In this document: positions 1-64,000 of the stretch, one piece after another
How positions within the stretch are numbered: the stretch's first letter is position 1
How the letters are laid out: the number at the start of each line of letters is the position of its first letter
Assembly (NCBI GenBank): GCA_965203805.1
Contig: OZ241917.1
Location: 3,200,001 to 3,264,000 of the forward strand
Direction of reading: 5' to 3'
Origin: Candidatus Latescibacterota bacterium
GTDB taxonomy: Bacteria; Latescibacterota; UBA2968; GCA-2709665
Length of the DNA stretch: 64,000 nt
Translations under genes and position numbers: made by a program
The notes under the pieces: model-generated
The model's database searches: none
Told to the model about the DNA's origin: nothing
The model's input: the letters and a program-made list of their open reading frames with translations, nothing else

Positions 1-2
1 GA

Positions 3-668
3 GCGACCCTCATCAGTCGGACCGACCCCGCGGACCCCGCATACAGAATTCACCACGAGCTGGGCCTTCTTGCGGCGGCTGAACTGGGGACGTGGTGTGT
101 ACGTCACGACATCCCGGCCATTTACATTGCCCAGGACGGCGTCGAAAACCGCCGCGAACTGGACGGAATCAGCCATTCAATTGTACGACGCCACGAAATC
201 CGCCGCCAGTGCCCTTACCCGAAATTCAGCGCCGAACCCGCCGCCCATTACGGATACGGGATTCGAGCGTGCTGCGCGGCCGTCGCTCCCGGCGATCGCT
301 ATCCGGACCTGATGGTCCAGAGACAGATCGTCCATCATCTGAACACCGGGGGCCCGCTTTACACGGTCGATGAACTTAACCTCGTCCGCTACCGGGCGCA
401 GGAAGAACACGCGCACCATGTCAGCCTTCGCTCCCGCCACGAACGTCGCCTCATCCTGAACCGGCTTGCCGCATCCGCGGACCGCACGCTTTCCGCTGTC
501 GTGCTCCATCCCCGGCGCGACGGCGCGCTGGTTGAACTTACGGAATATCCTGTCAAAACCCTGATCCAAGCGCCGCGACCCGTAAACCCGGGCGACGTCC
601 TTCAGCTTCGGGTCAACGGCATTGACCGCTGGCGCTGCGACCCCCATTTTCTTGTATTGCAGACATAG
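3..668 (+). CDS. RNB-domain (RNase II/R-like) protein, C-terminal part, runs off the window start; divergent motif
   Basis: Frame is open from position 3 into the 312..668 ORF. HYGYG...APGDRYPDLMVQRQI corresponds to the RNB motif H-x-G-L-G...TSPIRRYxDLxxHRQI, followed by an S1-like tail. Confidence 0.65.
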   Translation, partial: ATLISRTDPADPAYRIHHELGLLAAAELGTWCVRHDIPAIYIAQDGVENRRELDGISHSIVRRHEIRRQCPYPKFSAEPAAHYGYGIRACCAAVAPGDRYPDLMVQRQIVHHLNTGGPLYTVDELNLVRYRAQEEHAHHVSLRSRHERRLILNRLAASADRTLSAVVLHPRRDGALVELTEYPVKTLIQAPRPVNPGDVLQLRVNGIDRWRCDPHFLVLQT

Positions 669-708
669 CGGAAAGCGCGAGCGAGTGACGGACAAAGAGG
701 AGACCCGA

Positions 709-2274
709 ATGAACGAAGACTCGGCATTGATCGCACATTGGAGACTGGACGGAGACTGCCGGGACCATGCAGGCGCCAACCACGGCGAGAATCACGGCGT
801 GACGTTTTCCCCTGACGGCGCCGGGTTCAACGGCCGCGGCGCCCACGTCCTGGTGCCCTCCGCCCGATCGCTGGAACTCGGCAAGGGTGACTTTTCCATA
901 TCGGTCCACGCGCATACGGACGAAATCCTCGACGATGTGCCGGGGGACATCCTGAGCAAATACGACCCGGACGCACGGACGGGCTTCAACTTCGGTCTCG
1001 CGAACAACGCGGGCGTCACCGCTGCCCAGGCGAACTATCGCCACCTTCATTTCGGGATCGACAGCGGTCACGTCGGCGAATGGATCGACTGCGGGCGCCC
1101 CGGAAACAACCTGCGCGTCTACTCCCTGTGCGTTTTCGACGGTGATCTGTACGCCGGAACGTTCGAAACCGGCGCGGACGAGTCGGGAGGCGTCTATCGG
1201 TACGACGGAGACTCGGGATGGATCGACTGCGGGCACCCGGACAGGTGCAATACCATGGCGTCGCTGTGCGTATTCAACGGAACCCTCTACGCGGGTTCCT
1301 CCCGCTACAAGGCCGGCGGGTCCGCCCTTCCGGAATCCGAGAACCTGAACCCGGGAGGAAATATGTTCAGGTACGAGGGCGGCTCCGACTGGACGCCCAT
1401 CGGCCACCTGGAAGGCGCGGATTCCTGTGCAGGCATGGCCGTTTACCGGGGCGAACTCTATGCCATCCCCCTCTACAGCCAGGGCGTATTCCGCTACGAC
1501 GGCGATGACGTCTGGAGCCACTGCGGCACCCCCGGGCGGCGGATGATGTCCCTGGGGGTGTTCAACGGCGACTTATACGGCGCAGGGAACGAAGGAGGAG
1601 GTGCCGGCGGCGTCTTCCGCTACGACGGCGGAACCGGTTGGGTCCACGCCGGCGGTCAGGAGGGCGTGACCCAGGTCTATTCCTTCGCCGCCCACAACGG
1701 CAGACTCCACGTGGGCACCTGGCCGGAGGGCAAGGTCTTCAGGGACGACGGCAACGATCCGTGGACCTGCGCCGGGCGACTTGGCGAGGAAATGGAAGTC
1801 ATGGCGATGGCCGTGTACAATGGAAAACTCTACGCCGGCACCCTGCCCCTGGGCCAGGTGTATCGTTACGACGGAGGCGACACGTGGACCCTGACGGGCC
1901 AGCTCGACACGACTCCGGACGTCAGATACCGGCGCGTCTGGTCCATGGCCGTCTACCGGGGAAGACTGTTCGGAGGCACGTTGCCCTCCGGACGCGTCTA
2001 CGCGCTGGAGGCCGGCGCAAACCTGAGCTACGATCACGAACTGGCGCCCGGATGGCGGCATCTCGCGGCCGTCCGGCAAGGCAGCCGCCTCCTCCTCTAC
2101 GTGGACGGAGAGCAGGTCTCCAACTCGACGACCTTCGACCCCAGGCAATTCGACCTCACGAACGAAATGCCTCTAAGGATCGGCGCCGGCGCGGTCGACA
2201 CCTTCAACGGGCGGCTCAGGGACCTTCGTCTCTATGGACGCGCGCTCACCGCGGCGGAGATTGCGAATCTGTAA
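709..2274 (+). CDS. LamG-like jellyroll protein with inserted beta-propeller repeats
   Basis: ATG at 709 after GAGGAG. N-terminal LIAHWRLDG...DFSISV and C-terminal WRHLAAVR...LYVDG...LRLYGRALTAAEI are LamG-like. Between them are about 7 repeats of (S/A)(L/M)xV(F/Y)xGxLYAG...G(V)(Y/F)RYDG...W. Confidence 0.8.
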   Translation: MNEDSALIAHWRLDGDCRDHAGANHGENHGVTFSPDGAGFNGRGAHVLVPSARSLELGKGDFSISVHAHTDEILDDVPGDILSKYDPDARTGFNFGLANNAGVTAAQANYRHLHFGIDSGHVGEWIDCGRPGNNLRVYSLCVFDGDLYAGTFETGADESGGVYRYDGDSGWIDCGHPDRCNTMASLCVFNGTLYAGSSRYKAGGSALPESENLNPGGNMFRYEGGSDWTPIGHLEGADSCAGMAVYRGELYAIPLYSQGVFRYDGDDVWSHCGTPGRRMMSLGVFNGDLYGAGNEGGGAGGVFRYDGGTGWVHAGGQEGVTQVYSFAAHNGRLHVGTWPEGKVFRDDGNDPWTCAGRLGEEMEVMAMAVYNGKLYAGTLPLGQVYRYDGGDTWTLTGQLDTTPDVRYRRVWSMAVYRGRLFGGTLPSGRVYALEAGANLSYDHELAPGWRHLAAVRQGSRLLLYVDGEQVSNSTTFDPRQFDLTNEMPLRIGAGAVDTFNGRLRDLRLYGRALTAAEIANL

Positions 2275-2370
2275 GTACCGCGGTTGGAAATTGCGGCCGG
2301 CATTCGTGCGGTCCGCCGAAGCGACAGGCGTGGAACCCGCGTACCAGCCGAAACCTCCGGGAGAACAGTC

Positions 2371-3696
2371 ATGTTAAGAGCAGGCGCATCCAGGGTCAAC
2401 ATCACCCCGTTTCTGGGCGGACCGATGGCCGGTTACGGGGCGCGCGACCGGGGCAGCGAGAGTATCCACGACGAACTGCATGCGAAGGCCCTGGTGCTGG
2501 ATGACGGAAGCACCAGAGTCGCGTTGATTACCACCGACCTCATCGGTATCGAACGGGAATTCGCCGAGCGCGTCCGCGGGCTCGTCGAGGAGCGGGCAGG
2601 CATTCCTCCGGACGGGGTCTGGATGTGCGGGTCCCACACCCATTTCGGGCCGGCCGTCAGCACGCGCCGGAAGGACGGGGACGATGCGGACGCATTTGAC
2701 AGGTCTTACGCGGAGGTGTTGGCCGCGAAACTGTCCACGGCCGTACAGCTCGCGCACAACCGGCTTCGCCCCGCCCGGCTCGGCGCCGGCGGCGCCCTCG
2801 CGGAAGGCATCAGCTACAACCGCCGGCTCATCCGGCACGACGGCAAGGTGGAAATGAGCCTCACCCTGCCGCCGCCTTACGAGGGTCTGAAGTTCGGTCC
2901 TGTCGACACGGAAGCGGGCCTGCTGAAAATAGAAGGCGACGACGACGGCGAGTCCATCGCATCCCTCGTCAACTTCGCCTGCCATCCCGTCTCCAGCACC
3001 GACCGTATGTATGAATTCACCGCCGACTATCCGGGTTACGCCATGGACCTGATCGAGTCCGTGGAAGGCGGCATCTGTCTCTTCGCCCTCGGGTGCGCGG
3101 GCAATATCGTTCCCATCCAGCGGCAGGGCCGTTCCAAACGCCAGGTCGGCCTGTCTCTCGGGGGTTGCGCGCTGAACGCGCTCCAGTGGATTCGGACAAC
3201 CGGCCAGGTCCGCATCCGTGCCGCCAGAAAGTCGATCGAACTGCCCCTGCGCAGATTTCCCACGCCCGCGCGAATGGAGCGGCAGATTGCCGAAGCGGAA
3301 GCCGCGCTCGCCGTCGCGCGTGAACGGAAAGCGCCGTCGCGCGAGATCACTGAACGCAGGGAGGCCCTGGGCCTTGCCAGAAGTCTGCCTCAATGGGCCG
3401 AACGATTCGACAGGCGGAAGACGCGAACCACGGAAATCCAGGTGTTCTGGCTTGGCGACGTTCCGTTGATCGGGCTGCCGGGCGAAGTCTTCGTTGAACT
3501 CGGACTCCGGATCAAGAAAGCCCTGGATGCCGATCCGGTCCTGGTTGTGAGTCTCAGCAACGACAGCGCCGGGTACATTCCGGTCCGGCGGGCGTACCGG
3601 GAAGGCGGCTACGAATCCCGCGTGTCGCCTTACGCCCCCGGCTGCGGCGAGCACCTCGTGAAGGAAGCGCTGGCTCTCGCCGAATCGATTCGATAG
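2371..3696 (+). CDS. Neutral/alkaline ceramidase-like metallo-amidohydrolase
   Basis: LRAGASRVNITP start, HDELHAKALVL, SHTHFGP, NFACHP, LPGEVFVELG and GGYE motifs. Confidence 0.8.
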   Translation: MLRAGASRVNITPFLGGPMAGYGARDRGSESIHDELHAKALVLDDGSTRVALITTDLIGIEREFAERVRGLVEERAGIPPDGVWMCGSHTHFGPAVSTRRKDGDDADAFDRSYAEVLAAKLSTAVQLAHNRLRPARLGAGGALAEGISYNRRLIRHDGKVEMSLTLPPPYEGLKFGPVDTEAGLLKIEGDDDGESIASLVNFACHPVSSTDRMYEFTADYPGYAMDLIESVEGGICLFALGCAGNIVPIQRQGRSKRQVGLSLGGCALNALQWIRTTGQVRIRAARKSIELPLRRFPTPARMERQIAEAEAALAVARERKAPSREITERREALGLARSLPQWAERFDRRKTRTTEIQVFWLGDVPLIGLPGEVFVELGLRIKKALDADPVLVVSLSNDSAGYIPVRRAYREGGYESRVSPYAPGCGEHLVKEALALAESIR

Positions 3697-3760
3697 CTCT
3701 CAAAGGGCAGGCAATCACCAACCCGCGCCACCGGGCGGGGCGCAGAACAGGACAACGCTT

Positions 3761-5074
3761 ATGTCGATCGTCACATCTCTGTTTCTCTTCGTAGTCGTCC
3801 TGATCGTAACGAGAACCCGTGCGGAGGCCGCCGAAGTCACCCTTTCGGCGGGCGCGGCCCGAACCGACGTCACGCCCGACCCCGCGATGCCCAACTGGGT
3901 GGACGGCAGCCCCTATGACGGCGTTCTGGACCCGCTCGCGCTGCGGGGACTCGTACTATCGGACGGCTCCACGGAATTCGCACTGATCTGCTGGGACCTC
4001 ATCGACGCGACGGAGGAGTGTGTGATCGACGTGCGCCGGGCCGTCCACGGCGCAACGGGCATCCCGGAACCCCACGTCCTCGTGGCCGCCTCGCACACCC
4101 ACTCTTCGCCCCGGTCTCCGTTCGCCGCGTCCACGTTTCCCGGCCGCCGGAGCGCAGTTCTGAGAGCGATTCTGGACGATCCCGTTTTCCGGGCATGGAG
4201 CGAACGGCTGCCGGGACAATGCGCCGACGTCCTCAAACAGGCTCAGGACCGCCGGCAACCCGTCACCCTGAACATCGGACGCGCGAATGCCTCGGAATGG
4301 CTGTTCAACCGGAGGCCCCTCGATCCCGACGGCAACGTCGTTACCATGTTTCGGCCCAGGGATCCGCACGCGTTGCCGGACGGCCTGCGTTTCGGAACGC
4401 TGGACCCCACCCTGACCGTCCTCTCCCTTCAGAACGCCTCGGGCGCAAACGTCGCCACCCTTTACAGCGTTCCCTGCCACCCCGTCTCCATCTATCCCCA
4501 CCACCGCGGCGTCTCGGCGGACTGGCCCGGGCCGGCCAACGAGCGGGTCTCGGAAGCCCTGGGCGGCGAGACCTTCTTCCTGCAGGGTTGCGCGGGCGAC
4601 GTCGTTCCCGTCATGCGAGGGGAAGAGTCGCGCGCGGAAATGGCCCGTTTCTTCGCGGAACGGGCCATCGCGGCGGCCCAGAGTTCCCACTCCCTGCCGT
4701 CGTCGCCGCTGAAAACCGCAACCTGTGTCGCCGGCCTGCCGCTCACCCTCGACGCGAGAAAGCAAGCCGGCGCCGACGTCCGGCCGGTCGAGATTCAGGT
4801 GGTCGTCTGCGGACCCTTCGGCCTGGCCGTGATTCCCGGAGAACCCCTCAACGGGCTCGCGCGTGAGATACAGGCGCGTTCACCCCTGCCCCACACGCTT
4901 GTCATGGGATACGCCAATGGGCGCGGCGTGAGCTACGTGGGACTTCCCGGAGAAAAAGCCAGGGGCGGATACGAAGCAGGGGCGGGGCAGGGTACCGAAG
5001 AAGCCGGCGACTTTATGATCCGGACCGCCGTTCGGCTTCTGCAGGAAACGGTTGACGGCACTTCAGAGGGTTAA
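3761..5074 (+). CDS. Second ceramidase-like amidohydrolase, with signal peptide
   Basis: Hydrophobic N-terminus ending AEA. AGAARTDVTP, SHTHSSP, CHP, PGE and RGGYE motifs; paralogous to the upstream gene. Confidence 0.8.
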   Translation: MSIVTSLFLFVVVLIVTRTRAEAAEVTLSAGAARTDVTPDPAMPNWVDGSPYDGVLDPLALRGLVLSDGSTEFALICWDLIDATEECVIDVRRAVHGATGIPEPHVLVAASHTHSSPRSPFAASTFPGRRSAVLRAILDDPVFRAWSERLPGQCADVLKQAQDRRQPVTLNIGRANASEWLFNRRPLDPDGNVVTMFRPRDPHALPDGLRFGTLDPTLTVLSLQNASGANVATLYSVPCHPVSIYPHHRGVSADWPGPANERVSEALGGETFFLQGCAGDVVPVMRGEESRAEMARFFAERAIAAAQSSHSLPSSPLKTATCVAGLPLTLDARKQAGADVRPVEIQVVVCGPFGLAVIPGEPLNGLAREIQARSPLPHTLVMGYANGRGVSYVGLPGEKARGGYEAGAGQGTEEAGDFMIRTAVRLLQETVDGTSEG

Positions 5075-6026
5075 ACGACGAACTCCCAGAGATGGCGTCG
5101 ATCATCTCCATCGTCTTCACCGCATCGTCCATACTGCAGGCCGGGAACGGAAGTGCGCCTCCATTCCCGACCCATCTCAAGAACGTGCGATCCTGCTGAT
5201 AGAATCCTGGCTTGTACCGGCGATCAAAGTCATCCCCTTCGACGTTCTCAGGCTGTACATCCCTGCGTTTGATCGTTGCGGACTGCCCCGGAGCGGACGT
5301 GAAGGTAACCCCGTTGCCACGCACTTCCACACGGTGCCCTCCCGGAGCGAACCAGTCCATAGAGGCACGCCCGACAGCCCCGCCCGCGAAGGTCAACAGC
5401 GCCGAACAGCAGTCCGGCATGGGACCTTCCACCGTGTGGTGCATCGGCTGGACGCTCGCCACGTCACCTCCGAAGAATCGCAACAGGTCCAGGGCGTGGA
5501 TGCCGTTTGCTACGCTCCAGCGTTTCAGGACCTCTTCCGGAAATTTCGGGTTTACCCGGACCCGCTGGATATCTTCGTGGGCGTCAACAGTGACACTCTG
5601 AACCGGCCCGGATTCGAGGATCAGCTCCCTGCCCTTGAGAAGCGTGGAATAGAACCGGCGATTTACACCCACCATCGCCGGCGTATCCGCCGCTCGCGCC
5701 AGATCGGCCAACGCACGGGTCTGGGACGTATAGAGGCCGGGAGGCTTTTCCAGAAAGGTCGGGATACCGGACCGAATGAAGTCTGCGGCGACCGCCGCGA
5801 CCTGGAGAACACTCACGAGAACGAAGACGGCGTCGGGCCGATCCCCTTCCAGAAGGCTCTCGTGCGAGTTCAGGCGATTCGGCACGCCGAACCGCGCTCC
5901 AGTCTCTTCCAGAACGCGGAGGTTGGTGTCCACAAGCGTCGTTACACGCCCCTCGCGAAGGTCGGTGAGTACTTCCAGGTGCCTCCGGGCGATGTTTCCC
6001 GCTCCGATGACCGCAATGTTCAGCAT
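5013..6026 (-). CDS. Gfo/Idh/MocA family oxidoreductase
   Basis: IAVIGAGNIA Rossmann motif, EKP, NRRF, GIHALD. Confidence 0.9.
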   Translation of the reverse strand: MLNIAVIGAGNIARRHLEVLTDLREGRVTTLVDTNLRVLEETGARFGVPNRLNSHESLLEGDRPDAVFVLVSVLQVAAVAADFIRSGIPTFLEKPPGLYTSQTRALADLARAADTPAMVGVNRRFYSTLLKGRELILESGPVQSVTVDAHEDIQRVRVNPKFPEEVLKRWSVANGIHALDLLRFFGGDVASVQPMHHTVEGPMPDCCSALLTFAGGAVGRASMDWFAPGGHRVEVRGNGVTFTSAPGQSATIKRRDVQPENVEGDDFDRRYKPGFYQQDRTFLRWVGNGGALPFPACSMDDAVKTMEMIDAISGSSSFNPLKCRQPFPAEAERRSGS

Positions 6027-6093
6027 CTGGTCCTGTTTCCTGTTAACATTGCATTCTATGATGCACTGTTTAGGTGACCACCGGTCGCTTTGA

Positions 6094-6228
6094 GGCGGTG
6101 AGACGGGAGACGTGAGTCACGGGAGAAGAAGCCCTTGCCCGATGTTTTATCCTTTCTTGCCACCGGCACCAGAAGAAACCTCGCAAGGCAGGTAATCTCT
6201 AACCTCTACCCTCTCCCGTCTCCCCGCC
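6094..6228. repeat. Dispersed long-hairpin element with 7-nt periodic arms (family H), copy 1
   Basis: GGCGGTGAGACGGGAGACG...TTGCCCGA...GGCAGGTAATCTCT...TCTCCCGTCTCCCCGCC; related copies start at 41725, 45041, 50081, 60317 and 61023. Confidence 0.75.
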
Positions 6229-6230
6229 GT

Positions 6231-6389
6231 TTATTCCTCTTCATCCTCAATTCGATGCTGTCGATCGATGGATTCGAAAAGGGATCTGACGTCGAAGAAT
6301 CCGCCGATGCCCACGACAACGGTGACCACCGCGAAGACAAGCAGTCCGAGAACGAGCACCGCGCCCCAGAAAGGAATCCAGAATGCCAT
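6231..6389 (-). CDS. 52-aa small membrane protein, probably co-transcribed with the symporter (absent from ORF track)
   Basis: MAFWIPFWGAVLVLGLLVFAVVTVVVGIGGFFDVRSLFESIDRQHRIEDEEE. ATG is 3 nt after the symporter stop, preceded by GAGGAGG. Confidence 0.75.
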   Translation of the reverse strand: MAFWIPFWGAVLVLGLLVFAVVTVVVGIGGFFDVRSLFESIDRQHRIEDEEE

Positions 6390-6392
6390 GGA

Positions 6393-7940
6393 TCAGGCCT
6401 CCTCTTCGCTGCGTGCGTGGTCGGGGAACAGGAGCGAGCCGAGAACCATCAGGACCAGCGCCAGCACGGTCGCGCCGAGGCCGATGTGCGCGCCTGTGAA
6501 CGCGTCCAGACCCAGGGCCCGCTTGACGGGCGTCAAACCGGCGACGGCGGCGGCGCCCGCGACAAGCGCGAGGTATGCGCCGGCGGTACTGGCGCGTTTC
6601 CAGTAGATCCCCGTGAGGAGCAGGGCGAACGCGCCGGTGAAGTAGATCGCGCCGCTCACCAGCATATAGTCCCAGAGGTCCTGGCCGAGCTCGTACCACA
6701 ACCCCCACACGAGCAGAAAAGCGCCGATGACAAAGATGAAGATCCGGGACAGCGTCAGGCGGGCGCGGGTGGAAAGGGTATCGCCGGTGGCGGGGGCGAC
6801 CACGTCGTGGGTAAGGACCGACGACCAGCAAAGCAGATAGCTGTCGTGGGTGGACATGAAAGCCGCCAGCAGTCCCGCCCCGATAAGGCCGATGAGACCG
6901 GCGGGGAGGATCTGGCTGAGAAACACGGGCATGGCCAGAAGGGTGAGGTCCGCATTCCCCGTGGGGCCGCCGCCTGGAGAGCAGAAAATCCCGCGGGTCA
7001 TCTCGTCCTGGTAGAGATAGACAAGAGCGCAGATGCCCAGAAACTGGGGCACCATGAACCGTATCAGAAAACCGATGGAGGACCAGGCGTAGAGTTTCTT
7101 CACCACGGACGCGCTCTCAGCGGCGCAGGCCCTCATCACCGCGGTCTGCCACACGGCGCAGGAGACGATCCCGGCGGTGAAGATCATCCAGACGACGTAC
7201 GACGGACCGAACCCTCCGCCCTCGTGGAGCGGATTGAACCCGGGCTCCCCGTGTATCGCCGCGACGGTGTCGACGATTGCCGACCATCCCAGCCTGTCCA
7301 CGGCGATCCCGCAGGTGAGAATGACACCCACGGAAAGCACGATAAACTGGACGTAATCGGTGATGACGACCGAAACCATCCCCCCGAGTATGGTATAGGC
7401 CAGAACCAGCAGGAGCATCACGGTCATGATCAGGGCGACCGCCGTGGGATTCGTGATCCCGGTCAGGCCGGCGACGAAGATCGCGCCCGCCTTGAGGAAC
7501 AGGCCCATGTTGAGGATGCCGGAAAGGGCGAGCAGCAGGCCGCCGAAGATACGGACGCCGCGGCTGAATCGCCTTTCGTAGAATTCGGGAATCGTCATCA
7601 CGCCCAGCTCGCGCAGCGGGACCACGATAAATCCGGTGAGGCCGACGATCAGGGTAACGATGCCGGCGATCAGGCCGATGTGAAAGGCCGCGAACCCGCC
7701 GGTGAATCCCTTCTGGGCGGAATACATGACGGTCACGAGCCCGAGTTCGCTGCCGATCATCGTGGCAACGGCCAGGTACGGTTTCAGCGAACGGCCGGCG
7801 ACAATGTAGTCGCTCATGTTGCGGATGTACCGGTTGGCATACAGGCCGATGGCGACGGTGCCCAGCATATACAGGCCGACTATCGCCCAGTCGACAGACC
7901 CGAAATTGGAACTGATGCCGGTCAGGAGATCGGCTGACAT
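6393..7940 (-). CDS. Sodium:solute symporter (SSS/SLC5) family transporter
   Basis: DYIVAGRSL, TIPEFYERRF, YTILGGMVSVVITDYVQ, GLLAAFMST; many transmembrane segments. Confidence 0.92.
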   Translation of the reverse strand: MSADLLTGISSNFGSVDWAIVGLYMLGTVAIGLYANRYIRNMSDYIVAGRSLKPYLAVATMIGSELGLVTVMYSAQKGFTGGFAAFHIGLIAGIVTLIVGLTGFIVVPLRELGVMTIPEFYERRFSRGVRIFGGLLLALSGILNMGLFLKAGAIFVAGLTGITNPTAVALIMTVMLLLVLAYTILGGMVSVVITDYVQFIVLSVGVILTCGIAVDRLGWSAIVDTVAAIHGEPGFNPLHEGGGFGPSYVVWMIFTAGIVSCAVWQTAVMRACAAESASVVKKLYAWSSIGFLIRFMVPQFLGICALVYLYQDEMTRGIFCSPGGGPTGNADLTLLAMPVFLSQILPAGLIGLIGAGLLAAFMSTHDSYLLCWSSVLTHDVVAPATGDTLSTRARLTLSRIFIFVIGAFLLVWGLWYELGQDLWDYMLVSGAIYFTGAFALLLTGIYWKRASTAGAYLALVAGAAAVAGLTPVKRALGLDAFTGAHIGLGATVLALVLMVLGSLLFPDHARSEEEA

Positions 7941-8029
7941 AAGCAATACTCAGGGGTAGCCGGAAAAGTACACCGCCCTGGGGTGCTTTTCTTACACCCA
8001 GGGTGGAGGATTCACGCAAACCCGCGGTT

Positions 8030-8082
8030 CTGTCATATAACCGGTTGTATTTCAATAAGTTCAGCGAAGTATTATACGACAG
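8030..8082. promoter_or_regulatory. Inverted repeat in the AT-rich region upstream of the symporter, candidate operator
   Basis: CTGTCATATAA (8030-8040) and TTATACGACAG (8072-8082) are complementary at 10/11 positions. Confidence 0.35.
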
Positions 8083-8247
8083 CATTTAAAGAAATACGGT
8101 ATATGGCTTGTCACGATGATATTGCGTGGTTAGAAGGGATTCGGAGTCATCGCCTTAGCGCGGTAGAGTGAGCATTTGTCCTGCCTTTGGTTTTTATCCT
8201 GTCTATCCTGTCCATCCATGTGAGTTTGGGCCTTTGAATTGGAGAGG

Positions 8248-8865
8248 CTAAGGCCAGGTGGGCCGCTCCATCGAGAAAGAACCGTCGACGCAAACGTAGT
8301 CCAGGTACCCGAGACGCCCAACGGGTCTCAATGCCACGGTGTCGACGCGGCCATCCTTTATTGCCCAATCCGCAATATGAATGCCGATCACCTGACCGAA
8401 TACAACCGTGTTCGGATCGTCGGGAACGTCGGTCGGCAGGTCCACGGTACGGGTGTGGATACATTCCAGATGGACCGGACTTTCCGCCACGCGGGGAGGT
8501 TTTACGAGTTCTGACGGCGCCTGCGTGACGCCCGCGTACTCGAATTCGTCGACGTGTCCGGGCGCGGGCACGGCAGTGGCGTTCATTTGAGTTCGAAGCG
8601 CCCAGGTGGCGAGGTTGACCACGAATTCGCCGGTTTCCCGGGCGTTCTTTATCGAATCCTTCAGCCCGCCATGGGTGTGCGCGGTCGTTGCGGCGAACAT
8701 GACCTGCGGGGGCTTGTAGGCCACCGCGTTGAAAAACGAATAAGGGGCCAGGTTGACCGTACCCCGTGCGTCGATGGATGAAATCCATCCGATCGGTCGC
8801 GGCACGACGATGGCGTTGAAGGGATCGCGGGGCAGGCCGTGGTCTTCAGACGTTCTGTAAAACAT
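8248..8865 (-). CDS. Flavin reductase family protein (DIM6/NTAB)
   Basis: VVPRPIGWISS, NLAPYSFFN, TGEFVVN, PPRVAESPVHLEC, GRLG. Confidence 0.92.
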   Translation of the reverse strand: MFYRTSEDHGLPRDPFNAIVVPRPIGWISSIDARGTVNLAPYSFFNAVAYKPPQVMFAATTAHTHGGLKDSIKNARETGEFVVNLATWALRTQMNATAVPAPGHVDEFEYAGVTQAPSELVKPPRVAESPVHLECIHTRTVDLPTDVPDDPNTVVFGQVIGIHIADWAIKDGRVDTVALRPVGRLGYLDYVCVDGSFSMERPTWP

Positions 8866-8878
8866 GCCCGGGATCTCC

Positions 8879-9880
8879 CTATTTCCATTTGAAAACGACG
8901 CCCAGCGCGTCTCCGGGATCGTCGGCGAGCATCGTGTAGATTTCCTGGCACTGTTCCGGATCCGCGACGTGGGTGATGAGGTCTTCGACGGGCAACTTGC
9001 CCGCTCCCATCAGGCGCATCACCAGCGCCCGGTCCCGTTCCTTCGCCCACCGGTAGTAGATGTGATCGGCCTCCGGCGTTTTGGGCTGGTGGGCGCCCAG
9101 GATGCTGACTTCCCTCAGATGCACGTCGGCCAGAAAATCCATGTCGACGGTACCGCGCGGGGAACCCAATGCGACCACACGGCCCGCCGTGCACGCGAGC
9201 CGGACGGCGGTGGGATAAACCGCGGGTTTTCCGGTCGCTTCGATCACGACGTTGGCGCCGTCTTCCACGCAGTGTCCGCCGACCGCGTCCCTGACGTCGT
9301 CCACGTCGCCGGGATTGATGCAGACACCGGCGCCGCGGCGACGCGCCGCGTCCAGGCGGAAACCGTCCAGGTCGACGGCGATCACCGGGAGGGCGCCGGA
9401 GAGGCGCGCGAGGGTCGCGGCGAGCTGACCGACGATTCCCAGGCCGATGACGACCACGACCTCGCCCAATTCGATGCGCGCCACGCGGATTCCGTGGATG
9501 GCGATTGCGCCCATGACCATAAAGGCGGCGGCCCGGGACGACACGGCGTCGGGTACCTGCCGATGGAACGACCTGGCGCCCGAGAGGACGGAATGGCTCG
9601 CGTGGTTCCCCTGTCCGGCAACGCGGTCGCCGGGGCGGATGCCCTCAACGTCTCTGCCGACTTCCAGGACCGTGCCGACGTTGCAATAGCCGGTGCCGCG
9701 GGGGAAACGGACCGGGTTACCGGGTTCGCCTCCATGCGTCCAGCCGTGGATCTCGGTTCCGACGCTGACGGCGGTGTACTCGTTTTCGATAAGCACACCG
9801 TCATCCGGTACAGGCCCGGTCTCGAAGGACGCGACTTCCATCCGGCGAATGCCGGGAATGAGGAGACGTCTGGCTTTCAT
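8879..9880 (-). CDS. Medium-chain dehydrogenase/reductase (zinc-binding ADH superfamily)
   Basis: SVGTE and GYCNVG in the GroES-like domain; GLGIVGQL NAD-binding motif; VIEATG. Confidence 0.88.
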   Translation of the reverse strand: MKARRLLIPGIRRMEVASFETGPVPDDGVLIENEYTAVSVGTEIHGWTHGGEPGNPVRFPRGTGYCNVGTVLEVGRDVEGIRPGDRVAGQGNHASHSVLSGARSFHRQVPDAVSSRAAAFMVMGAIAIHGIRVARIELGEVVVVIGLGIVGQLAATLARLSGALPVIAVDLDGFRLDAARRRGAGVCINPGDVDDVRDAVGGHCVEDGANVVIEATGKPAVYPTAVRLACTAGRVVALGSPRGTVDMDFLADVHLREVSILGAHQPKTPEADHIYYRWAKERDRALVMRLMGAGKLPVEDLITHVADPEQCQEIYTMLADDPGDALGVVFKWK

Positions 9881-9966
9881 CTGCAAGTCCTTTCAATATG
9901 GTCGATCGCGGACGCAACGGGAAATGGTGACGGGCGCGGGATCCCGCCTGCCGGCGGGCGCGGTTC

Positions 9967-11004
9967 CTACGCCTGCCCGAGGTCCAGGGTCTCGCGGAAG
10001 AGTCGAAGGAAGTTGCCGCCCCAGACCTTGCGGATTTCGTTTTCCGAGAGGCCGCGGGCGAGCATGGCGCGGGTGAGCCGCACGAGCTTTGAGACGTCTC
10101 CGAAAACCGGAGTAGCCGAACCCATGCCGTCGTAGTCGGAGCCGACGGCAACGTGGTCGATGCCCACCAGGTCCGCCACGTAACAGATATGGTCGACCAT
10201 TCGATCCACGGAAGGGTTTTCCGGATCGATAAAGCCCGGGAGAAACGCAATGCCCATCACCCCGCCGGCCCCGGCCAGCGCCCTGAGTTGATCGTCGGTC
10301 AGGCAGCGCCAGTGGTTGCAGACGGAGAAGGCCGCGGTGTGGGTCATCGTTACCGGGAGCGAAGACCGCTCCAGAACCTGGTAGAAAGCCCTGTCGTTAA
10401 TATGGGCCAGGTCCGTGATGATGCCCAGCCGGTTGCTCTCCTCAAGTACGGCTCTGCCAAAGTCCGTCAACCCGCCGGCGCTTCCGCGTTCCCGTTCGCG
10501 GTCTTCAGGCGTGCACGGCCCGAACGGACTCCTGCTGCCCTGCAGCAAGGAGGGGTCGTCGCCGCCTTCGCCGTGGGTGATTCCGATGCAGCGAATTCCC
10601 AGGCGGTGGTAAAGACGCAATGTGTCCATTTCTCCTTCCAGCCAGCGCCCGGCGCCTTCGATCGTAAGCAGGATGCCGATCTTGCCGGTTTTTCTCGCCC
10701 GTTCAACATCCCGTGACGAGAACACCAGCATCAGGTCATCGGGATATCGCTCCACCGACGCCAGGGTCTGTTCCAGGGTAACCCGGACGTTTGCCGTGGG
10801 GCCGTTGCCGATCACGAAAAAGCCGGCGTCGAACCCGCCTTCTTTCATCCGGGGAATGTCCATATGGTAGGCATCGTCCCGTTTTTTCAGGTCCATCGGA
10901 CGTTCGCCCCGGTGCACGCGCTCCACGGGCGTGTCGTTGTGGCCGTCGACGATCAGGCACCTGTCGTGGACCGCCTGCGCTTCTTCAAGGGTGATTTCCG
11001 GCAT
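9967..11004 (-). CDS. Membrane dipeptidase (M19, renal dipeptidase family)
   Basis: VDGHND, TIEG, GLTDFG, DLAH, DHVAVGSDYDG, GGNFLR. Confidence 0.92.
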   Translation of the reverse strand: MPEITLEEAQAVHDRCLIVDGHNDTPVERVHRGERPMDLKKRDDAYHMDIPRMKEGGFDAGFFVIGNGPTANVRVTLEQTLASVERYPDDLMLVFSSRDVERARKTGKIGILLTIEGAGRWLEGEMDTLRLYHRLGIRCIGITHGEGGDDPSLLQGSRSPFGPCTPEDRERERGSAGGLTDFGRAVLEESNRLGIITDLAHINDRAFYQVLERSSLPVTMTHTAAFSVCNHWRCLTDDQLRALAGAGGVMGIAFLPGFIDPENPSVDRMVDHICYVADLVGIDHVAVGSDYDGMGSATPVFGDVSKLVRLTRAMLARGLSENEIRKVWGGNFLRLFRETLDLGQA

Positions 11005-11074
11005 GACGATTTTCCTCTGCTGAACGTGGACGTTGAGGTTCCGGCGGGCTGGACATGCGCCGCTGCAGGACGGA

Positions 11075-12397
11075 CTACGGCGGATCGACGGGTACTTTCC
11101 GGTTCTTGGGGACCAGCGGATCGTACGTGAAACCGTCGGAGCGTTTTTCGAACTCCGCGCGCGCCTTCTTCAGGAGATCCGGATCCCTGCAGAGATCGAC
11201 CGCACTTCCGGCGAATACCTTCGCTGTCTGCCGGATCGCGCGCTCGGCGAAAGGCAGGGCGGCCTGCGCGGCCATGTCCCGGTGGTGGCCGGGCGTACCC
11301 TTCGCGTAACAGACCATCTCGAAGCGACCCAGGGGCGCCAGCCATGAAACATTGTCCTCGTCGGTAGACCCCCTGCCCTGCGAGCCGCTGCCCTTGCCGA
11401 TCTTCGTATTGAATCCCTTCTTGTATCCCAGGGCCTCGGCGCGCTCCCGGTCGGCTTCCGTGGGTTTGGGCGGCCCGAACAGTTTCAGATTCTCTCGAAC
11501 GATTTCACACATCGCCTTGTTGGGCAGACGGGGGTACACCGCGGTGATGCGCGACCACTTCATCTTCGTGTCCGTGGCTCTGGCCGCGCCCCGTGCGCAT
11601 CCGGTGAGACGCTCGCGCACGCCGTCGACCTGCTTGCGGTCTTTCCCCCGCACGAAGTACCAGATTTTCGCATAGGCCGGAACCACGTTGGGCGCGTCGC
11701 CTCCATCGCGGATCACGGAATGGATCCTGACGTTCTCGGGGACATGCTCCCGGAGATAGTTGGCGGCAATATCCGTGAGCATCACCCCGTCCAGCGCGCT
11801 GCGGCCCCGGTGGGCCGACGCCCCGTGGGCGGTACGGCCGAAGAATTCGTAGACGACGGAGTCCAGCGACGATCCGCCGAAATTATTGACGCCGGAAGTG
11901 TCTCCCGGATGCCAGGCGAGGCAGGCGTCCAGGTCCCGGAACGCGCCGTCGCGGGCCATATAGACTTTGCCGGCCAGCGTCTCTTCCGCCGGGCAGCCGT
12001 AGTAGACGATTTTTCCGGATGTACCGGTCGATTCGAGAGTCTTCGCAGCGGCGACCGCACCCACGGCCGGGGCAACGCCCAGGAGATTGTGGCCTCAGCC
12101 GTGACCCCATTGCCCCTCCTCGGGGCCGCAGTTGGGCAACGCGTCGTATTCGCCGAGCATCCCGACCGCCGGTTTACCGGCGCCGCTGGCCGCGCGAAAT
12201 GCCGTGGGGATATTCTTGAACGGGAACTCGACGTCGAAGCCGCGCGAGGCCAGGTAGTCCGCGATGGCCCGGGAGGATTTGACCTCCCGGAAGGGCCGCT
12301 CCGCCCACGCGTGCACCCGGCGGGAGAGGACCCTGGCGCGTTTTGACTCTGCGGCGACGGCGCGATTGACGAGACTCTTTTTTTCTTTTGGCTTCAT
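11075..12397 (-). CDS. M20 amidohydrolase (AbgB/Acy1L2-like), 440 aa, with in-frame TGA at codon 101; candidate selenoprotein (alternative: nonsense pseudogene)
   Basis: ORFs 12095..12484 and 11075..12064 are in the same frame and read GEYDALP...GHG-TGA-GHNLLG...GCPAEE...WHP...GSTD. The TGA (12095-12097) replaces the Cys of the family motif GHGCGHNLLG. ATG at 12397 follows AAGGGG. Confidence 0.85.
12061..12094 (-). promoter_or_regulatory. Candidate bacterial SECIS hairpin
   Basis: After UGA: GG CCAC AAUCU CC U GGGC GUU GCCC C GG CC GUGG. Apical loop starts with GU, 18 nt past the UGA; unpaired U at position 17 counting from the U of UGA. Confidence 0.6.
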
Positions 12398-12452
12398 GAG
12401 GTTCCCCTTTCCATCCTGTCCATGTTTATTCCGAATTCTTGTACCGAATGCA

Positions 12453-13541
12453 TTAAGGGTTTGCGACGGCATCGGCCACCGCATCGCCCGCCTCGCGCGT
12501 CCCGGCGGCGCCGCCCAGGTCTGCAGGGTGGTTCTTAGGACTCTCCAGCGTTCGATCCACGGCGCGGTCGATCGTCTCCGAGGCGGCGGTGGCTTCGGGA
12601 TCGTTGCGGCGCGCGCCCAGCCAGGACAGCATCATCCCCGCGGACAGGATCTGAGCCATGGGGTTGGCAATACCCTCCCCCGCGATATCGGGTGCGGTGC
12701 CGTGGGACGGCTGAAAGACGCCGTAGCGGTCCCCCACGTCCGCGGACGGCGCCATCCCCATTCCGCCGATGGTGGCGGCGGCCAGATCGGAGATGATATC
12801 CCCGAACATATTTTCCGCGACGACGACGTCGTACCAGCCTGGGTTGCGCAGTTGGTACACGGTGAATGCGTCCACGTAGGCGTAGTCCCGTTCGACGTCG
12901 GGATAGGTCTCCGCGACCTCGTCGTAGATCTGCCGGAAGAACGCCATGCTCTTCAGAATGTTGGCCTTGTCGACCGAGGTGACGCGGCTGGCGCCGTCCG
13001 CGGGCGCCCCCTTCCGCTGCCTCGCGATTTCAAAGGCGTACCGGACGATCCGCTCGGTCCCGGCGCGGGTGATCACCATGTTGTCCACGGCGAGGCTGTC
13101 GCCGACGCGAACCCCGGCGCCGCGGGAGGCATAGAGGCCCTCTGTATTCTCACGCAGGATGACGTAATCGAGCGGCGGATCTCCATCGAGAAGCGGAGGC
13201 ACGCCGCGGTATTTCTTGATGGGCCGGATCCCGGCGTAAAGGTCCAGTTCGAAGCGGAGTGTCAGTTGGGGTGCGATTTCCGTGCCGTCGGGAAAGCGGA
13301 CGTCCGGATCGCCGGCCGAGCCGAAGAGCACGGCATCGGCCTGTTTGCAGGCTTCGAGCGTGGATTCCGGGAGGTCTTCGCCGGTCTCGGCGTAACACCC
13401 CGCGCCCACCGGATGTTCGGAAAACGTGAATCGAAGATCGGGATGCGGCTCCTCCAGGGCGAGGAGCACTTTGAGCGATTCCGCGACCACTTCCGGGCCG
13501 ACGCCGTCTCCGGGGAGCACCGCGATGTTGTACGTTGGCAT
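12453..13541 (-). CDS. Isocitrate/isopropylmalate/tartrate dehydrogenase family protein
   Basis: LPGDGVGPEV, RENTEGLY, VDKANIL, NMFGDIISD, PSHGTAPDIAG, ANPMAQILS. Confidence 0.92.
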   Translation of the reverse strand: MPTYNIAVLPGDGVGPEVVAESLKVLLALEEPHPDLRFTFSEHPVGAGCYAETGEDLPESTLEACKQADAVLFGSAGDPDVRFPDGTEIAPQLTLRFELDLYAGIRPIKKYRGVPPLLDGDPPLDYVILRENTEGLYASRGAGVRVGDSLAVDNMVITRAGTERIVRYAFEIARQRKGAPADGASRVTSVDKANILKSMAFFRQIYDEVAETYPDVERDYAYVDAFTVYQLRNPGWYDVVVAENMFGDIISDLAAATIGGMGMAPSADVGDRYGVFQPSHGTAPDIAGEGIANPMAQILSAGMMLSWLGARRNDPEATAASETIDRAVDRTLESPKNHPADLGGAAGTREAGDAVADAVANP

Positions 13542-13551
13542 TCCCGTCCTT

Positions 13552-14730
13552 TCAGATTATGGCGTTCCGTGAAGGGCGGCGTGGGCGCTGGCGATCGTGG
13601 ATGCCGATGCGGAATCCGCCCGCTGACTTCACGCCCCGTTCCAGGACGTCCGGTTCGACGTCGAATCCCGCGCCGGGCGTTTCAGGGACGACCAGCCTGC
13701 CGTTTCGCATCCGCCATCCGTCCAGGACGATGCCCGGCATGTCCGCGGGGGCCGCTTCCAGGAGGCTGAAGTTGGGAATGGACGCGGCGAAATGGGCATG
13801 GGCGTACCGTTCGATGACGCTGCCCCAGCAATGGGGGGCGCACCTCGCGCCCCAGGGTTGGATACGGTCGGCGATGGCTTTCCACCGCGTCAGCCCCTTG
13901 TTTCGGAAGTCGTGCTGCACGATATCGATCCATCCTCTTTCGACCATATCGAAGAAGTCGGGCGGAGGCGGCCCGGATTCGCCGTCGGCCACGAGCGTGT
14001 GGTAGCCTCTCCGGTCAATGGCTTCCTTAAAGGCCTCGTTGAACGCCCGGTCTTCGGGAAAGGGTTCTTCGAACCAGTAGATCCCCGCGTCCCGGCAGCG
14101 TTCGAGAATGTCCAGCGCGATATTGAGCGTGGCGCCGTTGTTGGCGTCAACGAGAATTTTCGCGTCCGGTCCCGCGGCTTCCCGGACCGCGTGGATCACC
14201 AGTACGTCCCTGTCCGTGCCTTCGCGAACCGGCATCCAGCGCGCGCCGCGCCCGATCTTGATTTTGAAATTGCAGTAGCCGGAATCGCGGCCGACCTTGA
14301 CTTCCTCGTGGAAGATTCGCCGCGCCCCGTCGTCTGCGGTTCCCAGGTCGTCAATGTAGATGGAACCGTCGTAGAGTTCCACCTCTCGGGCGCCGCGCGC
14401 GCCCAGGAGCTTGAAAAGGGGCGCCCCTTCACATCTGGCGGCCAGGTCCCACAGAGGCAGATCGATCGGCGCGCCATCGGCGGTCGACCCGCCCGGTAGT
14501 TCAAAGAGCGCCGAGGGGCGCATTCCGAGCAGTGCTTCGGCGCGCTCCCTGCCAATGGCGGACCAGCCGATACCCACGGCGCCGCCCGTGGTGCAGATGC
14601 GCACGACCGGATCGGTGACGGCGGGACCATGGACGCCGATCCGGGCATTGGATCCCACGACGCGCGGGCGCTTTCCGTGCAGTACGACCTTTTCGATCCT
14701 GGCGATCGGGTCGGAAAAAGCAATTGACAT
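13552..14730 (-). CDS. Mandelate racemase/muconate lactonizing enzyme (enolase superfamily) protein
   Basis: DLPLWDL, KIKIG (KxK), VDAN, WFEEPF, ADGE, PH, PGAG. Confidence 0.85.
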   Translation of the reverse strand: MSIAFSDPIARIEKVVLHGKRPRVVGSNARIGVHGPAVTDPVVRICTTGGAVGIGWSAIGRERAEALLGMRPSALFELPGGSTADGAPIDLPLWDLAARCEGAPLFKLLGARGAREVELYDGSIYIDDLGTADDGARRIFHEEVKVGRDSGYCNFKIKIGRGARWMPVREGTDRDVLVIHAVREAAGPDAKILVDANNGATLNIALDILERCRDAGIYWFEEPFPEDRAFNEAFKEAIDRRGYHTLVADGESGPPPPDFFDMVERGWIDIVQHDFRNKGLTRWKAIADRIQPWGARCAPHCWGSVIERYAHAHFAASIPNFSLLEAAPADMPGIVLDGWRMRNGRLVVPETPGAGFDVEPDVLERGVKSAGGFRIGIHDRQRPRRPSRNAII

Positions 14731-14849
14731 GAAGGGTTTCCGGGATCCGGGTTGGGTGTACGATCCGGTAAAGTAAGCCAAAAACCAGGGGTTGGAAATC
14801 AAAAAAGCCGGCGTCACAGGGCGCCTCTATCGCACACGGCATTTAGGTC

Positions 14850-14878
14850 TTGACGGACGCTACAAGATGTAGTACTTT
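14850..14878 (+). promoter_or_regulatory. Candidate sigma70 promoter for smc
   Basis: TTGACG-N17-TACTTT. Confidence 0.45.
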
Positions 14879-15110
14879 TCAGACACCGCAACGGATTATT
14901 CCCCAATCTGTTGCGTATTCCTCACCTCCCCATCTCTCCCCGTCTCGTTCTTATATTCGCGATACCGTATTCATAGCGAACGTCCCCGCGGTCCGGGCGG
15001 CGGCACGTGGGACAGGAATGGTTGTCGTTCCTGCCCTGCGGCCGCGCCTCCTGGTTTCCTTGCGTGCGCCCGTACCGGCCGGATGTTTGTGTCTTTCAGG
15101 AGGCTGCGCC

Positions 15111-18100
15111 TTGCATCTTTCGCGACTGACGGCATTGGGCTTCAAGTCTTTCGTACAACAGCTGGACCTTTCGCTTCAGAAAGGCATCACCTGCGTTGTC
15201 GGCCCGAACGGCTGCGGTAAATCCAACGTGGTGGATGCGCTGCGCTGGGCGCTGGGCGAACAACGGGTCCGGTCGCTGCGCAGCAACAATATGGAAGACG
15301 TGATTTTTTCGGGTACGCGAAACCGGAAACCGCTCGGCATGGCGGAGGTATCGATCACCATTGACAATGCGGAGCGGTTTCTCTCGACCGATTATTCCGA
15401 AGTGACCGTGACCCGCCGGCTGTTCCGGTCCGGAGACAGCGATTACCTTTTGAACAAGGTTCCCTGCCGGTTGAAGGATATTCAGAATCTGCTGATGGAT
15501 ACGGGGCTGGGCGCACACGCCTATTCCGTGATCGAGCAGGGAATGATGGACGAGATCATCAGCGACAAGCCCGAGGAACGGCGGCGGCTGTTCGAAGAGG
15601 CGGCGGGTGTGACCCGGTACAAGGTACAGCGCCGGGCTGCGTGGAACCGTCTGGAGTCCGTCCGGCGGGACCTGGAGACGGTGGATGCCGTCATGGGGGA
15701 AATCGAGCGGCAGGTGAAGTCACTCGCCCGTCAGGAGCGGAAGGCCCGCCTTTACAGACAGTTTGCAGACCAGATGAAGGACCTCGACGTCCGGCTGGGA
15801 CGCCACCGGTTCTTTCGGATGTCCGAAAGGTCCCGTCCCATCGCGGACGAGATGGCTCTTCTGAATGAGGACGTCGGAGTTGCCGCCGGAGAAATCGCCC
15901 GCCTGGAGGCGCGGCTGGAAGCCGTCCGGACGGAACTGGCGGAGCGCGATCAGGCGCTTGCGGAAGCGAACGCGGAAGTGAGCAGACAGAGTCAGCTCGT
16001 GCATCGGAAAGAAACGCATATCGCGGTCGCTCAGGAGAGAATCCGATCTATCGACACCTTCCTGGAGCAGGCCGACCGGCGGAAGGGGGTCATGGCGGCG
16101 CGGCTGGATACGGCCGAAAGGGAAGCGGCGGCGTCGGCGCGGATGGGAGCGGAGGCGCGGGAAGCATTGCAGCGGGCGGAAGGGGAACTGGAGACCGAGC
16201 GAGGCGAGCTGGAAGCGACCAACCAGGCGCTGGACGCACGGCGAACCCGCGCCGACGAAGAGAGAACCCAACTGATAGCCGCCCTGGGCGAAATCAACAA
16301 GGGAAGCGGCCGGTTGGAGCGCGAACGTGCGCGGCTGGAGGGAATTGCGAAACACCAGGCCCGCCTCGAAGCCGACGCAAAGCAGTCGGCGCTCCGGAAA
16401 GCGGAGGCGGACGACTCCGGACGGGAGGCGGAACGGCAGATCGACCTCCTGGAACGCGAGATTGAAGGAAAGAGCCGGCTGAGAGAGACACACGCCGCGG
16501 AATACGGTCAGCTGCTCGAACAACAGGAAGACCTGACCGGGGCGCGCAGCCGCCTGCTGGCCAGAAAAGAGGCCGACGACGCGCGGGTTGGACTTCTGAA
16601 AAGGCTTCGGGAAGGATTCGAGGGGTATTCGAGCGGCGTCCGCGCGCTGGCGGTGGACTCTCCGTTTGCGGACCGCGTGCGCGGGGTGGTTGCGGACCGG
16701 ATCGACGTGGACGGGCGGTACGCGATCGCCATCGAAGCCGCCCTCGGACGCGCGCTGGAATGTCTGCTGGTGGATGCGTCCGCCGACGCGATAAAGGCCA
16801 TAGACTACCTGAAATCGGGGGACCTCGGATCGGCGGCGTTTCTGCCGCTGGATTCGGTTTCGAACGGTAACGACGCCTCCTGGACGCCGCCGGATGCGGA
16901 CGGCGTGGCGGGCAGGGCTTCGGACCTGCTGCACGGCGAGGATTCTCCGGTGCACGCGCTGCTTCGCCGGACGCTCGTGGTGAACAACGCCGAAACCGCA
17001 GTTGGGCTGTTGGGAGAAACGCGTACTCGCGGTGTGGACGTGGTTACCGAGAACGGCGAGTTGTTCTCGGCCGACGGCACGATATACGGCGGGAAGGCGG
17101 CCGACGGCGGCACGGGCCTGATCGGGCGCAGGCAGGAGATCGAAACGCTGGAAGCCAACCTGTGCGCTACCGCCGCCGACCTGCGGGCGCTGGATGCGGG
17201 ACTCGAGGAAACCGCTGCATCCCTGGTCGAGACTCAGGCGCTTATCGACCGGACCGACGGGATTCTGGCCGACCTGAACAATCGCCTGGCGACGCATCGC
17301 CGGGACTTTCAGATCGCGCAGACCGAAGAGCAGCGACAGTTGCGGATGGGGGTGGACCTGCAGGAGGAAATCGCGGCTGCGATGAACGACGAAACCGGGC
17401 TTCGAGAAACGATCGCTTCCGAGGAGGCGGAACTCGGCGTGCTTCAGAAACGCCGGGAGCAACTGGAAGCGGCGGCGCGCAAGGCCGACGTGGCGCTTCG
17501 GGAGCGCGAACATCAGCAGCGGGCCGAACAGGACGCGGTTTCCAGGAGGCTGGTGGAGATCACTTCACTGAAGGGCAGCGTGGACCGGCACGAACGCGAA
17601 GAGCAGACGCGGACCCGGGACGCGGTCGAAACCAACCGGGAAATGAAACGACTGGCCACGGACTGCGATGAACGGCGGACGGAAAGGCTCGACCTGGAAA
17701 AGGCCGCCCGGGAATCCGAAGAGGAGCTGGAGCGCCTGCATCGCACGCAGGACGAACTGGAAGCGAAGCGGGACCGTCAGGCGGAGCGGCAGCAGGCGTT
17801 GTTGACGGATACCCGGAAGCTGGAAGAGGAAGCGCGGGACAAGAACCGCCAGGCGAATCAGAACCGGGACCGTCTGGTTGAACTACAGGGCGAACTGGCG
17901 GAATTGAAGACGGGATCCGAAGCGTTGCACGCTCGAATTCTGGACGAATACGAGGTGGACGTCGGGGAGGCGGGCGCATTGGACGATCCGGAATTCGATG
18001 AAGACGCGACCGAAAAACGGGCAGGCGAGCTACGCGAAAGGCTCCGCCGGATGGGTCCGGTCAATCTCGCCGCCGTGGAAGAATACGAGGACCAGAAGAG

Positions 18101-18707
18101 CCATCACGAGTTTATGGCCAAACACAGGAGCGATCTGCTCGAAGCGGCGGAAACCCTTCAGCGGACCATTTCCCGGATCGACCGCACCGCCCGCGGCCGG
18201 TTCATGGCGACCTTCGATCAGATTAAAGAGAATTTCCGGAACACGTTCACGGCATTCTTCGAAGGCGGCCAGGCGGATCTCCTGATGCCCCCGGACGAAG
18301 ACCCGCTGGAGGCGCCGCTGGAAATCATCGCCCGGCCCAGAGGCAAGCGGCTCCAGCACATCAATCTGCTTTCCGGGGGAGAGCGGGCGCTGACCGCGAT
18401 CGCGCTGTTATTCGCGATCTACCTGGTCAAGCCCAGCCCGTTCTGCATTCTCGACGAGGTAGACGCCCCCCTGGACGACGCCAACGTCACCCGCTTCGTA
18501 CGGGTGCTCAAACGGTTCGCGGCCGACACGCAGTTCATCGTGGTGACCCACAACAAGGTCACGATGGATGCGGCCGACTGCCTGCATGGCATTACAATGG
18601 AAGAGCCGGGGGTCTCCAGGCTGGTATCGGTCAGGCTGGACCACGAGACCCCGGGCGGCAACGGGCAGGCGAACGCGGTGGCGGAAACCACGGCCGCGGA
18701 CGATTGA
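15111..18707 (+). CDS. smc: Chromosome segregation protein SMC
   Basis: TTG start after AGGAGG. GFKSF, Walker A GPNGCGKSN, coiled coils with hinge, LSGGE signature, LDEVDAPLD. Confidence 0.97.
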   Translation: MHLSRLTALGFKSFVQQLDLSLQKGITCVVGPNGCGKSNVVDALRWALGEQRVRSLRSNNMEDVIFSGTRNRKPLGMAEVSITIDNAERFLSTDYSEVTVTRRLFRSGDSDYLLNKVPCRLKDIQNLLMDTGLGAHAYSVIEQGMMDEIISDKPEERRRLFEEAAGVTRYKVQRRAAWNRLESVRRDLETVDAVMGEIERQVKSLARQERKARLYRQFADQMKDLDVRLGRHRFFRMSERSRPIADEMALLNEDVGVAAGEIARLEARLEAVRTELAERDQALAEANAEVSRQSQLVHRKETHIAVAQERIRSIDTFLEQADRRKGVMAARLDTAEREAAASARMGAEAREALQRAEGELETERGELEATNQALDARRTRADEERTQLIAALGEINKGSGRLERERARLEGIAKHQARLEADAKQSALRKAEADDSGREAERQIDLLEREIEGKSRLRETHAAEYGQLLEQQEDLTGARSRLLARKEADDARVGLLKRLREGFEGYSSGVRALAVDSPFADRVRGVVADRIDVDGRYAIAIEAALGRALECLLVDASADAIKAIDYLKSGDLGSAAFLPLDSVSNGNDASWTPPDADGVAGRASDLLHGEDSPVHALLRRTLVVNNAETAVGLLGETRTRGVDVVTENGELFSADGTIYGGKAADGGTGLIGRRQEIETLEANLCATAADLRALDAGLEETAASLVETQALIDRTDGILADLNNRLATHRRDFQIAQTEEQRQLRMGVDLQEEIAAAMNDETGLRETIASEEAELGVLQKRREQLEAAARKADVALREREHQQRAEQDAVSRRLVEITSLKGSVDRHEREEQTRTRDAVETNREMKRLATDCDERRTERLDLEKAARESEEELERLHRTQDELEAKRDRQAERQQALLTDTRKLEEEARDKNRQANQNRDRLVELQGELAELKTGSEALHARILDEYEVDVGEAGALDDPEFDEDATEKRAGELRERLRRMGPVNLAAVEEYEDQKSHHEFMAKHRSDLLEAAETLQRTISRIDRTARGRFMATFDQIKENFRNTFTAFFEGGQADLLMPPDEDPLEAPLEIIARPRGKRLQHINLLSGGERALTAIALLFAIYLVKPSPFCILDEVDAPLDDANVTRFVRVLKRFAADTQFIVVTHNKVTMDAADCLHGITMEEPGVSRLVSVRLDHETPGGNGQANAVAETTAADD

Positions 18708-18774
18708 CCGCACAGGCCGGTAACCGATCGAGGGGGATCGAAGACACGCCAACAGCATCACGTCGGAAAATGCC

Positions 18775-18812
18775 AGAGGACCGGCCGCACTTGCGCTGCC
18801 GGTCCTCTTTTT
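18775..18812 (+). terminator. Intrinsic terminator after smc
   Basis: AGAGGACCGGC...GCCGGTCCTCT stem running into a T tract. Confidence 0.75.
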
Positions 18813-18864
18813 GCGTACGACGCCCTTCAGACGACGTTCGCCCGGGTGAGCCCGACGTCGCGGT

Positions 18865-20940
18865 TTAAACCGAACCCAGGCTCTTCAGGATCTTCGCGAC
18901 AATGGCATCCGTGTCGCGGATTCCGACTCCGGACAGCCGCTCCAGGATCATCCCCTGCGGGTCCACCAGGAAATAGGCCGGAATCCCGCGCACGCTATAG
19001 GCGCCGGTCGTCTTGGAACGCCATGCGCCCGCGCGCACGTGCACCCCTTCGATCTGATGGGTTTCGATGGCTTTGCGCCATTCGGCGTCGCTCGAATCCA
19101 GTGAGAGGTTGAGGAAAACCACCGGCTGACCGGCGGTTTCTTTCTTAATCCTTCTGAGATCGGGCAAGTTGCCGATACACGGACCGCACCAGCTTGCCCA
19201 GAAGTCCAGCAGCACGACCTTGCCCCTGAACTGGCTCAGCGATACGGGCCGGCCGTCCAGATCCTCCAGCGTGAAATCGGGGGCCGGACGTCCCGGCTGG
19301 AGGGCCATCGCCTTGTCCAGCGCCGCCTGGACCGGCGCGTTGTATTCGGGATAGGGATTGGTCGTCCGGTAGTCCCGCCACTTGCGACGGACCAGTTCAA
19401 AGCTGTTGCCGCCGTACTCGAAACTTCGGATCAATTCCCCGGCCAGAAACCAGTAAAGTACGCGCCCATTCAATTTCTTCTCGGCCAGCTCAATCCTGTG
19501 TGGAAGCCTGGGCATGGACCGTTTCCTGATTGCATAGATCGAATCCAGCTTCGCCTGCACCGCCTGCGGCAGGCCCAGACCCGTGAGGTCCAGCTTCCGG
19601 GACAGGCTGAGCGGCTGACGATTTTCGTACAGGGAGTCCAGATGCGCGACAAACTCCGGCGACGGGTCCAATTCCGACAGATCCACCATTTCCGACAACC
19701 TTTGCGTCTTGTGGATCGAATTCAATTGCCCTTCCATGTCCTTGCCTTCTTCTACGGGCAGCCGGAGAACCAGCGAACCGCCTGTGGTATCGATTTCCGG
19801 TTTTTTCAGCTTGCTTGAAGTCGTGATCCTGTACGATCTGCCACTCCTTTCGTAGAAGGAGTCGAGACGGGCGTGAGCTGCCTGGGGGACGCCCAATTTC
19901 GGCAGATCGATGATGTCGGACAGTGTGGATTTACGCCTGTTGTCATACAGCGAGTCAAGTCTGCCTACGACAGGTTTCGGCAGATCCGACGCACCCAGCC
20001 GGATCATTTTCGACAGCTTCGGATGCCACTCGTACCGCGCGTAGAGTGAGTCGAGTTTTGCGACGGTCTCCTCCCGAAGGTCCAGACTCGACAGATCGTA
20101 CTGATCGCTGAGCCTGTTGGACGGCGGCATCCTCATCATTTCCAGGTCCAGCGTCCGGATGAGGTAGGTACTGTACGTACCCATGCCAATTGCCTTTTCG
20201 TCCACCAGCGGGACCCGTTTCAGGAAGTCGTGGAATTCAGGCGGGATATCCGGGTTCTCGCGGCCGGTGGCGCGCCGGTAATTTTCCGGGTATGAAACCT
20301 TCAGAAAGGCATACGTGTAGTTGAAAAAGCGCGTCGCGTACTCGACGAATTCCGGCGAGAACGCGTATCTCGTTCGCCGCATCTCCAGGAATTCAAGCTG
20401 GTCCGTGCGCCACCCGTCCGCCAGGCGGGAGAAGGCTTCCGCGTCCATTTTCCTGGAGTCCCTGATTTCCTTCTGGAAGTCCTGGAACCGGGGGTACCAT
20501 TCGACAATAAACCGGCTGTTGTCCGCATTGTTTCCGCTGAACCGGAACGAGGTGTGGAGACGGCCGGGGTGGATTTTGATATGCAGTCTGTCGCCGGGTT
20601 CGACAAAGAAAACCAGCGAACCGGGCTTGAAGGCATACGACGCGGCCTGCCGCACCCACTTCCATGGGACGCTTCTGCTTTTGAAACTTCCCCTGACGAG
20701 GGTCCCGCGGACGACGGGAATCTCGAGCGCGAACCGGTTCCGGCCGTCCAGAGCCACGCGCTGCTCGGATTGTCGACCCAGTGCCCAGGGCGGGTCGTAA
20801 CGGAACGTGATCTCACGCGACGTGGGGTTGCGTACTTCGCCGGTGATGATCGCGACCGATGGCGGGCCGGTTTCTGACGCCGAGGCGAAAGTCGACATCA
20901 TCATGAAGGCCGCGAGGGTACTGACGAAAAGGTTATTCAT
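18865..20940 (-). CDS. Exported TlpA/ResA-like redoxin with long N-terminal region and five ~31-aa internal repeats
   Basis: Signal peptide; C-terminal APDFTL...LDFWASWCGPC...GIPAYFLVDPQG; repeated LS-x3-(D/R)L...LDS(L/F/I)Y units. Confidence 0.9.
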   Translation of the reverse strand: MNNLFVSTLAAFMMMSTFASASETGPPSVAIITGEVRNPTSREITFRYDPPWALGRQSEQRVALDGRNRFALEIPVVRGTLVRGSFKSRSVPWKWVRQAASYAFKPGSLVFFVEPGDRLHIKIHPGRLHTSFRFSGNNADNSRFIVEWYPRFQDFQKEIRDSRKMDAEAFSRLADGWRTDQLEFLEMRRTRYAFSPEFVEYATRFFNYTYAFLKVSYPENYRRATGRENPDIPPEFHDFLKRVPLVDEKAIGMGTYSTYLIRTLDLEMMRMPPSNRLSDQYDLSSLDLREETVAKLDSLYARYEWHPKLSKMIRLGASDLPKPVVGRLDSLYDNRRKSTLSDIIDLPKLGVPQAAHARLDSFYERSGRSYRITTSSKLKKPEIDTTGGSLVLRLPVEEGKDMEGQLNSIHKTQRLSEMVDLSELDPSPEFVAHLDSLYENRQPLSLSRKLDLTGLGLPQAVQAKLDSIYAIRKRSMPRLPHRIELAEKKLNGRVLYWFLAGELIRSFEYGGNSFELVRRKWRDYRTTNPYPEYNAPVQAALDKAMALQPGRPAPDFTLEDLDGRPVSLSQFRGKVVLLDFWASWCGPCIGNLPDLRRIKKETAGQPVVFLNLSLDSSDAEWRKAIETHQIEGVHVRAGAWRSKTTGAYSVRGIPAYFLVDPQGMILERLSGVGIRDTDAIVAKILKSLGSV

Positions 20941-21148
20941 ACCTCAAGCCCTTTCAATTCAGATCCGGACATCAACGAACCTCAATTTGCACAAACAGGC
21001 AATCGACAACCCGGTCAGATACGAAGAATTGGGCATTTCGACCCTGCATATCCGGCTATAGGGGTGGTTGTGGGAATCTCCAATCTGCGACATCGATTCG
21101 CCAATGATCTCGTGTGTAAATCCGTTTCAATTTCGCCAAAAAACAGAA

Positions 21149-21174
21149 ACGAATCAAGGCTAACCTTGATTCGT
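21149..21174. terminator. Perfect hairpin downstream of the Kelch gene, possible terminator for the minus strand
   Basis: ACGAATCAAGG CTAA CCTTGATTCGT with an A-rich run on its left. Confidence 0.5.
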
Positions 21175-21420
21175 CACTCTTCGGAGACGTTAATTCGAAG
21201 TTACGCAAGTGATTAAAGGTGATTTAACTGCTGATTTCTATGATCCTTCAGGTCACTGGGCGCGAACCGAAATGATGTCCTTCCTGACAACCTTTTCGGC
21301 CCGGTGAGGAAACAACTGCAGGGTCACCGCTTTGCCACACACGCCGCTTTGCGCGGTTACTTTTTGTGCCTTTTGTGCTTTTTGTGGCCAATTTTTCGGT
21401 TTTCTTTTATCAAATTGAGG

Positions 21421-22539
21421 TTAAGGCGTGAAGATGAAAATCTGATCCGTAATCGACTCAGGAGAATGACCGCCATCCGTCGTCTTCAATCCGCCGGCGA
21501 TAACGACGCGGCCGTCATCGAGGAGCGTAACCGTCAACCCGGATCGCCACGGTCCTATGCTGTGTCCCGTAGGCGAAAATACCTGGGTGTCCGGATTGTA
21601 CAGTGCGATATTGCCGTTGTCCCGGTGGATGAAAAACACCCTGCCGGACGGCAGCAGCAGGGCGGCCAAGGGATCCATTACGGAAGTTCCGGCGGGCGAG
21701 AAGGTGTTTGTCTCGGGGTTGTAGATCTCGGGCGTCTGTGCGCGACGTCCGTCTCGCCTGTAGCCGCCGACGATCATTACCCTGCCGTCCTGAAGGAGCA
21801 CCGCCTTATGGCGTATGCGGTCGACCTGCAGGCTGCCCGCTTCTGAAAAGGCTTTGGTCGAGGGATCATAGATGAAATTCTGCCCCGGCAGCCATTCCCC
21901 TACGATAGGTTTTCCTCCAACGATCAGCACGCGGCCGTCCTTCAACAAAGTTGCCGTATGCAAAATTCCTGGATGGTCCATCGCGAATGTGTCGGAAAAT
22001 GTGCCTGTAGCGGGATCGAAAACACGCCATCGTCCACCCCCGGGGTGCCCGCTGATCAAAAGGACCTCTCCGTTGGGCAACAAGGTGGCAGTCCGGGTCC
22101 CGACCGAAAAGGGTGCGTCTGCAACGGCGTCGAATCTGCCGGAATGAGGATCGTACTTCTCAATGGGGAGTCTAAGAAAACCGGATATAATCAGAACCCG
22201 ACCGTCGGGAAGCAATATTCCGTGGTCCCTGCTGCGACCGGCGGTCAGGTCTCCCGTAGGCGTTGAGATCCCGGTTTCTGGATCGAAAATCTCCGCGCTG
22301 ACAAGAAGATCTTGCTCCACAACACCTCCTCCGGCAGGAGGTAGCGCCGCGTTGCCGCCGGTAATCAGGACCTTGCCATTCTGCAATAGTGCCGCGACAT
22401 GCAGATTCCGGGGGCGAGTCAAATTTCCAACCTCGTGGAGACCCCGTTCAAGGTCCGGCATCATCACCGAATCGCTTCCGCAAGCGCAGAAGTTCGTGAC
22501 GACAGACAGCGCTATAAGGAATCTGGCAATCATCTCCAT
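21421..22539 (-). CDS. Kelch/galactose-oxidase-type beta-propeller, probable lipoprotein
   Basis: Repeats of HxAxLLxDGRVLIxGG...EI(Y/F)DPxTxxF; signal peptide with FCAC-G. Confidence 0.85.
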   Translation of the reverse strand: MEMIARFLIALSVVTNFCACGSDSVMMPDLERGLHEVGNLTRPRNLHVAALLQNGKVLITGGNAALPPAGGGVVEQDLLVSAEIFDPETGISTPTGDLTAGRSRDHGILLPDGRVLIISGFLRLPIEKYDPHSGRFDAVADAPFSVGTRTATLLPNGEVLLISGHPGGGRWRVFDPATGTFSDTFAMDHPGILHTATLLKDGRVLIVGGKPIVGEWLPGQNFIYDPSTKAFSEAGSLQVDRIRHKAVLLQDGRVMIVGGYRRDGRRAQTPEIYNPETNTFSPAGTSVMDPLAALLLPSGRVFFIHRDNGNIALYNPDTQVFSPTGHSIGPWRSGLTVTLLDDGRVVIAGGLKTTDGGHSPESITDQIFIFTP

Positions 22540-22571
22540 TTCCCTGACTTAAGAGTCTGTGAGCGCGACAT

Positions 22572-22799
22572 CTACGCGACAGGGCTGGCGAACCGGTTCC
22601 GGCTGTCCAGACGCACGCGCTGCTCGGCCGGCTTCCCCAGGACCTGCGGCGAATCGTAACGGAACGTGATCTCCCGCGACGTGGGGTTACGCACTTCGCC
22701 GGTGATGATTGCGACCGATGGCGGGGCGCTATCGGCAGCCAAACAGACTGTCGAAGCGGCAAGCAGGACGAACAGAATAGTACCAAGCATGTTCTTCAT
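22572..22799 (-). pseudogene. N-terminal fragment of a paralogue of the 18865-20940 redoxin
   Basis: Signal peptide plus PPSVAIITGEVRNPTSREITFRYD...EQRVxLDxRNRFA, nearly identical to the redoxin N-terminus, then a stop. Confidence 0.8.
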
Positions 22800-22952
22800 G
22801 GCGCGGTCCCTCCGTTCGGGTTCCGGTTCAGTTGAAACTCGAAAACCATCCAGTCCCTCGGACAGGGTTCGACACGGCCGGAAGAACCAGAACAGAATCT
22901 ACAATATTTGCTCTGGTCATTGCAGTAATTGCGCGCCAGGCGACGAGATTAA

Positions 22953-24908
22953 TCAATCTATGCGCTCAAGTGTGAACGCGACCAATGGATCTTCTGTATC
23001 TTCATAGTCGAATAGATCCTCCGCGCTCGGCGAGACATCGGGGCGTGTGCCGTGAGCTTCATCGCCAGCTTTGGGAAATGCGGCGTAATACATCATTGCT
23101 GAAATGCCGAACTTAATCCCGCTCACCGGAAGTAAACCAGTCAAAGCATCGCCCGTGCTTTGCCTTCTCCCGCCTGTCTCTTCACCGATAAGTTGTCCCA
23201 GACCGTAATCCTTAGTAACTGCGGCAAACTCGGCTGCAGTCGAGAAGGTATGCGGGCCAATCAGCACATAGAGATCGCCCTTAAACAAGTCTTCGCGCCG
23301 TTGAGGCAATACAGAGTCGTCCGACTCCGAGATAATCATCCCGGTCAAGTCGCCGTAATGGGAGTATTCCGGATGCTGCTCAATCAGCAGGTCCGACACC
23401 TTAATGTCAACGCGAGACCACATCCTGAACGGCCTTTCTGTAAGAAACTCAAGCAAAAAAACGACAAGGTCGGGATTTCCACCACCATTTTGACGCACGT
23501 CAATTATGAGGCGGCGGGTTTTCTTCGCCCTCAATTCCCCAAATAGACCTGCTATATACGTCCTTCTATTGTCGGTATCAATGAAACTATCGCAATTGAA
23601 GTAGCAAGTATCTTCGTCATGATGGAAACAATGAAAGTCACCTGACCCATCCTTTTCAGGTAAGAGGTCGTCATATTCGCGTAGCGATATGAGATCAATT
23701 CGGCGTGTTGACGTTTTCTGTTTTTCTTCAAATCGCATCGTTACCGGACTGTCATTGAACGGCGCGCACCAAGCTACATGGAATCGTTGGTTCTCTACAA
23801 ATTGCGCAAGACGGTGAGCATCCGATTCACTGGAAATCCTGCATAACGCTCGTTGTAGAAAGTCGTTGAGTGGTTGATCGCCTATGGACAAAAGTGACTT
23901 CCCTTTCAATTCCTCCAAACCCGGAATCGCATCGTCTACGACCAATTCATTCAATCGCCGTCTCAACCGAAACGGGAACATCAGGGCATCGGGGTTGCCT
24001 GCATCGATCATATCAGCGGCAGGCATGACTTCAGTATGGCCATCCTGAATGCGGGCGGCGGCTTCCGCAAGAATGCCTGAGAGTTCGGCGTACGAAATAT
24101 GGCCGCGCGTTGCTTCTTTCCGCTCCAATCGAGAGCGAACTGATTTCTTTAGTTCCAGATAGTCTCCTCCTGCAATATGCCGCAATGGATAGGGATGAAC
24201 CCTCTCAAGTGTTGCGAAGAAATGGTCTGCATCGACTTGGCCATCGCTGGCGGACAAGACCAGCGGAGAGAAATCATCATTCAGATTCCCCCCATTGACG
24301 ACCTGATCTTGCTGTGTGACGAAAAACGTAAAGTTCAACCTTAAACTTTTCTTCATTTCGACCAGGACAGCCGGGTCTGGCGCGCAGAATGCCGCTACGT
24401 GCCCTTCTCCCAAGGGATTGTGCCCTACAGCCGAGAACCCGATTTCGCCCTCGCTTTCGACAAGACACTGCTGTTCCTCTTCTGATAGGCCAAATGGCGT
24501 ATCATCTAACGCAGCAAAGACAAGGTGGTTCGGCTTCGGATCGAACAAGCCGTACACCGCGTAATTTCCTTTCTCCAGACACGGGAGACAGTCTTTATCG
24601 TCCATGCTCCAAAAGGATACGCGTTGTATGGAACGAGGCTGCGACCATGCCCGCCAGTACTCCTTTAGAGCCTGGATCTGTTTATCCCATTGGTCGCAAT
24701 TGAAATCAAAAATGACAAATAGCGTATCGCCTGATTTTTCTAATACCCGTTCCATTGTGAACGCGGTCCGAATTGCAGATGAAGATTTCAATATGGCTCT
24801 CTCCGCTAAAATCCAACCACCCATGCTGGAATTACGTAACATTGGGTGCAAGCACGTTTTTGGGTTTGCAATGCCAGTGGCAATTGCGCGGCATTCTCCG
24901 GCCGTCAT
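22953..24908 (-). CDS. S41 family peptidase with unassigned N-terminal region
   Basis: LIIDVRQNGGG, TFSTA catalytic Ser motif, IGEETGG, HGTRPDV; lower GC; start codon uncertain. Confidence 0.85.
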   Translation of the reverse strand: MTAGECRAIATGIANPKTCLHPMLRNSSMGGWILAERAILKSSSAIRTAFTMERVLEKSGDTLFVIFDFNCDQWDKQIQALKEYWRAWSQPRSIQRVSFWSMDDKDCLPCLEKGNYAVYGLFDPKPNHLVFAALDDTPFGLSEEEQQCLVESEGEIGFSAVGHNPLGEGHVAAFCAPDPAVLVEMKKSLRLNFTFFVTQQDQVVNGGNLNDDFSPLVLSASDGQVDADHFFATLERVHPYPLRHIAGGDYLELKKSVRSRLERKEATRGHISYAELSGILAEAAARIQDGHTEVMPAADMIDAGNPDALMFPFRLRRRLNELVVDDAIPGLEELKGKSLLSIGDQPLNDFLQRALCRISSESDAHRLAQFVENQRFHVAWCAPFNDSPVTMRFEEKQKTSTRRIDLISLREYDDLLPEKDGSGDFHCFHHDEDTCYFNCDSFIDTDNRRTYIAGLFGELRAKKTRRLIIDVRQNGGGNPDLVVFLLEFLTERPFRMWSRVDIKVSDLLIEQHPEYSHYGDLTGMIISESDDSVLPQRREDLFKGDLYVLIGPHTFSTAAEFAAVTKDYGLGQLIGEETGGRRQSTGDALTGLLPVSGIKFGISAMMYYAAFPKAGDEAHGTRPDVSPSAEDLFDYEDTEDPLVAFTLERID

Positions 24909-25235
24909 TCCTAACTGGTTGATGACACAAAGATACCCAATATACGTTTAGATGCCGATGGGAATAATCCCACGACGGTTCAAAAACACCGGATATCAGG
25001 TCTTTTTCGAATTGCCGTTGCATTAGACGTAGGATTCCACGGGTTCGGGCTTTTCGGTAGATTAAATTTGGCTGAATAGCTTCAGGACGCGTCCGTTGGC
25101 CTTCGAAGCGTATCGGTCAGCGAAGGCCCTGACTGGACACCCCACTTCAAGGGTACCCAGCGCTCGTGTCAATGTCTGACTTTGGTTGATACGCACGGGT
25201 TCGATCTGTGATTCGCGACATGACATCCGAAAACC

Positions 25236-25266
25236 AAAAACGGCTGCCGATAAGCAGCCGTTTTTT
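25236..25266. terminator. Bidirectional intrinsic terminator
   Basis: AAAAACGGCTGC CGATAA GCAGCCGTTTTTT. Confidence 0.85.
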
Positions 25267-25337
25267 GAAGTTGAAACATGTTGCCATTTTAGATCGCGCA
25301 GGACTGGCGATTCCTGGTGGAAATGACCCGGACAGAT

Positions 25338-25598
25338 TCAGCCGGATCCCAGGCTGTAAATGATCTCTTCTACAATTGAATGTGTTTCCGTCATCAATCT
25401 GATTCTGGATAACCGCTCGACAATCCGTCCATCCGGGGCCACCAGAAAATAGGCCGGAATCCCGCGGACATTGTAGGCCCGGGCTGCGCCGGTACCTGAG
25501 TTTCCGATACGTACATGCACACCTTCTATACTGTGTTTCTCGATTGCCTTGCGCCAGGCCGCATCGCTTGCATCCAGCGAGAGATTAAGGAAAACCAC
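25338..25598 (-). pseudogene. C-terminal fragment of a paralogue of the 18865-20940 redoxin (no CxxC)
   Basis: VFLNLSLDASDAAWRKAIEKHSIEGVHVR...RGIPAYFLV matches the redoxin C-terminus; the upstream part is missing. Confidence 0.8.
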
Positions 25599-25791
25599 GG
25601 GTAGACAGGAGGCTCCTTTGCGGAATTATTACGGGGAGCACCGTATTGTTCACATCCTCCCACTCTTCTTTGGTTGGATCTGGATGTCGACTATTTGCTG
25701 CTCCTGAAAATAAATTGAGGCTGACAACTGCTCTTCCTGACCACTGTCCACTATTTACTGCTCCTGGTAATAGGCGCCCGTTTCTTCCGTG

Positions 25792-27621
25792 CTATTGAGA
25801 GTTATATTCGGACATCTTGCGTTTAACGAGATCTACCAATCCTTCGCCGCGCAGGTTTTTCGCGATGATCTCCCCATCGGGGGCAATGAGAAACGTGGTT
25901 GGCCACGCTACAATACCGTAAACTTTCTCGATTTCCTCGTTTGAAACACCGTTGGAATACGGAATCTCGCGAATTCTTATGGTATCTTCCAGGTCTCTTG
26001 GATTATCGTGAGCCAGACCAATGATCGTAAGGCCCCCGTCCGGGAATGATTGGTGGAGTTTCTTGAGATTTGGCAGTTCGTTTATGCAGGGTCCGCACCA
26101 GGTCGCCCAGAAATCAAGAAATACAAACCCCCCTCGGTAATCGGATAACCGCAACGAATCTCCTCCAACGGCCGGCGCCACGAATTCGGGTGCGGCACTT
26201 TCTTCTCCCAGTTCCAGTGCATTCGACATCCTTTCAACGCCGCTGCCCTGGACCGTCCTGGAATTCGGATATTTGCGAATCAGATAATTCAGAACGTTGC
26301 GCGCGGCAACTGCGTTTCCGTAATCCCGGAAATGTTGTGCCGCACGCCAGAGCAGTTTTTCCCCTTCACGTGAACCGGGCGGCAGGTTTCGTTCCTGCGC
26401 CACCAGAATGCCGGTAAAGAAAAAAGGCGGAACGTTGTATTTCTCGCTGAGATCCGGTGCGTGTTGTAGCCCTTCATCGAGGCGCAGATAGGTGATTGTA
26501 TCGTACGTCCTAAAGAAAATGGAATTCGGATCCATTTTCTTTGCCAACTGCGCCATCTGGCTAAAGTAGCTCTCGTAGACCGTACTCTGATAGTGCTCCC
26601 TTCTCTTTTCTTCGAACTCCTGTTTATTGTGTTTCAGACTTTGCAAACCCTTCATCGCTTCAGCGTGGGGATGAAATCTTTTCAGGAATTCAAATCTGAT
26701 TTTTACGAAGAGCTGTTCGAAATAAGCGGGGTATCGATTCGCAATTTCCCGGAATCTTTCTTCGCGCTCGATAAAGGCGGAAACGTCGTTCTCTGAGGAT
26801 TGGGTGGTGTCGCGTTTGCTGAACAGAACCTGCATGTTTTCTTTTTGGAAAGTGTAGATTTCATCCACAAGACTGGCGAAGGCAGTCTGGTGTTGTCCAC
26901 CTGAGAATTCGGCTCTTGAATCCCTCTTCGGCTGGACATACTGAGATGGATCAAAGATGATCTCTCCACCTTCGTAGATTGAATTGAATGTAACGAAACT
27001 ACGAGGGTTAGGAACTGCCTGGGAATGACTCAAGTCATAAACGTCGCTACCACCGTTACTTACGATAAACCTATACCCGTCACCGATTTTTACGGGATTA
27101 TCGCCTTGTAGAACCCACACGCTATCCTTCCTCACCATTTCAATCGCGCCCCACGGCCGCCATCGACAAAAGTCACCCCACAGTTTGACCCATTCAATGC
27201 CGGGTTTCAGACCGAAGGGTTCAAGATAAGCCGTCACATTTGCGTGCGTGTCGGCGTCAGGAACAAGCACCGACGTTTTTAACGTCTCATAACCGAAAGC
27301 GGAGATAACAAGCGTATACAGCCCGGGTTCCACGTCGAAACTAAATTCCGTAGTGTCTAGCGTCCTGGTGTTTTTCGGCCTGACGACAAAGGGCATCCAC
27401 GCCAATTTCAATTCTTCTATCCCCACATAAATTGAATCCGGAATCGCCTTGTCGTTAAACTTGACCGTCCCCGAAACAGTCGATCTGGAAGGCTTACGCT
27501 CTCCCGGTCGACCCGAGATTTCCAGGTCCGGCTCCTGCACAACAGACAGCAACGAGTCCGTTGACGCCGAAACGTCGCCGGAAAGGAAGAGGAAAAGTGC
27601 AGTAGCGATTCTCAATATCAT
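25792..27621 (-). CDS. Second exported TlpA-like redoxin with an unrelated N-terminal region
   Basis: Signal peptide; FLDFWATWCGPCINELP and WPTTFLIAPDG; lower GC. Confidence 0.88.
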   Translation of the reverse strand: MILRIATALFLFLSGDVSASTDSLLSVVQEPDLEISGRPGERKPSRSTVSGTVKFNDKAIPDSIYVGIEELKLAWMPFVVRPKNTRTLDTTEFSFDVEPGLYTLVISAFGYETLKTSVLVPDADTHANVTAYLEPFGLKPGIEWVKLWGDFCRWRPWGAIEMVRKDSVWVLQGDNPVKIGDGYRFIVSNGGSDVYDLSHSQAVPNPRSFVTFNSIYEGGEIIFDPSQYVQPKRDSRAEFSGGQHQTAFASLVDEIYTFQKENMQVLFSKRDTTQSSENDVSAFIEREERFREIANRYPAYFEQLFVKIRFEFLKRFHPHAEAMKGLQSLKHNKQEFEEKRREHYQSTVYESYFSQMAQLAKKMDPNSIFFRTYDTITYLRLDEGLQHAPDLSEKYNVPPFFFTGILVAQERNLPPGSREGEKLLWRAAQHFRDYGNAVAARNVLNYLIRKYPNSRTVQGSGVERMSNALELGEESAAPEFVAPAVGGDSLRLSDYRGGFVFLDFWATWCGPCINELPNLKKLHQSFPDGGLTIIGLAHDNPRDLEDTIRIREIPYSNGVSNEEIEKVYGIVAWPTTFLIAPDGEIIAKNLRGEGLVDLVKRKMSEYNSQ

Positions 27622-27804
27622 GGCCCAACCCGTACGGACTTGGACTTTACTGTTAGACTTCCGCGCAAAGTGCGTTCATGTTTCTTCATGCTATCAGCCA
27701 CCGAAAGGCGTTGAAATCCCCCACCGCATCAACCGTCGCCGGCCCTTCGACAAGCTGATGGCTGCGGCTGACTGTCGCGAAGCCGCGCTGGGAATGAGCT
27801 TGAA

Positions 27805-29829
27805 CTATTCCGATTTTCTGGGGTTCTCAAAGATGGCCAAGTGGTTGTTCAGAAGGGCGTAGATTCTGTCGCCTTTCACGATGAACATGTCACTCGCCAG
27901 GTGATTCATCAGAGTCTCTTTGTCGAATCTTTGGAGTCCGCGCAAATACGCGTCGTAGACCCCAATCCCCATTTTCTCCCGTGACGAAAAGGCGCCGTAG
28001 CGGGTTCTAACGTAGGTCTGAATGTCGCCCCCACGAATTGCGTATGCGGACCGTCCCAAGATGGTCATTCCTCTAGGAAGATGCGTCCAGGGTATGTAAT
28101 CGACCTCGACCGGATTTCTGGGGTCGCTAATGTCCACTACCGCGATTTCCCGTGGCAAGTGCCTCTCTATATAGGCTCTCTCCTGCCCAACGGAGAGTGG
28201 ACCCATTCCAGGCGGCGCAGGGACCACGTATTCCTGAAGCCCATCGGGTTCCAATTGCGCGATATGCTCTCCCGGCCCTCCCGCAGACATTATTCGGCGA
28301 AATTCTCCGACCATTTTCTCGTAATGAACGGCACGTCCGAACCGACGAAGTGAGATCCGACTCATTTCTCCGAAGGCTTCAGGATCGGACAGATCAAGGA
28401 CTACGAAATCATGGCCAAGCGTCAGAAATGCATGCGGCCCTGCGATGCGCATCGCCCATCCGTTGTTCCAGGCATGCTTCGTCGCCTCTTCAATAGGCAA
28501 GGCTTGGATTCTTTGGGGCGGACCGCCTTTTCGAAGGTCGAAACTGTGTAACTCCAGTTTGTCGCTTTGTAGCAAACCGACGTACAGGTGGCCATTCCAT
28601 TCGCCCCACCCCACAAGTCGGGGAGTGCGTCGCAGCCAGGGGGTTGGGCCCTTGGCGATTTGATGAAACATGCTCACGGCCTGTATGAGAGGGCGTCCGG
28701 ATTGGCTGAGATCAAACACGGCCACGCCTACGCTGTCCCGGACCTCGCCCCATACATAGGCACGCGGGCCGTACAGTGCCAAACGTTCGAACCGCCAGTC
28801 ATCCGTTTCCTTGCGACCCAACTCTGTCGGTGCCCGGGGGTCGGTCACATCCACTACACTCAGGCCTCGCTTCAGCAACACAACCGCCAGCCCGTCGTCT
28901 AACACCATATCCGCCGTGTCTGATTTATACTTGAAAGTACCCAACGGCTTTGCTAACCCGCGGGAGGATGGGACGGCATCGAATCCCATGACGGCAATAA
29001 CACCTACTATCGCGAGCGCTCCGACAACCCACTGAAAGCGCCCGCTCGCCTGCACTCCGAACACCCTGCAGGCGCAAACCAACGATCCGCCAGCCAACAG
29101 GATGGTTACCCCGGAACTGGCAAGTAAGAGGGATGAATCTAAAGCCTGACGGACAATTTCCTCGTCCGCCACTATGTCCGGAACCGTCAACAGCCTGAAA
29201 TAGAACACGGCAAAATCAGGAGCCAGCATCCTGCCAGCCATAATTAATACGAATACAATCCAGACGGCCATCAGGCTGCTCAATGCCGCCTTGAGCGGAT
29301 GGTCAGTTAGAGTGGAGGCAACTACGGCCCAACTGTAGGGAACCAGATAGAATGAAAACCACAACAACCACACCCTGATAAACCCTACGTCGGCCAGAAT
29401 TTCCCCCCAAGGGAGATACGTCCGCGCACTCAAGTCTATATCCAGAATATAACCGGTACGCACAAAGAACAATCCAGTCTCGGGCATTCCCACGAATACG
29501 CCGAACCAAAACGCCGCGACCACTACCGCCAGCCCCGCAGCTCCGACTGTGAACTGCACCACCAGAATCTTCCACGGAGCCTGCGGCCGACAAAGCAGGA
29601 AAGGCAGTGTCATTTGGCTCCGCTCCCGGGAAATGAAGTCCATTCCCATCAACACAGCACCTAAGAGTCCCACCAGGTGGCTCATGATCTGGACTTCAGA
29701 CCCGCCAGATAGTCCCCCTTCTGCACGTGCACACAACAGCCCGACAATCATCGCCAGCCCCGCGCACGCGACGACTTTGTAGGCGGATTCGCGGGCTTCC
29801 TTCCAGAATAGAGCGCCGATGGCGTTCAT
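27805..29829 (-). CDS. ABC-2-type permease fused to a C-terminal LVIVD-like repeat domain, copy 2
   Basis: ALFWKEARE start, ERSQMTLPFLLCRP, about 7 transmembrane segments, then LSVVDVTDP, VVLDLSDP and IAVVDISDPRNP repeats. Confidence 0.85.
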   Translation of the reverse strand: MNAIGALFWKEARESAYKVVACAGLAMIVGLLCARAEGGLSGGSEVQIMSHLVGLLGAVLMGMDFISRERSQMTLPFLLCRPQAPWKILVVQFTVGAAGLAVVVAAFWFGVFVGMPETGLFFVRTGYILDIDLSARTYLPWGEILADVGFIRVWLLWFSFYLVPYSWAVVASTLTDHPLKAALSSLMAVWIVFVLIMAGRMLAPDFAVFYFRLLTVPDIVADEEIVRQALDSSLLLASSGVTILLAGGSLVCACRVFGVQASGRFQWVVGALAIVGVIAVMGFDAVPSSRGLAKPLGTFKYKSDTADMVLDDGLAVVLLKRGLSVVDVTDPRAPTELGRKETDDWRFERLALYGPRAYVWGEVRDSVGVAVFDLSQSGRPLIQAVSMFHQIAKGPTPWLRRTPRLVGWGEWNGHLYVGLLQSDKLELHSFDLRKGGPPQRIQALPIEEATKHAWNNGWAMRIAGPHAFLTLGHDFVVLDLSDPEAFGEMSRISLRRFGRAVHYEKMVGEFRRIMSAGGPGEHIAQLEPDGLQEYVVPAPPGMGPLSVGQERAYIERHLPREIAVVDISDPRNPVEVDYIPWTHLPRGMTILGRSAYAIRGGDIQTYVRTRYGAFSSREKMGIGVYDAYLRGLQRFDKETLMNHLASDMFIVKGDRIYALLNNHLAIFENPRKSE

Positions 29830-30050
29830 GGCTGTCCTCCTGATTCCGGCTGGACATAGGCGACGAAGGTCTCCTCCAAGCCCAGGTCCGTTACATCCAC
29901 GATGCGCCTGCCCTGCGCCTGGATGCGCGCGGCCTGTTGTTCGCCGGTGATTACCGCGGTCTCATGCTCTGTGGGTGCGCTTTCCAGGATGTAACAGGCG
30001 GTCGAAGCCACGAATATCGTGACTACGCCGCTAAAGTTCACTTTCGCCAT
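29826..30050 (-). pseudogene. Chimeric remnant: redoxin-type N-terminus fused to the C-terminus of the ABC ATPase
   Basis: MAKV...TAVITGE resembles VAIITGE of the redoxins. QQAARIQAQGRRIVDVTDLGLEETFVAYVQPESGGQP matches the ATPase end EQAARIQAQGGHIEDVMDVGLEEAFVAHVHPESGGQR. Confidence 0.75.
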
Positions 30051-30153
30051 GAAACCGTTTCCTTTTGAATTCATCCTTCCTCAACGGGCCCGGGTGGATC
30101 TAACCTTCAGATTCAGCGTCATTCATATAATTGGACTCGACGGATTGCTTTTC

Positions 30154-32229
30154 CTACATCCTCGGGTTTTCGAAGATGGCCAGGTGGTTGTCCAGAAGGG
30201 CGTATATATGATCGCCCGCCGGGATAAACATATCGCGCCCACGCGGGGCTCCTCCCGTTCGTGGGTCGGATCGAAGAATGCCGGGGCCGAGGCGATAGGT
30301 AAACCGTGTCTTCAACCCGAGTGTCTCTCTACGCTTATACGCGCCGTAGACGGTCTTGCTGTATGTTTGGACCGATTCACCTCTGAGGGCGTAGGCGGAC
30401 TCTCCTTCGATCTTCATCAACGTTGGAAGACGCGTCCACGGGAGGTAGTCGACTTCCACCGGCTTCCCGGGATCGCTGATGTCCACGATCGCAATCTCGC
30501 GCGGAAGGGGTCGTTCGACATATGCCCGATCGTCCTCGACGGTAAGCGGCCCCAATCCGGACGGTGCGGCATGCGCGTACGCATGTTTACCGTGGAATTG
30601 CATCATCCGCTCGAACACCCGTGCAAACTTCGGACCCGCTTTCTCCTGTATCCTTGACAGGCGTTCAGGGACCTCTCCTGAAGCCAGTTGTCGATGGAAT
30701 TCCTGAACCATCGTCTCGTAACGGACAGAACGACCGAATCGACGCAGCGGCGTACGGCTCAAAATTGAGGGGCGACCGGAATCTGCAAGATCCAGAATCA
30801 TGAAATCGTGTCCAAGCGTGAGAAATGCGCGTGGACCCGCAAACTGTATTGCCCACTCGTCGCCCCAGGCATGTTTCACCGCCTCTTCGAGAGTCAATAT
30901 CTGAATTTGTCGCAGCAGGCCATCTTCTTGTATGTCAAAACTGTGCATTTCCACGAATTCATCCCGGATAAGCCCCGCGTACAGATGATTCTCCCATACT
31001 TCCCACCCTACCAGCCGGGGGACGCGCTTCAATAACGGGGTTGGGCCTTTCTCGATCGGATGCAACCGCATCTTCGCCTGCAACCGCGCGCGGTCCGGTT
31101 GGCTGAGGTCGAATATTACGACGCCCGCACTGCCGCGAAATCTGGCCCAGACGTACGCACGCGAGCCGGACAACGCCAACCGTTCGAGGCGCCACCCGCC
31201 CCCGCTGACCCGGCCGATTTGCACGGGCACCGAGACATCCGACACGTCCACGACGCTGAGTTCCCGATCGAGTAATACAACCGCCAGATCATCCTTCAAC
31301 GCCATGTCCATCACTCTTTCCTGGTAGCGCAGGCGTCCCAACGGCCGGTTGTGGGGATGCGGGTGAGGGTGTGGTGATCCAACGTGATCCATTCCGATGA
31401 GGACAACGGCGCAAATCAAAGCGATTCCTCCAAGCACCCACTGGAAGCGCCGTCGCAACTGCTCACTGCATACACGGCAGGACAGTGCCAGAATCCCGCC
31501 GGCCACAAGGACGGCCACCGCGCCCCTGGCAATCAGAAGAGAAGCGTCGAATGCCTTTCGAAGGATTCCGGCGTGGTCGTGCACGCCCACGGAGAACAGG
31601 AGCCTGAAATAGAATGCCACGATGGGCGGCCCCCAGTTCCACGCAATCATTATACATACGTACGCTACCCAGGCGGCGATCAGGCACGTGACCGCAGCCT
31701 TTAGGGGATGGTTGGCAAGTGTCGATACAAGCACGGACAGGGCATAAGGAATCAGGCTGACCAGGAACCATAGAAGTACGGTCCGTCCATACCCAACGTC
31801 AGCCAGAATCTCATCCGGCTGCCAGCTTGGCCACAGGATAAGAGACCGAGGCGGGAAGAAACCCAGTTTATCGATGAAATCTCCATCTATCGCCATATCG
31901 ATGAATACGCCGCCCCAATAAGAAGCCAAGACCACCAGAAGTCCGACAGCGCCCACGATAAATTTCGTCACCAGAATTTTCCACCAGACCAGGGGCCTGC
32001 ATAGCAGGAAGGGCAGCGTCATCCGGCTTCGCTCCCGAGCGATCGCGTCCATCCCCATCAGCACCGCGCCGAAGAGGCCGACCGCGTGACTGACTACATT
32101 CACATCGGCAGGAGCAAATTCCCATTGGGAGAAAACCAGGCCGACAATCATCGCCAGGCCGGCGCATGCGGCGACTTTGTAGGCGGATTCGCGGGCTTCC
32201 TTCCAGAACAGAGCACCGATCGGGTTCAT
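30154..32229 (-). CDS. ABC-2-type permease fused to an LVIVD-like repeat domain, copy 1
   Basis: Full-length paralogue of 27805-29829; start overlaps the ATPase stop (ATGA). Confidence 0.85.
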   Translation of the reverse strand: MNPIGALFWKEARESAYKVAACAGLAMIVGLVFSQWEFAPADVNVVSHAVGLFGAVLMGMDAIARERSRMTLPFLLCRPLVWWKILVTKFIVGAVGLLVVLASYWGGVFIDMAIDGDFIDKLGFFPPRSLILWPSWQPDEILADVGYGRTVLLWFLVSLIPYALSVLVSTLANHPLKAAVTCLIAAWVAYVCIMIAWNWGPPIVAFYFRLLFSVGVHDHAGILRKAFDASLLIARGAVAVLVAGGILALSCRVCSEQLRRRFQWVLGGIALICAVVLIGMDHVGSPHPHPHPHNRPLGRLRYQERVMDMALKDDLAVVLLDRELSVVDVSDVSVPVQIGRVSGGGWRLERLALSGSRAYVWARFRGSAGVVIFDLSQPDRARLQAKMRLHPIEKGPTPLLKRVPRLVGWEVWENHLYAGLIRDEFVEMHSFDIQEDGLLRQIQILTLEEAVKHAWGDEWAIQFAGPRAFLTLGHDFMILDLADSGRPSILSRTPLRRFGRSVRYETMVQEFHRQLASGEVPERLSRIQEKAGPKFARVFERMMQFHGKHAYAHAAPSGLGPLTVEDDRAYVERPLPREIAIVDISDPGKPVEVDYLPWTRLPTLMKIEGESAYALRGESVQTYSKTVYGAYKRRETLGLKTRFTYRLGPGILRSDPRTGGAPRGRDMFIPAGDHIYALLDNHLAIFENPRM

Positions 32230-33125
32230 CGCTGTCCTCCTGATTCCGGATGGACATGGGCGACGAAGGCCTCCTCGAGGCCGACGTCCATCACGTCCTC
32301 GATATGCCCGCCCTGCGCCTGGATGCGCGCGGCCTGTTCCTCGCCGTAGTCCACCACGGTCAGCAGCCGCCGCGGTCCCTCCCCCTGCACCTGGCGCAGT
32401 CCTTCGATGTCCGTCATTCGATCCTCGCCTTCCTGCAGCCGTACTGTGACGCGCTTGACCGACCCTTTCACGTCGTCCACCGTGCCGTCGGTCACCAGGC
32501 GTCCCTTTTCGATAATGGCCACGCGGTCGGCCACGCGCTCCACCTCGTGGACCAGGTGCGATGAAAGGAAAACCGTGCGGCCTTCCTCCTGGATGAGACC
32601 GATAATGCTCTCGAGAAAGTCGCGACGCACCACCACGTCCAGCCCCGAGGCCGGCTCGTCCAGGACCAGCAGACGCGGCTCGTGGCCAAGCGCAAGGGTG
32701 AGCGCCAGCTGGGCGTTCATCCCTCGCGACAGGTGCTTGACCTTCTGCTCCGGATCCAGGCCGAACCGCTCGATCAGCCCGTTTACACTGTCATGGTTCC
32801 AGGTCTCGTAGAACTGGCCGGTGAACCAGACGAGTTCCCGTACTTTCATCCATCCGTACATCACCCGGTTTTCGGCCACGTACCCCACCTGCCGCCGCAG
32901 CGCCAGCGTATCCTGCTCGGGATCCAGCCCCAGGACCTCCACCCTTCCGGCGGTGGGCTGCAGCAGGTTCATGAGAATCTGGATGGTCGTGGTCTTGCCC
33001 GCGCCATTGCGGCCGAGGAAACCGCAAACCGTCCCCGCGGGCACCTCCAGCTGCAGATCGTCCACGGCCGTGAGTTTGCCGAAGCGGTGGGTCAAGCCCT
33101 CGATTGCGATCGCTGTATCGCTCAT
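32226..33125 (-). CDS. ABC transporter ATP-binding protein (YtrB/ABC-2 type)
   Basis: GRNGAGKTT, LSRGM, LVLDEP, SSH. Confidence 0.95.
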   Translation of the reverse strand: MSDTAIAIEGLTHRFGKLTAVDDLQLEVPAGTVCGFLGRNGAGKTTTIQILMNLLQPTAGRVEVLGLDPEQDTLALRRQVGYVAENRVMYGWMKVRELVWFTGQFYETWNHDSVNGLIERFGLDPEQKVKHLSRGMNAQLALTLALGHEPRLLVLDEPASGLDVVVRRDFLESIIGLIQEEGRTVFLSSHLVHEVERVADRVAIIEKGRLVTDGTVDDVKGSVKRVTVRLQEGEDRMTDIEGLRQVQGEGPRRLLTVVDYGEEQAARIQAQGGHIEDVMDVGLEEAFVAHVHPESGGQR

Positions 33126-33150
33126 ATCGACTCCCTGTGTTCTGTCCCGG

Positions 33151-33540
33151 TCACTCATCGTTCCGGAAACGGTCGAGCCGTTCCCGGATCACCTGTTCCA
33201 TCTCGTCAGGAGACAGTTCCAGCTCGACGCCCTGCACCAGCGCCCTGTCGAGCAACTCCCTTACGATTTCCAGCTTTTCCTCTCGGGAAATGGTGACGTC
33301 CCGCTCGGCGACGTACGTGCCCATCCCCCGCTTCTTGTAGATGAACCCCTCGCGCTCCAGTTCAAGATAGGCGCGCGCAACGGTATTCGGGTTGATCAGG
33401 TACTGACCGGCGAGGTCCCTCACGGAGGGCAACTCTTCGTGCGGCTTGAGCACCCCCCGCGCCATCTGATACCTGATCTGTTCCATCATTTGCAGGTAGA
33501 TGGGCACCCCGTTGGCCGAATCTATGCGCAAGGGCAGCAT
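33151..33540 (-). CDS. GntR family regulator, YtrA subfamily
   Basis: PIYLQ...LPSVRDLA...INPNTVARAYLELE...RGMGTYV with a short C-terminus; precedes ABC genes. Confidence 0.95.
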   Translation of the reverse strand: MLPLRIDSANGVPIYLQMMEQIRYQMARGVLKPHEELPSVRDLAGQYLINPNTVARAYLELEREGFIYKKRGMGTYVAERDVTISREEKLEIVRELLDRALVQGVELELSPDEMEQVIRERLDRFRNDE

Positions 33541-33562
33541 GGCTGCGTTCCTGTGCCAAGAG

Positions 33563-33622
33563 TATTACTGTATGGGTGAACCGATACAGTGATATACTAA
33601 CAAAACTGACTCGAAAATGCAA
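33563..33622 (-). promoter_or_regulatory. Promoter and palindromic operator of the gntR-ABC operon
   Basis: Minus-strand TTGCAT-N17-TAGTAT (33622-33594). Imperfect palindrome TATTACTGTAT...ATACAGTGATA (33563-33594) lies over the expected start site, as is typical for YtrA autoregulation. Confidence 0.65.
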
Positions 33623-33663
33623 GCGGTTTTTTCGATCAGGGAAAAAAGCGGTGCGGCGAACGT

Positions 33664-33947
33664 CACAGAAGGGCGCCCCTGCAAGACCAGGGGAAGCGAT
33701 GGCAGGGTGAAGGCGTATGGAGGCGCGGTAAACAGCGGGCGGGAAGCGGGTCTGAAGGTGGGGCGGACATTCCTGTCTGCCCTCTTTTCGTCGGCCTTCC
33801 GGGACGCACTGAGAATAAAGACAGTCGCCGGCTTTTTGGTACCGCAATTTTCGAATGTGGCAGATGCGACGAGTTGTTGCATACCCGGACATGGACTTTG
33901 TAGTCTTCGTCTTTTGGATGTGAGCAGACAGGAATGTCTGCTCCACC
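33664..33947. repeat. REP-like cluster: inverted pair of GGTGGRGCRGACATTCCTGTCTGC units plus a ~110-bp block repeated at 34989-35096
   Basis: GGTGGGGCGGACATTCCTGTCTGCCC near 33757 and its inverse GAGCAGACAGGAATGTCTGCTCCACC near 33922; the block CCCCT(G/A)CAAGACCAGGGGAAGCGATGGCA is shared with the second copy. Confidence 0.7.
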
Positions 33948-34160
33948 CTGAAACCTGGGTTCTCAGCATGACGTGGTGGATGCGCGCGGGAATTGCCCAC
34001 ACCCAAGTCGCAGGAGATGCTTCGTCAAGTTCCTGGATTTTCGGGGGACCGGCACACATTTTGCAGCCATTAACACAAGGCGCGACTACGAATTTCGGTT
34101 TCGCTGCAGAATCTCGGAACGAAGTAATTGCGCTCGGGAAGCCTCACGAAAGACACCGTT

Positions 34161-34667
34161 ATGCGCCGCATACTGAAGTTGATTTTTTAGCCTTTATCAT
34201 TGTTGCAGTTCCCATTGACAGCCCGCGATTTTTGTTGTTATTTTAATCCATTGGCGCAAGACGGGGGAGAAGGACGTAGTCATATTGGGCGCCTGGTCTG
34301 TCACTGTCGCCTACTTCACAATACCAGCCCGTTGAAAAAGTCCATCCGGGCTACGTCCGGCCCTTGTGACCGAAATACGGCGTTGCGCTCCCTCCCCGAA
34401 TCCAGGGATTCGCGTCGGTCACGCGCCTTGTCTTCGGCCACAATGACTCGGCCTCGCCTGCAGAGCGACTTTTCCATCGGACTGTTAGGAGCAATTGACA
34501 TCATGGGTATGTTCGTTGGGACGATGACTGAATTTGTGGCCAGATGGTACAAAAACAGGGTTCTCGAAAATGCGCGCGAAGAGATCCGGGAACAGGTTCG
34601 TGAGGAAGTCCTTCAGGAACTTCGGGAGGGCAGGCAGGACAAGACAGATGCGGGTGAAGTAAAGTGA
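34161..34667 (+). pseudogene. Small membrane-protein gene disrupted by a MITE and upstream frameshifts
   Basis: Removing 34324-34487 gives the contiguous reading AIFVVILIHWRKTGEKDVVILGAWSVTVAYFTI-GAIDIMGMFVGTMTEFVARWYKNRVLENAREE; the 5' boundary is uncertain. Confidence 0.6.
34324..34485. mobile_element. 162-bp MITE with imperfect terminal inverted repeats and TA duplication
   Basis: Left CAGCCCGTTGAAAAAGTC; right end reverse complement CAGTCCGATGGAAAAGTC; TA at 34322-34323 and 34486-34487. Confidence 0.75.
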
Positions 34668-34756
34668 ACATCCCGTTCCAATAAACCTGCGCAACTGTAA
34701 CCTCCGGACTGTGTTGATATTGAATTTCACGTCGGCTTGTCGTTCCGTTAAATTAC

Positions 34757-34837
34757 AATGTGCCAAGCATATTGCCCCCCGGAGGATCGTATTCTCCGGC
34801 CGACGCTCCTGTCCGCGGCAGGGGCGTTTCTTTTTTT
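34757..34837 (+). ncRNA. Candidate structured small RNA, orphan copy
   Basis: Near-copy of 38445-38523 with three hairpins and a T tract; preceded by TTCACG-N17-TAAATT (34726-34754). Confidence 0.55.
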
Positions 34838-35190
34838 CAATGAGACGGTTTTCGTGCGATTGGCAACCCCCCACCGCATCAGCCGTCGCCGGTCCATCGA
34901 CCCTTCGACATTTCGACACCCTTCGACAAGCTCAGGGAGCGAGGTCGATGCAGGCAGCTCAGGTATCGCCTCCGACAGCCGGGCACCCACAAGGGACGCC
35001 CCTACAAGACCAGGGGAAGCGATGGCAAGGTGGAGGCGCATGGAGACGTACGGGAAAAGGGCGGGAAGGAGGTTTGAAGGTGGGGCAGACATTCCTTGGA
35101 ATTAACCAGAAAACTCTTGCACCCCTTAAAGTCGAAATATTATATTTCAATTGTCCACATACAGGCAACGTGCGATAAGGAAATATCCCC

Positions 35191-35502
35191 ATGGCAAACG
35201 ACAAGATGACCCATGACGAAATTATCCAGCGCATGCTGAAATTGGACATCGACGTTATGATTCTCCGTGTAGTCCTCCTACAGGTAATTCGTTCAATTGG
35301 GAAAGATCGTCCCGACCTAATTCAGCAGCTCCTCGTTACAACCGATCCGATAAAAGCCTCAGAAAAGACATTCCCAATAAAGGTCGCTCTTAGAAACGTC
35401 ATTCCGAAGGTCGTGCCGCTGCCAGTCTTTAATGAAATCTTCGATGACGCCTTTAGCGAAATCCACAACAACATAATCGCAATCGCCAACCTGGACCGCT
35501 AA
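35191..35502 (+). CDS. Hypothetical 103-aa protein
   Basis: Clean ORF in AT-richer DNA with AAGGA upstream and a TTGCAC...TATATT promoter-like sequence; no motif recognised. Confidence 0.6.
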   Translation: MANDKMTHDEIIQRMLKLDIDVMILRVVLLQVIRSIGKDRPDLIQQLLVTTDPIKASEKTFPIKVALRNVIPKVVPLPVFNEIFDDAFSEIHNNIIAIANLDR

Positions 35503-35643
35503 AGCGCTCATAATCAAACTCACCCACTTGCCCCGGTCTAAAGGAAAATCGCGCGCAAATGTGACTCTTGGTTAGTACTCCGTATTCAAGTGGCACGGGC
35601 GTCGTAGTATTGGATTTTCTTTGGGTTGATGATGCCGCAAACC

Positions 35644-36849
35644 CTAGAACAAATCCCGTTGGATCGACAGAATTCTGTCCCGAGATTTCGATTCCTCAGT
35701 ACCCCGGATTGCCTCCGCCGATGGACCATCCGATGAATCGAATACATCCTCATCTTGTTCGTCGTACAATCCACAATATTTCTCTTGCGGATTTGGATCG
35801 TAGAGCAATTCGATTTGGTGTTTCGACAACATCCGGAGCTCCCTGACGTCATTGATCAATATTCCCGCCTCCTGCTTCGTCATTACGGGAAATCCGTAGT
35901 TTTCGTTCTTGTATTTCAGAGAACGGCCCGAAGCCGTTCTGTTGGTTATGAATTCCAGGTGCTTTGCCAGCCTTTCGTCAATATACTGATTGGACGATGC
36001 CACAATGTCGTTTGTTCTCTCAGCTACCGCATCTGCGAAATTAGGGTCGATTTCATAGCCTACGCTGTTTCTGCAAGAAGCCATCGCTGCCGCCATTGAT
36101 GTGCCGGTCCCCAGGAACGGATCCAAGACCAGATCACCCTTCGCGGAGAACATATTAATTAGCCTGTACGCAAGCTCAAAAGGAAAGGCCGCACTTCTTT
36201 TGCGGAGATTCTCGTTTTTCAAGTCCTGCTTGGCTCCCTTCATATCCATCCATACATCGGAGAACCAGATATTCCGTTCTTCCCAAAAAAAAGCGCTCCT
36301 CTTTCGGCGTAGTTTTTCTGCCTGACTTTCGAATTTCCTCTTCCCACCTTTTCTGAAGACAAGGATGAATTCATGCTCTAATGTTACGTAAGCCCCTGGC
36401 GGCAACATTCCACTTCCCATAAACTTGTTTGGCGCATTTGTCTGCTTTCTCCAAAGAATCTCCGGCAACGCCTGAAATCCCGTCTTCAAGCAGTGGCTCG
36501 ATATTCTTGAATGGTTGGGATAAAGTTTGAAATCTCCGTCAATCGTTCTTGTGGCATCTCCCACGTTAATGCAGGCAATTCCTCCTGGCCTTAAAATTCT
36601 ATAGACCTCCTCCCATACGCCGTCGAGAAGCTGATTCATCAACTCAAATGCAAGATTGCCGTTTTTGTCCCACAATGCCTCTCCTATTGCGGGATTTTGT
36701 TTTGTAAACAACCCATCCCACATCTCAATCATGGGATACGGCGGGGAAGTAATCATCAGATCTACAGAATCGTCCCTAAGTTCATTCATACCATTTGAAT
36801 CTGCGTAGAATATCGTGTGCGTTGTTTTTATCTCACCCATCTTTCCCAA
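35644..36849 (-). CDS. Site-specific DNA methyltransferase, beta class, probably N4-cytosine
   Basis: TSPPY (motif IV) precedes VLDPFLGTGT (motif I); adjacent to the endonuclease. Confidence 0.92.
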   Translation of the reverse strand: MGKMGEIKTTHTIFYADSNGMNELRDDSVDLMITSPPYPMIEMWDGLFTKQNPAIGEALWDKNGNLAFELMNQLLDGVWEEVYRILRPGGIACINVGDATRTIDGDFKLYPNHSRISSHCLKTGFQALPEILWRKQTNAPNKFMGSGMLPPGAYVTLEHEFILVFRKGGKRKFESQAEKLRRKRSAFFWEERNIWFSDVWMDMKGAKQDLKNENLRKRSAAFPFELAYRLINMFSAKGDLVLDPFLGTGTSMAAAMASCRNSVGYEIDPNFADAVAERTNDIVASSNQYIDERLAKHLEFITNRTASGRSLKYKNENYGFPVMTKQEAGILINDVRELRMLSKHQIELLYDPNPQEKYCGLYDEQDEDVFDSSDGPSAEAIRGTEESKSRDRILSIQRDLF

Positions 36850-36944
36850 TCATCCTCCAGTCTCGTCCCGAACGAAGTTTCCCATATCCAGCTTATTTTC
36901 AAATCGATAATTAATCTACCGTACCGTACTTTATGTCGATCAGG

Positions 36945-37544
36945 TCAAAAAAGCTTCGGCGGATCTTCATCTGGGATTTCAATTGTGATCCCGTCGCCCT
37001 TCTTTTCATAATACACAATGGTTACGTAAATTGCATCGGCCAAACTTGGCTTTGATTTAAAAGTACTTGGCTTAATTGAGTACGGGCGATCGCCGACAAA
37101 TCCATCTATTCCTTGGCTTTCTTCATACGTTTCGGCCAGACGATAATCGCACCCCTTCAACTCAGCCAGTCTCTTCAGAATCGCTTCTTGAAACCTAAGG
37201 CCCACAAAAGTCTTCACGAGCACCAGATCCTCGACCCAACTCTTAACAAGCTCTCGATCGATAACCGGGAATGCCGTCTGTAATTTTTCGAGCATCGACG
37301 TAATTCGATTGGTCGCCTGATCAATTGCGTCGGGGTTTTTCTCAAGATACCACTGAACCCACTCTTCGTATGTTTTGCCCGGAAACTGCTGAATCAGTTC
37401 GCTCATCTGCCCCACTACCTTTGGTCTGGTCCCCTGCGCGTTCTGATTAGCCAGATTCATTATTTGAGTTGTGTATTTGGGAAACTCCGAAATTGGCGCT
37501 TCCAAGTACTCCTGAATCTCTTCATTCTTAAGCTTTAATTTCAC
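36945..37544 (-). CDS. Type II restriction endonuclease, MjaI-like family
   Basis: PKYTTQIMNLANQNAQGTRPKVVGQMSELIQ N-terminus and ESQGIDG...SIKP nuclease core, recognised from memory as MjaI family. Confidence 0.8.
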   Translation of the reverse strand: MKLKLKNEEIQEYLEAPISEFPKYTTQIMNLANQNAQGTRPKVVGQMSELIQQFPGKTYEEWVQWYLEKNPDAIDQATNRITSMLEKLQTAFPVIDRELVKSWVEDLVLVKTFVGLRFQEAILKRLAELKGCDYRLAETYEESQGIDGFVGDRPYSIKPSTFKSKPSLADAIYVTIVYYEKKGDGITIEIPDEDPPKLF

Positions 37545-37733
37545 TGCAATACCTCGGAAAGATATTGGCGTATAGTGACTTACTCAGACGTTTCCCTTGG
37601 AAGGTTGAACACTTGTGGCCAGCACCGATGTTATTGCCTGTTGTGTGTCCAAACCAAGCGTCAACTGTCGTTACTTTGCAGCATTTTCAATGAATTGTAG
37701 GGAATTCACACCAAATAAATCGTCGTCACGTTT

Positions 37734-38399
37734 TTATGGTTTAGTTTTCCATCTATCCGGACAAGATAGTTCATAGCCATCCGGTTTGGTTATCTTTTCT
37801 GGTAACATACTAATACTTAGTTTCTTTCTGCCAATCACAAATGATCCAGAAGCCATTGCGCTCAATGCTCCCGAAATTCTCGAAGGGGGAAAGGCGATTA
37901 CAATACGCTTTCGATACAATTCGATCACCTTTTTGACGGGTGGAACGAGGTCGCCGTCGCCCGAAATTACGATTGCCGCATCGTACCTGTCTTGTTGAGC
38001 ATCGACTAACATTTCGACAGCAATTGCTACGTCGGTCCTTTTCTCTTCCGAATCATCCCATTCGAACTTGCAGGACGGACAGGACACCTTCTTACGTACA
38101 TAATGTCCCCAGTTCTTACGTACATAATGTCCCCAGTAGAATTTGACGCCGCCCATTGCATTTAGGGCTTCGAGAAAGGTGTTTTGTCTCTTCCATTTGC
38201 CACGGTCTCTATTGTTCTGAGAAACACGCGACGTGAAGTACTTCACGCCTACCAATGATTGGTGCTCACGGAGTAGATTATGAGACAGAAGCCTTAAATC
38301 CAGCCAGAGAAAGCGATTCTTCCACTTTGACTTTAAACCATAATAGAGATTGAATCCGTCTATGTAGACGATTACACGTTCCTTGGAAGTCTGTTTCAT
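37734..38399 (-). CDS. NYN domain (LabA/DUF88, PIN-fold) nuclease with CxxC insert
   Basis: YIDGFNLYYG, EEKRTDVAIA and ISGDGDLVP acidic active-site motifs; CPSC; contains a 24-bp tandem duplication. Confidence 0.9.
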   Translation of the reverse strand: MKQTSKERVIVYIDGFNLYYGLKSKWKNRFLWLDLRLLSHNLLREHQSLVGVKYFTSRVSQNNRDRGKWKRQNTFLEALNAMGGVKFYWGHYVRKNWGHYVRKKVSCPSCKFEWDDSEEKRTDVAIAVEMLVDAQQDRYDAAIVISGDGDLVPPVKKVIELYRKRIVIAFPPSRISGALSAMASGSFVIGRKKLSISMLPEKITKPDGYELSCPDRWKTKP

Positions 38400-38412
38400 C
38401 CGGAATTTTCGC

Positions 38413-38441
38413 TTGACACACATATTATGAGTTGTTAAATT
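38413..38441 (+). promoter_or_regulatory. sigma70 promoter for the antisense small RNA
   Basis: TTGACA-N17-TAAATT with an extended -10 TG. Confidence 0.65.
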
Positions 38442-38444
38442 ACG

Positions 38445-38523
38445 AATGTGCTAAGCATATTGCCCCCCGGAGGATAGCATTCTCCGGCCGACGCTCCTGT
38501 CCGCGACAGGAGCGTTTCTTTTG
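38445..38523 (+). ncRNA. Candidate structured small RNA antisense to the NYN 5' leader
   Basis: Hairpins AATGTGC-TAA-GCATATT, CCGGAGGAT-AGC-ATTCTCCGG and GACGCTCCTGTC-CGC-GACAGGAGCGTT followed by TCTTTT; non-canonical pairs are G-U only on the plus strand. Confidence 0.65.
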
Positions 38524-38535
38524 TATACAACATCA

Positions 38536-38564
38536 AGCATAACATATAGTTATCGGCCAGTCAA
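38536..38564 (-). promoter_or_regulatory. sigma70 promoter for the NYN gene
   Basis: Minus-strand TTGACT-N17-TATGCT with an extended -10 TG, giving a leader of about 130 nt. Confidence 0.65.
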
Positions 38565-38726
38565 GGGATTAATCGAAGCGCAGGTGGCGCGCCAGTGAGG
38601 GTGGTTCGCGACCATTCGGATAATTACCCGGCGATGCATGTTTCGGCATGCGCGTCCATCACTGGCTGATCGAAGGACACTCGACCGATTCCCGTAGTGT
38701 AGGCAGCCTCATAGGAGCAGGATGTC

Positions 38727-39404
38727 TTGTTGACCTCGGAAGAATGGATGGTTCTTGGCCTTTCTCTGCGCGTGGGTCTGGTCTGCGTGCTGTTGAGCCT
38801 GCCCGCGGCGGTGATCCTGGGCTGGGTGCTCGCCAGGCGCGAATTCCGGGGCAAAGTGCTGCTCGACGGGCTTTGTCACCTGCCCCTGGTGCTGCCCCCC
38901 GTGGTGACCGGCTACGTGCTGCTGCTGTTGTTCAGCCGTCGAGGTGTTCTGGGGGGCTTTCTGGAACCGACGCTGGGACTCCAGGTGGCGTTTACCTGGA
39001 AAGGGGCGGCGCTGGCTTCGGCCGTGGTCGCATTTCCCCTGGCGCTTCGCGCCATCCGGCTGGCCATTGAGGCCGTAGACCCCAGGTTGGAACACGCGGC
39101 CCGCACATTGGGCGCCGGTCGGCTCAGAGTCTTCCTGACCGTAACGCTGCGGCTGGCCGCGCCCGGGCTGCTGGCGGGCGCAATGCTGGCATTCGCGCGA
39201 AGCCTGGGAGAGTTCGGCGCCACCATCACCTTTGTGTCGAATATCGCCGGGGAGACGCGGACGCTGCCCCTGGCGATATTCACGTACATCAACCGGCCCG
39301 GCGGGGACGCGGCCGTCGCCCGTCTGGCGATTCTGTCCGTCATCCTGTCCTTTGCGGCGCTGGTGGCCGGCGAGGTGGCGGCCCGGCGAATGAGGAGAAA
39401 CTGA
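38727..39404 (+). CDS. modB: Molybdate ABC transporter permease
   Basis: LPLVLPPVVTGY, LEHAARTLGA (EAA loop), FARSLGEFGATI. Confidence 0.93.
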   Translation: MLTSEEWMVLGLSLRVGLVCVLLSLPAAVILGWVLARREFRGKVLLDGLCHLPLVLPPVVTGYVLLLLFSRRGVLGGFLEPTLGLQVAFTWKGAALASAVVAFPLALRAIRLAIEAVDPRLEHAARTLGAGRLRVFLTVTLRLAAPGLLAGAMLAFARSLGEFGATITFVSNIAGETRTLPLAIFTYINRPGGDAAVARLAILSVILSFAALVAGEVAARRMRRN

Positions 39405-39405
39405 C

Positions 39406-40485
39406 GTGCTCTCCATCCGCGTGAAACGGTCGCTGCCGGGATTTACCCTCGAGGCGGCGGTCGAGTGCCCCTATCCGGTGACCGCGATCTTCGGGCCTTC
39501 CGGCGCCGGAAAGACCACGCTGCTGGACCTCGTGGCGGGCCTGCTCGCGCCGGACGACGGGGAGGTCCGGCTGAACGACCGCGTGCTCTTCTCGTCCGAA
39601 ACGGGCGTGAATCTGCCGCCTGAACGGCGCCGCGTGGGGTACGTGTTTCAGGAAGACCTGCTGTTCCCCCATCTGACCGTCATGGAAAATCTGCGGTACG
39701 GTTACGACCTCCTGCCTCCGGATTCGCGCCGGTTCGAGGTGGGACCCGTGGTGGATCTCATGGGACTGTCCGGGCTGCTCGACCGGCGTCCGGCGCGTCT
39801 GTCGGGCGGCGAGCGGCAGCGGGTGGCGCTGGGGCGGGCGATTCTGGCCTCGCCGGAACTGCTCCTGATGGACGAACCCCTGGCTTCCCTGGATCAGGAA
39901 CTCAAAGACCGAATTATCCCCTACTTGCGGCACATCAGGTCGGACCTGGGCATCCCGATTCTCTACGTGAGCCATTCGGTCGCCGAGATCCTGGAGTTGA
40001 CCGGACAGGTAATCGTCCTGAAAGCCGGACGCGTGATCGCGCACGGGGACTTTTTTCACGTTGTCCATCATCCCGAGGTGCTGCCCCTGGCCGAGGCGCA
40101 CGGGTTCGAGAACGTGCTGCCGGTGGAGGTGGTGGCGCAGGACGGGGCCCGAAGAGGCTGCCGCGTGCGTTTCGGAAATCAGGAGCTTCGGGTGCCCCCA
40201 TGCGACAGACCCGTTGGAAGCCGGATCTTCATCAGCATTCGGGCAAACGACATCATCCTGAGCAGGAAACAGCCGGAGGGGTTGAGCATTCGCAACGCGA
40301 TGCGGGGCCGGATCCTCGACATGCAGGACGTGGACGGCAAACAACTGGTCTACGTGGACGTGGGGAAACGGCTGGCCGTGGAGGTGACCCTGGAAGCGCT
40401 GGAAGAGTTGGGCCTGGAGGTCGGCGACCCGGTGATGTGCCTGGTGAAAGCCCACTCGATTCGAATCGGCCCGAACGCGGACTGA
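39406..40485 (+). CDS. modC: Molybdate ABC transporter ATP-binding protein
   Basis: GPSGAGKTT, LSGGERQRVA, LMDEPL and a C-terminal TOBE-like region (SIRN). Confidence 0.93.
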   Translation: MLSIRVKRSLPGFTLEAAVECPYPVTAIFGPSGAGKTTLLDLVAGLLAPDDGEVRLNDRVLFSSETGVNLPPERRRVGYVFQEDLLFPHLTVMENLRYGYDLLPPDSRRFEVGPVVDLMGLSGLLDRRPARLSGGERQRVALGRAILASPELLLMDEPLASLDQELKDRIIPYLRHIRSDLGIPILYVSHSVAEILELTGQVIVLKAGRVIAHGDFFHVVHHPEVLPLAEAHGFENVLPVEVVAQDGARRGCRVRFGNQELRVPPCDRPVGSRIFISIRANDIILSRKQPEGLSIRNAMRGRILDMQDVDGKQLVYVDVGKRLAVEVTLEALEELGLEVGDPVMCLVKAHSIRIGPNAD

Positions 40486-40519
40486 AGGCGTCGGGTGACG
40501 TGGTCCGATCCGATGCCCG

Positions 40520-41479
40520 TCATCCTTCCTCGCCTTCGTAGAGCAGCCTGAGAAGGGCAAGGAAGAGCCGGTCGCGCCGGTCGCGCGCCCGGTCGATGGA
40601 TTCGGGCGTGTACTCGTGGAAACCGCGGCCGGTCTTGACGCCGTAGTGCCCCGCTTCAACCAGTTTCCCGATGTTGCGGGGAAGTTCGGTGTCCGAACGG
40701 ATTTCGGAAACAAGAATCCTGTAAACGAGCGCCGAGACGTCGAGTCCTCCGAAGTCCCGCACGGTCAGGGGTCCGATGGCGGCCAGGCGGAATCCGACGC
40801 TGGCCCGGACCGCCCGGTCGATATCCTCGGGCTCGGCGACGCCCCTGTCGAGCAGGTCCCAGACTTCGCGCTGCATGGCGACCTGGATGCGGTTGACCAG
40901 GAAGCCCGGGAGTTCCTTCTTGAGGGGCACCGGCACCTTGCCGATACGTTCCAGGACGTTTACGGCGGTCCGTACCGTCGACCCGGTCGTGCGCTCTCCG
41001 GGAACGACTTCCACGAGCGGTACCAGATGGGGCGGATTGAACCAGTGGGTGACCACGGCCCGACCGGGATGCGAAAGGTCCCGTGCGATGTCGGTCATGG
41101 GAAAGGAGGACGTATTGCTGGCCAGAATGGTCTCACGCGAAACGACGGCTTCGATACGGGCGAAGCATTCCCGCTTGACGTCCAGGTCCTCGCGAATGGC
41201 TTCCGTAACGAAACCGGCGGCTTCCACGGCCTCGCGTTCGCTGTCGAAAACGGCGATGCGTCCGAGGGTTTCCCCGACCGTTTCCGGCGTGTCCATCCCC
41301 GCCTGAATGCGTTGCCGCAGGTTGGTTTCTATCCGGCGGTACAAGGATTCACGGGCCGCGGGGGACTCGTCGTAGCATCGCACCGGGTGTCCCGCCGCCG
41401 CGAATGCCTGCGCGATCCCGTGGCCCATCGTGCCCAGGCCGATAACGGCTATGGTCTGGAATTCCAATTCGCTTTGCAA
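40520..41479 (-). CDS. 3-hydroxyacyl-CoA dehydrogenase family protein
   Basis: GLGTMGHGIA, SNTSS, HWFNPPHLVPLVE, GFLVNR; start uncertain. Confidence 0.92.
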   Translation of the reverse strand: MQSELEFQTIAVIGLGTMGHGIAQAFAAAGHPVRCYDESPAARESLYRRIETNLRQRIQAGMDTPETVGETLGRIAVFDSEREAVEAAGFVTEAIREDLDVKRECFARIEAVVSRETILASNTSSFPMTDIARDLSHPGRAVVTHWFNPPHLVPLVEVVPGERTTGSTVRTAVNVLERIGKVPVPLKKELPGFLVNRIQVAMQREVWDLLDRGVAEPEDIDRAVRASVGFRLAAIGPLTVRDFGGLDVSALVYRILVSEIRSDTELPRNIGKLVEAGHYGVKTGRGFHEYTPESIDRARDRRDRLFLALLRLLYEGEEG

Positions 41480-41519
41480 GTGTCCCGTCCCCAAAATACC
41501 TCACCGTTCGGTCGCCGAT

Positions 41520-42670
41520 TCATCGCGTCTCGCTGCGTTGCTTGCACTGCCGGTGCTGAGCCTGTCGAAGCAAGCTTGCCGAAGTGCCTTGTCGAAGCGC
41601 CCTCGCTTACCGATCGTGGCAGGTCGCCATTCGGCGGACAAAACCACTTTGGAGCTAACCTACTGGGGGACAAGGGCTTTATCTCCCCCGCCAACTCTTA
41701 TTTTCTCTTCGTCCTTTTCAAAAAGCGGTGAGACGTAAGACGTGAGACGGGAGAGATTGCCTGCCCCGTGAGATTTCAGCTCAGACCGAAGGCATTGTGG
41801 AGGAGCGATTCGGGCAAGGATTTCTTCTACCGTCTACCGTTTCACCTCTCCCCGAATTTGAAGAAGCGTGCCGCTCGGCGCGGGGCCGGTTTTTCCGTGA
41901 ACCACCTCAGTGGCGTAAGTGGAAATTGGTTGCCCTGTCACCGTACCAGCCCTGCCGGAACTATGTTGCTAGACGGATTTGCACGGAAAAAACCCCCACT
42001 CCGCCACCGTTCGCTTGACTAAACTGCGCGAGGTTTGATGCATTTGCGATCTTGACGATTATGCGCTTGAGAACCCCCGACACCCCCACCAACCTACCCC
42101 CTATCCCCCTTCCCGAAGGAAGGGGGAACGGAGATCCTATCAGGGAGTCCTGGTTGTCTCCCCCTCTCCCCCCGGGAGAGGGGGTTGGGGGGAGAGGTCT
42201 GCGGCGTTGGGGGTGGTTCGCTCTCGGCTGATTGCAGTTGCTTTCCTTTGTGTCTTCGTGTCTTTGTGTGAGCAGATTTTCGTTTTTGATCTTGGCTATC
42301 GGTCGAGAGCTAACGTCTGCCCTCATCATCCAGGCACCCATCGGTTTACAAAGGTATATCCTGACCGGAGAACGACCAGAGCAGAGCGCGCTGATCCGTC
42401 CAGCAACGCGGTTCGATGTGCCTCCGAGGGTGTCGGGGCAAAGGATCCTGTGCATCCTGTGAGCGTGTTCGCGCTATGCATTTCGCAGGCCCCACGCCCA
42501 GTGGCGACTTTTGGTTCCTTTTGGTCGCTTTAAAAGGAACACGCCGTAGGCAGGGAATTTGGGGAGATGTGGATGTTGAATTTGATTCTTGTTTTTGATT
42601 TTCGCTCTTGCTTCAAGCTGACCGCTGATGGCTGACTGCTGAAAGCTGCTTTTCTCCTTCCGAATTCAGG
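41520..42670. repeat. Non-coding repeat mosaic 1
   Basis: About 41636-42145 aligns with 49992-50495, and about 42243-42558 aligns with 60644-60994. Also contains a CTGAGCCTGTCGAAG palindromic unit, CCCCCTTCC..GGAAGGGGG hairpins and GCTGANN heptamers. Confidence 0.85.
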
Positions 42671-42693
42671 CAACTTGTTTCCGGGAAAGAACA

Positions 42694-43434
42694 CTAGATT
42701 GTCTTGCCGCCGTCCACCACCAGAACCTGCCCGGTTACCAATTCGTTCACGACCAGGCCCAGAATCGCATTCGCGATATCTTCGGGTTCCGCGACGCGCT
42801 GGAGGGGCGTGGCTTCGCGATTCACGCGAACGAATTCCTCCCAACCCTTTACCCAGCGTGTGTTGACGATGCCGGGGGCCACGGCGTTTGCCCGGATGCG
42901 GGGCGCCTGGCTGACGGCCAGGGATTTGGTGAGGGAGATCAGCGCCGCCTTGGAGGCGCAATACGCGATGGAGCTGCCCTGCCCGCAGGTGCCGGCGATC
43001 GATGCTACGCTCACGATCTGGCCCCCTGCTTCGGGCATTCTGGCGATCGCCGCCCTGGCGCAGTAGAAAGCGCCTTTCACGTTGACGTCAAAGACGGGAT
43101 CCCAGGCGTCGTCGGTGAGGGCCTCGAGGTCGGCCAACGGCACGAAGACGGTGGTTCCCGCGTTGTTGACCAGGATGTCCAGCCGGCCCAGTTCTCCAAC
43201 CACACGGTCCACCATTTCGCGGACGGCGCTCTCGACCGACACGTCGGTGCGGATTGCGATCGAGTTTCGGCCAAGCGCACGGACATCGGCCGCCGTGGCT
43301 TCGGCTTCCTTCCTGGAACGCGAATAGTTGACGGCCACGTCGGCCCCTTCCGAAGCGAGCAGCAGGGAGGTCGCTCTTCCGATTCCCGTGCCGCCGCCGG
43401 TCACGAGCGTGACTTTTCCGTCCAAACGGCCCAT
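42694..43434 (-). CDS. Short-chain dehydrogenase/reductase
   Basis: TGGGTGIG, NNAG, YCASK. Confidence 0.95.
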   Translation of the reverse strand: MGRLDGKVTLVTGGGTGIGRATSLLLASEGADVAVNYSRSRKEAEATAADVRALGRNSIAIRTDVSVESAVREMVDRVVGELGRLDILVNNAGTTVFVPLADLEALTDDAWDPVFDVNVKGAFYCARAAIARMPEAGGQIVSVASIAGTCGQGSSIAYCASKAALISLTKSLAVSQAPRIRANAVAPGIVNTRWVKGWEEFVRVNREATPLQRVAEPEDIANAILGLVVNELVTGQVLVVDGGKTI

Positions 43435-43477
43435 ATAGGATCCTTTCGATTTGGTGTATGGGAATTGTTTTCAAGAT

Positions 43478-44749
43478 CTACGGATCTGCAAACGGGATGG
43501 CGACGACGTCGCGGATGTCTGCTGAGTCGGCAAGCACCATCAGCAAACGATCCACGCCGAGGGCGATGCCGCCGGCCGGCGGCATGCCGGCTTCGAGGGC
43601 GCCCAGGAATTGCTCGTCGATCGGATAAGCCGGTCGACCGCTGTCCCGTCGCTGCGCCGCTTCTTCTTCCAGCCGGGCCCTCTGTTCGGCGGGGTCGTTC
43701 AGTTCCGTAAAAGCGTTGGCGAGTTCCACGCCCGAAACATAGAGTTCGAACCGCTCCGCGATGCCGGGCGCATTCTGTTTCAATCTGGCAAGCGCCGCCA
43801 TCTCCGCGGGGTAATCCACGAGGAAGGTTGGGCGTCCCGCGCCGAGGCGTTTTTCCACGGCATCCAGAAACACCTTGAAATAAGCGGTCTCAAACCCATC
43901 GCCGGGAACGACCGACAGGTGGCCGTTCCGGCGGGCTTCCCGGACGAACGCGTCGAGATTCTCCGAGGGATCGGCGGACACACCGGCGTACTTTGCAAAT
44001 GCTTCCCGCACGCTCAGGCGTTGCCACGGGGGGGTGAAGTCGACGGTTCGACCCCGGTACGCGATGGATGATTTCCCGGTGAGTTCACGTACCATGCCGT
44101 GAATCAGATTCTCCGTGTCACCCATGATGGTGGTGTAGTCGGCGTAGGCCCTGTACCATTCGAGAAGCGTGAATTCGGGGCTGTGCATGGGGCCGGGCGG
44201 GTCCTGGCGGAACGACTTGCAAATCTGGAAGATGCGTTCGTACCCGGCCGCCAGGAGGCGCTTCATCGCGTATTCGGGTGAGGTCGGCAGATAATACTGT
44301 TTCGCGTGCCCGTTGGCGCGGTAGTGGGTTTCGAAGGCGTCCAGATGGGGTTCCATACCCGGGCAGCGAACGAGAAGCGGCGTCTCGACTTCCAGGAATC
44401 CCGCGTCCTCGAAAAAACGCCTGACGTACGACAGAACCCAGGAGCGCATCCGCAGGATCCGCGATGCGGGTCCTGACTCTGGTGGGCGCAGGGCCGGCGC
44501 CAGAACCCGGTGGCTTCGGACGCGAAATGCAGGAGGCCGCCAGATGCCCCGAACCTCCACCACGTGTCCCGGCCGAAGCGTTCCCGGCGCCTCGAGGGTC
44601 ACCTCGCCCGACTCGTCAACCAGCCGTGGATTGTCCGCCCCCGCGCCGGCAGCGACCCGACCGGCCAGAATCGCTTCGTCACCCGGCGCCAGGTCCGAGA
44701 CGCGATGGGTACGGGCGCACCCCGCGGGATAGGTGTTGGATTCAGACAT
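43478..44749 (-). CDS. epmA: EF-P lysine aminoacylase (GenX/PoxA) with N-terminal extension
   Basis: LEVETPLL, YLPTSPEYAMKRLLAAG, HSPEFTLLEWYR, AERFELY, ELANAFTEL, GIALGVDRL. Confidence 0.88.
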   Translation of the reverse strand: MSESNTYPAGCARTHRVSDLAPGDEAILAGRVAAGAGADNPRLVDESGEVTLEAPGTLRPGHVVEVRGIWRPPAFRVRSHRVLAPALRPPESGPASRILRMRSWVLSYVRRFFEDAGFLEVETPLLVRCPGMEPHLDAFETHYRANGHAKQYYLPTSPEYAMKRLLAAGYERIFQICKSFRQDPPGPMHSPEFTLLEWYRAYADYTTIMGDTENLIHGMVRELTGKSSIAYRGRTVDFTPPWQRLSVREAFAKYAGVSADPSENLDAFVREARRNGHLSVVPGDGFETAYFKVFLDAVEKRLGAGRPTFLVDYPAEMAALARLKQNAPGIAERFELYVSGVELANAFTELNDPAEQRARLEEEAAQRRDSGRPAYPIDEQFLGALEAGMPPAGGIALGVDRLLMVLADSADIRDVVAIPFADP

Positions 44750-44984
44750 ACAAGTGTCCGGGAGTCCGCAGTCGCCGTGTGGTGCGGCAATGAATGAAAG
44801 ACCCTTCCGGAAAGGGCCATACGGAATATAGGATAACCGGTGTCGGGGAGCAACACGCATCCGTGCGGGACGGAACTCCGGATGGAAAAATCCCTTGCCG
44901 ACGGTTCTTTTGCGGTCATATATTTCGGAACAGCGTTCCGGGCGGTCCTGAACTTCACCTCTCCCATTTGCTTTTTTAAAAAAG

Positions 44985-45450
44985 CGGTGAGACGGTAGAA
45001 GGAAAAATGAAGAATGAAGAATTAAGAATGAAAACCTGAAGGCGGTGAGACGTAAGAGGGTAGACGGTAGTTAAAGGCGGTGAGAGGATAGAGGGTAGAC
45101 GTTAGATGACGTCCTTGCCCGATTGGTTTTATCGTTATGCCTGCGGCAAGAGATGATACCGAACAGGCAATCATATAATCTCACGTCTTACGTCTACCCG
45201 CTCTTCAGGCACTCATGTCATCTCCCGTCTCACGTCTCCCCTCTCACCGCCTTTCAGACCTACCCCCTTCCTATAAGGAAGGTGGAAAGCGGGATCCTAT
45301 CGCGAGGCGTTCGTTACCCTTTCCTTATAGGAGAGGGTCCCTGCCTGGCGGTGGTTTTTCGGCAGGCAGGGGGGAGAGGTCTGAGGGGTTGGGGGTGAGG
45401 GCGCTCTTGCTTCAAGCTGACTGACGAACGCTGATAGCTGACAACTGCAT
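44985..45450. repeat. Non-coding repeat mosaic 2
   Basis: Aligns with about 60259-60628; AAGAAT(G/T) heptamers, a nested family-H element and a CCTGCCTG..CAGGCAGG insert. Confidence 0.85.
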
Positions 45451-45497
45451 TTTCCTCTACAAGGCACCTGACACGCATATTGGAGAATCTCGCGGAC

Positions 45498-46079
45498 ATG
45501 AGACGTTCAACAAGCCGGCATGGGGTTTCACTTTCTATCGCTTTTCTTGCAATTACAATGGTCCTGCTTTGTTGCGTCCCGGCGTGGGGCGGCTCTTTCA
45601 AAGCCGGCGCCGGAATCTTCTTCAACAATAATGAACCCGGGGGAGGCGTATCCGTCGACCTGAGCGACGCGGGACTGGGGTTTTCGCCCTTTGTGGACTA
45701 TTTCGGCAACTCCGGGTCGCGCGTCTTCGGCGGCGGGCTCAACATCGTCGCAAAACGCACCGGGGGCGCGCAGTCGCGACTCTATATCGGCGTGGGGGGA
45801 GGCATCGCCTCAGTGGAGGCGGAAGAAACGTCGGCCGGCCTCACCGGCTCGGCGTCAAAAACACAGGCGATGGCCGACTTGGTGCTGGGTATCGAGTTCG
45901 ACCTGCACGAGAACATCGGGGGGTTCGTTCAGGTGAAGTGGCTCGGGACCTTCGGCGGCGGCAGGTTGGACATTACAGGTGAGGTTGACGGACGGACGGT
46001 TACGATACCGGACGCGATAGACCTGGAACTCAGAAGTTTCGCCGCCCAGGCAGGCGTTTCGATCGGCTTCTGGAACTGA
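45498..46079 (+). CDS. Small outer-membrane beta-barrel protein 1
   Basis: Signal peptide ending AWG; amphipathic strands FSPFVDYF, GGGLNIV, LYIGVGGG; aromatic C-terminus; start uncertain. Confidence 0.75.
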   Translation: MRRSTSRHGVSLSIAFLAITMVLLCCVPAWGGSFKAGAGIFFNNNEPGGGVSVDLSDAGLGFSPFVDYFGNSGSRVFGGGLNIVAKRTGGAQSRLYIGVGGGIASVEAEETSAGLTGSASKTQAMADLVLGIEFDLHENIGGFVQVKWLGTFGGGRLDITGEVDGRTVTIPDAIDLELRSFAAQAGVSIGFWN

Positions 46080-46306
46080 GCGCCATCGCCGACGGGCGGG
46101 GAGCGCCGTCCGCGATGACCTGAATTTGAACTTCCATCCCCACCAAAAGAACCGGTCATTGGAAACCGCCGGCGTGCCTCCAGAGATGCAGCCGGCGGTT
46201 TTTCGGTTGATTTCCGGCCCTGTTTTAGCGATTATTGTTGAGGTCATTCCCTTCTTGCAACCGGATATTCCAGCGCTTGACGCCGCACCAGTCCCGGGAG
46301 GCTTTA

Positions 46307-46912
46307 ATGCACGGTTTAACCCGCGCTCTCTTTGCCGTCTCCGTTGCTGCAATGCTCACGACTTCCGCCGCGTGGGCGCAGCACGCGGTCAAGCTTGGCG
46401 CAGGCATACACTTTGACGAAGAAACGCCCGGCATCGGACTCGCATACGACATCAATGCCTCGGAAGGGCTGGTCGCGTTTTCGCCGTTTATCGATTTCTT
46501 TACCAAATCCGAAAACACGGTGTTCGGGGGCGGTTTGAACCTGGTCGTGAAACGTCCCGTGGGAGAAAAAGGCATCTTCTATTTCGGGGGCGGAGGCGGT
46601 GTAGGCAGCGTGACGTCCGTGAGGGAATTCGAAATTGAAAGTGAGACCGAGACCACGGCGCCGGCCGATGAGAGGGTGGAAGCTTCAAGAACGCAGGCAA
46701 TGGCAAACGTGCTGGTCGGCCTGGAATTTGCCACGACCGAGAGAGCATCGGTTTTCCTGCAGGCCAAGTGGATCGGCATGTACAGTGGAGATCCCGAAGT
46801 TTATACGCTCTCCGACGGCAGAGAAGTCGCGCCTGAACTGGATGTGAAAAGTTTCGCATTCCATGTCGGCCTTTCCATCAATATCGGTCAGTCTGAATAT
46901 GAAGGTTATTAG
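46307..46912 (+). CDS. Small outer-membrane beta-barrel protein 2
   Basis: ATG after GGGAGG; signal peptide ending AWA; FSPFIDFF, GGGLNLV, FYFGGGGG; paralogue of protein 1. Confidence 0.8.
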   Translation: MHGLTRALFAVSVAAMLTTSAAWAQHAVKLGAGIHFDEETPGIGLAYDINASEGLVAFSPFIDFFTKSENTVFGGGLNLVVKRPVGEKGIFYFGGGGGVGSVTSVREFEIESETETTAPADERVEASRTQAMANVLVGLEFATTERASVFLQAKWIGMYSGDPEVYTLSDGREVAPELDVKSFAFHVGLSINIGQSEYEGY

Positions 46913-46972
46913 TTACATCCGTCGCGCGTGAGATTGCGATGACCGCGGGTGACCGTGCGTATTGGAGGCATA

Positions 46973-47476
46973 ATGAGAATTCGACTGATGGTTTTGCTGT
47001 CCGGCCTCGCTCTGCTGACGGCCGCGCCCGCCGCCGCAAGAGATTTCGCGGTGAATTTCGGGGGCGGCACGCTCTTCGACTCGACCCGGCCGGGCGGTCA
47101 TTTTTCGTTCGAGATGTCGCTCAGTGACGAGTATCCCACCCACCTCGCCCCTTTCTGTGAATTTTACAACGATTCGGGCACAAGGATCATCCCGGTAGGC
47201 ATCTCGCTGCTTTACAAACCGCCCCTTTCGGAATACGGCGGCACGATATATTTCGGCGCCGGCGGCGGCGCATTGCTCATTCGGGGACAACCCGGTCCCG
47301 GCCTTGCAACGGGAACGGACGGAATGATCACGGTGGCGGGCGGTCTGTCGTTCGGCGTGGGCGCCCGCGCGGGCGTCTTCGTGCAGGTGCGCTGGTTCCG
47401 ATCGTTCGAAGATCAGACCGCGGAGAACGAAATCGGCATTCAGGCGGGATTGCGTTTCTATCTGTCGGAAGGCTGA
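46973..47476 (+). CDS. Small outer-membrane beta-barrel protein 3
   Basis: ATG after GGAGG; signal peptide; IYFGAGGG, GVFVQVRW, AGLRFY. Confidence 0.8.
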   Translation: MRIRLMVLLSGLALLTAAPAAARDFAVNFGGGTLFDSTRPGGHFSFEMSLSDEYPTHLAPFCEFYNDSGTRIIPVGISLLYKPPLSEYGGTIYFGAGGGALLIRGQPGPGLATGTDGMITVAGGLSFGVGARAGVFVQVRWFRSFEDQTAENEIGIQAGLRFYLSEG

Positions 47477-47510
47477 TTGCAATACAGCATACGGGTTAAC
47501 CCCGGGAGTT

Positions 47511-47551
47511 CAAAAGCGCCGGTAGCCCTCTTCAGGGCGCCGGCGCTTTTG
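47511..47551. terminator. Bidirectional terminator between convergent genes
   Basis: CAAAAGCGCCGG...CCGGCGCTTTTG. Confidence 0.75.
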
Positions 47552-47643
47552 CTTTGAAAGATCCGGATGGCCGTCAACGGGCAGCTGTCCGGGCTCGCCG
47601 CCGCGGACAACCGGGCAGCATTCGAGCGACCGTCCCGGCGGCG

Positions 47644-49143
47644 TCAACCGCGGTTCCTGAGCAGATCGACCAGAAGACGCACGCCCACGCCCGTGCCGCC
47701 TTTGGGGATGTGCGGCAGGTCTTTCTGCGCCCACGCGGTGCCTGCGATGTCCAGGTGAGCCCATGGAAACTCCTGCACGAAGGCCTCGATGAACGCCGCG
47801 CCCGTGATGGCGCCTCCGGCCCGGCCGCCGGTGTTCTTGATGTCGGCAACGTCGCTTTTCATCTCCTCCCGGTGGCCGTCCAGAATGGGAAGGCGCCACG
47901 CGATTTCGCCCGTTCTTTCTCCAGCAGCGGCGATTTCGGAAGCCAGTGCGTCATCGTTGGAGAAGAGCCCGCTGGCCTCGTGTCCGAGGGCGATGACGCA
48001 GGCGCCCGTAAGCGTTGCAAGATCGATGGCGGCAGACGGCTTGTACGCGCTGGCCCAGGCCACGGCGTCGGCCAGGACAAGGCGGCCTTCGGCGTCCGTG
48101 GACCGGATTTCGATGGTTTTCCCGAGAAGGGACCGGATAATGTCGCCCGGCTTGAGCGCGCGGCTGCCGGGCATGTTTTCCGAGGCGGCCACAAGGCCGA
48201 TCGTGCGGACCGGCAGATTCAGCCGCGCAACCGCCTGCATGGCGCCGATGACTGCGGCGGCCCCGCCCATGTCGAACTTCATATCCCACATGCCGTCGGA
48301 GCCTTTGATGGAAATACCGCCGGAGTCGAACGTGATGCCCTTGCCGATAAGCACGACGGGCGCCCCCTCCGGATCCCCGCCGTCGTGTTCAAGCACGACG
48401 AACCTGGGGGGTTCCGCGCTGCCCTGCGCCACGGCCTGGATGGTGCGCATGCCTTCCCCGGCAATCCTCTTCTCGTCGAATACCTCGCACCGGAGGCCTG
48501 CTTCGCGTGCCATCGTCTCCGCGCGACCGGCGAGTATGGCGGGCGTCATTTCGTTTCCAGGATGACTGCCGAGGTCGCGGGCAAGGCAGACGGCTTCGGC
48601 GATGATTCGCCCCGTCTCCGCCCCGGTTTTGATGTACGCCCGTTTTTCCTCGAGGAATTCGACGAGCGTGAGACTTTCGAGTTCACCGGTATCGTCGTCG
48701 TCTCCGCTCTTGTACGGTGTGAATCGATAAGTGCCCAGAATGGCGCCTTCGACGACGGCCTGGGCGGCCTCGCGCGCGTCCATCCTCCCAACCCCGGCCC
48801 CGTGGATAATCGAAGCCAGGCGTCCCGAGCCCAGGCTTTGCGCACGCTTCGCCGCGACCGCTGAGACCTGCCGGACCCTGTCGAGGGTGAAGTCCTCGCT
48901 CTTGCCCAGACCCACGAGAATGACGCGTCTCGCAGTCATGCCGTCCTGTGGATATAGCACGGCCACCTGCTTGAACTTGCCGGTGAAATCTCCACCGGAT
49001 ATCAGATGCCGGATCTGGCCGTTCATGGCGCTGTCCGCGGCGCCCGTTGCGCCGCCGGGCACGGTGACGCCCTCGAAGAGATTCACCACAATGGCATCCG
49101 CGTCGTACGCCGCGATGTTGTCAATCGCAACCGATATGTTCAC
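47644..49143 (-). CDS. pepA: Leucyl aminopeptidase (M17)
   Basis: GKGITFDSGG, MKFDMGGAA, TDAEGRLVLAD, HLDIAG. Confidence 0.95.
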   Translation of the reverse strand: MNISVAIDNIAAYDADAIVVNLFEGVTVPGGATGAADSAMNGQIRHLISGGDFTGKFKQVAVLYPQDGMTARRVILVGLGKSEDFTLDRVRQVSAVAAKRAQSLGSGRLASIIHGAGVGRMDAREAAQAVVEGAILGTYRFTPYKSGDDDDTGELESLTLVEFLEEKRAYIKTGAETGRIIAEAVCLARDLGSHPGNEMTPAILAGRAETMAREAGLRCEVFDEKRIAGEGMRTIQAVAQGSAEPPRFVVLEHDGGDPEGAPVVLIGKGITFDSGGISIKGSDGMWDMKFDMGGAAAVIGAMQAVARLNLPVRTIGLVAASENMPGSRALKPGDIIRSLLGKTIEIRSTDAEGRLVLADAVAWASAYKPSAAIDLATLTGACVIALGHEASGLFSNDDALASEIAAAGERTGEIAWRLPILDGHREEMKSDVADIKNTGGRAGGAITGAAFIEAFVQEFPWAHLDIAGTAWAQKDLPHIPKGGTGVGVRLLVDLLRNRG

Positions 49144-49155
49144 AAAACCTCCCTT

Positions 49156-49241
49156 ACGAGAAAGGCACGAGAAAACGAAAAGACGCGAGAAAACGAGAAG
49201 ACGAAGAAACGCGAGAAGACGAAGAAACGCGAGAAGACGAG
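49156..49241. repeat. Purine-rich tandem repeat with 9/18-nt period
   Basis: GAGAAGACGAAGAAACGC twice in tandem plus degenerate flanking units. Confidence 0.8.
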
Positions 49242-49299
49242 TAACGGCGGTGGATTAAACCATCATAGACCGTATGTCATTACGCCGGCCGCACGGGCG

Positions 49300-49920
49300 T
49301 CACCGAAAAAACGGATTGGTGGATTTCTCAATGCCCACTGTGGTGAAGGGGCCATGCCCGGGATAGACCCTGGTCTCGTCGTCCAGAGTCAGAATCTTCT
49401 CCCGTATTGACTTGAGCAGCAGGGCCGCGTCGCAGCCCGGCAGGTCGGTGCGGCCGATCGAGCCGGCGAACAGGGTGTCGCCCACGATCGCGTGCCCGGG
49501 CCATTTGAGCGTGATATTGCCGGGCGCATGCCCCGGCGTGTGGACAATCTCGAACGTCTCTTCACCCATCCTGACGACGTCGCCCTCTTCGAGAAACCGG
49601 TCGATGCGCGGCGGCGGCTCCGCTTCCATACCGACGGTTGCGGCGATCTCGACCAGGTTTTCGACCCTGAGACGGTCGGCCGGATGGATCGCGAAGGGGG
49701 CGCCGGTTTCGCGGACGGCGGAGGACGCGTGTGCGATGTGGTCGTAATGCCCGTGGGTGGCGATGATTTCCACAATGCGGATGTCGTCTTCGCGGACGAG
49801 TTCAATGATATCCGGGATGTTGTCGCCCGGATCCACGATGATGCCCTCGAGGGTCTTTTCACAGGCCAGTACGAAGCAGTTCACCTGCAGGGGTCCGACG
49901 ACGATCGATTTGAAGATCAA
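49300..49920 (-). CDS. MBL-fold metallo-hydrolase (glyoxalase II-like)
   Basis: THGHYDH, TPGH, GDTLF, GRTD, PGHG. Confidence 0.93.
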   Translation of the reverse strand: MIFKSIVVGPLQVNCFVLACEKTLEGIIVDPGDNIPDIIELVREDDIRIVEIIATHGHYDHIAHASSAVRETGAPFAIHPADRLRVENLVEIAATVGMEAEPPPRIDRFLEEGDVVRMGEETFEIVHTPGHAPGNITLKWPGHAIVGDTLFAGSIGRTDLPGCDAALLLKSIREKILTLDDETRVYPGHGPFTTVGIEKSTNPFFR

Positions 49921-49959
49921 GAAATGCTCCTCATGGTCAGCCAGATCCTCCTGTGGTAT

Positions 49960-50675
49960 CCCGACACCGGTATGTCACTTCGCCTGTGGGTGGACAAACC
50001 GGCTTTGGATCTATCCTATTGGGGGACAATGACTTTATCTCTCCCACAAGCTCTCATTTTCTCTTCGTCCTTTTCAAAAAGCCGTGAGCCGTAAGACGCA
50101 AGACGGGAGAGGTTGCCTGCCCTGTAAGGATTCTGTTCAGGCTTGAGGCATTGATAATGAGCCGTTTGGGCAAGGATGTCTTCTACCGTCTCACGTCTTC
50201 CCGCTTTTTGAAGAACGGCGCCGCTCGGCGCGGGGCCGGTTTTTCCGTGAACCACCTCAGTGGCATAAATGGAAATTCGCTGCCCTGTCACCGAAACAGC
50301 CCATCCCGAACGATGTTGCTGGACGGATTTGCACGGAAAAACCCCCAACACCACCACCGTACGCTTGATTAGGAACTTACAAAGAACCGTACGGCGATGT
50401 TTCTGCGCGATGAAGCGTTTACAGACCCCCCAACACCCCCACCAACCTACCCCCTTTCCCCCTTCCCGGGGGGAAGGGGGACCCCCGGATCCTATCGCGT
50501 GGCGTTCGTTTCCCTTTCCTTATAGGAAAGGGTCCCTGCCTGCCGGTGGTTTTTCGGCAGGCAGGGGGGATAGGTCTGCGCATCCGCGAGGTCATGTCGC
50601 CAGGCCTTATCGTCGCCCCGTTGAAGCAGGATGTCATCTCCCGTTTTACGTCTCACGTCTCACGTCTCCCCGCTT
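49960..50675. repeat. Non-coding repeat mosaic 3
   Basis: Left part matches mosaic 1; the part from GGATCCTATCGCG to AGGTCTG matches mosaics 2 and 4. Confidence 0.85.
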
Positions 50676-52001
50676 TTATTCCAGGCCTTCCTCGCCCGCG
50701 TGGATGGACGCGAGGACCCACGGATCCCGGGTTTCAACCCGGAACGCCTTTACCTTCCGCCGCATCGCCTCCGCGATTTCCGCGACCTCGGGATCGTGAA
50801 TCAGATTGGTCGACTCCGCCGGATCGGCGTCGACGTCGAACAATGCTTCCGCATCCTGATGCAGGAATCGTTCCGTGGGGCGCCGCCCCATCATCCCGAT
50901 CCCCTCCGACAGGACCGCCTGCCACGTGGGGGACGCCCACAGATCGCCCGGTATCGGCGTGGTCAACTCGGGGTACAGATTGCGCACGTATTTGTACTTT
51001 CTCCCCCTCAACACGCGGTACGGATAATAGTTCGTCACCTCGTGGAACGAATGCGAAAAGAAAGTCTCGTCCCATCCTTCCGGATGCGTCTCGTCCAGAA
51101 TCGGAATCAGCGAGCGCTCGGGAAGCCCGTCCGGCGGATTCACGCCACACCACTCCAGAACCGTGGGCGCGATATTGCACCAGTTCACCAGCGCGTCGCA
51201 CCTGACGGACGGCGCGTCCGGCCGGACCAGGATCAACGGGCATCGATGCCCGGAGTCGAACGACGACCCCTTGGCGCCCGGAAACGGCATCCCGTGGTCG
51301 CTCATGACCACAATCAATGTATCCTTCGCCCGTCCGGCGGCCTCGAGCGCATCCACCGCCATCCCGATCCCCCGATCCAGCCTGGATACGGACTGATAAT
51401 ACTCCGCGAGTTCCCGCCGCACGGCGGGGTGGTCGGGCAGGAAATCGGGCACCACGACCTCGTCCGGCGAATAGTACACCTCTTCCACCCCCGGATACGT
51501 CTCCTGATTTCCGAAATTGCGATGCGGGTCTCCGAATCCCATATGCAGATAGAAGGGTCTGTCGCCGGTCTGCGCGAGAAACTCCCGGGCCTGTCCGGCC
51601 ATCTCAGCCACGTTCCGCGTACCGCCGCGCACCCGTTCCGCGTTGTACGTCCATGGATAGACCGCTTCGGGCTGAACGTGCAGCTTGCCCACAATCCCGG
51701 TGGCGAATCCCGCCGATCCGAGGGCGCCGGTGATGGAGGGCATGGACAGGTGGGTATGAAAATTATGGATCCCGTGCGTATGCCCGTACTGCCCGTGCGT
51801 ATGGCTGTAATGCCCCGTCAACACACACGCCCGGCTGGCCGCGCACGACGGCGTCGTGCAGAAGGCCCCGGCAAACACCGTTCCACGAGACGCCAGCGCA
51901 TCCACATTCGGGGTCCTGATCACCGGATTCCCGTAACATCCGGCAACCGGGCTCCAGTCGTCGGCAATCAACAGGAGCACGCTGCGATGTTCTGTCGCCA
52001 T
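50676..52001 (-). CDS. Sulfatase, N-sulfoglucosamine sulfohydrolase-like
   Basis: IADD, TPNVDALA, SCAASRACVLTG formylglycine motif, GKLH, DPH, SDHG. Confidence 0.9.
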   Translation of the reverse strand: MATEHRSVLLLIADDWSPVAGCYGNPVIRTPNVDALASRGTVFAGAFCTTPSCAASRACVLTGHYSHTHGQYGHTHGIHNFHTHLSMPSITGALGSAGFATGIVGKLHVQPEAVYPWTYNAERVRGGTRNVAEMAGQAREFLAQTGDRPFYLHMGFGDPHRNFGNQETYPGVEEVYYSPDEVVVPDFLPDHPAVRRELAEYYQSVSRLDRGIGMAVDALEAAGRAKDTLIVVMSDHGMPFPGAKGSSFDSGHRCPLILVRPDAPSVRCDALVNWCNIAPTVLEWCGVNPPDGLPERSLIPILDETHPEGWDETFFSHSFHEVTNYYPYRVLRGRKYKYVRNLYPELTTPIPGDLWASPTWQAVLSEGIGMMGRRPTERFLHQDAEALFDVDADPAESTNLIHDPEVAEIAEAMRRKVKAFRVETRDPWVLASIHAGEEGLE

Positions 52002-52065
52002 AACGCTCCTTCTTCGAGCTCAATAAGGGTGAATCGGCTTGTCAGGCCGGGCAGGATCTCTTATC

Positions 52066-52506
52066 TTAGGATCCCGCCGCGCGAACGGGGATCCCCAGCA
52101 TCCTGTGTTTCAGCGATGCGTTTTCCCCGTTCCTGATTTTCCACAGCAGATAAACCATCAGCAAAATACCGGCGCCGTCATACAGCACGTCGGTCCAGGT
52201 TCCCATGCGCTCCGGAACGGAATTCTGATGGATCTCGTCGGTCACGGCGTAACAGACGGAAAGCGCCGCGCTCCATGCCAGGCATGGACCGAACCGCCGC
52301 CCTGCCGTCCAGACCGACCGCAGCCAGAGATAGGTCAGTATCGCATATTCGGTCAGATGGGCGAGCTTGCGAACCGCGTAGTTCAAGACGCCGAACCAGG
52401 CCTCCGTCGCATCCGCGGACATCCCGAAAGCCATCCATCTGCTCGACATCAGAAAGATCAGTCCCATCCAGCCCGCCAGCGCGATTCGCCATCGTATGAC
52501 CGTCAA
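52066..52506 (-). CDS. VanZ family membrane protein
   Basis: RKLAHLTEYAIL, YAVTDEIHQ, VPER...DVLYDGAG; TTG start after GAGG. Confidence 0.85.
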   Translation of the reverse strand: MTVIRWRIALAGWMGLIFLMSSRWMAFGMSADATEAWFGVLNYAVRKLAHLTEYAILTYLWLRSVWTAGRRFGPCLAWSAALSVCYAVTDEIHQNSVPERMGTWTDVLYDGAGILLMVYLLWKIRNGENASLKHRMLGIPVRAAGS

Positions 52507-52687
52507 TCCGACCTCGATTCGTTTCGCACCGATATCCTTTGTGCCTTTTGTGCTTTTTGTGGCCGATTTAACGGTTATCTCTTTTCGAATTAAGGCTAAG
52601 ATCGCCTTTTGAGAGAATCGCGTCAAGCACAAACCCGGCCGTGACGGGATTTCGCGGGCCGGGCGCCATCTGTCAGGAGATTCCTCG

Positions 52688-53362
52688 ATGCAAGCCTATC
52701 AGCGGGAGTTCATCGACTTCCTCGTTGAGACCGGCGCCCTTCGCTTCGGCGAATTCACGCTGAAGAGCGGGAGAGCGTCACCCTATTTCTTCAACGCCGG
52801 GCAATTCAACACCGGTACCGAAATCGAGCGCCTCGGGTATTACTATGCCTGCGCCATCCGCGAGTTCGACGCGGCGCCCACACTCGTCTTCGGGCCGGCC
52901 TACAAGGGCATTCCCCTCTGCATCGCCGCGGCAATCGCGCTCCGCCAGCGGTTCGACATCGATACCTGCTATGGCTTTGACCGCAAGGAGATCAAGGAAC
53001 ACGGCGAGGGGGGCTGGCTCGTAGGCAAGGAACCCGACGAACGGGACCGCGTCGTGCTGGTAGACGACGTTGTGACCGACGGCGCCACAAAAATCAGCAT
53101 GATCGACAGGCTGAAGGCAGCCTGCAGCGCCCGGTTATTGGGCCTGGTCATCGCTCTGGACCGCAAGGAGAAAAATACCCGCGGGGAGGACGCCGTGGCG
53201 GCCCTCCAATCCGTCACCGGCGTGCCCGTGCGATCCATTGTCACCATCCATGACATCCTGGAATACCTGCCCGGCCGCAGCATTCACGGCCGGGTCGCGC
53301 TCACTGCCCCCCTGAAGCGGCAGATCGAGACTTATCTCGACGAATACGGGATTCCCGTATAA
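52688..53362 (+). CDS. pyrE: Orotate phosphoribosyltransferase
   Basis: FGEFTLKSGRASPYFFN, GPAYKGIP, RKEIKEHGEGG, VDDVVTDG. Confidence 0.95.
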   Translation: MQAYQREFIDFLVETGALRFGEFTLKSGRASPYFFNAGQFNTGTEIERLGYYYACAIREFDAAPTLVFGPAYKGIPLCIAAAIALRQRFDIDTCYGFDRKEIKEHGEGGWLVGKEPDERDRVVLVDDVVTDGATKISMIDRLKAACSARLLGLVIALDRKEKNTRGEDAVAALQSVTGVPVRSIVTIHDILEYLPGRSIHGRVALTAPLKRQIETYLDEYGIPV

Positions 53363-53385
53363 CGGGACCCTTCGATTCCGGACGG

Positions 53386-54576
53386 CTATCCCGTCGCCCC
53401 GCAGTACCCCGCCGCTGTCATCGCGTACACCCGCGCCACCCGAACCAACTCGTCCACGGACACAGATTCGGACAGCGTATGCGCCCCTTTCGCGTCCGGA
53501 CCGTGCGTCAGCGCCGGGATACCCGCGAGGGCCGCGTAAGCATTGCCGTCGTCCACGAACGGTTTCCCGCCAACCTGCAGTTCTCCTCCCGATTCCGCCG
53601 CGTGCGCCGACTGAAACGCGTTGACGATCGCGTCTTCGCGTGAGATCCTGAACGCGTCTCCCTGAACCTGGAAATCCACCGTCGCCGGCGTCCCGAACTC
53701 CTGAGCAAGTGTGTCAACCAGCGCACGAAACTCCCTTTCGATCGCTCCCGTACGGCCGGGGGCGACCCACCGCCTGGTGCCCCGAACAGTGCACGCAACC
53801 GGCGCCTGATTGTAAATCTCACCCGACGCCATGAGCCCGACAAATACCGTATCGCGTCCGGACCAGGGGTCGGTATTCTTCTCCAGGGTCCGGTTGAGGT
53901 CCCGGAGGCGGCACACCAGTTCCGCGCCCGCCCCCAGGACGTCGGGTGTATCCGGCGCCCTGAGAACCTCGTGCACCGGGTCCCCGTCCCTGTGCAACGA
54001 GACCTCGAAAATGGCCATACCCCGACCCGCAAGAGGCAATCGATCGGCCAGATACTCAGGCAGCATCACAGCGTCGCCCACGTAACCCTCCGCAACCAGC
54101 GCCCGCACCTGTCGCCGGTCTCCCCAGGGTCCTTCGTGGTGGTCGTGCGCGGTGAGCAGCACACCCCCGCCGGAAAGCGCGTCCGTCTCGCGCAACGCCC
54201 GGAGCGCCTCCACCGACGCCGCGATACCGCCCTTCATGTCCGAGGCGCCGGAACCGTAAAGGACACCGTCGTCCAATCTGGGCGGGACAAAAGGCAGATG
54301 CACCGTATCCAGATGGCCGTCGAACTGCAGGGTGCGTCCCGGCCGACCGGTATCCAATCGAACCACAACCGCCGGCGCTTCCGGCCAGTCCGCCACCGGT
54401 CGTTCGACTTCGAATCCGTCGCCGGTCAATATCGCTTCAAGGCAATCGGCCGCGGCGCCGGCGCTCCGCGTGGGGCTGGGCGCCGCCACCAGCGCCATCG
54501 CCGTTTCCACAAGACGTTCCCGATTAACCGCGGACCGAATCCCGTCCAGCCGGTCCGCATCTGATGAATGGTCCAT
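53386..54576 (-). CDS. M20 metallopeptidase/deacylase (ArgE/DapE-like)
   Basis: DGHLDTV, GSGASDMKGG, GAH...ESV. Confidence 0.88.
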   Translation of the reverse strand: MDHSSDADRLDGIRSAVNRERLVETAMALVAAPSPTRSAGAAADCLEAILTGDGFEVERPVADWPEAPAVVVRLDTGRPGRTLQFDGHLDTVHLPFVPPRLDDGVLYGSGASDMKGGIAASVEALRALRETDALSGGGVLLTAHDHHEGPWGDRRQVRALVAEGYVGDAVMLPEYLADRLPLAGRGMAIFEVSLHRDGDPVHEVLRAPDTPDVLGAGAELVCRLRDLNRTLEKNTDPWSGRDTVFVGLMASGEIYNQAPVACTVRGTRRWVAPGRTGAIEREFRALVDTLAQEFGTPATVDFQVQGDAFRISREDAIVNAFQSAHAAESGGELQVGGKPFVDDGNAYAALAGIPALTHGPDAKGAHTLSESVSVDELVRVARVYAMTAAGYCGATG

Positions 54577-54827
54577 GAAACCCTCCCCGGCCAACGCCGT
54601 TGCGACCTGTACCGCGCGCGAAATACAGATGCCGGGCGATGGAGAAAAACGGAAAAGTGGTTGCGTTGTGTGCAGCAAATGTGGTATACATATACCCGGC
54701 CGGGGGCGCGTCGCCGGGGGATCGATGAACAATATAGAGCAACTCCGGCGTACTTCAAGCACACAACCGGGCGCCGCCCGGCGGGCCGACCGGCGGCGAC
54801 CCGTTCTTTCGGATTGGAGGAGACGAC

Positions 54828-55994
54828 GTGACGCGGGGCAGAGCCGACGACCCCCTTGCGATAACGCTGGGTGTGGAGGAGGAGTTCTTCCTGATCGATC
54901 CGGACACGCGGGACCTTCTCCCTGACCCGGACCGCCGGATTTTCGAGGACTGCGAGAACAACCGGGGGCCCCACAAGGTGGTGGCGGAGTTTCTCCGGTC
55001 ACAGATAGAAACCACGACAAGAGTCTGCCGGTCCGTCGACGAGGTCCGCGAGGCCCTGACGGAGACCCGACGCCTCGTCATCAATGCGGCGGCAAGCCAC
55101 GGAGCCGCGGTCATGGCCGCCTCCACGCATCCGTTTGCGGCCTGGCACAACCAGGTCGTGACGGCAGGCCGCCGCTACGAACAATTCGCAATGACCTATC
55201 AGCAGGCGGTTCGCGAACTCCTCGTCGGGGGGATGCACATCCACGCCGGATTCGGTAACGCGGACAACCGCGTGAGGGTCATGACGGCGCTGCGCCGGCA
55301 CCTTCCGCTGCTCCATGCGCTTTCGGCATCATCCCCGTTCAGCAGCGGCCGTGAAACGGGTTTCAAGTCCTACAGGATCACCCTGTTCAGCAGTCTGCCG
55401 CGCACGGGCCTTCCCGGCCCGCTGCGCACCTGGGAGGAATTCGACCGCCTGGTATCGGAATACCAGCGCATGGATTTCATTCAGGACAGCACGGAATTGT
55501 GGTGGCACATCCGGCCGTCCCTGGCCTTTCCCACGGTGGAGTTGCGCATCTGCGACATCTGCCACACCATCGACGAGGCGGTTTGCGTCGTTGCCCTGTA
55601 TGCTTCGCTGGTGCGTCACCTGCTTCGGCTGGACGCGGAGAACCGCCTTCCTCCGGAACCGCCCACCGAATTGATCGCCGAGAACTGCTGGCTCGCGCAG
55701 CGATACGGCGTCCTCGCGTTCCTCGGCAATACCGGGGGTAAGGGACGCACGGATATTGACGAACTCGCCCACGCGCTCGTGGACGAGCTTGCAGACGACG
55801 CACGAGCCCTGGGTTGCGAGTCCGAACTGCGCCGCGCTACGGACGTGATACGGAACGGTACGGGCGCCGACCGGCAGATCGATCATTTCCGCCTGCGCCG
55901 CCTGGAAGGCGACCCGGAACCGGAAGCCCTGCGGGAAGTCGTCGACCTCGTGGTGGAGGATACCCGGCGCGGGATCCCCGGCCTGACGGGGTGA
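54828..55994 (+). CDS. Carboxylate-amine ligase (YbdK/GCS2 family)
   Basis: TLGVEEEF, GMHIH, ALSASSPF, WWHIRP, TVELRICD. Confidence 0.92.
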   Translation: MTRGRADDPLAITLGVEEEFFLIDPDTRDLLPDPDRRIFEDCENNRGPHKVVAEFLRSQIETTTRVCRSVDEVREALTETRRLVINAAASHGAAVMAASTHPFAAWHNQVVTAGRRYEQFAMTYQQAVRELLVGGMHIHAGFGNADNRVRVMTALRRHLPLLHALSASSPFSSGRETGFKSYRITLFSSLPRTGLPGPLRTWEEFDRLVSEYQRMDFIQDSTELWWHIRPSLAFPTVELRICDICHTIDEAVCVVALYASLVRHLLRLDAENRLPPEPPTELIAENCWLAQRYGVLAFLGNTGGKGRTDIDELAHALVDELADDARALGCESELRRATDVIRNGTGADRQIDHFRLRRLEGDPEPEALREVVDLVVEDTRRGIPGLTG

Positions 55995-56082
55995 ATGACG
56001 ACGGACTGACCCGATCGTCCGTTCGCTTCCGAATTGTGCGAGGGGTCCCTATCACACACAAACCTGGACAATCGCGGCAACC

Positions 56083-57165
56083 GTGACGAACTGCGCTACC
56101 GTAAAACTGAAATCGGGCGAGCCGCTCGTTATCAAGGAGGTTGAGCCGCCTCTCGGGCGCTATGCCGGCAGCGTGGGATGCTGGTGGGATGCGGTTGACG
56201 AAGACCTTCTGGCAGGCGTCCTTGCGCCATGGCTTCGTTGTCCCTACTACATCGGCGAGATCAACGGGCAGGTTGCCGGGTACATGACCTGCCTTACATC
56301 CGTGCGGAATCCCGAGGTGGGCCTCGTGGAGTTCGTCAGCACGGCGAACGAACACCGGCGCAAGGGCGTCGGGACGGCGCTGCTGCGGCATCTGATCGCC
56401 CGCTTCGAAGCGCAAGGCGGCCTGGCCCTGTACCTTTGCACCACAAATCCCGTTGCCGGGCAGCTGTACGAAAACTGCGGGTTCCACTACTCCGTGGGTG
56501 ACGGTATGCGGTATCTGTCGGCCACTGCAGTCAACTTTGACGCCACGTACCTGGCGCGCGAGGGTGAGGCGATTGCTCGTGAGGCCGACTGGGGAGACCT
56601 GCCAGGCGCCACGGTCCTGTTCTGTCATCCGCGGCCTGCCTGGGAGATCAAGGAATATCTGAGCCATTGTTTCCGCGATACCCGTTTCGAGGGCCATTAC
56701 GTGAAGCTGATGAGACGCGTGGAGGAGGACCGCGGCGTTATCGTGGTGCTGGAGAACGGGCGGCAGCGGGTGGTGGGCTGCGCTGTCGTGGAACGACTGC
56801 CCACGTTTCAACAGCAGCACGTGGGTCAGATGAGCGTCCGCGTCGCCCCGGAATACGACGACCGGACCGATGCGCTGCTCGACGCCGCTGCCGCCCACGC
56901 TCACGCGATGGGCATTTCGGTCCTGCAGACTTATGTATCGGACGCGGACACCGACGCGGGAAGAACGCTGGAGGAAGCGGGGTTCGAATGCGAGGGTATC
57001 CTGCCCCGGCGCCTGCGAACCGCCGGCGGGCTGACCGGCGTTGCCGTTTACGGCAGACATCTTGGCGAAACCGGCGCGTGGCGTCCCCTGGATGCATATT
57101 ACGGCGAGAGGAAACCCTGGCAGGCGGAGAGGGTCCGCGCCATGGAACGAGACGGAACCGCGTAG
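56083..57165 (+). CDS. Tandem GNAT-domain acetyltransferase
   Basis: HRRKGVGTALL, NPVAGQLYENCGF; second domain ends LEEAGFECEG. Confidence 0.8.
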   Translation: MTNCATVKLKSGEPLVIKEVEPPLGRYAGSVGCWWDAVDEDLLAGVLAPWLRCPYYIGEINGQVAGYMTCLTSVRNPEVGLVEFVSTANEHRRKGVGTALLRHLIARFEAQGGLALYLCTTNPVAGQLYENCGFHYSVGDGMRYLSATAVNFDATYLAREGEAIAREADWGDLPGATVLFCHPRPAWEIKEYLSHCFRDTRFEGHYVKLMRRVEEDRGVIVVLENGRQRVVGCAVVERLPTFQQQHVGQMSVRVAPEYDDRTDALLDAAAAHAHAMGISVLQTYVSDADTDAGRTLEEAGFECEGILPRRLRTAGGLTGVAVYGRHLGETGAWRPLDAYYGERKPWQAERVRAMERDGTA

Positions 57166-57207
57166 ATCACCCTCAAGAGACGTCTCGAGTGAGAAAGGAT
57201 CACGCAA

Positions 57208-58020
57208 TTGTCTTACCAGGAAGTAATCACCCAACTCAAGGCGCAGGTCCAGCAGATCGCCCATCAGTTGATCAATGCCTCGCCCCGGATCGCCGGCGCG
57301 CTTGCACTGGCGTTGCTGGGGCTGGCGCTGGCTTACCTGGCCCGCGCGCTCAGCCACAGGTTGATCGCGGGGCTGGACCGGCTGTTTCCGCGCCTCAGTC
57401 TGACCAAAGGACGGGGGGCGGAGTTCAGGACGGCGGCAGGCTGGGCCGTCGGGCGCGTGCTCTTCTGGCTGGTCCTGCTCTTTTTTCTCACCGTGGCCAC
57501 CGAAATACTGGGCCTCCCGGTGGTGTCCTATTGGCTCAACGGCATTGTCGTCTATCTGCCGCGGTTCCTCGCGGCCGTCCTGATCCTGTTCGCGGGCCTG
57601 GTCGGAGGACAGTTTCTCAGGGACGTCATCGTGGCGACGGGCCTGTCCCACGCGACGGCGCTTGCCCGCCTCGGCCAGGTGGCGGTGGTGGTCGCAAGCG
57701 CCCTGATCGCCGTGAACCAGGCGGGGCTGAACGTCGACCTGCTGACCGGCGGGCTGCTGCTCGTTTTCGGAATCGCCCTCCTCGGCAGCGCACTGACGTT
57801 TGCTCTGGGCGCCCGTACCACCGTAGCCAACATACTGGCCTCGTACTATCTGCAGAAAACCTACCGGGTCGGCCACCGGGTCAGCATTGAGAACTACCAG
57901 GGAGAGATCGTTCAGATCACCGCCACCGCCGTGGTTCTGGATGCCGGGGAGGGGCGAATCTCGGTTCCGGCGTCGGTCTTTGCCGAACAGGCGTCAATTC
58001 TGCTCGTAGAGAGGAAATGA
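57208..58020 (+). CDS. Mechanosensitive-channel/CmpX-like membrane protein
   Basis: YLPRFLAAVLIL conserved TM helix, FALG...VANILA, and an MscS-like beta domain (GEIVQI). Confidence 0.8.
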   Translation: MSYQEVITQLKAQVQQIAHQLINASPRIAGALALALLGLALAYLARALSHRLIAGLDRLFPRLSLTKGRGAEFRTAAGWAVGRVLFWLVLLFFLTVATEILGLPVVSYWLNGIVVYLPRFLAAVLILFAGLVGGQFLRDVIVATGLSHATALARLGQVAVVVASALIAVNQAGLNVDLLTGGLLLVFGIALLGSALTFALGARTTVANILASYYLQKTYRVGHRVSIENYQGEIVQITATAVVLDAGEGRISVPASVFAEQASILLVERK

Positions 58021-58024
58021 GACG

Positions 58025-58882
58025 ATGGACAGGGCATCGAACGTGATCGATCACTTCATCCGCGCCCACGCCGCGGAAGCCGCCCGCGTACTGGAAAACT
58101 GCTCGCTGGACGATCTGGCGGCCTTTTTTGAGGGGATCCCGCCCGATCTGGCGATCTCCCTCTTCAACACGATGGAATCGAGCATTGCGGTGGCCTGTCT
58201 GGAGCGCATGCCGGCGGCGGAAGCCGGCAGCGCCGTGGGCGGGTTGCCGGCGGACCGTGCGGCCCACCTCGTTCGGCGGATGAAGCCGGAGACGACGGCG
58301 GCGATTCTGGAAGCGTTGCCCGACGATTTTACCACGCATCTGAATCGCCTGCTGCGTTACCGTGAGGAGACCGCGGGCGCATTGATGGAGTCGCTGGTTT
58401 TCACCGTCCCGCCGGAGGTCTCCGCCGGCGAGACGCTGGACAGGTTGCGTACAAGCCGGTCCCGCGTTCTGTATTACCTGTATGCGGTGGATCGAGACCG
58501 GATACTGGCGGGCGTTATCAGTCTCAGCGAACTCCTGGGCGCCGATGAAGGAAGCTCCGTCGCCTCGATCATGCGCAGGAAGGTGATGTTCCTGCGGACG
58601 GAAGACTCGCTGGCTTCGGTACTCGTCCATCCTTCCTGGATGGATTATCACGCCCTGCCCGTACTCGACGAGCAGGGCCTGTTCGCCGGGGTGTTGCGTC
58701 ACAAGACCGTCCGTCAACTGGCCGGGAACACGGATCGGCTTCTGCGCCCCGGCCAGGCAGGGACAGCGCTGGGAGAATTGTACCGCATCGGGCTGTCGGC
58801 CATGGCCAAAAGCGCCCTCGGGGCGGAGGACCTCCAGGCGTCCGCTGCCGATCATCCCGGATTCGCAAGGAGTTCCGAATGA
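58025..58882 (+). CDS. MgtE N-domain plus CBS-pair protein (no membrane domain)
   Basis: Helical MgtE_N-like region, YREETAGALM, YLYAVD, ALPVLD. Confidence 0.85.
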   Translation: MDRASNVIDHFIRAHAAEAARVLENCSLDDLAAFFEGIPPDLAISLFNTMESSIAVACLERMPAAEAGSAVGGLPADRAAHLVRRMKPETTAAILEALPDDFTTHLNRLLRYREETAGALMESLVFTVPPEVSAGETLDRLRTSRSRVLYYLYAVDRDRILAGVISLSELLGADEGSSVASIMRRKVMFLRTEDSLASVLVHPSWMDYHALPVLDEQGLFAGVLRHKTVRQLAGNTDRLLRPGQAGTALGELYRIGLSAMAKSALGAEDLQASAADHPGFARSSE

Positions 58883-60198
58883 TGGAGAACACGAGGGCTT
58901 CGCAGGCCCTTATCCGCGCCTATTTTCGACGCCACCCCGGTGAGGCCGCCCGGGCGCTGGCCTCGACGCCCGTCCCCGAGGCTCTCGATCTGCTTGAAAT
59001 CCAGGCAGGGGGCCGGGCCGCGCAGGTCTTCGAACGCATGGACCCGGATCGGGCCGTGGCGCTCATGGAACACATGGAGGAGCCCCTGTTCCGGAGGCTC
59101 TGGGGGGCGATGGACGAAGGCGTCGCCGCCTCACTCCTCGCCCGGCTGTCGCCGGAGAACCGTTCCGCGCGTCTTTCCTCGCTGCCTGTGAGGCTGGCCG
59201 GCGAAATGAAAGAACTGATGAGCTACCCGAACGGGTCGGCCGGGCAGATCATGGATTGCTCGGTCACCGTTTTCAGCGCCGAGGAGTCCGCGGAGGAAGC
59301 GCTCACCCGCATCCGCTCGTTTCCGGAGCGCCGCATTCTGGATCTGTGTGTCGTGGATGATGACGGGAAGCTGACGGCGGTGCTTCCGCTGCAGGAAGTC
59401 GCGGTCGCCCAGCCCGAAGACCGCCTTGGACAACTGGCGCATGGCCCGCCTGTCTACGTGCAGGCCATGTCATCGCGGGAGGAAGTGGTTGAACTGCTCG
59501 AGGCCCACAAATTGGCGTCGCTGCCTGTAATCGGCGGCGTCGACGGGCGGCTTTGCGGAATCATCCGGCACGACGCCCTGGTGGTGGCCGCCAGGCACGA
59601 TGCAAGCGAAAACGTGCAGACGATGGTCGGCGCCGGCAGAGAAGAACGCGCCCTTTCCGGGCCGGCGCTTGCCGTGCGCAACCGGATGCCATGGCTGCAG
59701 GTCAATCTGGGCACGGCCTTTCTGGCAGCCGCGGCGGTCGCTCTGTTCGAGGATACCATCGCCAGGTTTACCGCGCTGGCCGTATTTCTTCCGGTGGTTG
59801 CGGGCCAGGCCGGCAATACCGGCGCACAGGCGCTGGCCGTGGCCTCCCGCGGTCTGGCGCTGCGCGAGTTCAGGCCGCGCCGGTGGTTTCCCGTTGCCCG
59901 CAAGGAACTGCTGGCCGGGTTTGTCAACGGACTCTCGGTGGCGCTGGTCGCGTCTCTGGCGGCCTACCTGTGGTCCGGAACGACCGGGCTTCCCCTCGTT
60001 CTGGGCGTGTCCATGGTGTTTTCCATGTCCATGGCCAGTCTCACGGGGGCGCTCATTCCCATTGTGCTTACGGCCCTGGGAAAGGACCCGGCGCAGTCGG
60101 CGTCGATCTTCCTGACCACCGTAACCGACGTCATCGGGTTCGTCAGCTTTCTGGGCCTGGCCACACTGATGGCGACATCGTTCGGGATGACACTGTAG
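58879..60198 (+). CDS. mgtE: Magnesium transporter MgtE
   Basis: CBS pair, RMPWLQVNL, AGNTGAQ, DPA, TTVTDVIG. Confidence 0.92.
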   Translation: MMENTRASQALIRAYFRRHPGEAARALASTPVPEALDLLEIQAGGRAAQVFERMDPDRAVALMEHMEEPLFRRLWGAMDEGVAASLLARLSPENRSARLSSLPVRLAGEMKELMSYPNGSAGQIMDCSVTVFSAEESAEEALTRIRSFPERRILDLCVVDDDGKLTAVLPLQEVAVAQPEDRLGQLAHGPPVYVQAMSSREEVVELLEAHKLASLPVIGGVDGRLCGIIRHDALVVAARHDASENVQTMVGAGREERALSGPALAVRNRMPWLQVNLGTAFLAAAAVALFEDTIARFTALAVFLPVVAGQAGNTGAQALAVASRGLALREFRPRRWFPVARKELLAGFVNGLSVALVASLAAYLWSGTTGLPLVLGVSMVFSMSMASLTGALIPIVLTALGKDPAQSASIFLTTVTDVIGFVSFLGLATLMATSFGMTL

Positions 60199-60204
60199 CG
60201 TAAC

Positions 60205-61220
60205 GGCGAAGGAAGAAGGAAGATCGAAGAAGGAAGAAGGAAGAAGAAAAACCTGAGAGCGGTGAGACGGGAGAAGGAAAAATTAAGAATGAAGAATTAA
60301 GAATGAAAACCTAAAAGCGGTGAGACGTAAGAGGGTAGACGGTAGATGACATCTTTGCCCGATTGGTTCGTCCCTTATGCCTGCGGCAAAAAGTGTAACC
60401 GGACGCGGCGGACAATCTCTCCCGTCTCCCGTCTTACGCCTACCCTTTTCGAGACCTACCCGCTAACCCCCTTCCTGCGAGGAAGGGGGTTAGCGGGATC
60501 CTATCGCGTGGCGTTCGTTACCCTTTCCTTATAGGAGAGGGTCCCTGCCTGGCGATGGTTTTTCGGCAGGCAGGGGGGAGAGGTCTGCGGGGCTGGGGGT
60601 GAGGACGCTTTCGCTTCAAGCTGACTGCTGGTTTCTGGTTTGGTTTTCTTTGTGTCTTCGTGTCTTTGTGTGAGCCGATTTTCGCTTTTGATCTTGGCTA
60701 TAGGTTGAGAGCCAACCGCTCTCCTCATCAATAAGACGCCTATTGATCTACGAACGGATCTACTGACCGGAGGACGACCAGAGCAGAGCGCGCTGATCCG
60801 TCCGGCGACGCGGTTCGATGTGCCTCCGAGGTTGTCAGGGCAGAGGATCCTGTGCATCCTGTAAGCGTGTTCGCGCTATGCATATGGCAGGCCCCACCTG
60901 CCTGCCGCGCGGGGCTTGGCGCAGGCAGGCGCCCAGTGGAGACTTTTGGTTCCTTTTGGTCGCTTCAAAAGGAACACGCCGTAGGCAGGGAACTGTAAAA
61001 AATTAAGAATGAAGACCTGAAAGCGGTGAGAGGGTAGAGGGTAGATGAAGGCGGTGAGACGGGAGACGGTAGATGATGACGTTACCACAGTGTTTTTCAC
61101 GCTAACCGTGCCTGTTTCTTTACCGATATGGTAACGACAAGAAAGACCATAGGGCACTGATGTCCTCTCCCGTCTTACGTCTCACGTCTCACCAGGGGGG
61201 GAGAGGGGTTGGGTGGAAAG
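60205..61220. repeat. Non-coding repeat mosaic 4
   Basis: Concatenates the modules of mosaic 2 and the right half of mosaic 1, plus two family-H elements. Confidence 0.85.
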
Positions 61221-61226
61221 CTCCCG

Positions 61227-62003
61227 CTATTTCCCGCCCTGACCGCCTGACTTTATATTCCCGATCAACTCGATGATGTCGTCCGTAACGTCCATTACGT
61301 GAACCCCCGCTGGCACGACGAATTCGAATTGTCCTTCGTTGAACTTTACGTTTGTCTTCATCGTCTCAAACCGCCGCGACAGCAGTTCCCGGCCCTGCGC
61401 GTTATAGTACCTCATCTCCCGTAACAGGCCATCCTCCGGGTGGACCGAGAAACGGACCCGGGCAGGCGGTTCCGGCAGGTCCGCATACAGCAGCGTGACC
61501 TCGGGTACGGCCTCGAACACGCGAAGGATCTCGCCCTTCAACGTGTCCGTCGCGGAATAGCGGATCGACTTCCACTCCAGCGCCCGGAAGGGGCGCAAGG
61601 GATTCGGCTGGTCCGCGTCCGCCTCGACCCGCGTCGACCGGTAGACCCTCGCCGTGTTGACACGATAGACGATCTTCTCCTCGGGGTCGTATCGCCACAA
61701 CAGGCTGCCGTCCGACACAATCGTCTGGCGGATCCGGCCGGCCAGCACACGCGTCACGTACATCCTGACCGGCGCCTGTATGGCGATATCGTCCAGAATC
61801 TCATATTGCTCGCCCTCCACGGTCAGCAGCGTTCTGACCCGGGTCTCACAGGTCTTAACCGATTTCAGCTTTTCCTGAATCGCGACCATCAGACCATCGG
61901 TTTTGGAATCGCCGGTTGACATTTTTTCCGCGCTCGCCCTTCCTCCCATTGCCGCCACACACAGCGCAAGAAAGAACGCCGGCGTTATCCGAACGGTAAA
62001 CAT
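61227..62003 (-). CDS. LolA-like outer-membrane lipoprotein carrier/sorting protein
   Basis: Signal peptide; IVSDGSLLWRYDP and FEFVVPAGVHV are typical of the LolA fold. Confidence 0.75.
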   Translation of the reverse strand: MFTVRITPAFFLALCVAAMGGRASAEKMSTGDSKTDGLMVAIQEKLKSVKTCETRVRTLLTVEGEQYEILDDIAIQAPVRMYVTRVLAGRIRQTIVSDGSLLWRYDPEEKIVYRVNTARVYRSTRVEADADQPNPLRPFRALEWKSIRYSATDTLKGEILRVFEAVPEVTLLYADLPEPPARVRFSVHPEDGLLREMRYYNAQGRELLSRRFETMKTNVKFNEGQFEFVVPAGVHVMDVTDDIIELIGNIKSGGQGGK

Positions 62004-62069
62004 GACGGAACTCCTTTCACGGCCGACAGGTTGCGAACTCCTGCCCTCGCATCCATCGTCAGGCGCCCG

Positions 62070-62810
62070 CTACAATTTACGGAAGATGACTCCCACAACC
62101 AGCCCCGCGGCCAGCGCCACGACAACCGAGACCACGCCGTACAGCCCCCCGTTCCGGAAGGCGACGTTGGAAATCGCCCGAACAAGCCCGGTTTTTTCGA
62201 CTGAAAACGTCCGGACCGTCTCCGAAACCGGATGGTGTTCCCGGAAGCAGTAGAGTGTCGCGCGATAGGTTCCGGGGCGCACTGCCGCCGGAATCCGGAA
62301 CTCAGATCGAAAAACGTTGAATGCGCCTTCCCTGTCCGACAACGCAATGGACGCGGGGCGCACCGCGTAGAATCCGCGTTGGGTCTCCAGACGCAGGAAC
62401 TCGTTGAACACGAATCCGTCATCGCCGGGAGGCGACTGTTCGATGGCGACGCTTTGCCGAAGCGCGTCAACTCCTTCCCCGATGGCTGCCAACTGCCGTG
62501 CGACGTCCGACGAATCGCTCGAAGCGGCGATCGCATAAAGGCCCGGCAGCGAGTCGAAGACGACACGGCCCGTGTTCATCCACAAAAGGCCGCGCTTTTC
62601 CTTTCTGCGATAGGCGACGGCGCGCGGTTCCCCATCCAGTTTCAAAACGACCCGGCAATCTTTCGGAACCGCCCCGGTTGCGACAAGCCTTGCGCCCCGG
62701 AAGAAAAGGTCGACCTCAACCCGCGAAGGAGACAACTGGAGCGACGGTTCCGCCGCACAGGGCGCGGAAAGAAGCGTCGTCAACAACCAGACCCAGACCC
62801 GGCCGGTCAT
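62070..62810 (-). CDS. Conserved transmembrane partner of TauE (TIGR02186-like)
   Basis: FFRGA, RRKEKRGLLWMN, FRIPA...GTY, VEKTG and a C-terminal TM helix LYGVVSVVVALAAG; overlaps the TauE stop. Confidence 0.8.
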   Translation of the reverse strand: MTGRVWVWLLTTLLSAPCAAEPSLQLSPSRVEVDLFFRGARLVATGAVPKDCRVVLKLDGEPRAVAYRRKEKRGLLWMNTGRVVFDSLPGLYAIAASSDSSDVARQLAAIGEGVDALRQSVAIEQSPPGDDGFVFNEFLRLETQRGFYAVRPASIALSDREGAFNVFRSEFRIPAAVRPGTYRATLYCFREHHPVSETVRTFSVEKTGLVRAISNVAFRNGGLYGVVSVVVALAAGLVVGVIFRKL

Positions 62811-63799
62811 CCGCGACCTCCCAGGACGGTAAGCAGAACAGGTGGTTCCGAGAGAAGCTCGACCAGCATGATCCCCATCACCAGGAGCACAATTGCCGCG
62901 AGAAACACCTTGAACTGCTCCGCCCCCAGACGCCGGCCGATCCGCACACCCGCCTGCGTCCCCAGCGTTGAGCCCGCAAGCAGCATCAAGGCAAGCACGA
63001 AGTCCACGGTATGGTTCGTAAAGGCATGCAAGAGGGTCACGTTGATGCAGGTAAACATCACTTGCAGGAGGCTGGTCCCGACCACCACCGGCATGGGCAT
63101 CTTCAACACGTACAGCATTGTCGGTACCATAATGAAGCCGCCGCCCACCCCCATAATCGCAGCGAGCATACCCACCAGGATTCCGAGGCCCAGCGGAACC
63201 AGCACGGACATGGTCGTACCGGCTGTTTCGAACCGAATTCTCCACGGCAACGCCCGGTTGAGCCCGGAAAACCAGGACGCCACCCGCGCCATCCGGTTCA
63301 CCAGGGCCAGAGGACGTTCCGCCCAGGTAATCCGGAACTCCTTCCTCGGGCGGCCCGCCGCCTTTGCCGCGGTTCCCGCGCGCAACCCCACGAACCCGTC
63401 CACAAACATAATGCCGCCCACCGACGCCAGCATGAGCACGTAGCTGATGTGGATGACCAGGTCCGCGCTCCCGGCGGCCCGCAGCACCTTGATCAGTTGC
63501 ACGCCGGCCGTACCGCCCGCGAAGCCGCCGACAATCAGAACGGCAGCCATCCGCAGATCCACGTTTTTCAACCGCCAGTGGGCATAGACGCCGGACGCCG
63601 ACGCCGCCACGATCTGATTGGCGTCGGATGCCGCGGCAATCGTGGGCGGGATTCCGATCATAATCAGCAGAGGCGTCAGCAGAAACCCGCCGCCCACGCC
63701 GAACAGACCGGAGAGCACGCCCACGCCGGCCCCCAGTGCCAACAGAAGCCACAAGTTGACGCTCGTTCCCGCTATAGGCAGGTACAGGGAGAGATCCAC
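62807..63799 (-). CDS. Sulfite exporter TauE/SafE family protein
   Basis: LYLPIAG, GLFGVGGGFLLTP, MGVGGGFIMVP, VVGTSL; GTG start after AGGAGG. Confidence 0.92.
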   Translation of the reverse strand: MDLSLYLPIAGTSVNLWLLLALGAGVGVLSGLFGVGGGFLLTPLLIMIGIPPTIAAASDANQIVAASASGVYAHWRLKNVDLRMAAVLIVGGFAGGTAGVQLIKVLRAAGSADLVIHISYVLMLASVGGIMFVDGFVGLRAGTAAKAAGRPRKEFRITWAERPLALVNRMARVASWFSGLNRALPWRIRFETAGTTMSVLVPLGLGILVGMLAAIMGVGGGFIMVPTMLYVLKMPMPVVVGTSLLQVMFTCINVTLLHAFTNHTVDFVLALMLLAGSTLGTQAGVRIGRRLGAEQFKVFLAAIVLLVMGIMLVELLSEPPVLLTVLGGRG

Positions 63800-64000
63800 G
63801 CCGTCCTCCTGAAAAACGCGCTGCGAGACGCGAACGAGACAGCTCTCATAATCTCCCACGCGGGGTGAAAAGTCAAGCGGAAACCCGGGTTCAACGTCCG
63901 CCACGGACGCGGTAATCTCCGCCGGAACGGGGCCCGGTCGGCGCACGAAAAACCGCGGCCGCCCAGTGCTCAGGCCGTCCCAATTTCTCTTTCAAATTCG

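Follow-up and report, generated by a model that had tools for sequence, protein, structure and literature searches.

An M20D amidohydrolase of uncultured Latescibacterota with a candidate selenocysteine at the metal-bridging position

Introduction

Prokaryotic selenoproteins are mostly proven or presumed thiol-type oxidoreductases, as stated in passages of a 2026 catalogue (PMC13188914). In the window, the whole stretch of 64,000 nucleotides of a Latescibacterota genome that was analysed, a gene for a hydrolase of the M20D family is interrupted by a single in-frame TGA, which falls on the codon of a metal-binding Cys. Does this TGA terminate translation, or is it read as selenocysteine (Sec), and which RNA signal would direct its decoding? 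The comparisons reported here make it highly probable that the gene encodes a full-length M20D binuclear metallo-amidohydrolase, in which UGA 101 is decoded as Sec at the metal-bridging position, via an RNA element located 3' of the codon.

The interrupted gene

The features of the locus are listed in Table 1. A sequence-only reading had described a 440-codon frame broken by TGA 101 only, and translation of the complement of 11075..12397 agrees: the sole internal stop lies within the motif WGHG-TGA-GHNLLG. The family motifs recognized in that reading are all present: EYDAL (residues 83-87), PAEE (136-139), WHP (162-164), GSTD (343-346) and the late His pair HH (371-372). All are constant in the 41 distinct TGA-bearing orthologues compared, with the exception of T345 (24/41). 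The remark that codons of the gene otherwise end in G or C, and that the Val codon GTT is unusual, is roughly right (GC3 = 0.80; GTT is used for 4 of 33 Val residues).

Table 1. Features of the locus, in window positions
Feature	Position	Strand	Description
M20D (TIGR01891) amidohydrolase gene	11075..12397	-	440 codons + TAG; one in-frame TGA
TGA codon 101	12095..12097	-	candidate Sec codon at C of H-x-C-G-H motif (metal-bridging ligand)
Hairpin 1, upper stem	12067..12083	-	C15-C16, U17 unpaired, G18-C21, loop G22-U23-U24, G25-C28, C29 unpaired, G30-G31
Whole hairpin of the sequence-only reading	12061..12092	-	upper stem + lower stem C6-C9/G34-G37; -12.5 kcal/mol
Hairpin 2	12052..12069	-	C29-U35 with G40-G46, 7 bp; loop G36-G37-G38-U39 (RGGU in orthologues)
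M19 membrane-type dipeptidase gene, downstream	9967..11004	-	PF01244, 1.9e-81; adjoins in 18/30 TGA-bearing loci examined
Zinc-type alcohol dehydrogenase family gene, cluster tail	8879..9886	-	PF00107, 7.9e-19
Isopropylmalate/tartrate/isocitrate-type dehydrogenase gene, upstream	12453..13541	-	PF00180, 2.4e-91; under every NCBIfam cut-off
Enolase-superfamily (MR_MLE) gene, head of same-strand cluster	13552..14817	-	PF13378, 7.2e-40

The TGA is found also in independent data. A contig from a separate study, assembled from another metagenome (X4), differs from the window at 9 of 1701 nt, none of them in the TGA. An RNA-library contig (X20, record 9) spans the codon, which is unchanged; library cover of this kind is taken as a check of the sequence, and does not prove transcription. 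Stretches of the gene that no RNA-library contig covers (e.g., 11584-11925) and contig X18, which ends 25 nt beyond the TGA, were set aside as evidence.

In public records, TGA-bearing genes appear as C-terminal fragments. Gene-caller versions measure 294-336 aa; those of GenBank, truncated to 320-335 aa, are named 'peptidase dimerization domain-containing protein'. Their start sites vary from record to record (MLGVAPA, MGVAPA, MGAVAAA, MQQNK and others).

Protein family, fold and metal site

The protein matches TIGR01891 with 183.9 bits (cut-off 153.75) over residues 25-373, and the Pfam M20_dimer model with 26.4 (cut-off 21). The Pfam model of the catalytic domain, PF01546, which is recorded for many relatives, gave no match to the window's protein at E 0.001. 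The closest PDB sequences are HmrA of Staphylococcus aureus (3RAM, 8.5e-42) and human PM20D2 (7YH4, 3.1e-33; see also 8ZEI). The AlphaFold model (pLDDT 93.0, pTM 0.91) has the predicted two-domain M20 fold, made by a catalytic alpha/beta/alpha domain and an inserted dimerisation domain. Top Foldseek matches are 3RAM (TM 0.81), 8ZEL/7YH4 (0.78), 6SLF, 4EWT, 3IO1, 1YSJ and 1XMB. HmrA and PM20D2, the best matches by both sequence and fold, share the GH-x-CGHN, EE and His motifs and the catalytic and dimerisation domains with the window's protein, at 25-27 % identity, but feature Cys at the bridging position, where the window has TGA, a candidate Sec codon.

Judged by its nearest relatives, the protein is most likely a dipeptidase or an N-acyl-amino-acid hydrolase. 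PM20D2 is a beta-alanyl-lysine / Xaa-Arg dipeptidase; the substrates reported for HmrA (Met-X dipeptides, according to a cited title) and PM20D2 (beta-alanyl-lysine, according to PDB titles) are not transferable to the window's protein. Relatives are named AbgB at JGI. This identity was rejected, as the match to 3IO1 is only 2.7e-05 (26.7 bits), far under those to HmrA and PM20D2. No AbgB model is present in the NCBIfam matches of the window's protein, and a scan of the four flanking genes found none that resembles abgA or abgT.

A strictly conserved Cys of M20D enzymes, residing in a C-x-H motif, binds both metal ions, according to passages of PMC11389852 and PMC11511702; these agree with the role of binuclear metal ligand earlier assigned to the Cys of H-x-C-G-H. 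In passages on CsAga (6SLF), the Sapep-like 4EWT and Cbz-ase, all members of M20D, the Cys of C-x-H is described as a bidentate or bridging residue which binds both Zn ions. 6SLF and 4EWT are fold matches of the model, with 17 % identity in the structural alignment; at the corresponding Cys the window has TGA. Residues H99, G100, G102, H103, E138, E139, H163 and H371/372 are constant in 41/41 genes. Homologue passages and the alignment together mark U101-G-H103, E138-E139, H163 and H371/H372 as the putative set of binuclear ligands, and the Cys which U101 replaces in the alignment is, in relatives, the ligand bridging the two catalytic metal ions.

TGA and Cys forms among relatives

Of 61 related genomes, 52 contain a match to the gene, and 49 of the 52 carry exactly one TGA, at 70-100 % identity. 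A scan of 168 genomes of the phylum identified matches at <=1e-120 in 56, with a single TGA in 55; the remaining orthologue has TGC or TGT at the TGA column. In all 55 TGA-bearing species genomes, spanning 13 genera and 3 families, the TGA is at the identical column (30/30 loci, then 25/25 further loci). TGC or TGT is found there in 120 other homologous loci, namely 51 of 77 genome-contig and 69 of 74 metagenome loci read; in one more metagenome locus the codon is TAC. The earlier proposal that other genomes would have TGA at this column, and other homologues Cys codons, is thus borne out; the TGA is no private nonsense mutation, and the other refuting outcomes listed in that reading were likewise decided in favour of Sec. 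The U101 column corresponds to the C of GH[GA]CGHN in 120/120 Cys-bearing loci, in 76 motif-matched database proteins, and in PDB chains. Exact sequence look-up confirmed that full-length Cys proteins with 71-76 % identity truly carry C.

The comparative set includes 41 distinct TGA-bearing genes, 4 of which come from metagenome contigs. These were placed in a quick LG+G4 tree with 26 of the 120 Cys loci and 56 full-length database proteins (from P0002-P0060), leaving out the more distant Cys loci and every truncated protein. The tree, in which a 47-row clade has support 86, suggests a likely single origin of Sec. Six Cys proteins fall within the Sec clade, and Sec is therefore dispensable. 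The best explanation is that the Sec form arose inside the Cys-bearing family, in or near Latescibacterota, and several returns from Sec to Cys have apparently occurred; the tree itself gives no direction for these changes.

The frame beyond the TGA is under purifying selection. Downstream of the TGA, the fraction of variable columns is 0.53, 0.39 and 0.98 at codon positions 1, 2 and 3, respectively. In the comparison of two loci (L027 and L055), 143 synonymous vs 81 non-synonymous codon differences were counted in the same region. Further stops or frameshifts were found in none of the 41 genes.

Frozen synonymous sites

Among 183 degenerate columns which are invariant in amino acid in the 41 distinct genes, only 5 use a single codon, and these are at +6, +8, +9, +10 and +13 from the TGA. 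The 6-codon window of lowest entropy begins at +5 (0.08 vs a median of 1.13). Constant codons include GGC at +6, GCC at +8, GCC at +10 and GCG at +13; the third position of codon +7 (U/A) is also frozen, and GGT is found at +12 in 40/41 genes. The constraint is a mark of TGA-bearing genes, as anticipated by the sequence-only reading for the hairpin: among 22 close Cys forms, 21 vary freely at the synonymous sites 3' of the Cys codon. In the exception, L140, hairpin 1 is retained, so the G-V-A-P-A codons of a GC-rich genome can yield the stem without a TGA. The signals that stand beyond chance are comparative ones, i.e., conservation of the TGA column in 55/55 species and a synonymous freeze found only just 3' of it.

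Candidate SECIS hairpins

The SECIS of E. coli fdhF features a bulged U17 and the loop residues G23-U24. A similar hairpin had been drawn 3' of TGA 101 in the sequence-only reading, and it can form as drawn. Only its upper part is conserved. Across orthologues, only 68.8 % of cells are paired in the lower stem CCAC/GUGG, which therefore does not belong to the conserved structure; in contrast, hairpin 1 has four invariant pairs and two with one-sided changes, and 95.3 % of cells are paired. In the single-sequence context of 58 nt, the minimum-energy fold differs from the proposed hairpin. The context folds no better than shuffled sequences (z = +1.36; an equal or better fold is reached by 187 of 200 shuffles), and the hairpin, judged from one sequence, is therefore within chance.

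A second hairpin, whose 7 bp lie within nt 29-46 counted from the U of UGA, is the RNAalifold consensus of the 41 genes. One-sided changes occur at pair 44/49 (UG in 22 genes, CG in 19) and at pair 39/54 (GC in 34, GU in 7). Counting of covariation among orthologues, both on the structure first drawn and on RNAalifold pairs, detected no pair changed on both sides. The structure is accordingly inferred from the frozen synonymous sites, not from covariation; with stems that do not vary, shuffling gives no information on covariation.

According to the published bSECIS model, the apical loop measures 3-9 nt and has G in its first two positions, the upper stem measures 4-16 bp, the distance from UGA is 16-37 nt, and the MFE is <= -7.5 kcal/mol. 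Hairpin 1 (loop GUU, 4+2 bp, spacing 18 nt, -7.9 kcal/mol alone) and hairpin 2 (loop GGGU, 7 bp, spacing 32 nt, -10.0 kcal/mol) both fall within these limits, and under the model they are equally good candidate SECIS elements. Hairpin 2 together with the core of hairpin 1 reaches -15.4 kcal/mol. In one TGA gene, L047, the hairpin 1 loop is ACA, and lacks the G of the model. The element resembles the fdhF SECIS and the bSECIS model in that its hairpin comes right after the UGA, with a spacing within 16-37 nt, a small apical loop led by G-U, and an unpaired U on the 5' side of the upper stem. It differs from them in the length of the loop, which is 3 nt (GUU; 5 nt if C21-G25 is open), in the unconserved lower stem, and in the presence of a second conserved hairpin which follows the first; it matches no Rfam family. 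An Rfam scan of positions 11950-12150 returned only chance-level hits to MEG3_2, Guanidine-I and CcsR1, all far under gathering scores.

Sec machinery and use of TGA

The genome carries selA (559 bits), selB (371 bits), the tRNA-Sec gene selC (73.4 bits) and selD, all above curated cut-offs; the full set had been named as a check of the Sec proposal. The selD gene itself has an in-frame, Sec-coding TGA; an fdhA-like gene and two AhpC/TSA-like genes, likewise from known selenoprotein families, are also interrupted by TGA. Among the 49 TGA-bearing genomes, selA was found in 48 and selB in 47; selA and/or selB were not found in G032 (91 % complete) and G041 (84 % complete). Neither gene was found in G059, the sole Cys-bearing Latescibacterota genome, nor in its genus-mate G055. 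Reassignment of the genetic code is out, as TGA is the commonest stop of the genome, where it closes 1407 of 2494 long open frames, and most genes retrieved in the family searches have no internal TGA.

In the mechanism that we propose, UGA 101 would be read as Sec by SelA, SelB, tRNA-Sec and SelD of the organism, and the decoding signal would be a conserved RNA element within 45 nt 3' of the UGA, corresponding to the apical hairpin GGGC-GUU-GCCC, whose loop begins 18 nt past the UGA, and/or to the adjoining 7-bp hairpin with loop RGGU. Sec would take the place of the Cys that binds both catalytic metals, so that a selenolate would bridge the two. Sec insertion, the hairpin bound by SelB, the ligand role of Se and the substrate are what we infer from these comparisons.

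Gene neighbourhood

The gene resides in a same-strand cluster, MR_MLE / Iso_dh / M20D / M19 / Zn-ADH, which is kept in the family of the window's organism, and partly in the next family. In the 30 TGA-bearing loci examined, the isopropylmalate/tartrate/isocitrate-type dehydrogenase gene adjoins in 24; Zn-ADH matches longer than 300 aa were found in 22, short matches in 2 more. NCBIfam matches of the MR_MLE gene to acid-sugar dehydratases are weak. No pathway is drawn from the cluster, because NCBIfam puts no neighbour above cut-off.

Alternative explanations

The acting SECIS may be hairpin 2, alone or stacked on a small hairpin 1, rather than the bulged-U17 hairpin originally drawn; the product would be a selenoprotein all the same. 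Hairpin 2 is the one selected by the RNAalifold consensus, it is stabler than hairpin 1 and has a higher pair probability (0.30 vs 0.12), and its spacing is within the range of the model. It also explains the frozen codons +10, +12 and +13, as well as the one-sided changes at two pairs. Still, this assignment looks rather doubtful to us. In selD and the fdhA-like gene of the same genome, the SECIS loops that follow the TGA (GGUC/GGUCU) begin at nt 21-22, with the same spacing as the hairpin 1 loop. Only hairpin 1 accounts for the freeze at +6, at +8 and at the third position of +7. Moreover, in the four genomes having CCA at +9, hairpin 1 pair 16-30 is kept in 4/4, whereas a hairpin 2 pair is broken in one, L263.

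Sec incorporation rests on sequence comparison, and Cys works at position 101 in all relatives. A near-cognate tRNA might place Cys or Trp at the UGA with no need for selenium, and the conserved RNA would then do no more than stimulate read-through. This is very improbable. TGC is one mutation off and would be far more efficient, yet TGA is retained in 55 species; the TGA form tracks selA and selB, and the genus of the Cys form has neither gene found; the RNA element shares spacing and loop with the other Sec genes of the genome. Least credible of all is that the TGA is a true stop, which would yield a 100-residue peptide and a re-initiated C-terminal protein, or mark a decaying pseudogene or an assembly error. 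Gene callers do annotate C-terminal products, but their starts are inconsistent between records, as expected for caller artefacts. The break would fall exactly on the ligand Cys codon, splitting H-x-C from G-H of one metal-binding motif. The third positions around the codon all vary, yet the codon itself is identical in 55 species, and both halves of the gene are under purifying selection, with no more stops or frameshifts in 41 genes. An assembly error is opposed by the independent assembly, which has the same TGA. Decoding of UGA 101 as Sec is the reading which we retain.

Comparison with known selenoproteins

Sec directly ligates the catalytic Mo/W or Ni in FdhA and in [NiFeSe] hydrogenases, as described in passages of PMC13188914. 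These proteins depend on the same Sec insertion machinery, but are redox enzymes with redox-active metals; the enzyme of the window has a predicted hydrolytic binuclear centre, in which Se would bridge two Lewis-acid ions. Non-redox selenoproteins are also predicted in passages of the same catalogue: a CTP-synthase C-terminal-related glutamine amidotransferase with the motif GxUxG, UshA-like and SelO-like proteins, and a methylated-DNA-protein-cysteine methyltransferase. As in the window's protein, Sec stands for a functional Cys in a non-oxidoreductase, and the prediction comes from Sec/Cys pairs and SECIS elements. None of them belongs to M20 or clan MH; Sec is described as a nucleophile or has no known role, and in none is it stated to be a binuclear bridging ligand. 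The sequence-only reading, in which a Sec metal ligand in a hydrolase set the protein apart, therefore needs narrowing: what is new is the family of the enzyme and the kind of metal site, while Sec as a metal ligand and predicted non-redox selenoproteins are already known.

The suggestion that this family had not been described as a selenoprotein is in line with the sources consulted. Among the 119 prokaryotic selenoprotein families in Table 1 of the 2026 catalogue (PMC13188914), no amidohydrolase or peptidase is included. Term look-ups in PMC12013277, PMC13326102, PMC9312934, 10.1101/2022.07.06.499078 and PMC8318568 identified no M20D selenoprotein. An M20D selenoprotein is thus absent from the literature searched; Table 6 of PMC8318568, Table S2 of deep-Sep, and BSepDB could list one.

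Significance

In uncultured Latescibacterota that live in sponges and in the sea, an M20D enzyme very probably has Sec at the position of the bridging Cys. Tentatively, and with somewhat less than even confidence, we see in it the first selenium-bridged binuclear metallohydrolase, in which Sec, in a non-redox role, would hold both Lewis-acid metals, and would have been chosen for resistance to oxidation and/or for metal preference. The setting of such a selenolate bridge would be that of symbionts of oxygenated sponge tissue and of sea water. The benefit can only be guessed at: a Sec bridging ligand might resist irreversible oxidation and/or alter the preference for metals. The SECIS may have originated as the hairpin formed by the G-V-A-P-A codons themselves in a GC-rich genome; if so, a single TGC-to-TGA change might have been decodable at once.

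The Sec-specific freeze of synonymous sites is a clean way to flag genes of this kind without a SECIS model. Because public records annotate its members as fragments, surveys at the protein level miss the family, and too few selenoproteins are counted in Latescibacterota. The cost of Sec is usually justified by redox chemistry, and a Sec/Cys pair at a hydrolytic two-metal bridge is a different test case. The natural Cys forms, 71-76 % identical, allow the two to be compared side by side for rate, metal content and resistance to oxidation.

The M20D gene and its neighbourhood

Translation bears out the 440-codon frame proposed in the sequence-only reading, with codon 101 as its only internal stop. 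In profile searches the protein, TGA being read as selenocysteine (Sec, U), matches the NCBIfam model TIGR01891 'amidohydrolase' (183.9 bits, cut-off 153.75) and Pfam M20_dimer; the Pfam catalytic domain PF01546, recorded for many relatives, did not reach E 0.001. The best sequence match among solved structures is HmrA (3RAM, 8.5e-42); human PM20D2 (7YH4, 8XZC) is matched at about 3e-33, and 3IO1, 4EWT and 1XMB more weakly. The Cys of G-H-A-C-G-H-N lies opposite residue 101 in three printed alignments to solved structures. The top fold matches of an AlphaFold model (38 sequences, mean pLDDT 93.0, pTM 0.91) are those same M20D structures, with a TM of 0.81 to 3RAM.

The gene belongs to a same-strand cluster including an enolase-superfamily gene, an isopropylmalate/tartrate-type dehydrogenase, an M19 dipeptidase and a zinc-type dehydrogenase. 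The cluster is kept in the family of the window and partly in the next family, and is absent at the Cys forms examined. As the M19 dipeptidase adjoins the gene, and HmrA and PM20D2 are the nearest characterised relatives, the substrate may perhaps be a dipeptide or an N-acyl-amino-acid. At window position 12434, which falls between the M20D and dehydrogenase genes, one base is missing both in the DNA contig of X4 and in an RNA-library contig of X19; either the strains differ here or the window's assembly has a single-base indel. The SMC gene is divergent from the cluster. The two AhpC/TSA-thioredoxin-like domains nearby sit in open frames of 692 and 627 codons, free of internal TGA, which correspond to large multidomain redoxin-type proteins.

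Features of the M20D locus and other TGA-containing genes of the source genome (G000, contig C1); hairpin residues are counted from the U of UGA
Feature	Location	Strand	Description
M20D amidohydrolase gene	window 12397..11075	minus	440 residues with TGA read as U; terminator TAG
TGA, codon 101	window 12097..12095	minus	sole internal stop; W-G-H-G-TGA-G-H-N-L-L-G
Hairpin 1	G18-C21/G25-C28; C15-C16/G30-G31		upper stem of the sequence-only reading; loop G22-U23-U24; U17 unpaired
Hairpin 2	C29-U35/G40-G46		loop RGGU; -10.0 kcal/mol; found by RNAalifold
SMC protein gene	window 14850-18707	plus	1285 residues; SMC_N, SMC_hinge
AhpC/TSA-thioredoxin-like domain	window 18946-19296	minus	
AhpC/TSA-thioredoxin-like domain	window 25864-26196	minus	
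selD (L015)	G000:C1:2775468-2776391, outside window		in-frame TGA; C-G-TGA-A-A-K
fdhA-like gene (L216)	C1:788378-789121		one TGA; S-R-A-TGA-H-A-P
AhpC/TSA-like gene (L227)	C1:4220148-4220639		one TGA
AhpC/TSA-like gene	C1:294688-294960		one TGA

Conservation of the TGA codon

A six-frame search identified an orthologue in 52 of 61 related genomes. Exactly one TGA interrupts 49 of these, at 70-100 % identity; the remaining three, one at 67 % and two at about 40 % identity, have none. When 168 species genomes of the phylum were scanned, 56 gave a match at 1e-120 or below, 55 of them with a single TGA. The TGA column is identical in all 55 excised genes (30/30 and 25/25), while the 56th genome, G059, has TGC in its place. 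In the genome_contigs collection the motif was readable in 77 of 79 loci (26 TGA, 51 TGC or TGT), and 74 of 80 metagenome loci were read (4 TGA, 69 TGC or TGT, 1 TAC). The pooled set comprises 60 TGA loci, which represent 41 distinct genes, plus 120 Cys loci, all TGC or TGT; the search for homologues of both kinds, proposed in the sequence-only reading, therefore found both.

A contig from a sponge metagenome of a separate study (X4) spans all 1701 nt of the stretch; it shows 9 differences, and positions 12095-12097 are not among them. The TGA codon is also crossed unaltered by a metatranscriptome-library contig (X20; 12016-12166), library cover being no proof of transcription. A private mutation, a pseudogene and an assembly error are excluded by the TGA column shared across genomes and by these unchanged contigs. 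In the codon alignment of the 41 genes, variable columns from the fifteenth codon after the TGA (+15) to the end amount to 0.53, 0.39 and 0.98 at codon positions 1, 2 and 3, and no gene has a further in-frame stop. Catalytic motifs on either side of the TGA are invariant in all 41. Downstream of the TGA, the gene differs from the homologue L055 by 143 synonymous and 81 non-synonymous codons.

A quick maximum-likelihood tree (123 rows) places all 41 Sec genes in a single clade of 47 rows (support 86, not starred). The other six rows of this clade are Cys proteins, in all of which exact look-up confirms the C. The clade itself lies within a wider set of Cys forms, from Latescibacterota, Planctomycetota, Kiritimatiellota and others, and the tree requires at least five Sec/Cys changes. 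The simplest reading would be one Sec gain, followed by reversions to Cys.

Record titles in genome_contigs give Candidatus Latescibacterota for these organisms, and the label Gemmatimonadota for some MAGs. Six MAGs labelled Gemmatimonadota or Gemmatimonadetes (L063, L065, L071, L072, L074, L077) have the M20D gene, with 72-93 % identity to genomes labelled Latescibacterota, and four (L063, L065, L071, L072) also keep its neighbours. The phylum labels of these six records look inconsistent.

Selenocysteine machinery

The genes selA, selB, selC and selD, called for by the sequence-only reading, were all found in the source genome, as a selA-selB-tRNA-Sec cluster (559, 371 and 73.4 bits) and a selD itself interrupted by TGA. 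Downstream of the selD TGA lies a clean hairpin whose loop, GGUC, occupies nt 21-24. Three further genes from established selenoprotein families, one fdhA-like and two AhpC/TSA-like, each contain one TGA as well. TGA contexts in the two AhpC/TSA-like genes are TGA-P-T-C (UxxC) and W-TGA-R-R-S (UxxS). TGA, the commonest terminator, ends 1407 of 2494 long open frames; the code in use is therefore the standard one.

Among the 49 TGA-bearing genomes (of 61 related genomes searched), selA is found in 48 and selB in 47, an association to be taken as a consistency check and not as a statistic, because related genomes are not independent; the genomes in which one or the other gene was not found are MAGs with completeness of 91 % and 84 %. 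Searches for selA and selB gave no hit in G059 (Cys form, 86 % complete) or in its genus-mate G055 (90 % complete). In this genus (g14), of the same class, the Sec trait may have been lost or never present.

Frozen codons and candidate SECIS hairpins

Folded as a single sequence, the 58 nt after the UGA are no better than shuffles (z = +1.36), and their MFE structure differs from the hairpin originally proposed; single-sequence thermodynamics says little in this context. The comparative signal for an insertion element is strong. The same degenerate amino acid occupies 183 columns in all 41 genes, and a single codon is used throughout in only 5, all close 3' of the TGA (+6 GGC, +8 GCC, +9 CCG, +10 GCC, +13 GCG). 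The minimum of third-position entropy (6-codon window) begins at +5, with 0.08 bits vs a median of 1.13, and codons +1 to +4 vary freely. Adding 25 further genes revealed CCA at +9 in 4 genomes (L247, L257, L262, L263); +6, +8, +10 and +13 remain invariant across 37 distinct 48-mers. The same four have UUG at +5, and hence U at position 16, U-A replacing U-G or C-G, and none shows a C-A combination at 16-30. This lends slight support to the 16-30 pair, because UUG at +5 is common in most of that family anyway.

Between them, two candidate hairpins explain the frozen bases. The energy of hairpin 1 is -7.9 kcal/mol, or -12.5 with the lower stem of the sequence-only reading added. Of that structure, the upper stem is conserved, the loop being ACA in one gene (L047); the lower stem, paired in 68.8 % of cells across orthologues, is not. 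Hairpin 2 shows one-sided changes only at two pairs. No double compensatory change occurs at any pair of either hairpin in the orthologue alignment, and an Rfam scan of the UGA region gave no match. Both hairpins agree with the bacterial SECIS model as outlined in a 2026 review (PMC13188914): a loop of 3-9 nt with G within its first two positions, an upper stem of 4 bp or more, a distance of 16-37 nt to the UGA, and MFE of -7.5 or lower. We favour hairpin 1 over hairpin 2 as the candidate SelB site, because the loops of selD and the fdhA-like gene (GGUC and GGUCU) begin at nt 21-22 after the U of UGA, where GUU does.

The expectation that the hairpin would be confined to TGA-bearing homologues holds with one exception among the Cys forms compared. 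The frozen codons, and indeed the amino acids they encode, are freely variable in 22 close Cys-bearing homologues, L140 excepted. This metagenome contig (TGC) encodes G-V-A-P-A-V with GGC GTG GCC CCG GCC and retains hairpin 1; its stem may be left over from a recent Sec-to-Cys reversion, or it may have pre-existed as a by-product of GC-rich codons.

Residue 101 as a probable metal ligand

Members of the M20D family are described as having a strictly conserved Cys, in a C-x-H motif, which is a ligand of both metal ions (PMC11389852, PMC11511702). U101-G-H103 has the spacing of that motif, and the protein has 4EWT and 6SLF among its sequence or fold matches, so a bridging role of residue 101 in the metal pair is well supported by homology. 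The Cys replaced would thus be the metal-binding one, as first suggested. For [NiFeSe] hydrogenases, a role of Sec in guarding the metal site against irreversible over-oxidation has been suggested (PMC13188914). As a reason for preferring Sec over Cys at residue 101, we infer that a bridging selenolate could similarly confer protection from over-oxidation, or could alter metal preference, in organisms whose habitats, going by sample labels, are sponge tissue and sea water, both oxygenated.

TGA forms appear in public records as truncated proteins of 294-336 residues. Three carry the GenBank name 'peptidase dimerization domain-containing protein' (MCE2440861.1, MDE2998309.1, NKB70503.1), and the JGI name for these forms is AbgB. 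No selenoprotein-specific model in NCBIfam release 20.0 matches the protein. The family is not known to have been described as a selenoprotein. Table 1 of PMC13188914 (119 prokaryotic selenoprotein families/subfamilies) includes no amidohydrolase, peptidase or hydrolase. None turned up in term look-ups of deep-Sep, the BSepDB paper, a review from 2022, the preprint on 'eight unexpected families' and a marine Deltaproteobacteria paper. A literature search for a Sec-containing amidohydrolase returned no paper; supplementary tables or the BSepDB database could list one.

We hold it highly probable that the M20D gene is a genuine, conserved Sec-coding gene; homology makes a metal-ligand role of residue 101 very likely. 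There are precedents both for Sec as a metal ligand and for predicted non-redox selenoproteins (PMC13188914). The novelty appears to lie in the presence of Sec in an M20 metallohydrolase, at a ligand predicted to bridge two metals.

Follow-up and report, generated by a model that had tools for sequence, protein, structure and literature searches.

The leaders of the rne and rnc genes mediate autoregulation by their own RNases and are the model for reading a structured RNA beside a nuclease gene as a leader or decoy. In the type I toxin-antitoxin pairs that have a nuclease toxin (SymE/SymR and RalR/RalA), the RNA is a cis- or near-cis-encoded antisense RNA directed against the 5' end of the toxin mRNA; to our knowledge, these RNAs need no conserved sequence recognised by a protein, and we know of no other orientations among them. 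For the type III systems, the features of ToxIN were taken for comparison from passages of two publications (PMC8860590, PMC5772629). According to passages of a study on C. difficile (PMC12373285), an RNase-type abortive-infection toxin, the AbiF-type HEPN toxin, is under the control of a non-coding RNA located next to it. The DUF3800-I, drum and skipping-rope RNAs, which end in a terminator, are described in excerpts of Weinberg et al. 2017 (PMC5737381) as having one nearby protein, in either orientation, and possibly a task unlike those of known RNAs. HEC-09 was catalogued as an Hma-embedded candidate defence gene by Payne et al. 2024 (bioRxiv 10.1101/2024.01.29.577857). In the portions of that preprint used here, a representative gene with ~150 bp of upstream DNA, placed under an inducible promoter, gave no defence against the phages tested, HEC-09 is not among the listed toxic constructs, and three aspartates are common to HEC-09 and MARF1.

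The window analysed here, a stretch of 64,000 nucleotides from a Candidatus Latescibacterota bacterium, carries a gene of the HEC-09 family and, beside it on the opposite strand, a small RNA gene (Table 1). The original prediction for this DNA had envisaged a module under RNA control with an NYN protein of the LabA/DUF88 type at its centre, and the proposal is supported by the conserved, co-varying RNA present at homologous loci. The sequence comparisons give about an even chance to the reading that the small RNA and the NYN gene belong together as a single module of two parts, in which the RNA would be the dedicated partner of the nuclease and would most likely restrain it like an RNA antitoxin. 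We infer a putative antitoxin or defence role of the module.

By profile, fold and acidic residues, the protein is a member of the NYN (PF01936) and HEC-09 families. It matches Pfam NYN with an E-value of 3.1e-13 (50.9 bits versus a cut-off of 24.2) and the PADLOC HEC-09 model PDLC04163 over nearly the full length (residues 7-218, E-value 9.6e-77). The top Foldseek matches to its AlphaFold model (pLDDT 88.3) are 2qip (E-value 3.6e-11) and the MARF1 NYN domains 5yaa and 6fdl, and among 28 aligned homologues residues D14, D123, D148 and D150 are invariant and the gene start is conserved. The minus-strand ORF spans positions 37734-38423, with an in-frame ATG at 38423 that would add 8 residues; the homologues favour the start at 38399. 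Judged by its fold, the protein would be a metal-dependent RNase. The copy in the window contains an exact 24-nucleotide duplication, which adds the 8 residues YVRKNWGH directly ahead of a CxxC motif and is missing from the other 27 aligned homologues. Residues 92-100 of the model have a pLDDT below 50, and this copy may be impaired by the duplication.

On its plus strand, the region next to the NYN gene folds into three hairpins (-37.5 kcal/mol, z = -6.1, none of 200 shuffled sequences as good), the last being an intrinsic terminator, as had been predicted for a transcript of ~75 nucleotides; the minus strand gives -32.2 kcal/mol (z = -3.4). The two facing sigma-70 promoters that had been proposed, one for the RNA and one for the NYN gene, were both found by a consensus scan, which detected five promoter-like sites in the region versus a mean of 1.7 in shuffled sequences. 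The promoter of the small RNA is kept in the genus alignment. An orphan copy of the RNA, copy 1, retains the same three hairpins on the plus strand (-36.0 kcal/mol), in agreement with the original prediction, and its five differences from copy 2 lie in loops or change A-U to G-U pairs. Its minus strand folds no better than shuffled sequences (z = -0.97), and the consensus scan found no plus-strand promoter for it, though its terminator was detected. With R1, a covariance model of the RNA core, copy 2 scores 63.2 bits (E-value 1.8e-16 in a whole-genome search) and copy 1 scores 61.7 bits. The 5.87 Mb source genome contains three good R1 matches and a single NYN gene, with one RNA copy right beside it.

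Table 1. Positions of the NYN gene, the small RNAs and neighbouring features in the window.
Feature	Position	Strand	Basis or remark
NYN-domain nuclease gene, 221 aa, HEC-09 family of PADLOC	37734..38399	minus	ORF, profile matches, start kept in homologues
Exact 24-nt tandem duplication inside NYN gene	38089..38136	minus	repeat family D4, two copies, 100% identity
Small RNA copy 2, ~75 nt, adjoining NYN	38445..38524	plus	fold, covariance model R1, covariation
P0 hairpin of copy 2	38445-38461	plus	extra element confined to this genus
C-rich linker of copy 2	38462-38466	plus	
P1 hairpin of copy 2, cap GAU-AGC-AUU	38467-38487	plus	
Terminator P2 of copy 2, then U-run	38490-38516	plus	12 pairs, then TCTTTTG
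Small RNA promoter TTGACA-17-TAAATT, TG extension	38413..38441	plus	consensus scan, 10/12 matches
Facing promoter TTGACT-17-TATGCT, TG	38536..38564 (read 38564-38536)	minus	consensus scan, 9/12 matches
Small RNA copy 1, orphan, 3.7 kb from copy 2	34757..34834	plus	94% identity to copy 2 over 78 nt
Terminator of copy 1	34802-34828	plus	
Rest of low-GC island containing NYN	35191..37544		GC and Pfam
orf103	35191-35502	plus	
N4/N6 DNA methylase	35644-36849	minus	Pfam N6_N4_Mtase, E 3.7e-41
MjaI-type restriction endonuclease	36945-37544	minus	Pfam RE_MjaI, E 4.4e-62

The island has a GC content of 0.41-0.50 versus 0.60-0.70 in its flanks, and the same genes are also found beside NYN in two other genomes (G007 and G008). 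Across the family, the setting is restriction-modification or Hma-type defence islands and plasmids. Several other identities were considered for the RNA. The two copies flank the low-GC island, suggesting insertion into an RNA or tRNA gene with duplication of an attachment site; this was rejected, as there is no integrase and no tRNA, a related genome (G012) lacks the island and has only a gene-free 280 bp between its two RNA copies, and at other loci the RNA lies beside NYN paralogues. A modBC leader or riboswitch was suggested by the location of the RNA upstream of modB in the genus, yet paralogous copies adjoin an ilvD-like gene and other genes, and the constant neighbour across phyla is NYN. 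A DNA hairpin or mobile-element end is countered by the excess of G-U over A-C wobbles (see below), the promoter and the U-run. A tRNA fragment was considered because of a tRNA-like stretch upstream of the RNA at two loci (L012 and L013), which ARAGORN did not call.

The RNA core consists of a short C-rich tail, a hairpin capped by GAU-AGY-AUC, a CC linker and a terminator with the fixed base GACG...CGUUUCU. In the training alignment, 97.0% of the cells were paired (38-48% in slid controls) and compensatory change was seen in 12 of 17 pairs, a result that none of 500 shuffles equalled. In 38 further matches, from independent loci outside the training alignment, 96.1% of the cells were paired and 14 of the 17 pairs showed compensatory change; slid controls over both sets ranged from 37 to 49%. 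Wobble G-U outnumbered A-C by 18 to 6 in P1 and by 61 to 1 in P2, an excess that marks the RNA strand. The lower stem of the hairpin varies freely and co-varies, whereas at its top G21, A22, G25, A27 and U28 are invariant; at the adjacent U23 and C29, and at C11 and C14 in single-stranded stretches, at least 90% of the sequences share the same base. The 5' tail differs between Bacteroidota-type and other loci, and P0 is added in this genus. In other phyla, a sigma-70-type promoter was present at most 75 nucleotides upstream of the hairpin at 24 of 50 loci versus 37 of 1000 random windows.

This RNA has no family in Rfam 15. Positions 30000-42000 of the window gave no match at E-values up to 1, searches of 17 other loci yielded chance-level matches only, and scans of short stretches returned nothing relevant. 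The best match, BjrC68 (RF02353), scored 22.5 bits versus a gathering score of 39 and aligned through the terminator only. The literature search found no paper pairing NYN or HEC-09 with an RNA; the original prediction, too, knew of no description of the pairing.

Two surveys, one starting from NYN and one from the RNA, each with 80 listed loci, were used to follow the association; their counts span related genomes and are not independent, and linked genes are co-inherited. The original prediction had named a lack of conserved structure upstream of NYN homologues as a ground for giving it up. The opposite was found: an R1 RNA core lies within 1.5 kb of 79 of the 80 homologous NYN genes among the matches listed (92 matches in total), which come from more than 10 phyla, and unrelated DNA scored at most 8 bits with R1 even with the filters off. 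Of 121 sampled genomes from the phylum, 27 had HEC-09 genes, and all those scoring at least 250 bits were beside an R1 RNA (14/14). Within the genus, all eight near-full NYN genes and both C-terminal fragments adjoin an RNA, and by BLAST the RNA is present in 13 of the 14 other genomes. The RNA thus accompanies the NYN genes of the core HEC-09 clade in many phyla.

The association is looser when viewed from the RNA. NYN was lacking at 24 of the 80 RNA-first loci listed, where another gene is the neighbour, and only a partial NYN match was found at 12 of the remaining 56; within the genus, 17 of its 27 copies are orphaned. Some copies lie beside genes for DUF3800, KilA-N or OLD-type ATPases, and at one locus (L120) a DUF3800 gene occupies the NYN position, so the RNA could be not NYN-specific. 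The RNA is also frequently found directly at the 3' end of a gene of the Hma type with a NOV_C domain. With such neighbours, the hairpin and terminator might be a mere transcription insulator or cassette boundary of defence-island genes, functionally unconnected to NYN. We regard this as highly improbable, since the linkage at 79 of 80 listed loci and 14 of 14 core-clade genes holds in very different neighbourhoods, the RNA owns a conserved promoter, and the hairpin top is fixed in sequence although P1 is unnecessary for termination.

The position of the RNA relative to the gene bears on how it might act. At 73 of the 80 NYN-first loci listed it is upstream and antisense, close to the NYN start (median of 69 nucleotides from the start of the tblastn match, an approximate measure), and too little space lies between the start of NYN and the -35 box of the RNA to hold a separate NYN promoter, so that NYN transcription must cross the RNA gene. 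In the window, a good facing promoter is located beyond it; if active, it would give NYN a leader of ~130 nucleotides holding the whole RNA in antisense, which the restriction-modification genes behind NYN would probably share. These features would suit a purely cis-acting antisense RNA of type I style, which would only pair with the NYN leader and interfere with its transcription, the protein never recognising it. That the RNA acts in this way alone seems unlikely to us. The fixed hairpin top and single-stranded bases, conserved across phyla, argue against it, as perfect complementarity in cis needs none of them, and orphan copies persist a long way from any NYN gene. The RNA is upstream on the same strand at three of the listed NYN-first loci and convergent downstream only at three others, and in the RNA-first survey 13 of the 56 NYN-linked copies at the loci listed are on the strand of NYN. 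Moreover, facing promoters are not enriched across the family (5/50 loci versus 95/1000 control windows). The ~130-nucleotide antisense leader of the original prediction would therefore hold for the window and for the close relatives that carry the same island or its remnants (L006, L007, L012 and L013), where the facing promoter is kept, and not family-wide; it is not kept in the island-free L005 and L010.

In divergent NYN clades, a same-strand promoter, hairpin and terminator precede the gene by 21-43 nucleotides at 11 of 13 loci according to a rule of our own, which is the layout of toxIN. Together with the variable orientation in the core clade, these same-strand leaders favour a trans-acting partner RNA in the style of type III systems, and of the two modes of action first proposed, direct recognition by the protein appears to suit the family as a whole more than antisense repression as an obligate mode does, since the orientation varies. 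In the module that we favour, the fixed hairpin top would be the docking site of the NYN protein and the RNA would work in trans like a type III antitoxin; trans action would explain how the upstream-antisense, upstream same-strand terminated-leader and convergent-downstream layouts could all work. In the window, NYN would be transcribed from the facing promoter through the RNA gene; antisense pairing and collisions between polymerases would then likely add a second, local layer of opposition to NYN expression, on top of the trans-acting RNA. The RNase would be released when the RNA is lost or turned over, as might happen in a phage-infected cell.

The same-strand leaders might also be read in another way. 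The hairpin and terminator form a same-strand NYN leader in the divergent clades and at some core-clade loci, and HEC-09 gave no defence phenotype in the portions of Payne et al. cited above; NYN could accordingly be a housekeeping-type RNase that adjusts its own amount by recognising its cognate hairpin as an autoregulatory leader or decoy, being neither toxic nor defensive. Such a role is improbable in view of the patchy, island-borne spread of the gene (low GC, restriction-modification and Hma neighbours, plasmids), its occurrence in only the 27 genomes of the phylum sample mentioned above, and the commonest layout, in which the RNA is outside the NYN mRNA. It also accords poorly with the frequent decay of NYN where the RNA is kept. 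The RNA often outlasts the loss or decay of NYN, and the reverse is rare, NYN without the RNA having been found at one of the 80 loci listed (L075). This asymmetry fits the role of an antidote for the RNA. Two to four RNA copies were present at 11 of the 80 loci listed.

Orphaned RNAs would, on the other hand, be odd for a cofactor, and this weighs on the proposal of a ribonucleoprotein nuclease in which the RNA serves as a positive subunit (a sensor, guide or activator) instead of an inhibitor. The obligate linkage and the docking-like fixed hairpin are compatible with it, as are the variation of the 5' parts (P0 in this genus, and the two types of tail) and the precedent of terminator-ended RNAs with a possible novel task in the excerpts of Weinberg et al. 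(PMC5737381). The fixed top would then dock NYN, and the variable 5' part (tail and P0), with the hairpins of the divergent clades, would set recognition, making the RNA the sensing or specificity subunit; if so, the HEC-09-like NYN proteins would make up a broad family of nucleases gated or programmed by RNA. However, only a very short stretch varies (~5-10 nucleotides of tail), no complementarity to a target was encountered, and we consider there to be only a slim chance that the RNA is a positive subunit at all, and likewise that it sets specificity in this manner.

The restraining partner RNA that we favour finds its closest likeness in the type III systems ToxIN, CptIN and TenpIN. As in these, an endoribonuclease (here a predicted one) is encoded alongside a dedicated structured small RNA, several RNA copies are present at some loci, the setting is one of defence islands and plasmids and, in the same-strand layouts only, a terminator lies between the RNA and the toxin. 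However, the protein matches only NYN and HEC-09 profiles and has an NYN (PIN-like) fold, not that of ToxN, CptN or TenpN. The antitoxins of known type III systems are repeated in tandem on the strand of the toxin and processed from the array, whereas here a lone hairpin-terminator unit driven by a promoter of its own is the usual form and mostly lies opposite to the gene, as does the single unit in the window. The promoters of the window predict the same antisense arrangement as in SymE/SymR and RalR/RalA; the overlap of an antisense RNA with the toxin mRNA is predicted by the facing promoters of the window, a facing promoter not being general in the family, and the product is a soluble NYN enzyme of 221 residues, not a small hydrophobic peptide.

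The AbiF system differs in having a HEPN toxin instead of NYN, and its RNA is unrelated to the one described here. Like DUF3800-I, drum and skipping-rope, the RNA described here is small, conserved and ends in an intrinsic terminator; unlike them, it is associated with NYN and matches no Rfam 15 model. If the module is real, a widespread and strongly co-varying RNA family would be added to the catalogue, and because divergent NYN clades carry hairpin-terminator RNAs of their own, an RNA partnership may be a general trait of this group of nucleases, comparable to what Weinberg et al. described for DUF3800. HEC-09 is the same protein family, with a MARF1-like NYN fold and a location in Hma or restriction-modification islands, but it was published as a single-gene candidate, in a preprint whose main text, in the portions used, contains neither 'ncRNA' nor 'non-coding'; its RNA partner is an addition of the present analysis. 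Since the NYN-RNA pair measures ~0.8 kb and occurs in cultured strains, among them Thermus oshimai JL-2 (on plasmid pTHEOS01) and Caldimonas manganoxidans ATCC BAA-369 (L147), the hypothesis is directly testable. If it holds, what has been listed as a single-protein candidate for defence would be a protein-RNA pair, which could explain the lack of a phenotype of the gene alone in a foreign host, and a PIN-like (NYN) nuclease would join the short list of toxins controlled by a dedicated RNA.

The window contains a low-GC island flanked by a GntR/ABC gene pair on one side and modBC on the other, whose minus strand encodes a DNA methylase, a MjaI-type restriction endonuclease and a 221-amino-acid NYN-domain protein (see table). 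The NYN gene and the restriction-modification pair probably form one operon. The original prediction described two facing promoters, three hairpins and an intrinsic terminator next to the NYN gene, as well as a second copy at 34757 with a conserved fold. This observation is correct in every particular, since all these elements were found in the window sequence: the plus strand of the NYN-linked RNA (copy 2) folds at -37.5 kcal/mol (z -6.1) and the minus strand folds worse, while the second copy (copy 1) is 94% identical and keeps the fold. The facing promoter is common to G007, G008, G011 and G013, genomes of the genus that carry the same island or its remnants. In two loci whose genomes have only island remnants left (L012 and L013), the -35 region of the RNA is replaced, ~60 nt upstream of it, by sequence that looks like the acceptor and D-arm, or 5' half, of a tRNA; ARAGORN called no tRNA in it. 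In the non-coding DNA, RNA copy 1 is flanked by a G-rich repeat of ~100 nt whose copies are 89% identical; one repeat copy lies at the left edge of the island.

Features of the window and of the other loci discussed
Feature	Position	Strand	Remarks
G-rich repeat	33671-33774; 34994-35096		partial inverted copy at 33924-33955
RNA copy 1	34757-34834	+	no NYN gene adjacent
Low-GC island	35100-38550		GC 0.41-0.50, 0.60-0.70 in flanks
orf103	35191-35502	+	no match in family profile searches
Type II restriction-modification pair	35644-37544	-	MjaI-family endonuclease (E 4.4e-62) and N4/N6 methylase, directly downstream of NYN
Exact 24-nt tandem duplication	38089-38136	-	inside the NYN gene
RNA promoter, TTGACA-17-TAAATT	38413-38441	+	immediately beyond NYN start
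Three hairpins, then U-run	38445-38516	+	same unit as promoter 38413-38441
Facing promoter, TTGACT-17-TATGCT	38564-38536	-	opposite the RNA unit
Third RNA copy of the window's genome	G000:C1:4541742-4541801	-	outside the window (L003/L111)
Four tandem RNA units, L097	2157-2535	-	Dehalococcoidia
RNA hairpin, L120	1601-1619	-	Bacteroidota MAG
DUF3800 gene, L120	1652-2431	+	E 1.5e-18
Divergent NYN genes	L253-L265		genomes G027, G035, G102, G025, G099, G029, G039, G125, G120, G011, G005, G090, G038

Two direct RNA copies bracketing a foreign island could be taken for attachment sites. This reading was rejected because no integrase or tRNA was found in the window, the RNA is present in 13 of the 14 other genomes of the genus (1-3 copies each by BLAST), and in G012 both copies are separated by only 280 bp, free of genes. 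BLAST did not find the RNA in seven genomes of other genera of the family. Most telling was the tblastn result: diverged paralogues of the RNA at two other chromosomal sites, one beside an ilvD-like gene, also adjoin NYN genes in the same geometry, and these genes are 46-57% identical to the window NYN. A census of the genus by covariance model and protein search gave 27 RNA copies in 14 of 15 genomes, together with eight near-full NYN genes (one with an internal TAG, one truncated) and two C-terminal fragments. Every one of these ten is accompanied by an RNA copy within ~60-130 nt, which leaves 17 copies as orphans. The third copy of the window's genome, one of these orphans, lacks the 5' hairpin P0 and is the best match (76.4 bits) to R1, the covariance model of the RNA core; at the homologous site an intact NYN gene is present in G010 and only a C-terminal fragment in G002 and G006.

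Beyond the genus, a search of genome contigs with the NYN protein gave at least 602 matched stretches, 579 of them confirmed, and the best 80 loci were kept. The relatives number more than 1000 (~206-211 aa, ~50% identity), of which 28 were aligned. The 80 loci come from Chloroflexota, Planctomycetota, Bacteroidota, Ignavibacteriota, several proteobacterial classes, Acidobacteriota, Desulfobacterota, Nitrospirota, Deinococcota and others, and one is on a plasmid. When the 260 nt upstream were read, nearly all were seen to share one element, consisting of a promoter, a short tail (ACCCCNCC, or ACANCNC in Bacteroidota, Ignavibacteriota and Chlorobi loci), a hairpin (P1) with a variable lower stem and the top GAU-AGY-AUC, a CC linker, and a terminator that begins with GACG and ends with CGUUUCUUUU. 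The three-hairpin form of the window is this core with P0 added at the 5' end; P0 is found only in this genus, and its third paralogue group is devoid of it.

For the structure test, 61 instances were chosen from the loci by a regular expression demanding complementarity for at least four of the five bases next to the loop; to these were added, from the genus, one member of the third paralogue group (L027) and three other copies, of which two belong to the window's genome. Among these 64 instances 97.0% of cells form a standard pair, a figure to which the choice contributes in five pairs by favouring pairing, not variation. Compensatory change was seen in 12 of 17 pairs, and 181 cells had both sides changed against a shuffle mean of 50; sliding the partner by 1-3 columns left 38-48% paired cells. 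A second set of 38 matches from loci outside the training alignment gave 96.1% paired cells, in an alignment fitted to the model and therefore favouring its structure, with compensatory change in 14 of 17 pairs, 101 cells changed on both sides and 37-49% paired cells after sliding. In neither set did any of 500 shuffles reach the observed values. G-U outnumbers A-C wobble (P1, 18 to 6; terminator, 61 to 1), which identifies the transcribed strand. The conserved structure upstream of NYN homologues that the original prediction proposed to look for thus exists as a co-varying RNA. The lower stem of P1 changes freely; at its top G21, A22, G25, A27 and U28 are invariant, and the adjacent U23 and C29 and the unpaired C11 and C14 are at least 90% identical. 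The element does end in a terminator, but, given a hairpin top fixed in sequence and a P1 that termination does not require, a mere hitch-hiking terminator appears very improbable.

A dedicated, structured RNA gene, which looks separately transcribed, is co-inherited with the core HEC-09 clade of NYN genes. R1 gave 92 matches at E <=0.01 in 79 of the best 80 NYN loci, related genomes among them not being independent; the exception, L075, had no match even with the search filters off. Among 121 sampled genomes of the phylum, the HEC-09 profile matched 37 places in 27 genomes and R1 49 places in 26. All 14 HEC-09 genes scoring at least 250 bits adjoin an R1 RNA, as do two fragmentary loci, and the 20 remaining genes (<=196 bits) have no R1 match nearby. 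Conversely, when one common hairpin variant was searched in genome contigs and 80 of at least 119 stretches were fetched, an NYN match was present within 1.6 kb in 56, 12 of these being partial (<120 residues), and absent from 24; only the best segment was scored, so that the count of frameshifted genes is too low. An N-terminal NYN remnant persists in at least one of the 24 (L136). Searched as a whole, the window's genome yielded three good matches to R1, a weak one (E 0.1) and a single NYN gene. From these counts, the RNA is nearly always present where the core-clade NYN gene is present, and the converse is looser, as the RNA outlives the gene.

The arrangement is mostly antisense. According to the R1 match table of the 80 NYN loci, an RNA copy lies upstream on the opposite strand in 73, upstream on the same strand in three, with a few tens of bases separating terminator and start codon (distances being taken from tblastn match starts, not mapped start codons), and only downstream and convergent in three. 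Among the copies found from the RNA side and linked to NYN, 43 are antisense-upstream and 13 same-strand upstream, the latter mostly in Anaerolineae-type genomes. Two to four copies occur at 11 NYN loci: in L097 four units, each complete with promoter, RNA and terminator, repeat every ~105 nt downstream of the NYN gene and convergent with it, and in L103 a single promoter precedes three consecutive RNA units. Of 50 loci, 24 have a sigma-70-type promoter that reads towards the RNA and lies no more than 75 nt from the hairpin; for random windows the count is 37 of 1000. Promoters facing NYN beyond the terminator were not enriched (5 of 50 loci, 95 of 1000 control windows), so that the facing promoter of the window is a local feature.

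These data bear on the function of the RNA. The prevailing geometry suits pure cis-antisense control of NYN; the fixed hairpin top, however, implies recognition by a protein beyond mere complementarity, and the association with NYN persists where the RNA gene is inverted or moved, as a trans-acting partner would allow, and this explanation is therefore unlikely. Judging from sequence comparison, the RNA is most likely the antidote of the NYN nuclease. The NYN protein would recognise it through the fixed hairpin top, and the predicted nuclease would thereby be restrained in trans; in the window itself, the facing promoters and antisense layout probably repress NYN expression as a further layer. 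Besides the fixed top and the tolerated inversions and moves, the antidote reading is based on the same-strand versions, which copy the type III layout, on the one-sided decay in which NYN is lost and the RNA kept, on the extra RNA copies at some loci, and on the location of the module, which is found in defence islands and also on plasmids. The same-strand position would also suit a decoy or autoregulatory leader with no toxin logic; set beside the one-sided decay and the commonly antisense RNA, this is judged improbable. That the RNA is a positive cofactor or guide of NYN would likewise involve recognition by the protein, and with NYN lost and the RNA kept at some loci it seems quite unlikely.

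Several observations speak against the antidote. The window NYN, which matches the Pfam NYN family and, over nearly its full length, PADLOC HEC-09, is modelled confidently (pLDDT 88.3), the solved structures closest in fold being LabA-like 2qip and the NYN domains of MARF1, and it has aspartates that are invariant among the 28 aligned homologues. Its tandem duplication adds eight residues that are absent from the 27 other homologues and fall in the sole low-confidence stretch of the model; impairment or a recent mutation of this copy may be the case. At some loci the RNA has other genes as neighbours (KilA-N, ATPases, and DUF3800 in L120, where the hairpin is antisense-upstream of a DUF3800 gene that replaces NYN); eleven unrelated partner RNA motifs have been described for DUF3800 (Weinberg et al. 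2017, PMC5737381). Finally, in the sole published trial, a HEC-09 representative cloned together with ~150 bp of its upstream sequence behind an inducible promoter gave no protection against the phages used (Payne et al. 2024, bioRxiv 10.1101/2024.01.29.577857). HEC-09 was defined there as a gene embedded in Hma systems, and the main text of that paper does not mention an RNA. The neighbourhoods found here agree with theirs: the RNA neighbours include convergent genes with a NOV_C domain, type I methylases, OLD-type ATPases and an integrase, and the window NYN neighbours a type II restriction-modification pair.

Thirteen of the phylum's 20 lower-scoring NYN genes were fetched and none has an R1 RNA. 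A terminator-like hairpin with a U-run lies 21-43 nt upstream on the same strand in 11 of the 13 by a simple rule and in 12 by eye, often preceded by a promoter, a ACCACCCC-type tail and another hairpin. These leaders include at least two types that are each conserved between species, and their layout is that of toxIN-type loci. NYN homologues on plasmids amount to 313 records, 207 of them from Klebsiella. Thermus oshimai pTHEOS01 has an R1 RNA antisense-upstream of its homologue (60.3 bits). Small enterobacterial plasmids carry homologues at 28-33% identity by the hundreds, and copies such as those of a 3.5-kb E. coli plasmid (L250) and a 4.2-kb Klebsiella plasmid (L252) are without R1 RNA; the latter has a strong hairpin and U-run 21 nt upstream of the NYN gene.

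No description of such a pairing was known to the original prediction, and none was found: no Rfam 15 family matches the RNA, and a full-text literature search found no paper linking NYN, LabA or HEC-09 to a partner RNA. Among the nearest concepts are type III toxin-antitoxin systems, AbiF with its RNA, and the DUF3800-I, drum and skipping-rope RNAs, all of them closed by a terminator and associated with one protein in either orientation (Weinberg et al. 2017, PMC5737381). A nuclease with a dedicated small RNA is thus a known kind of system, and what is new here is the NYN enzyme and the new RNA family.
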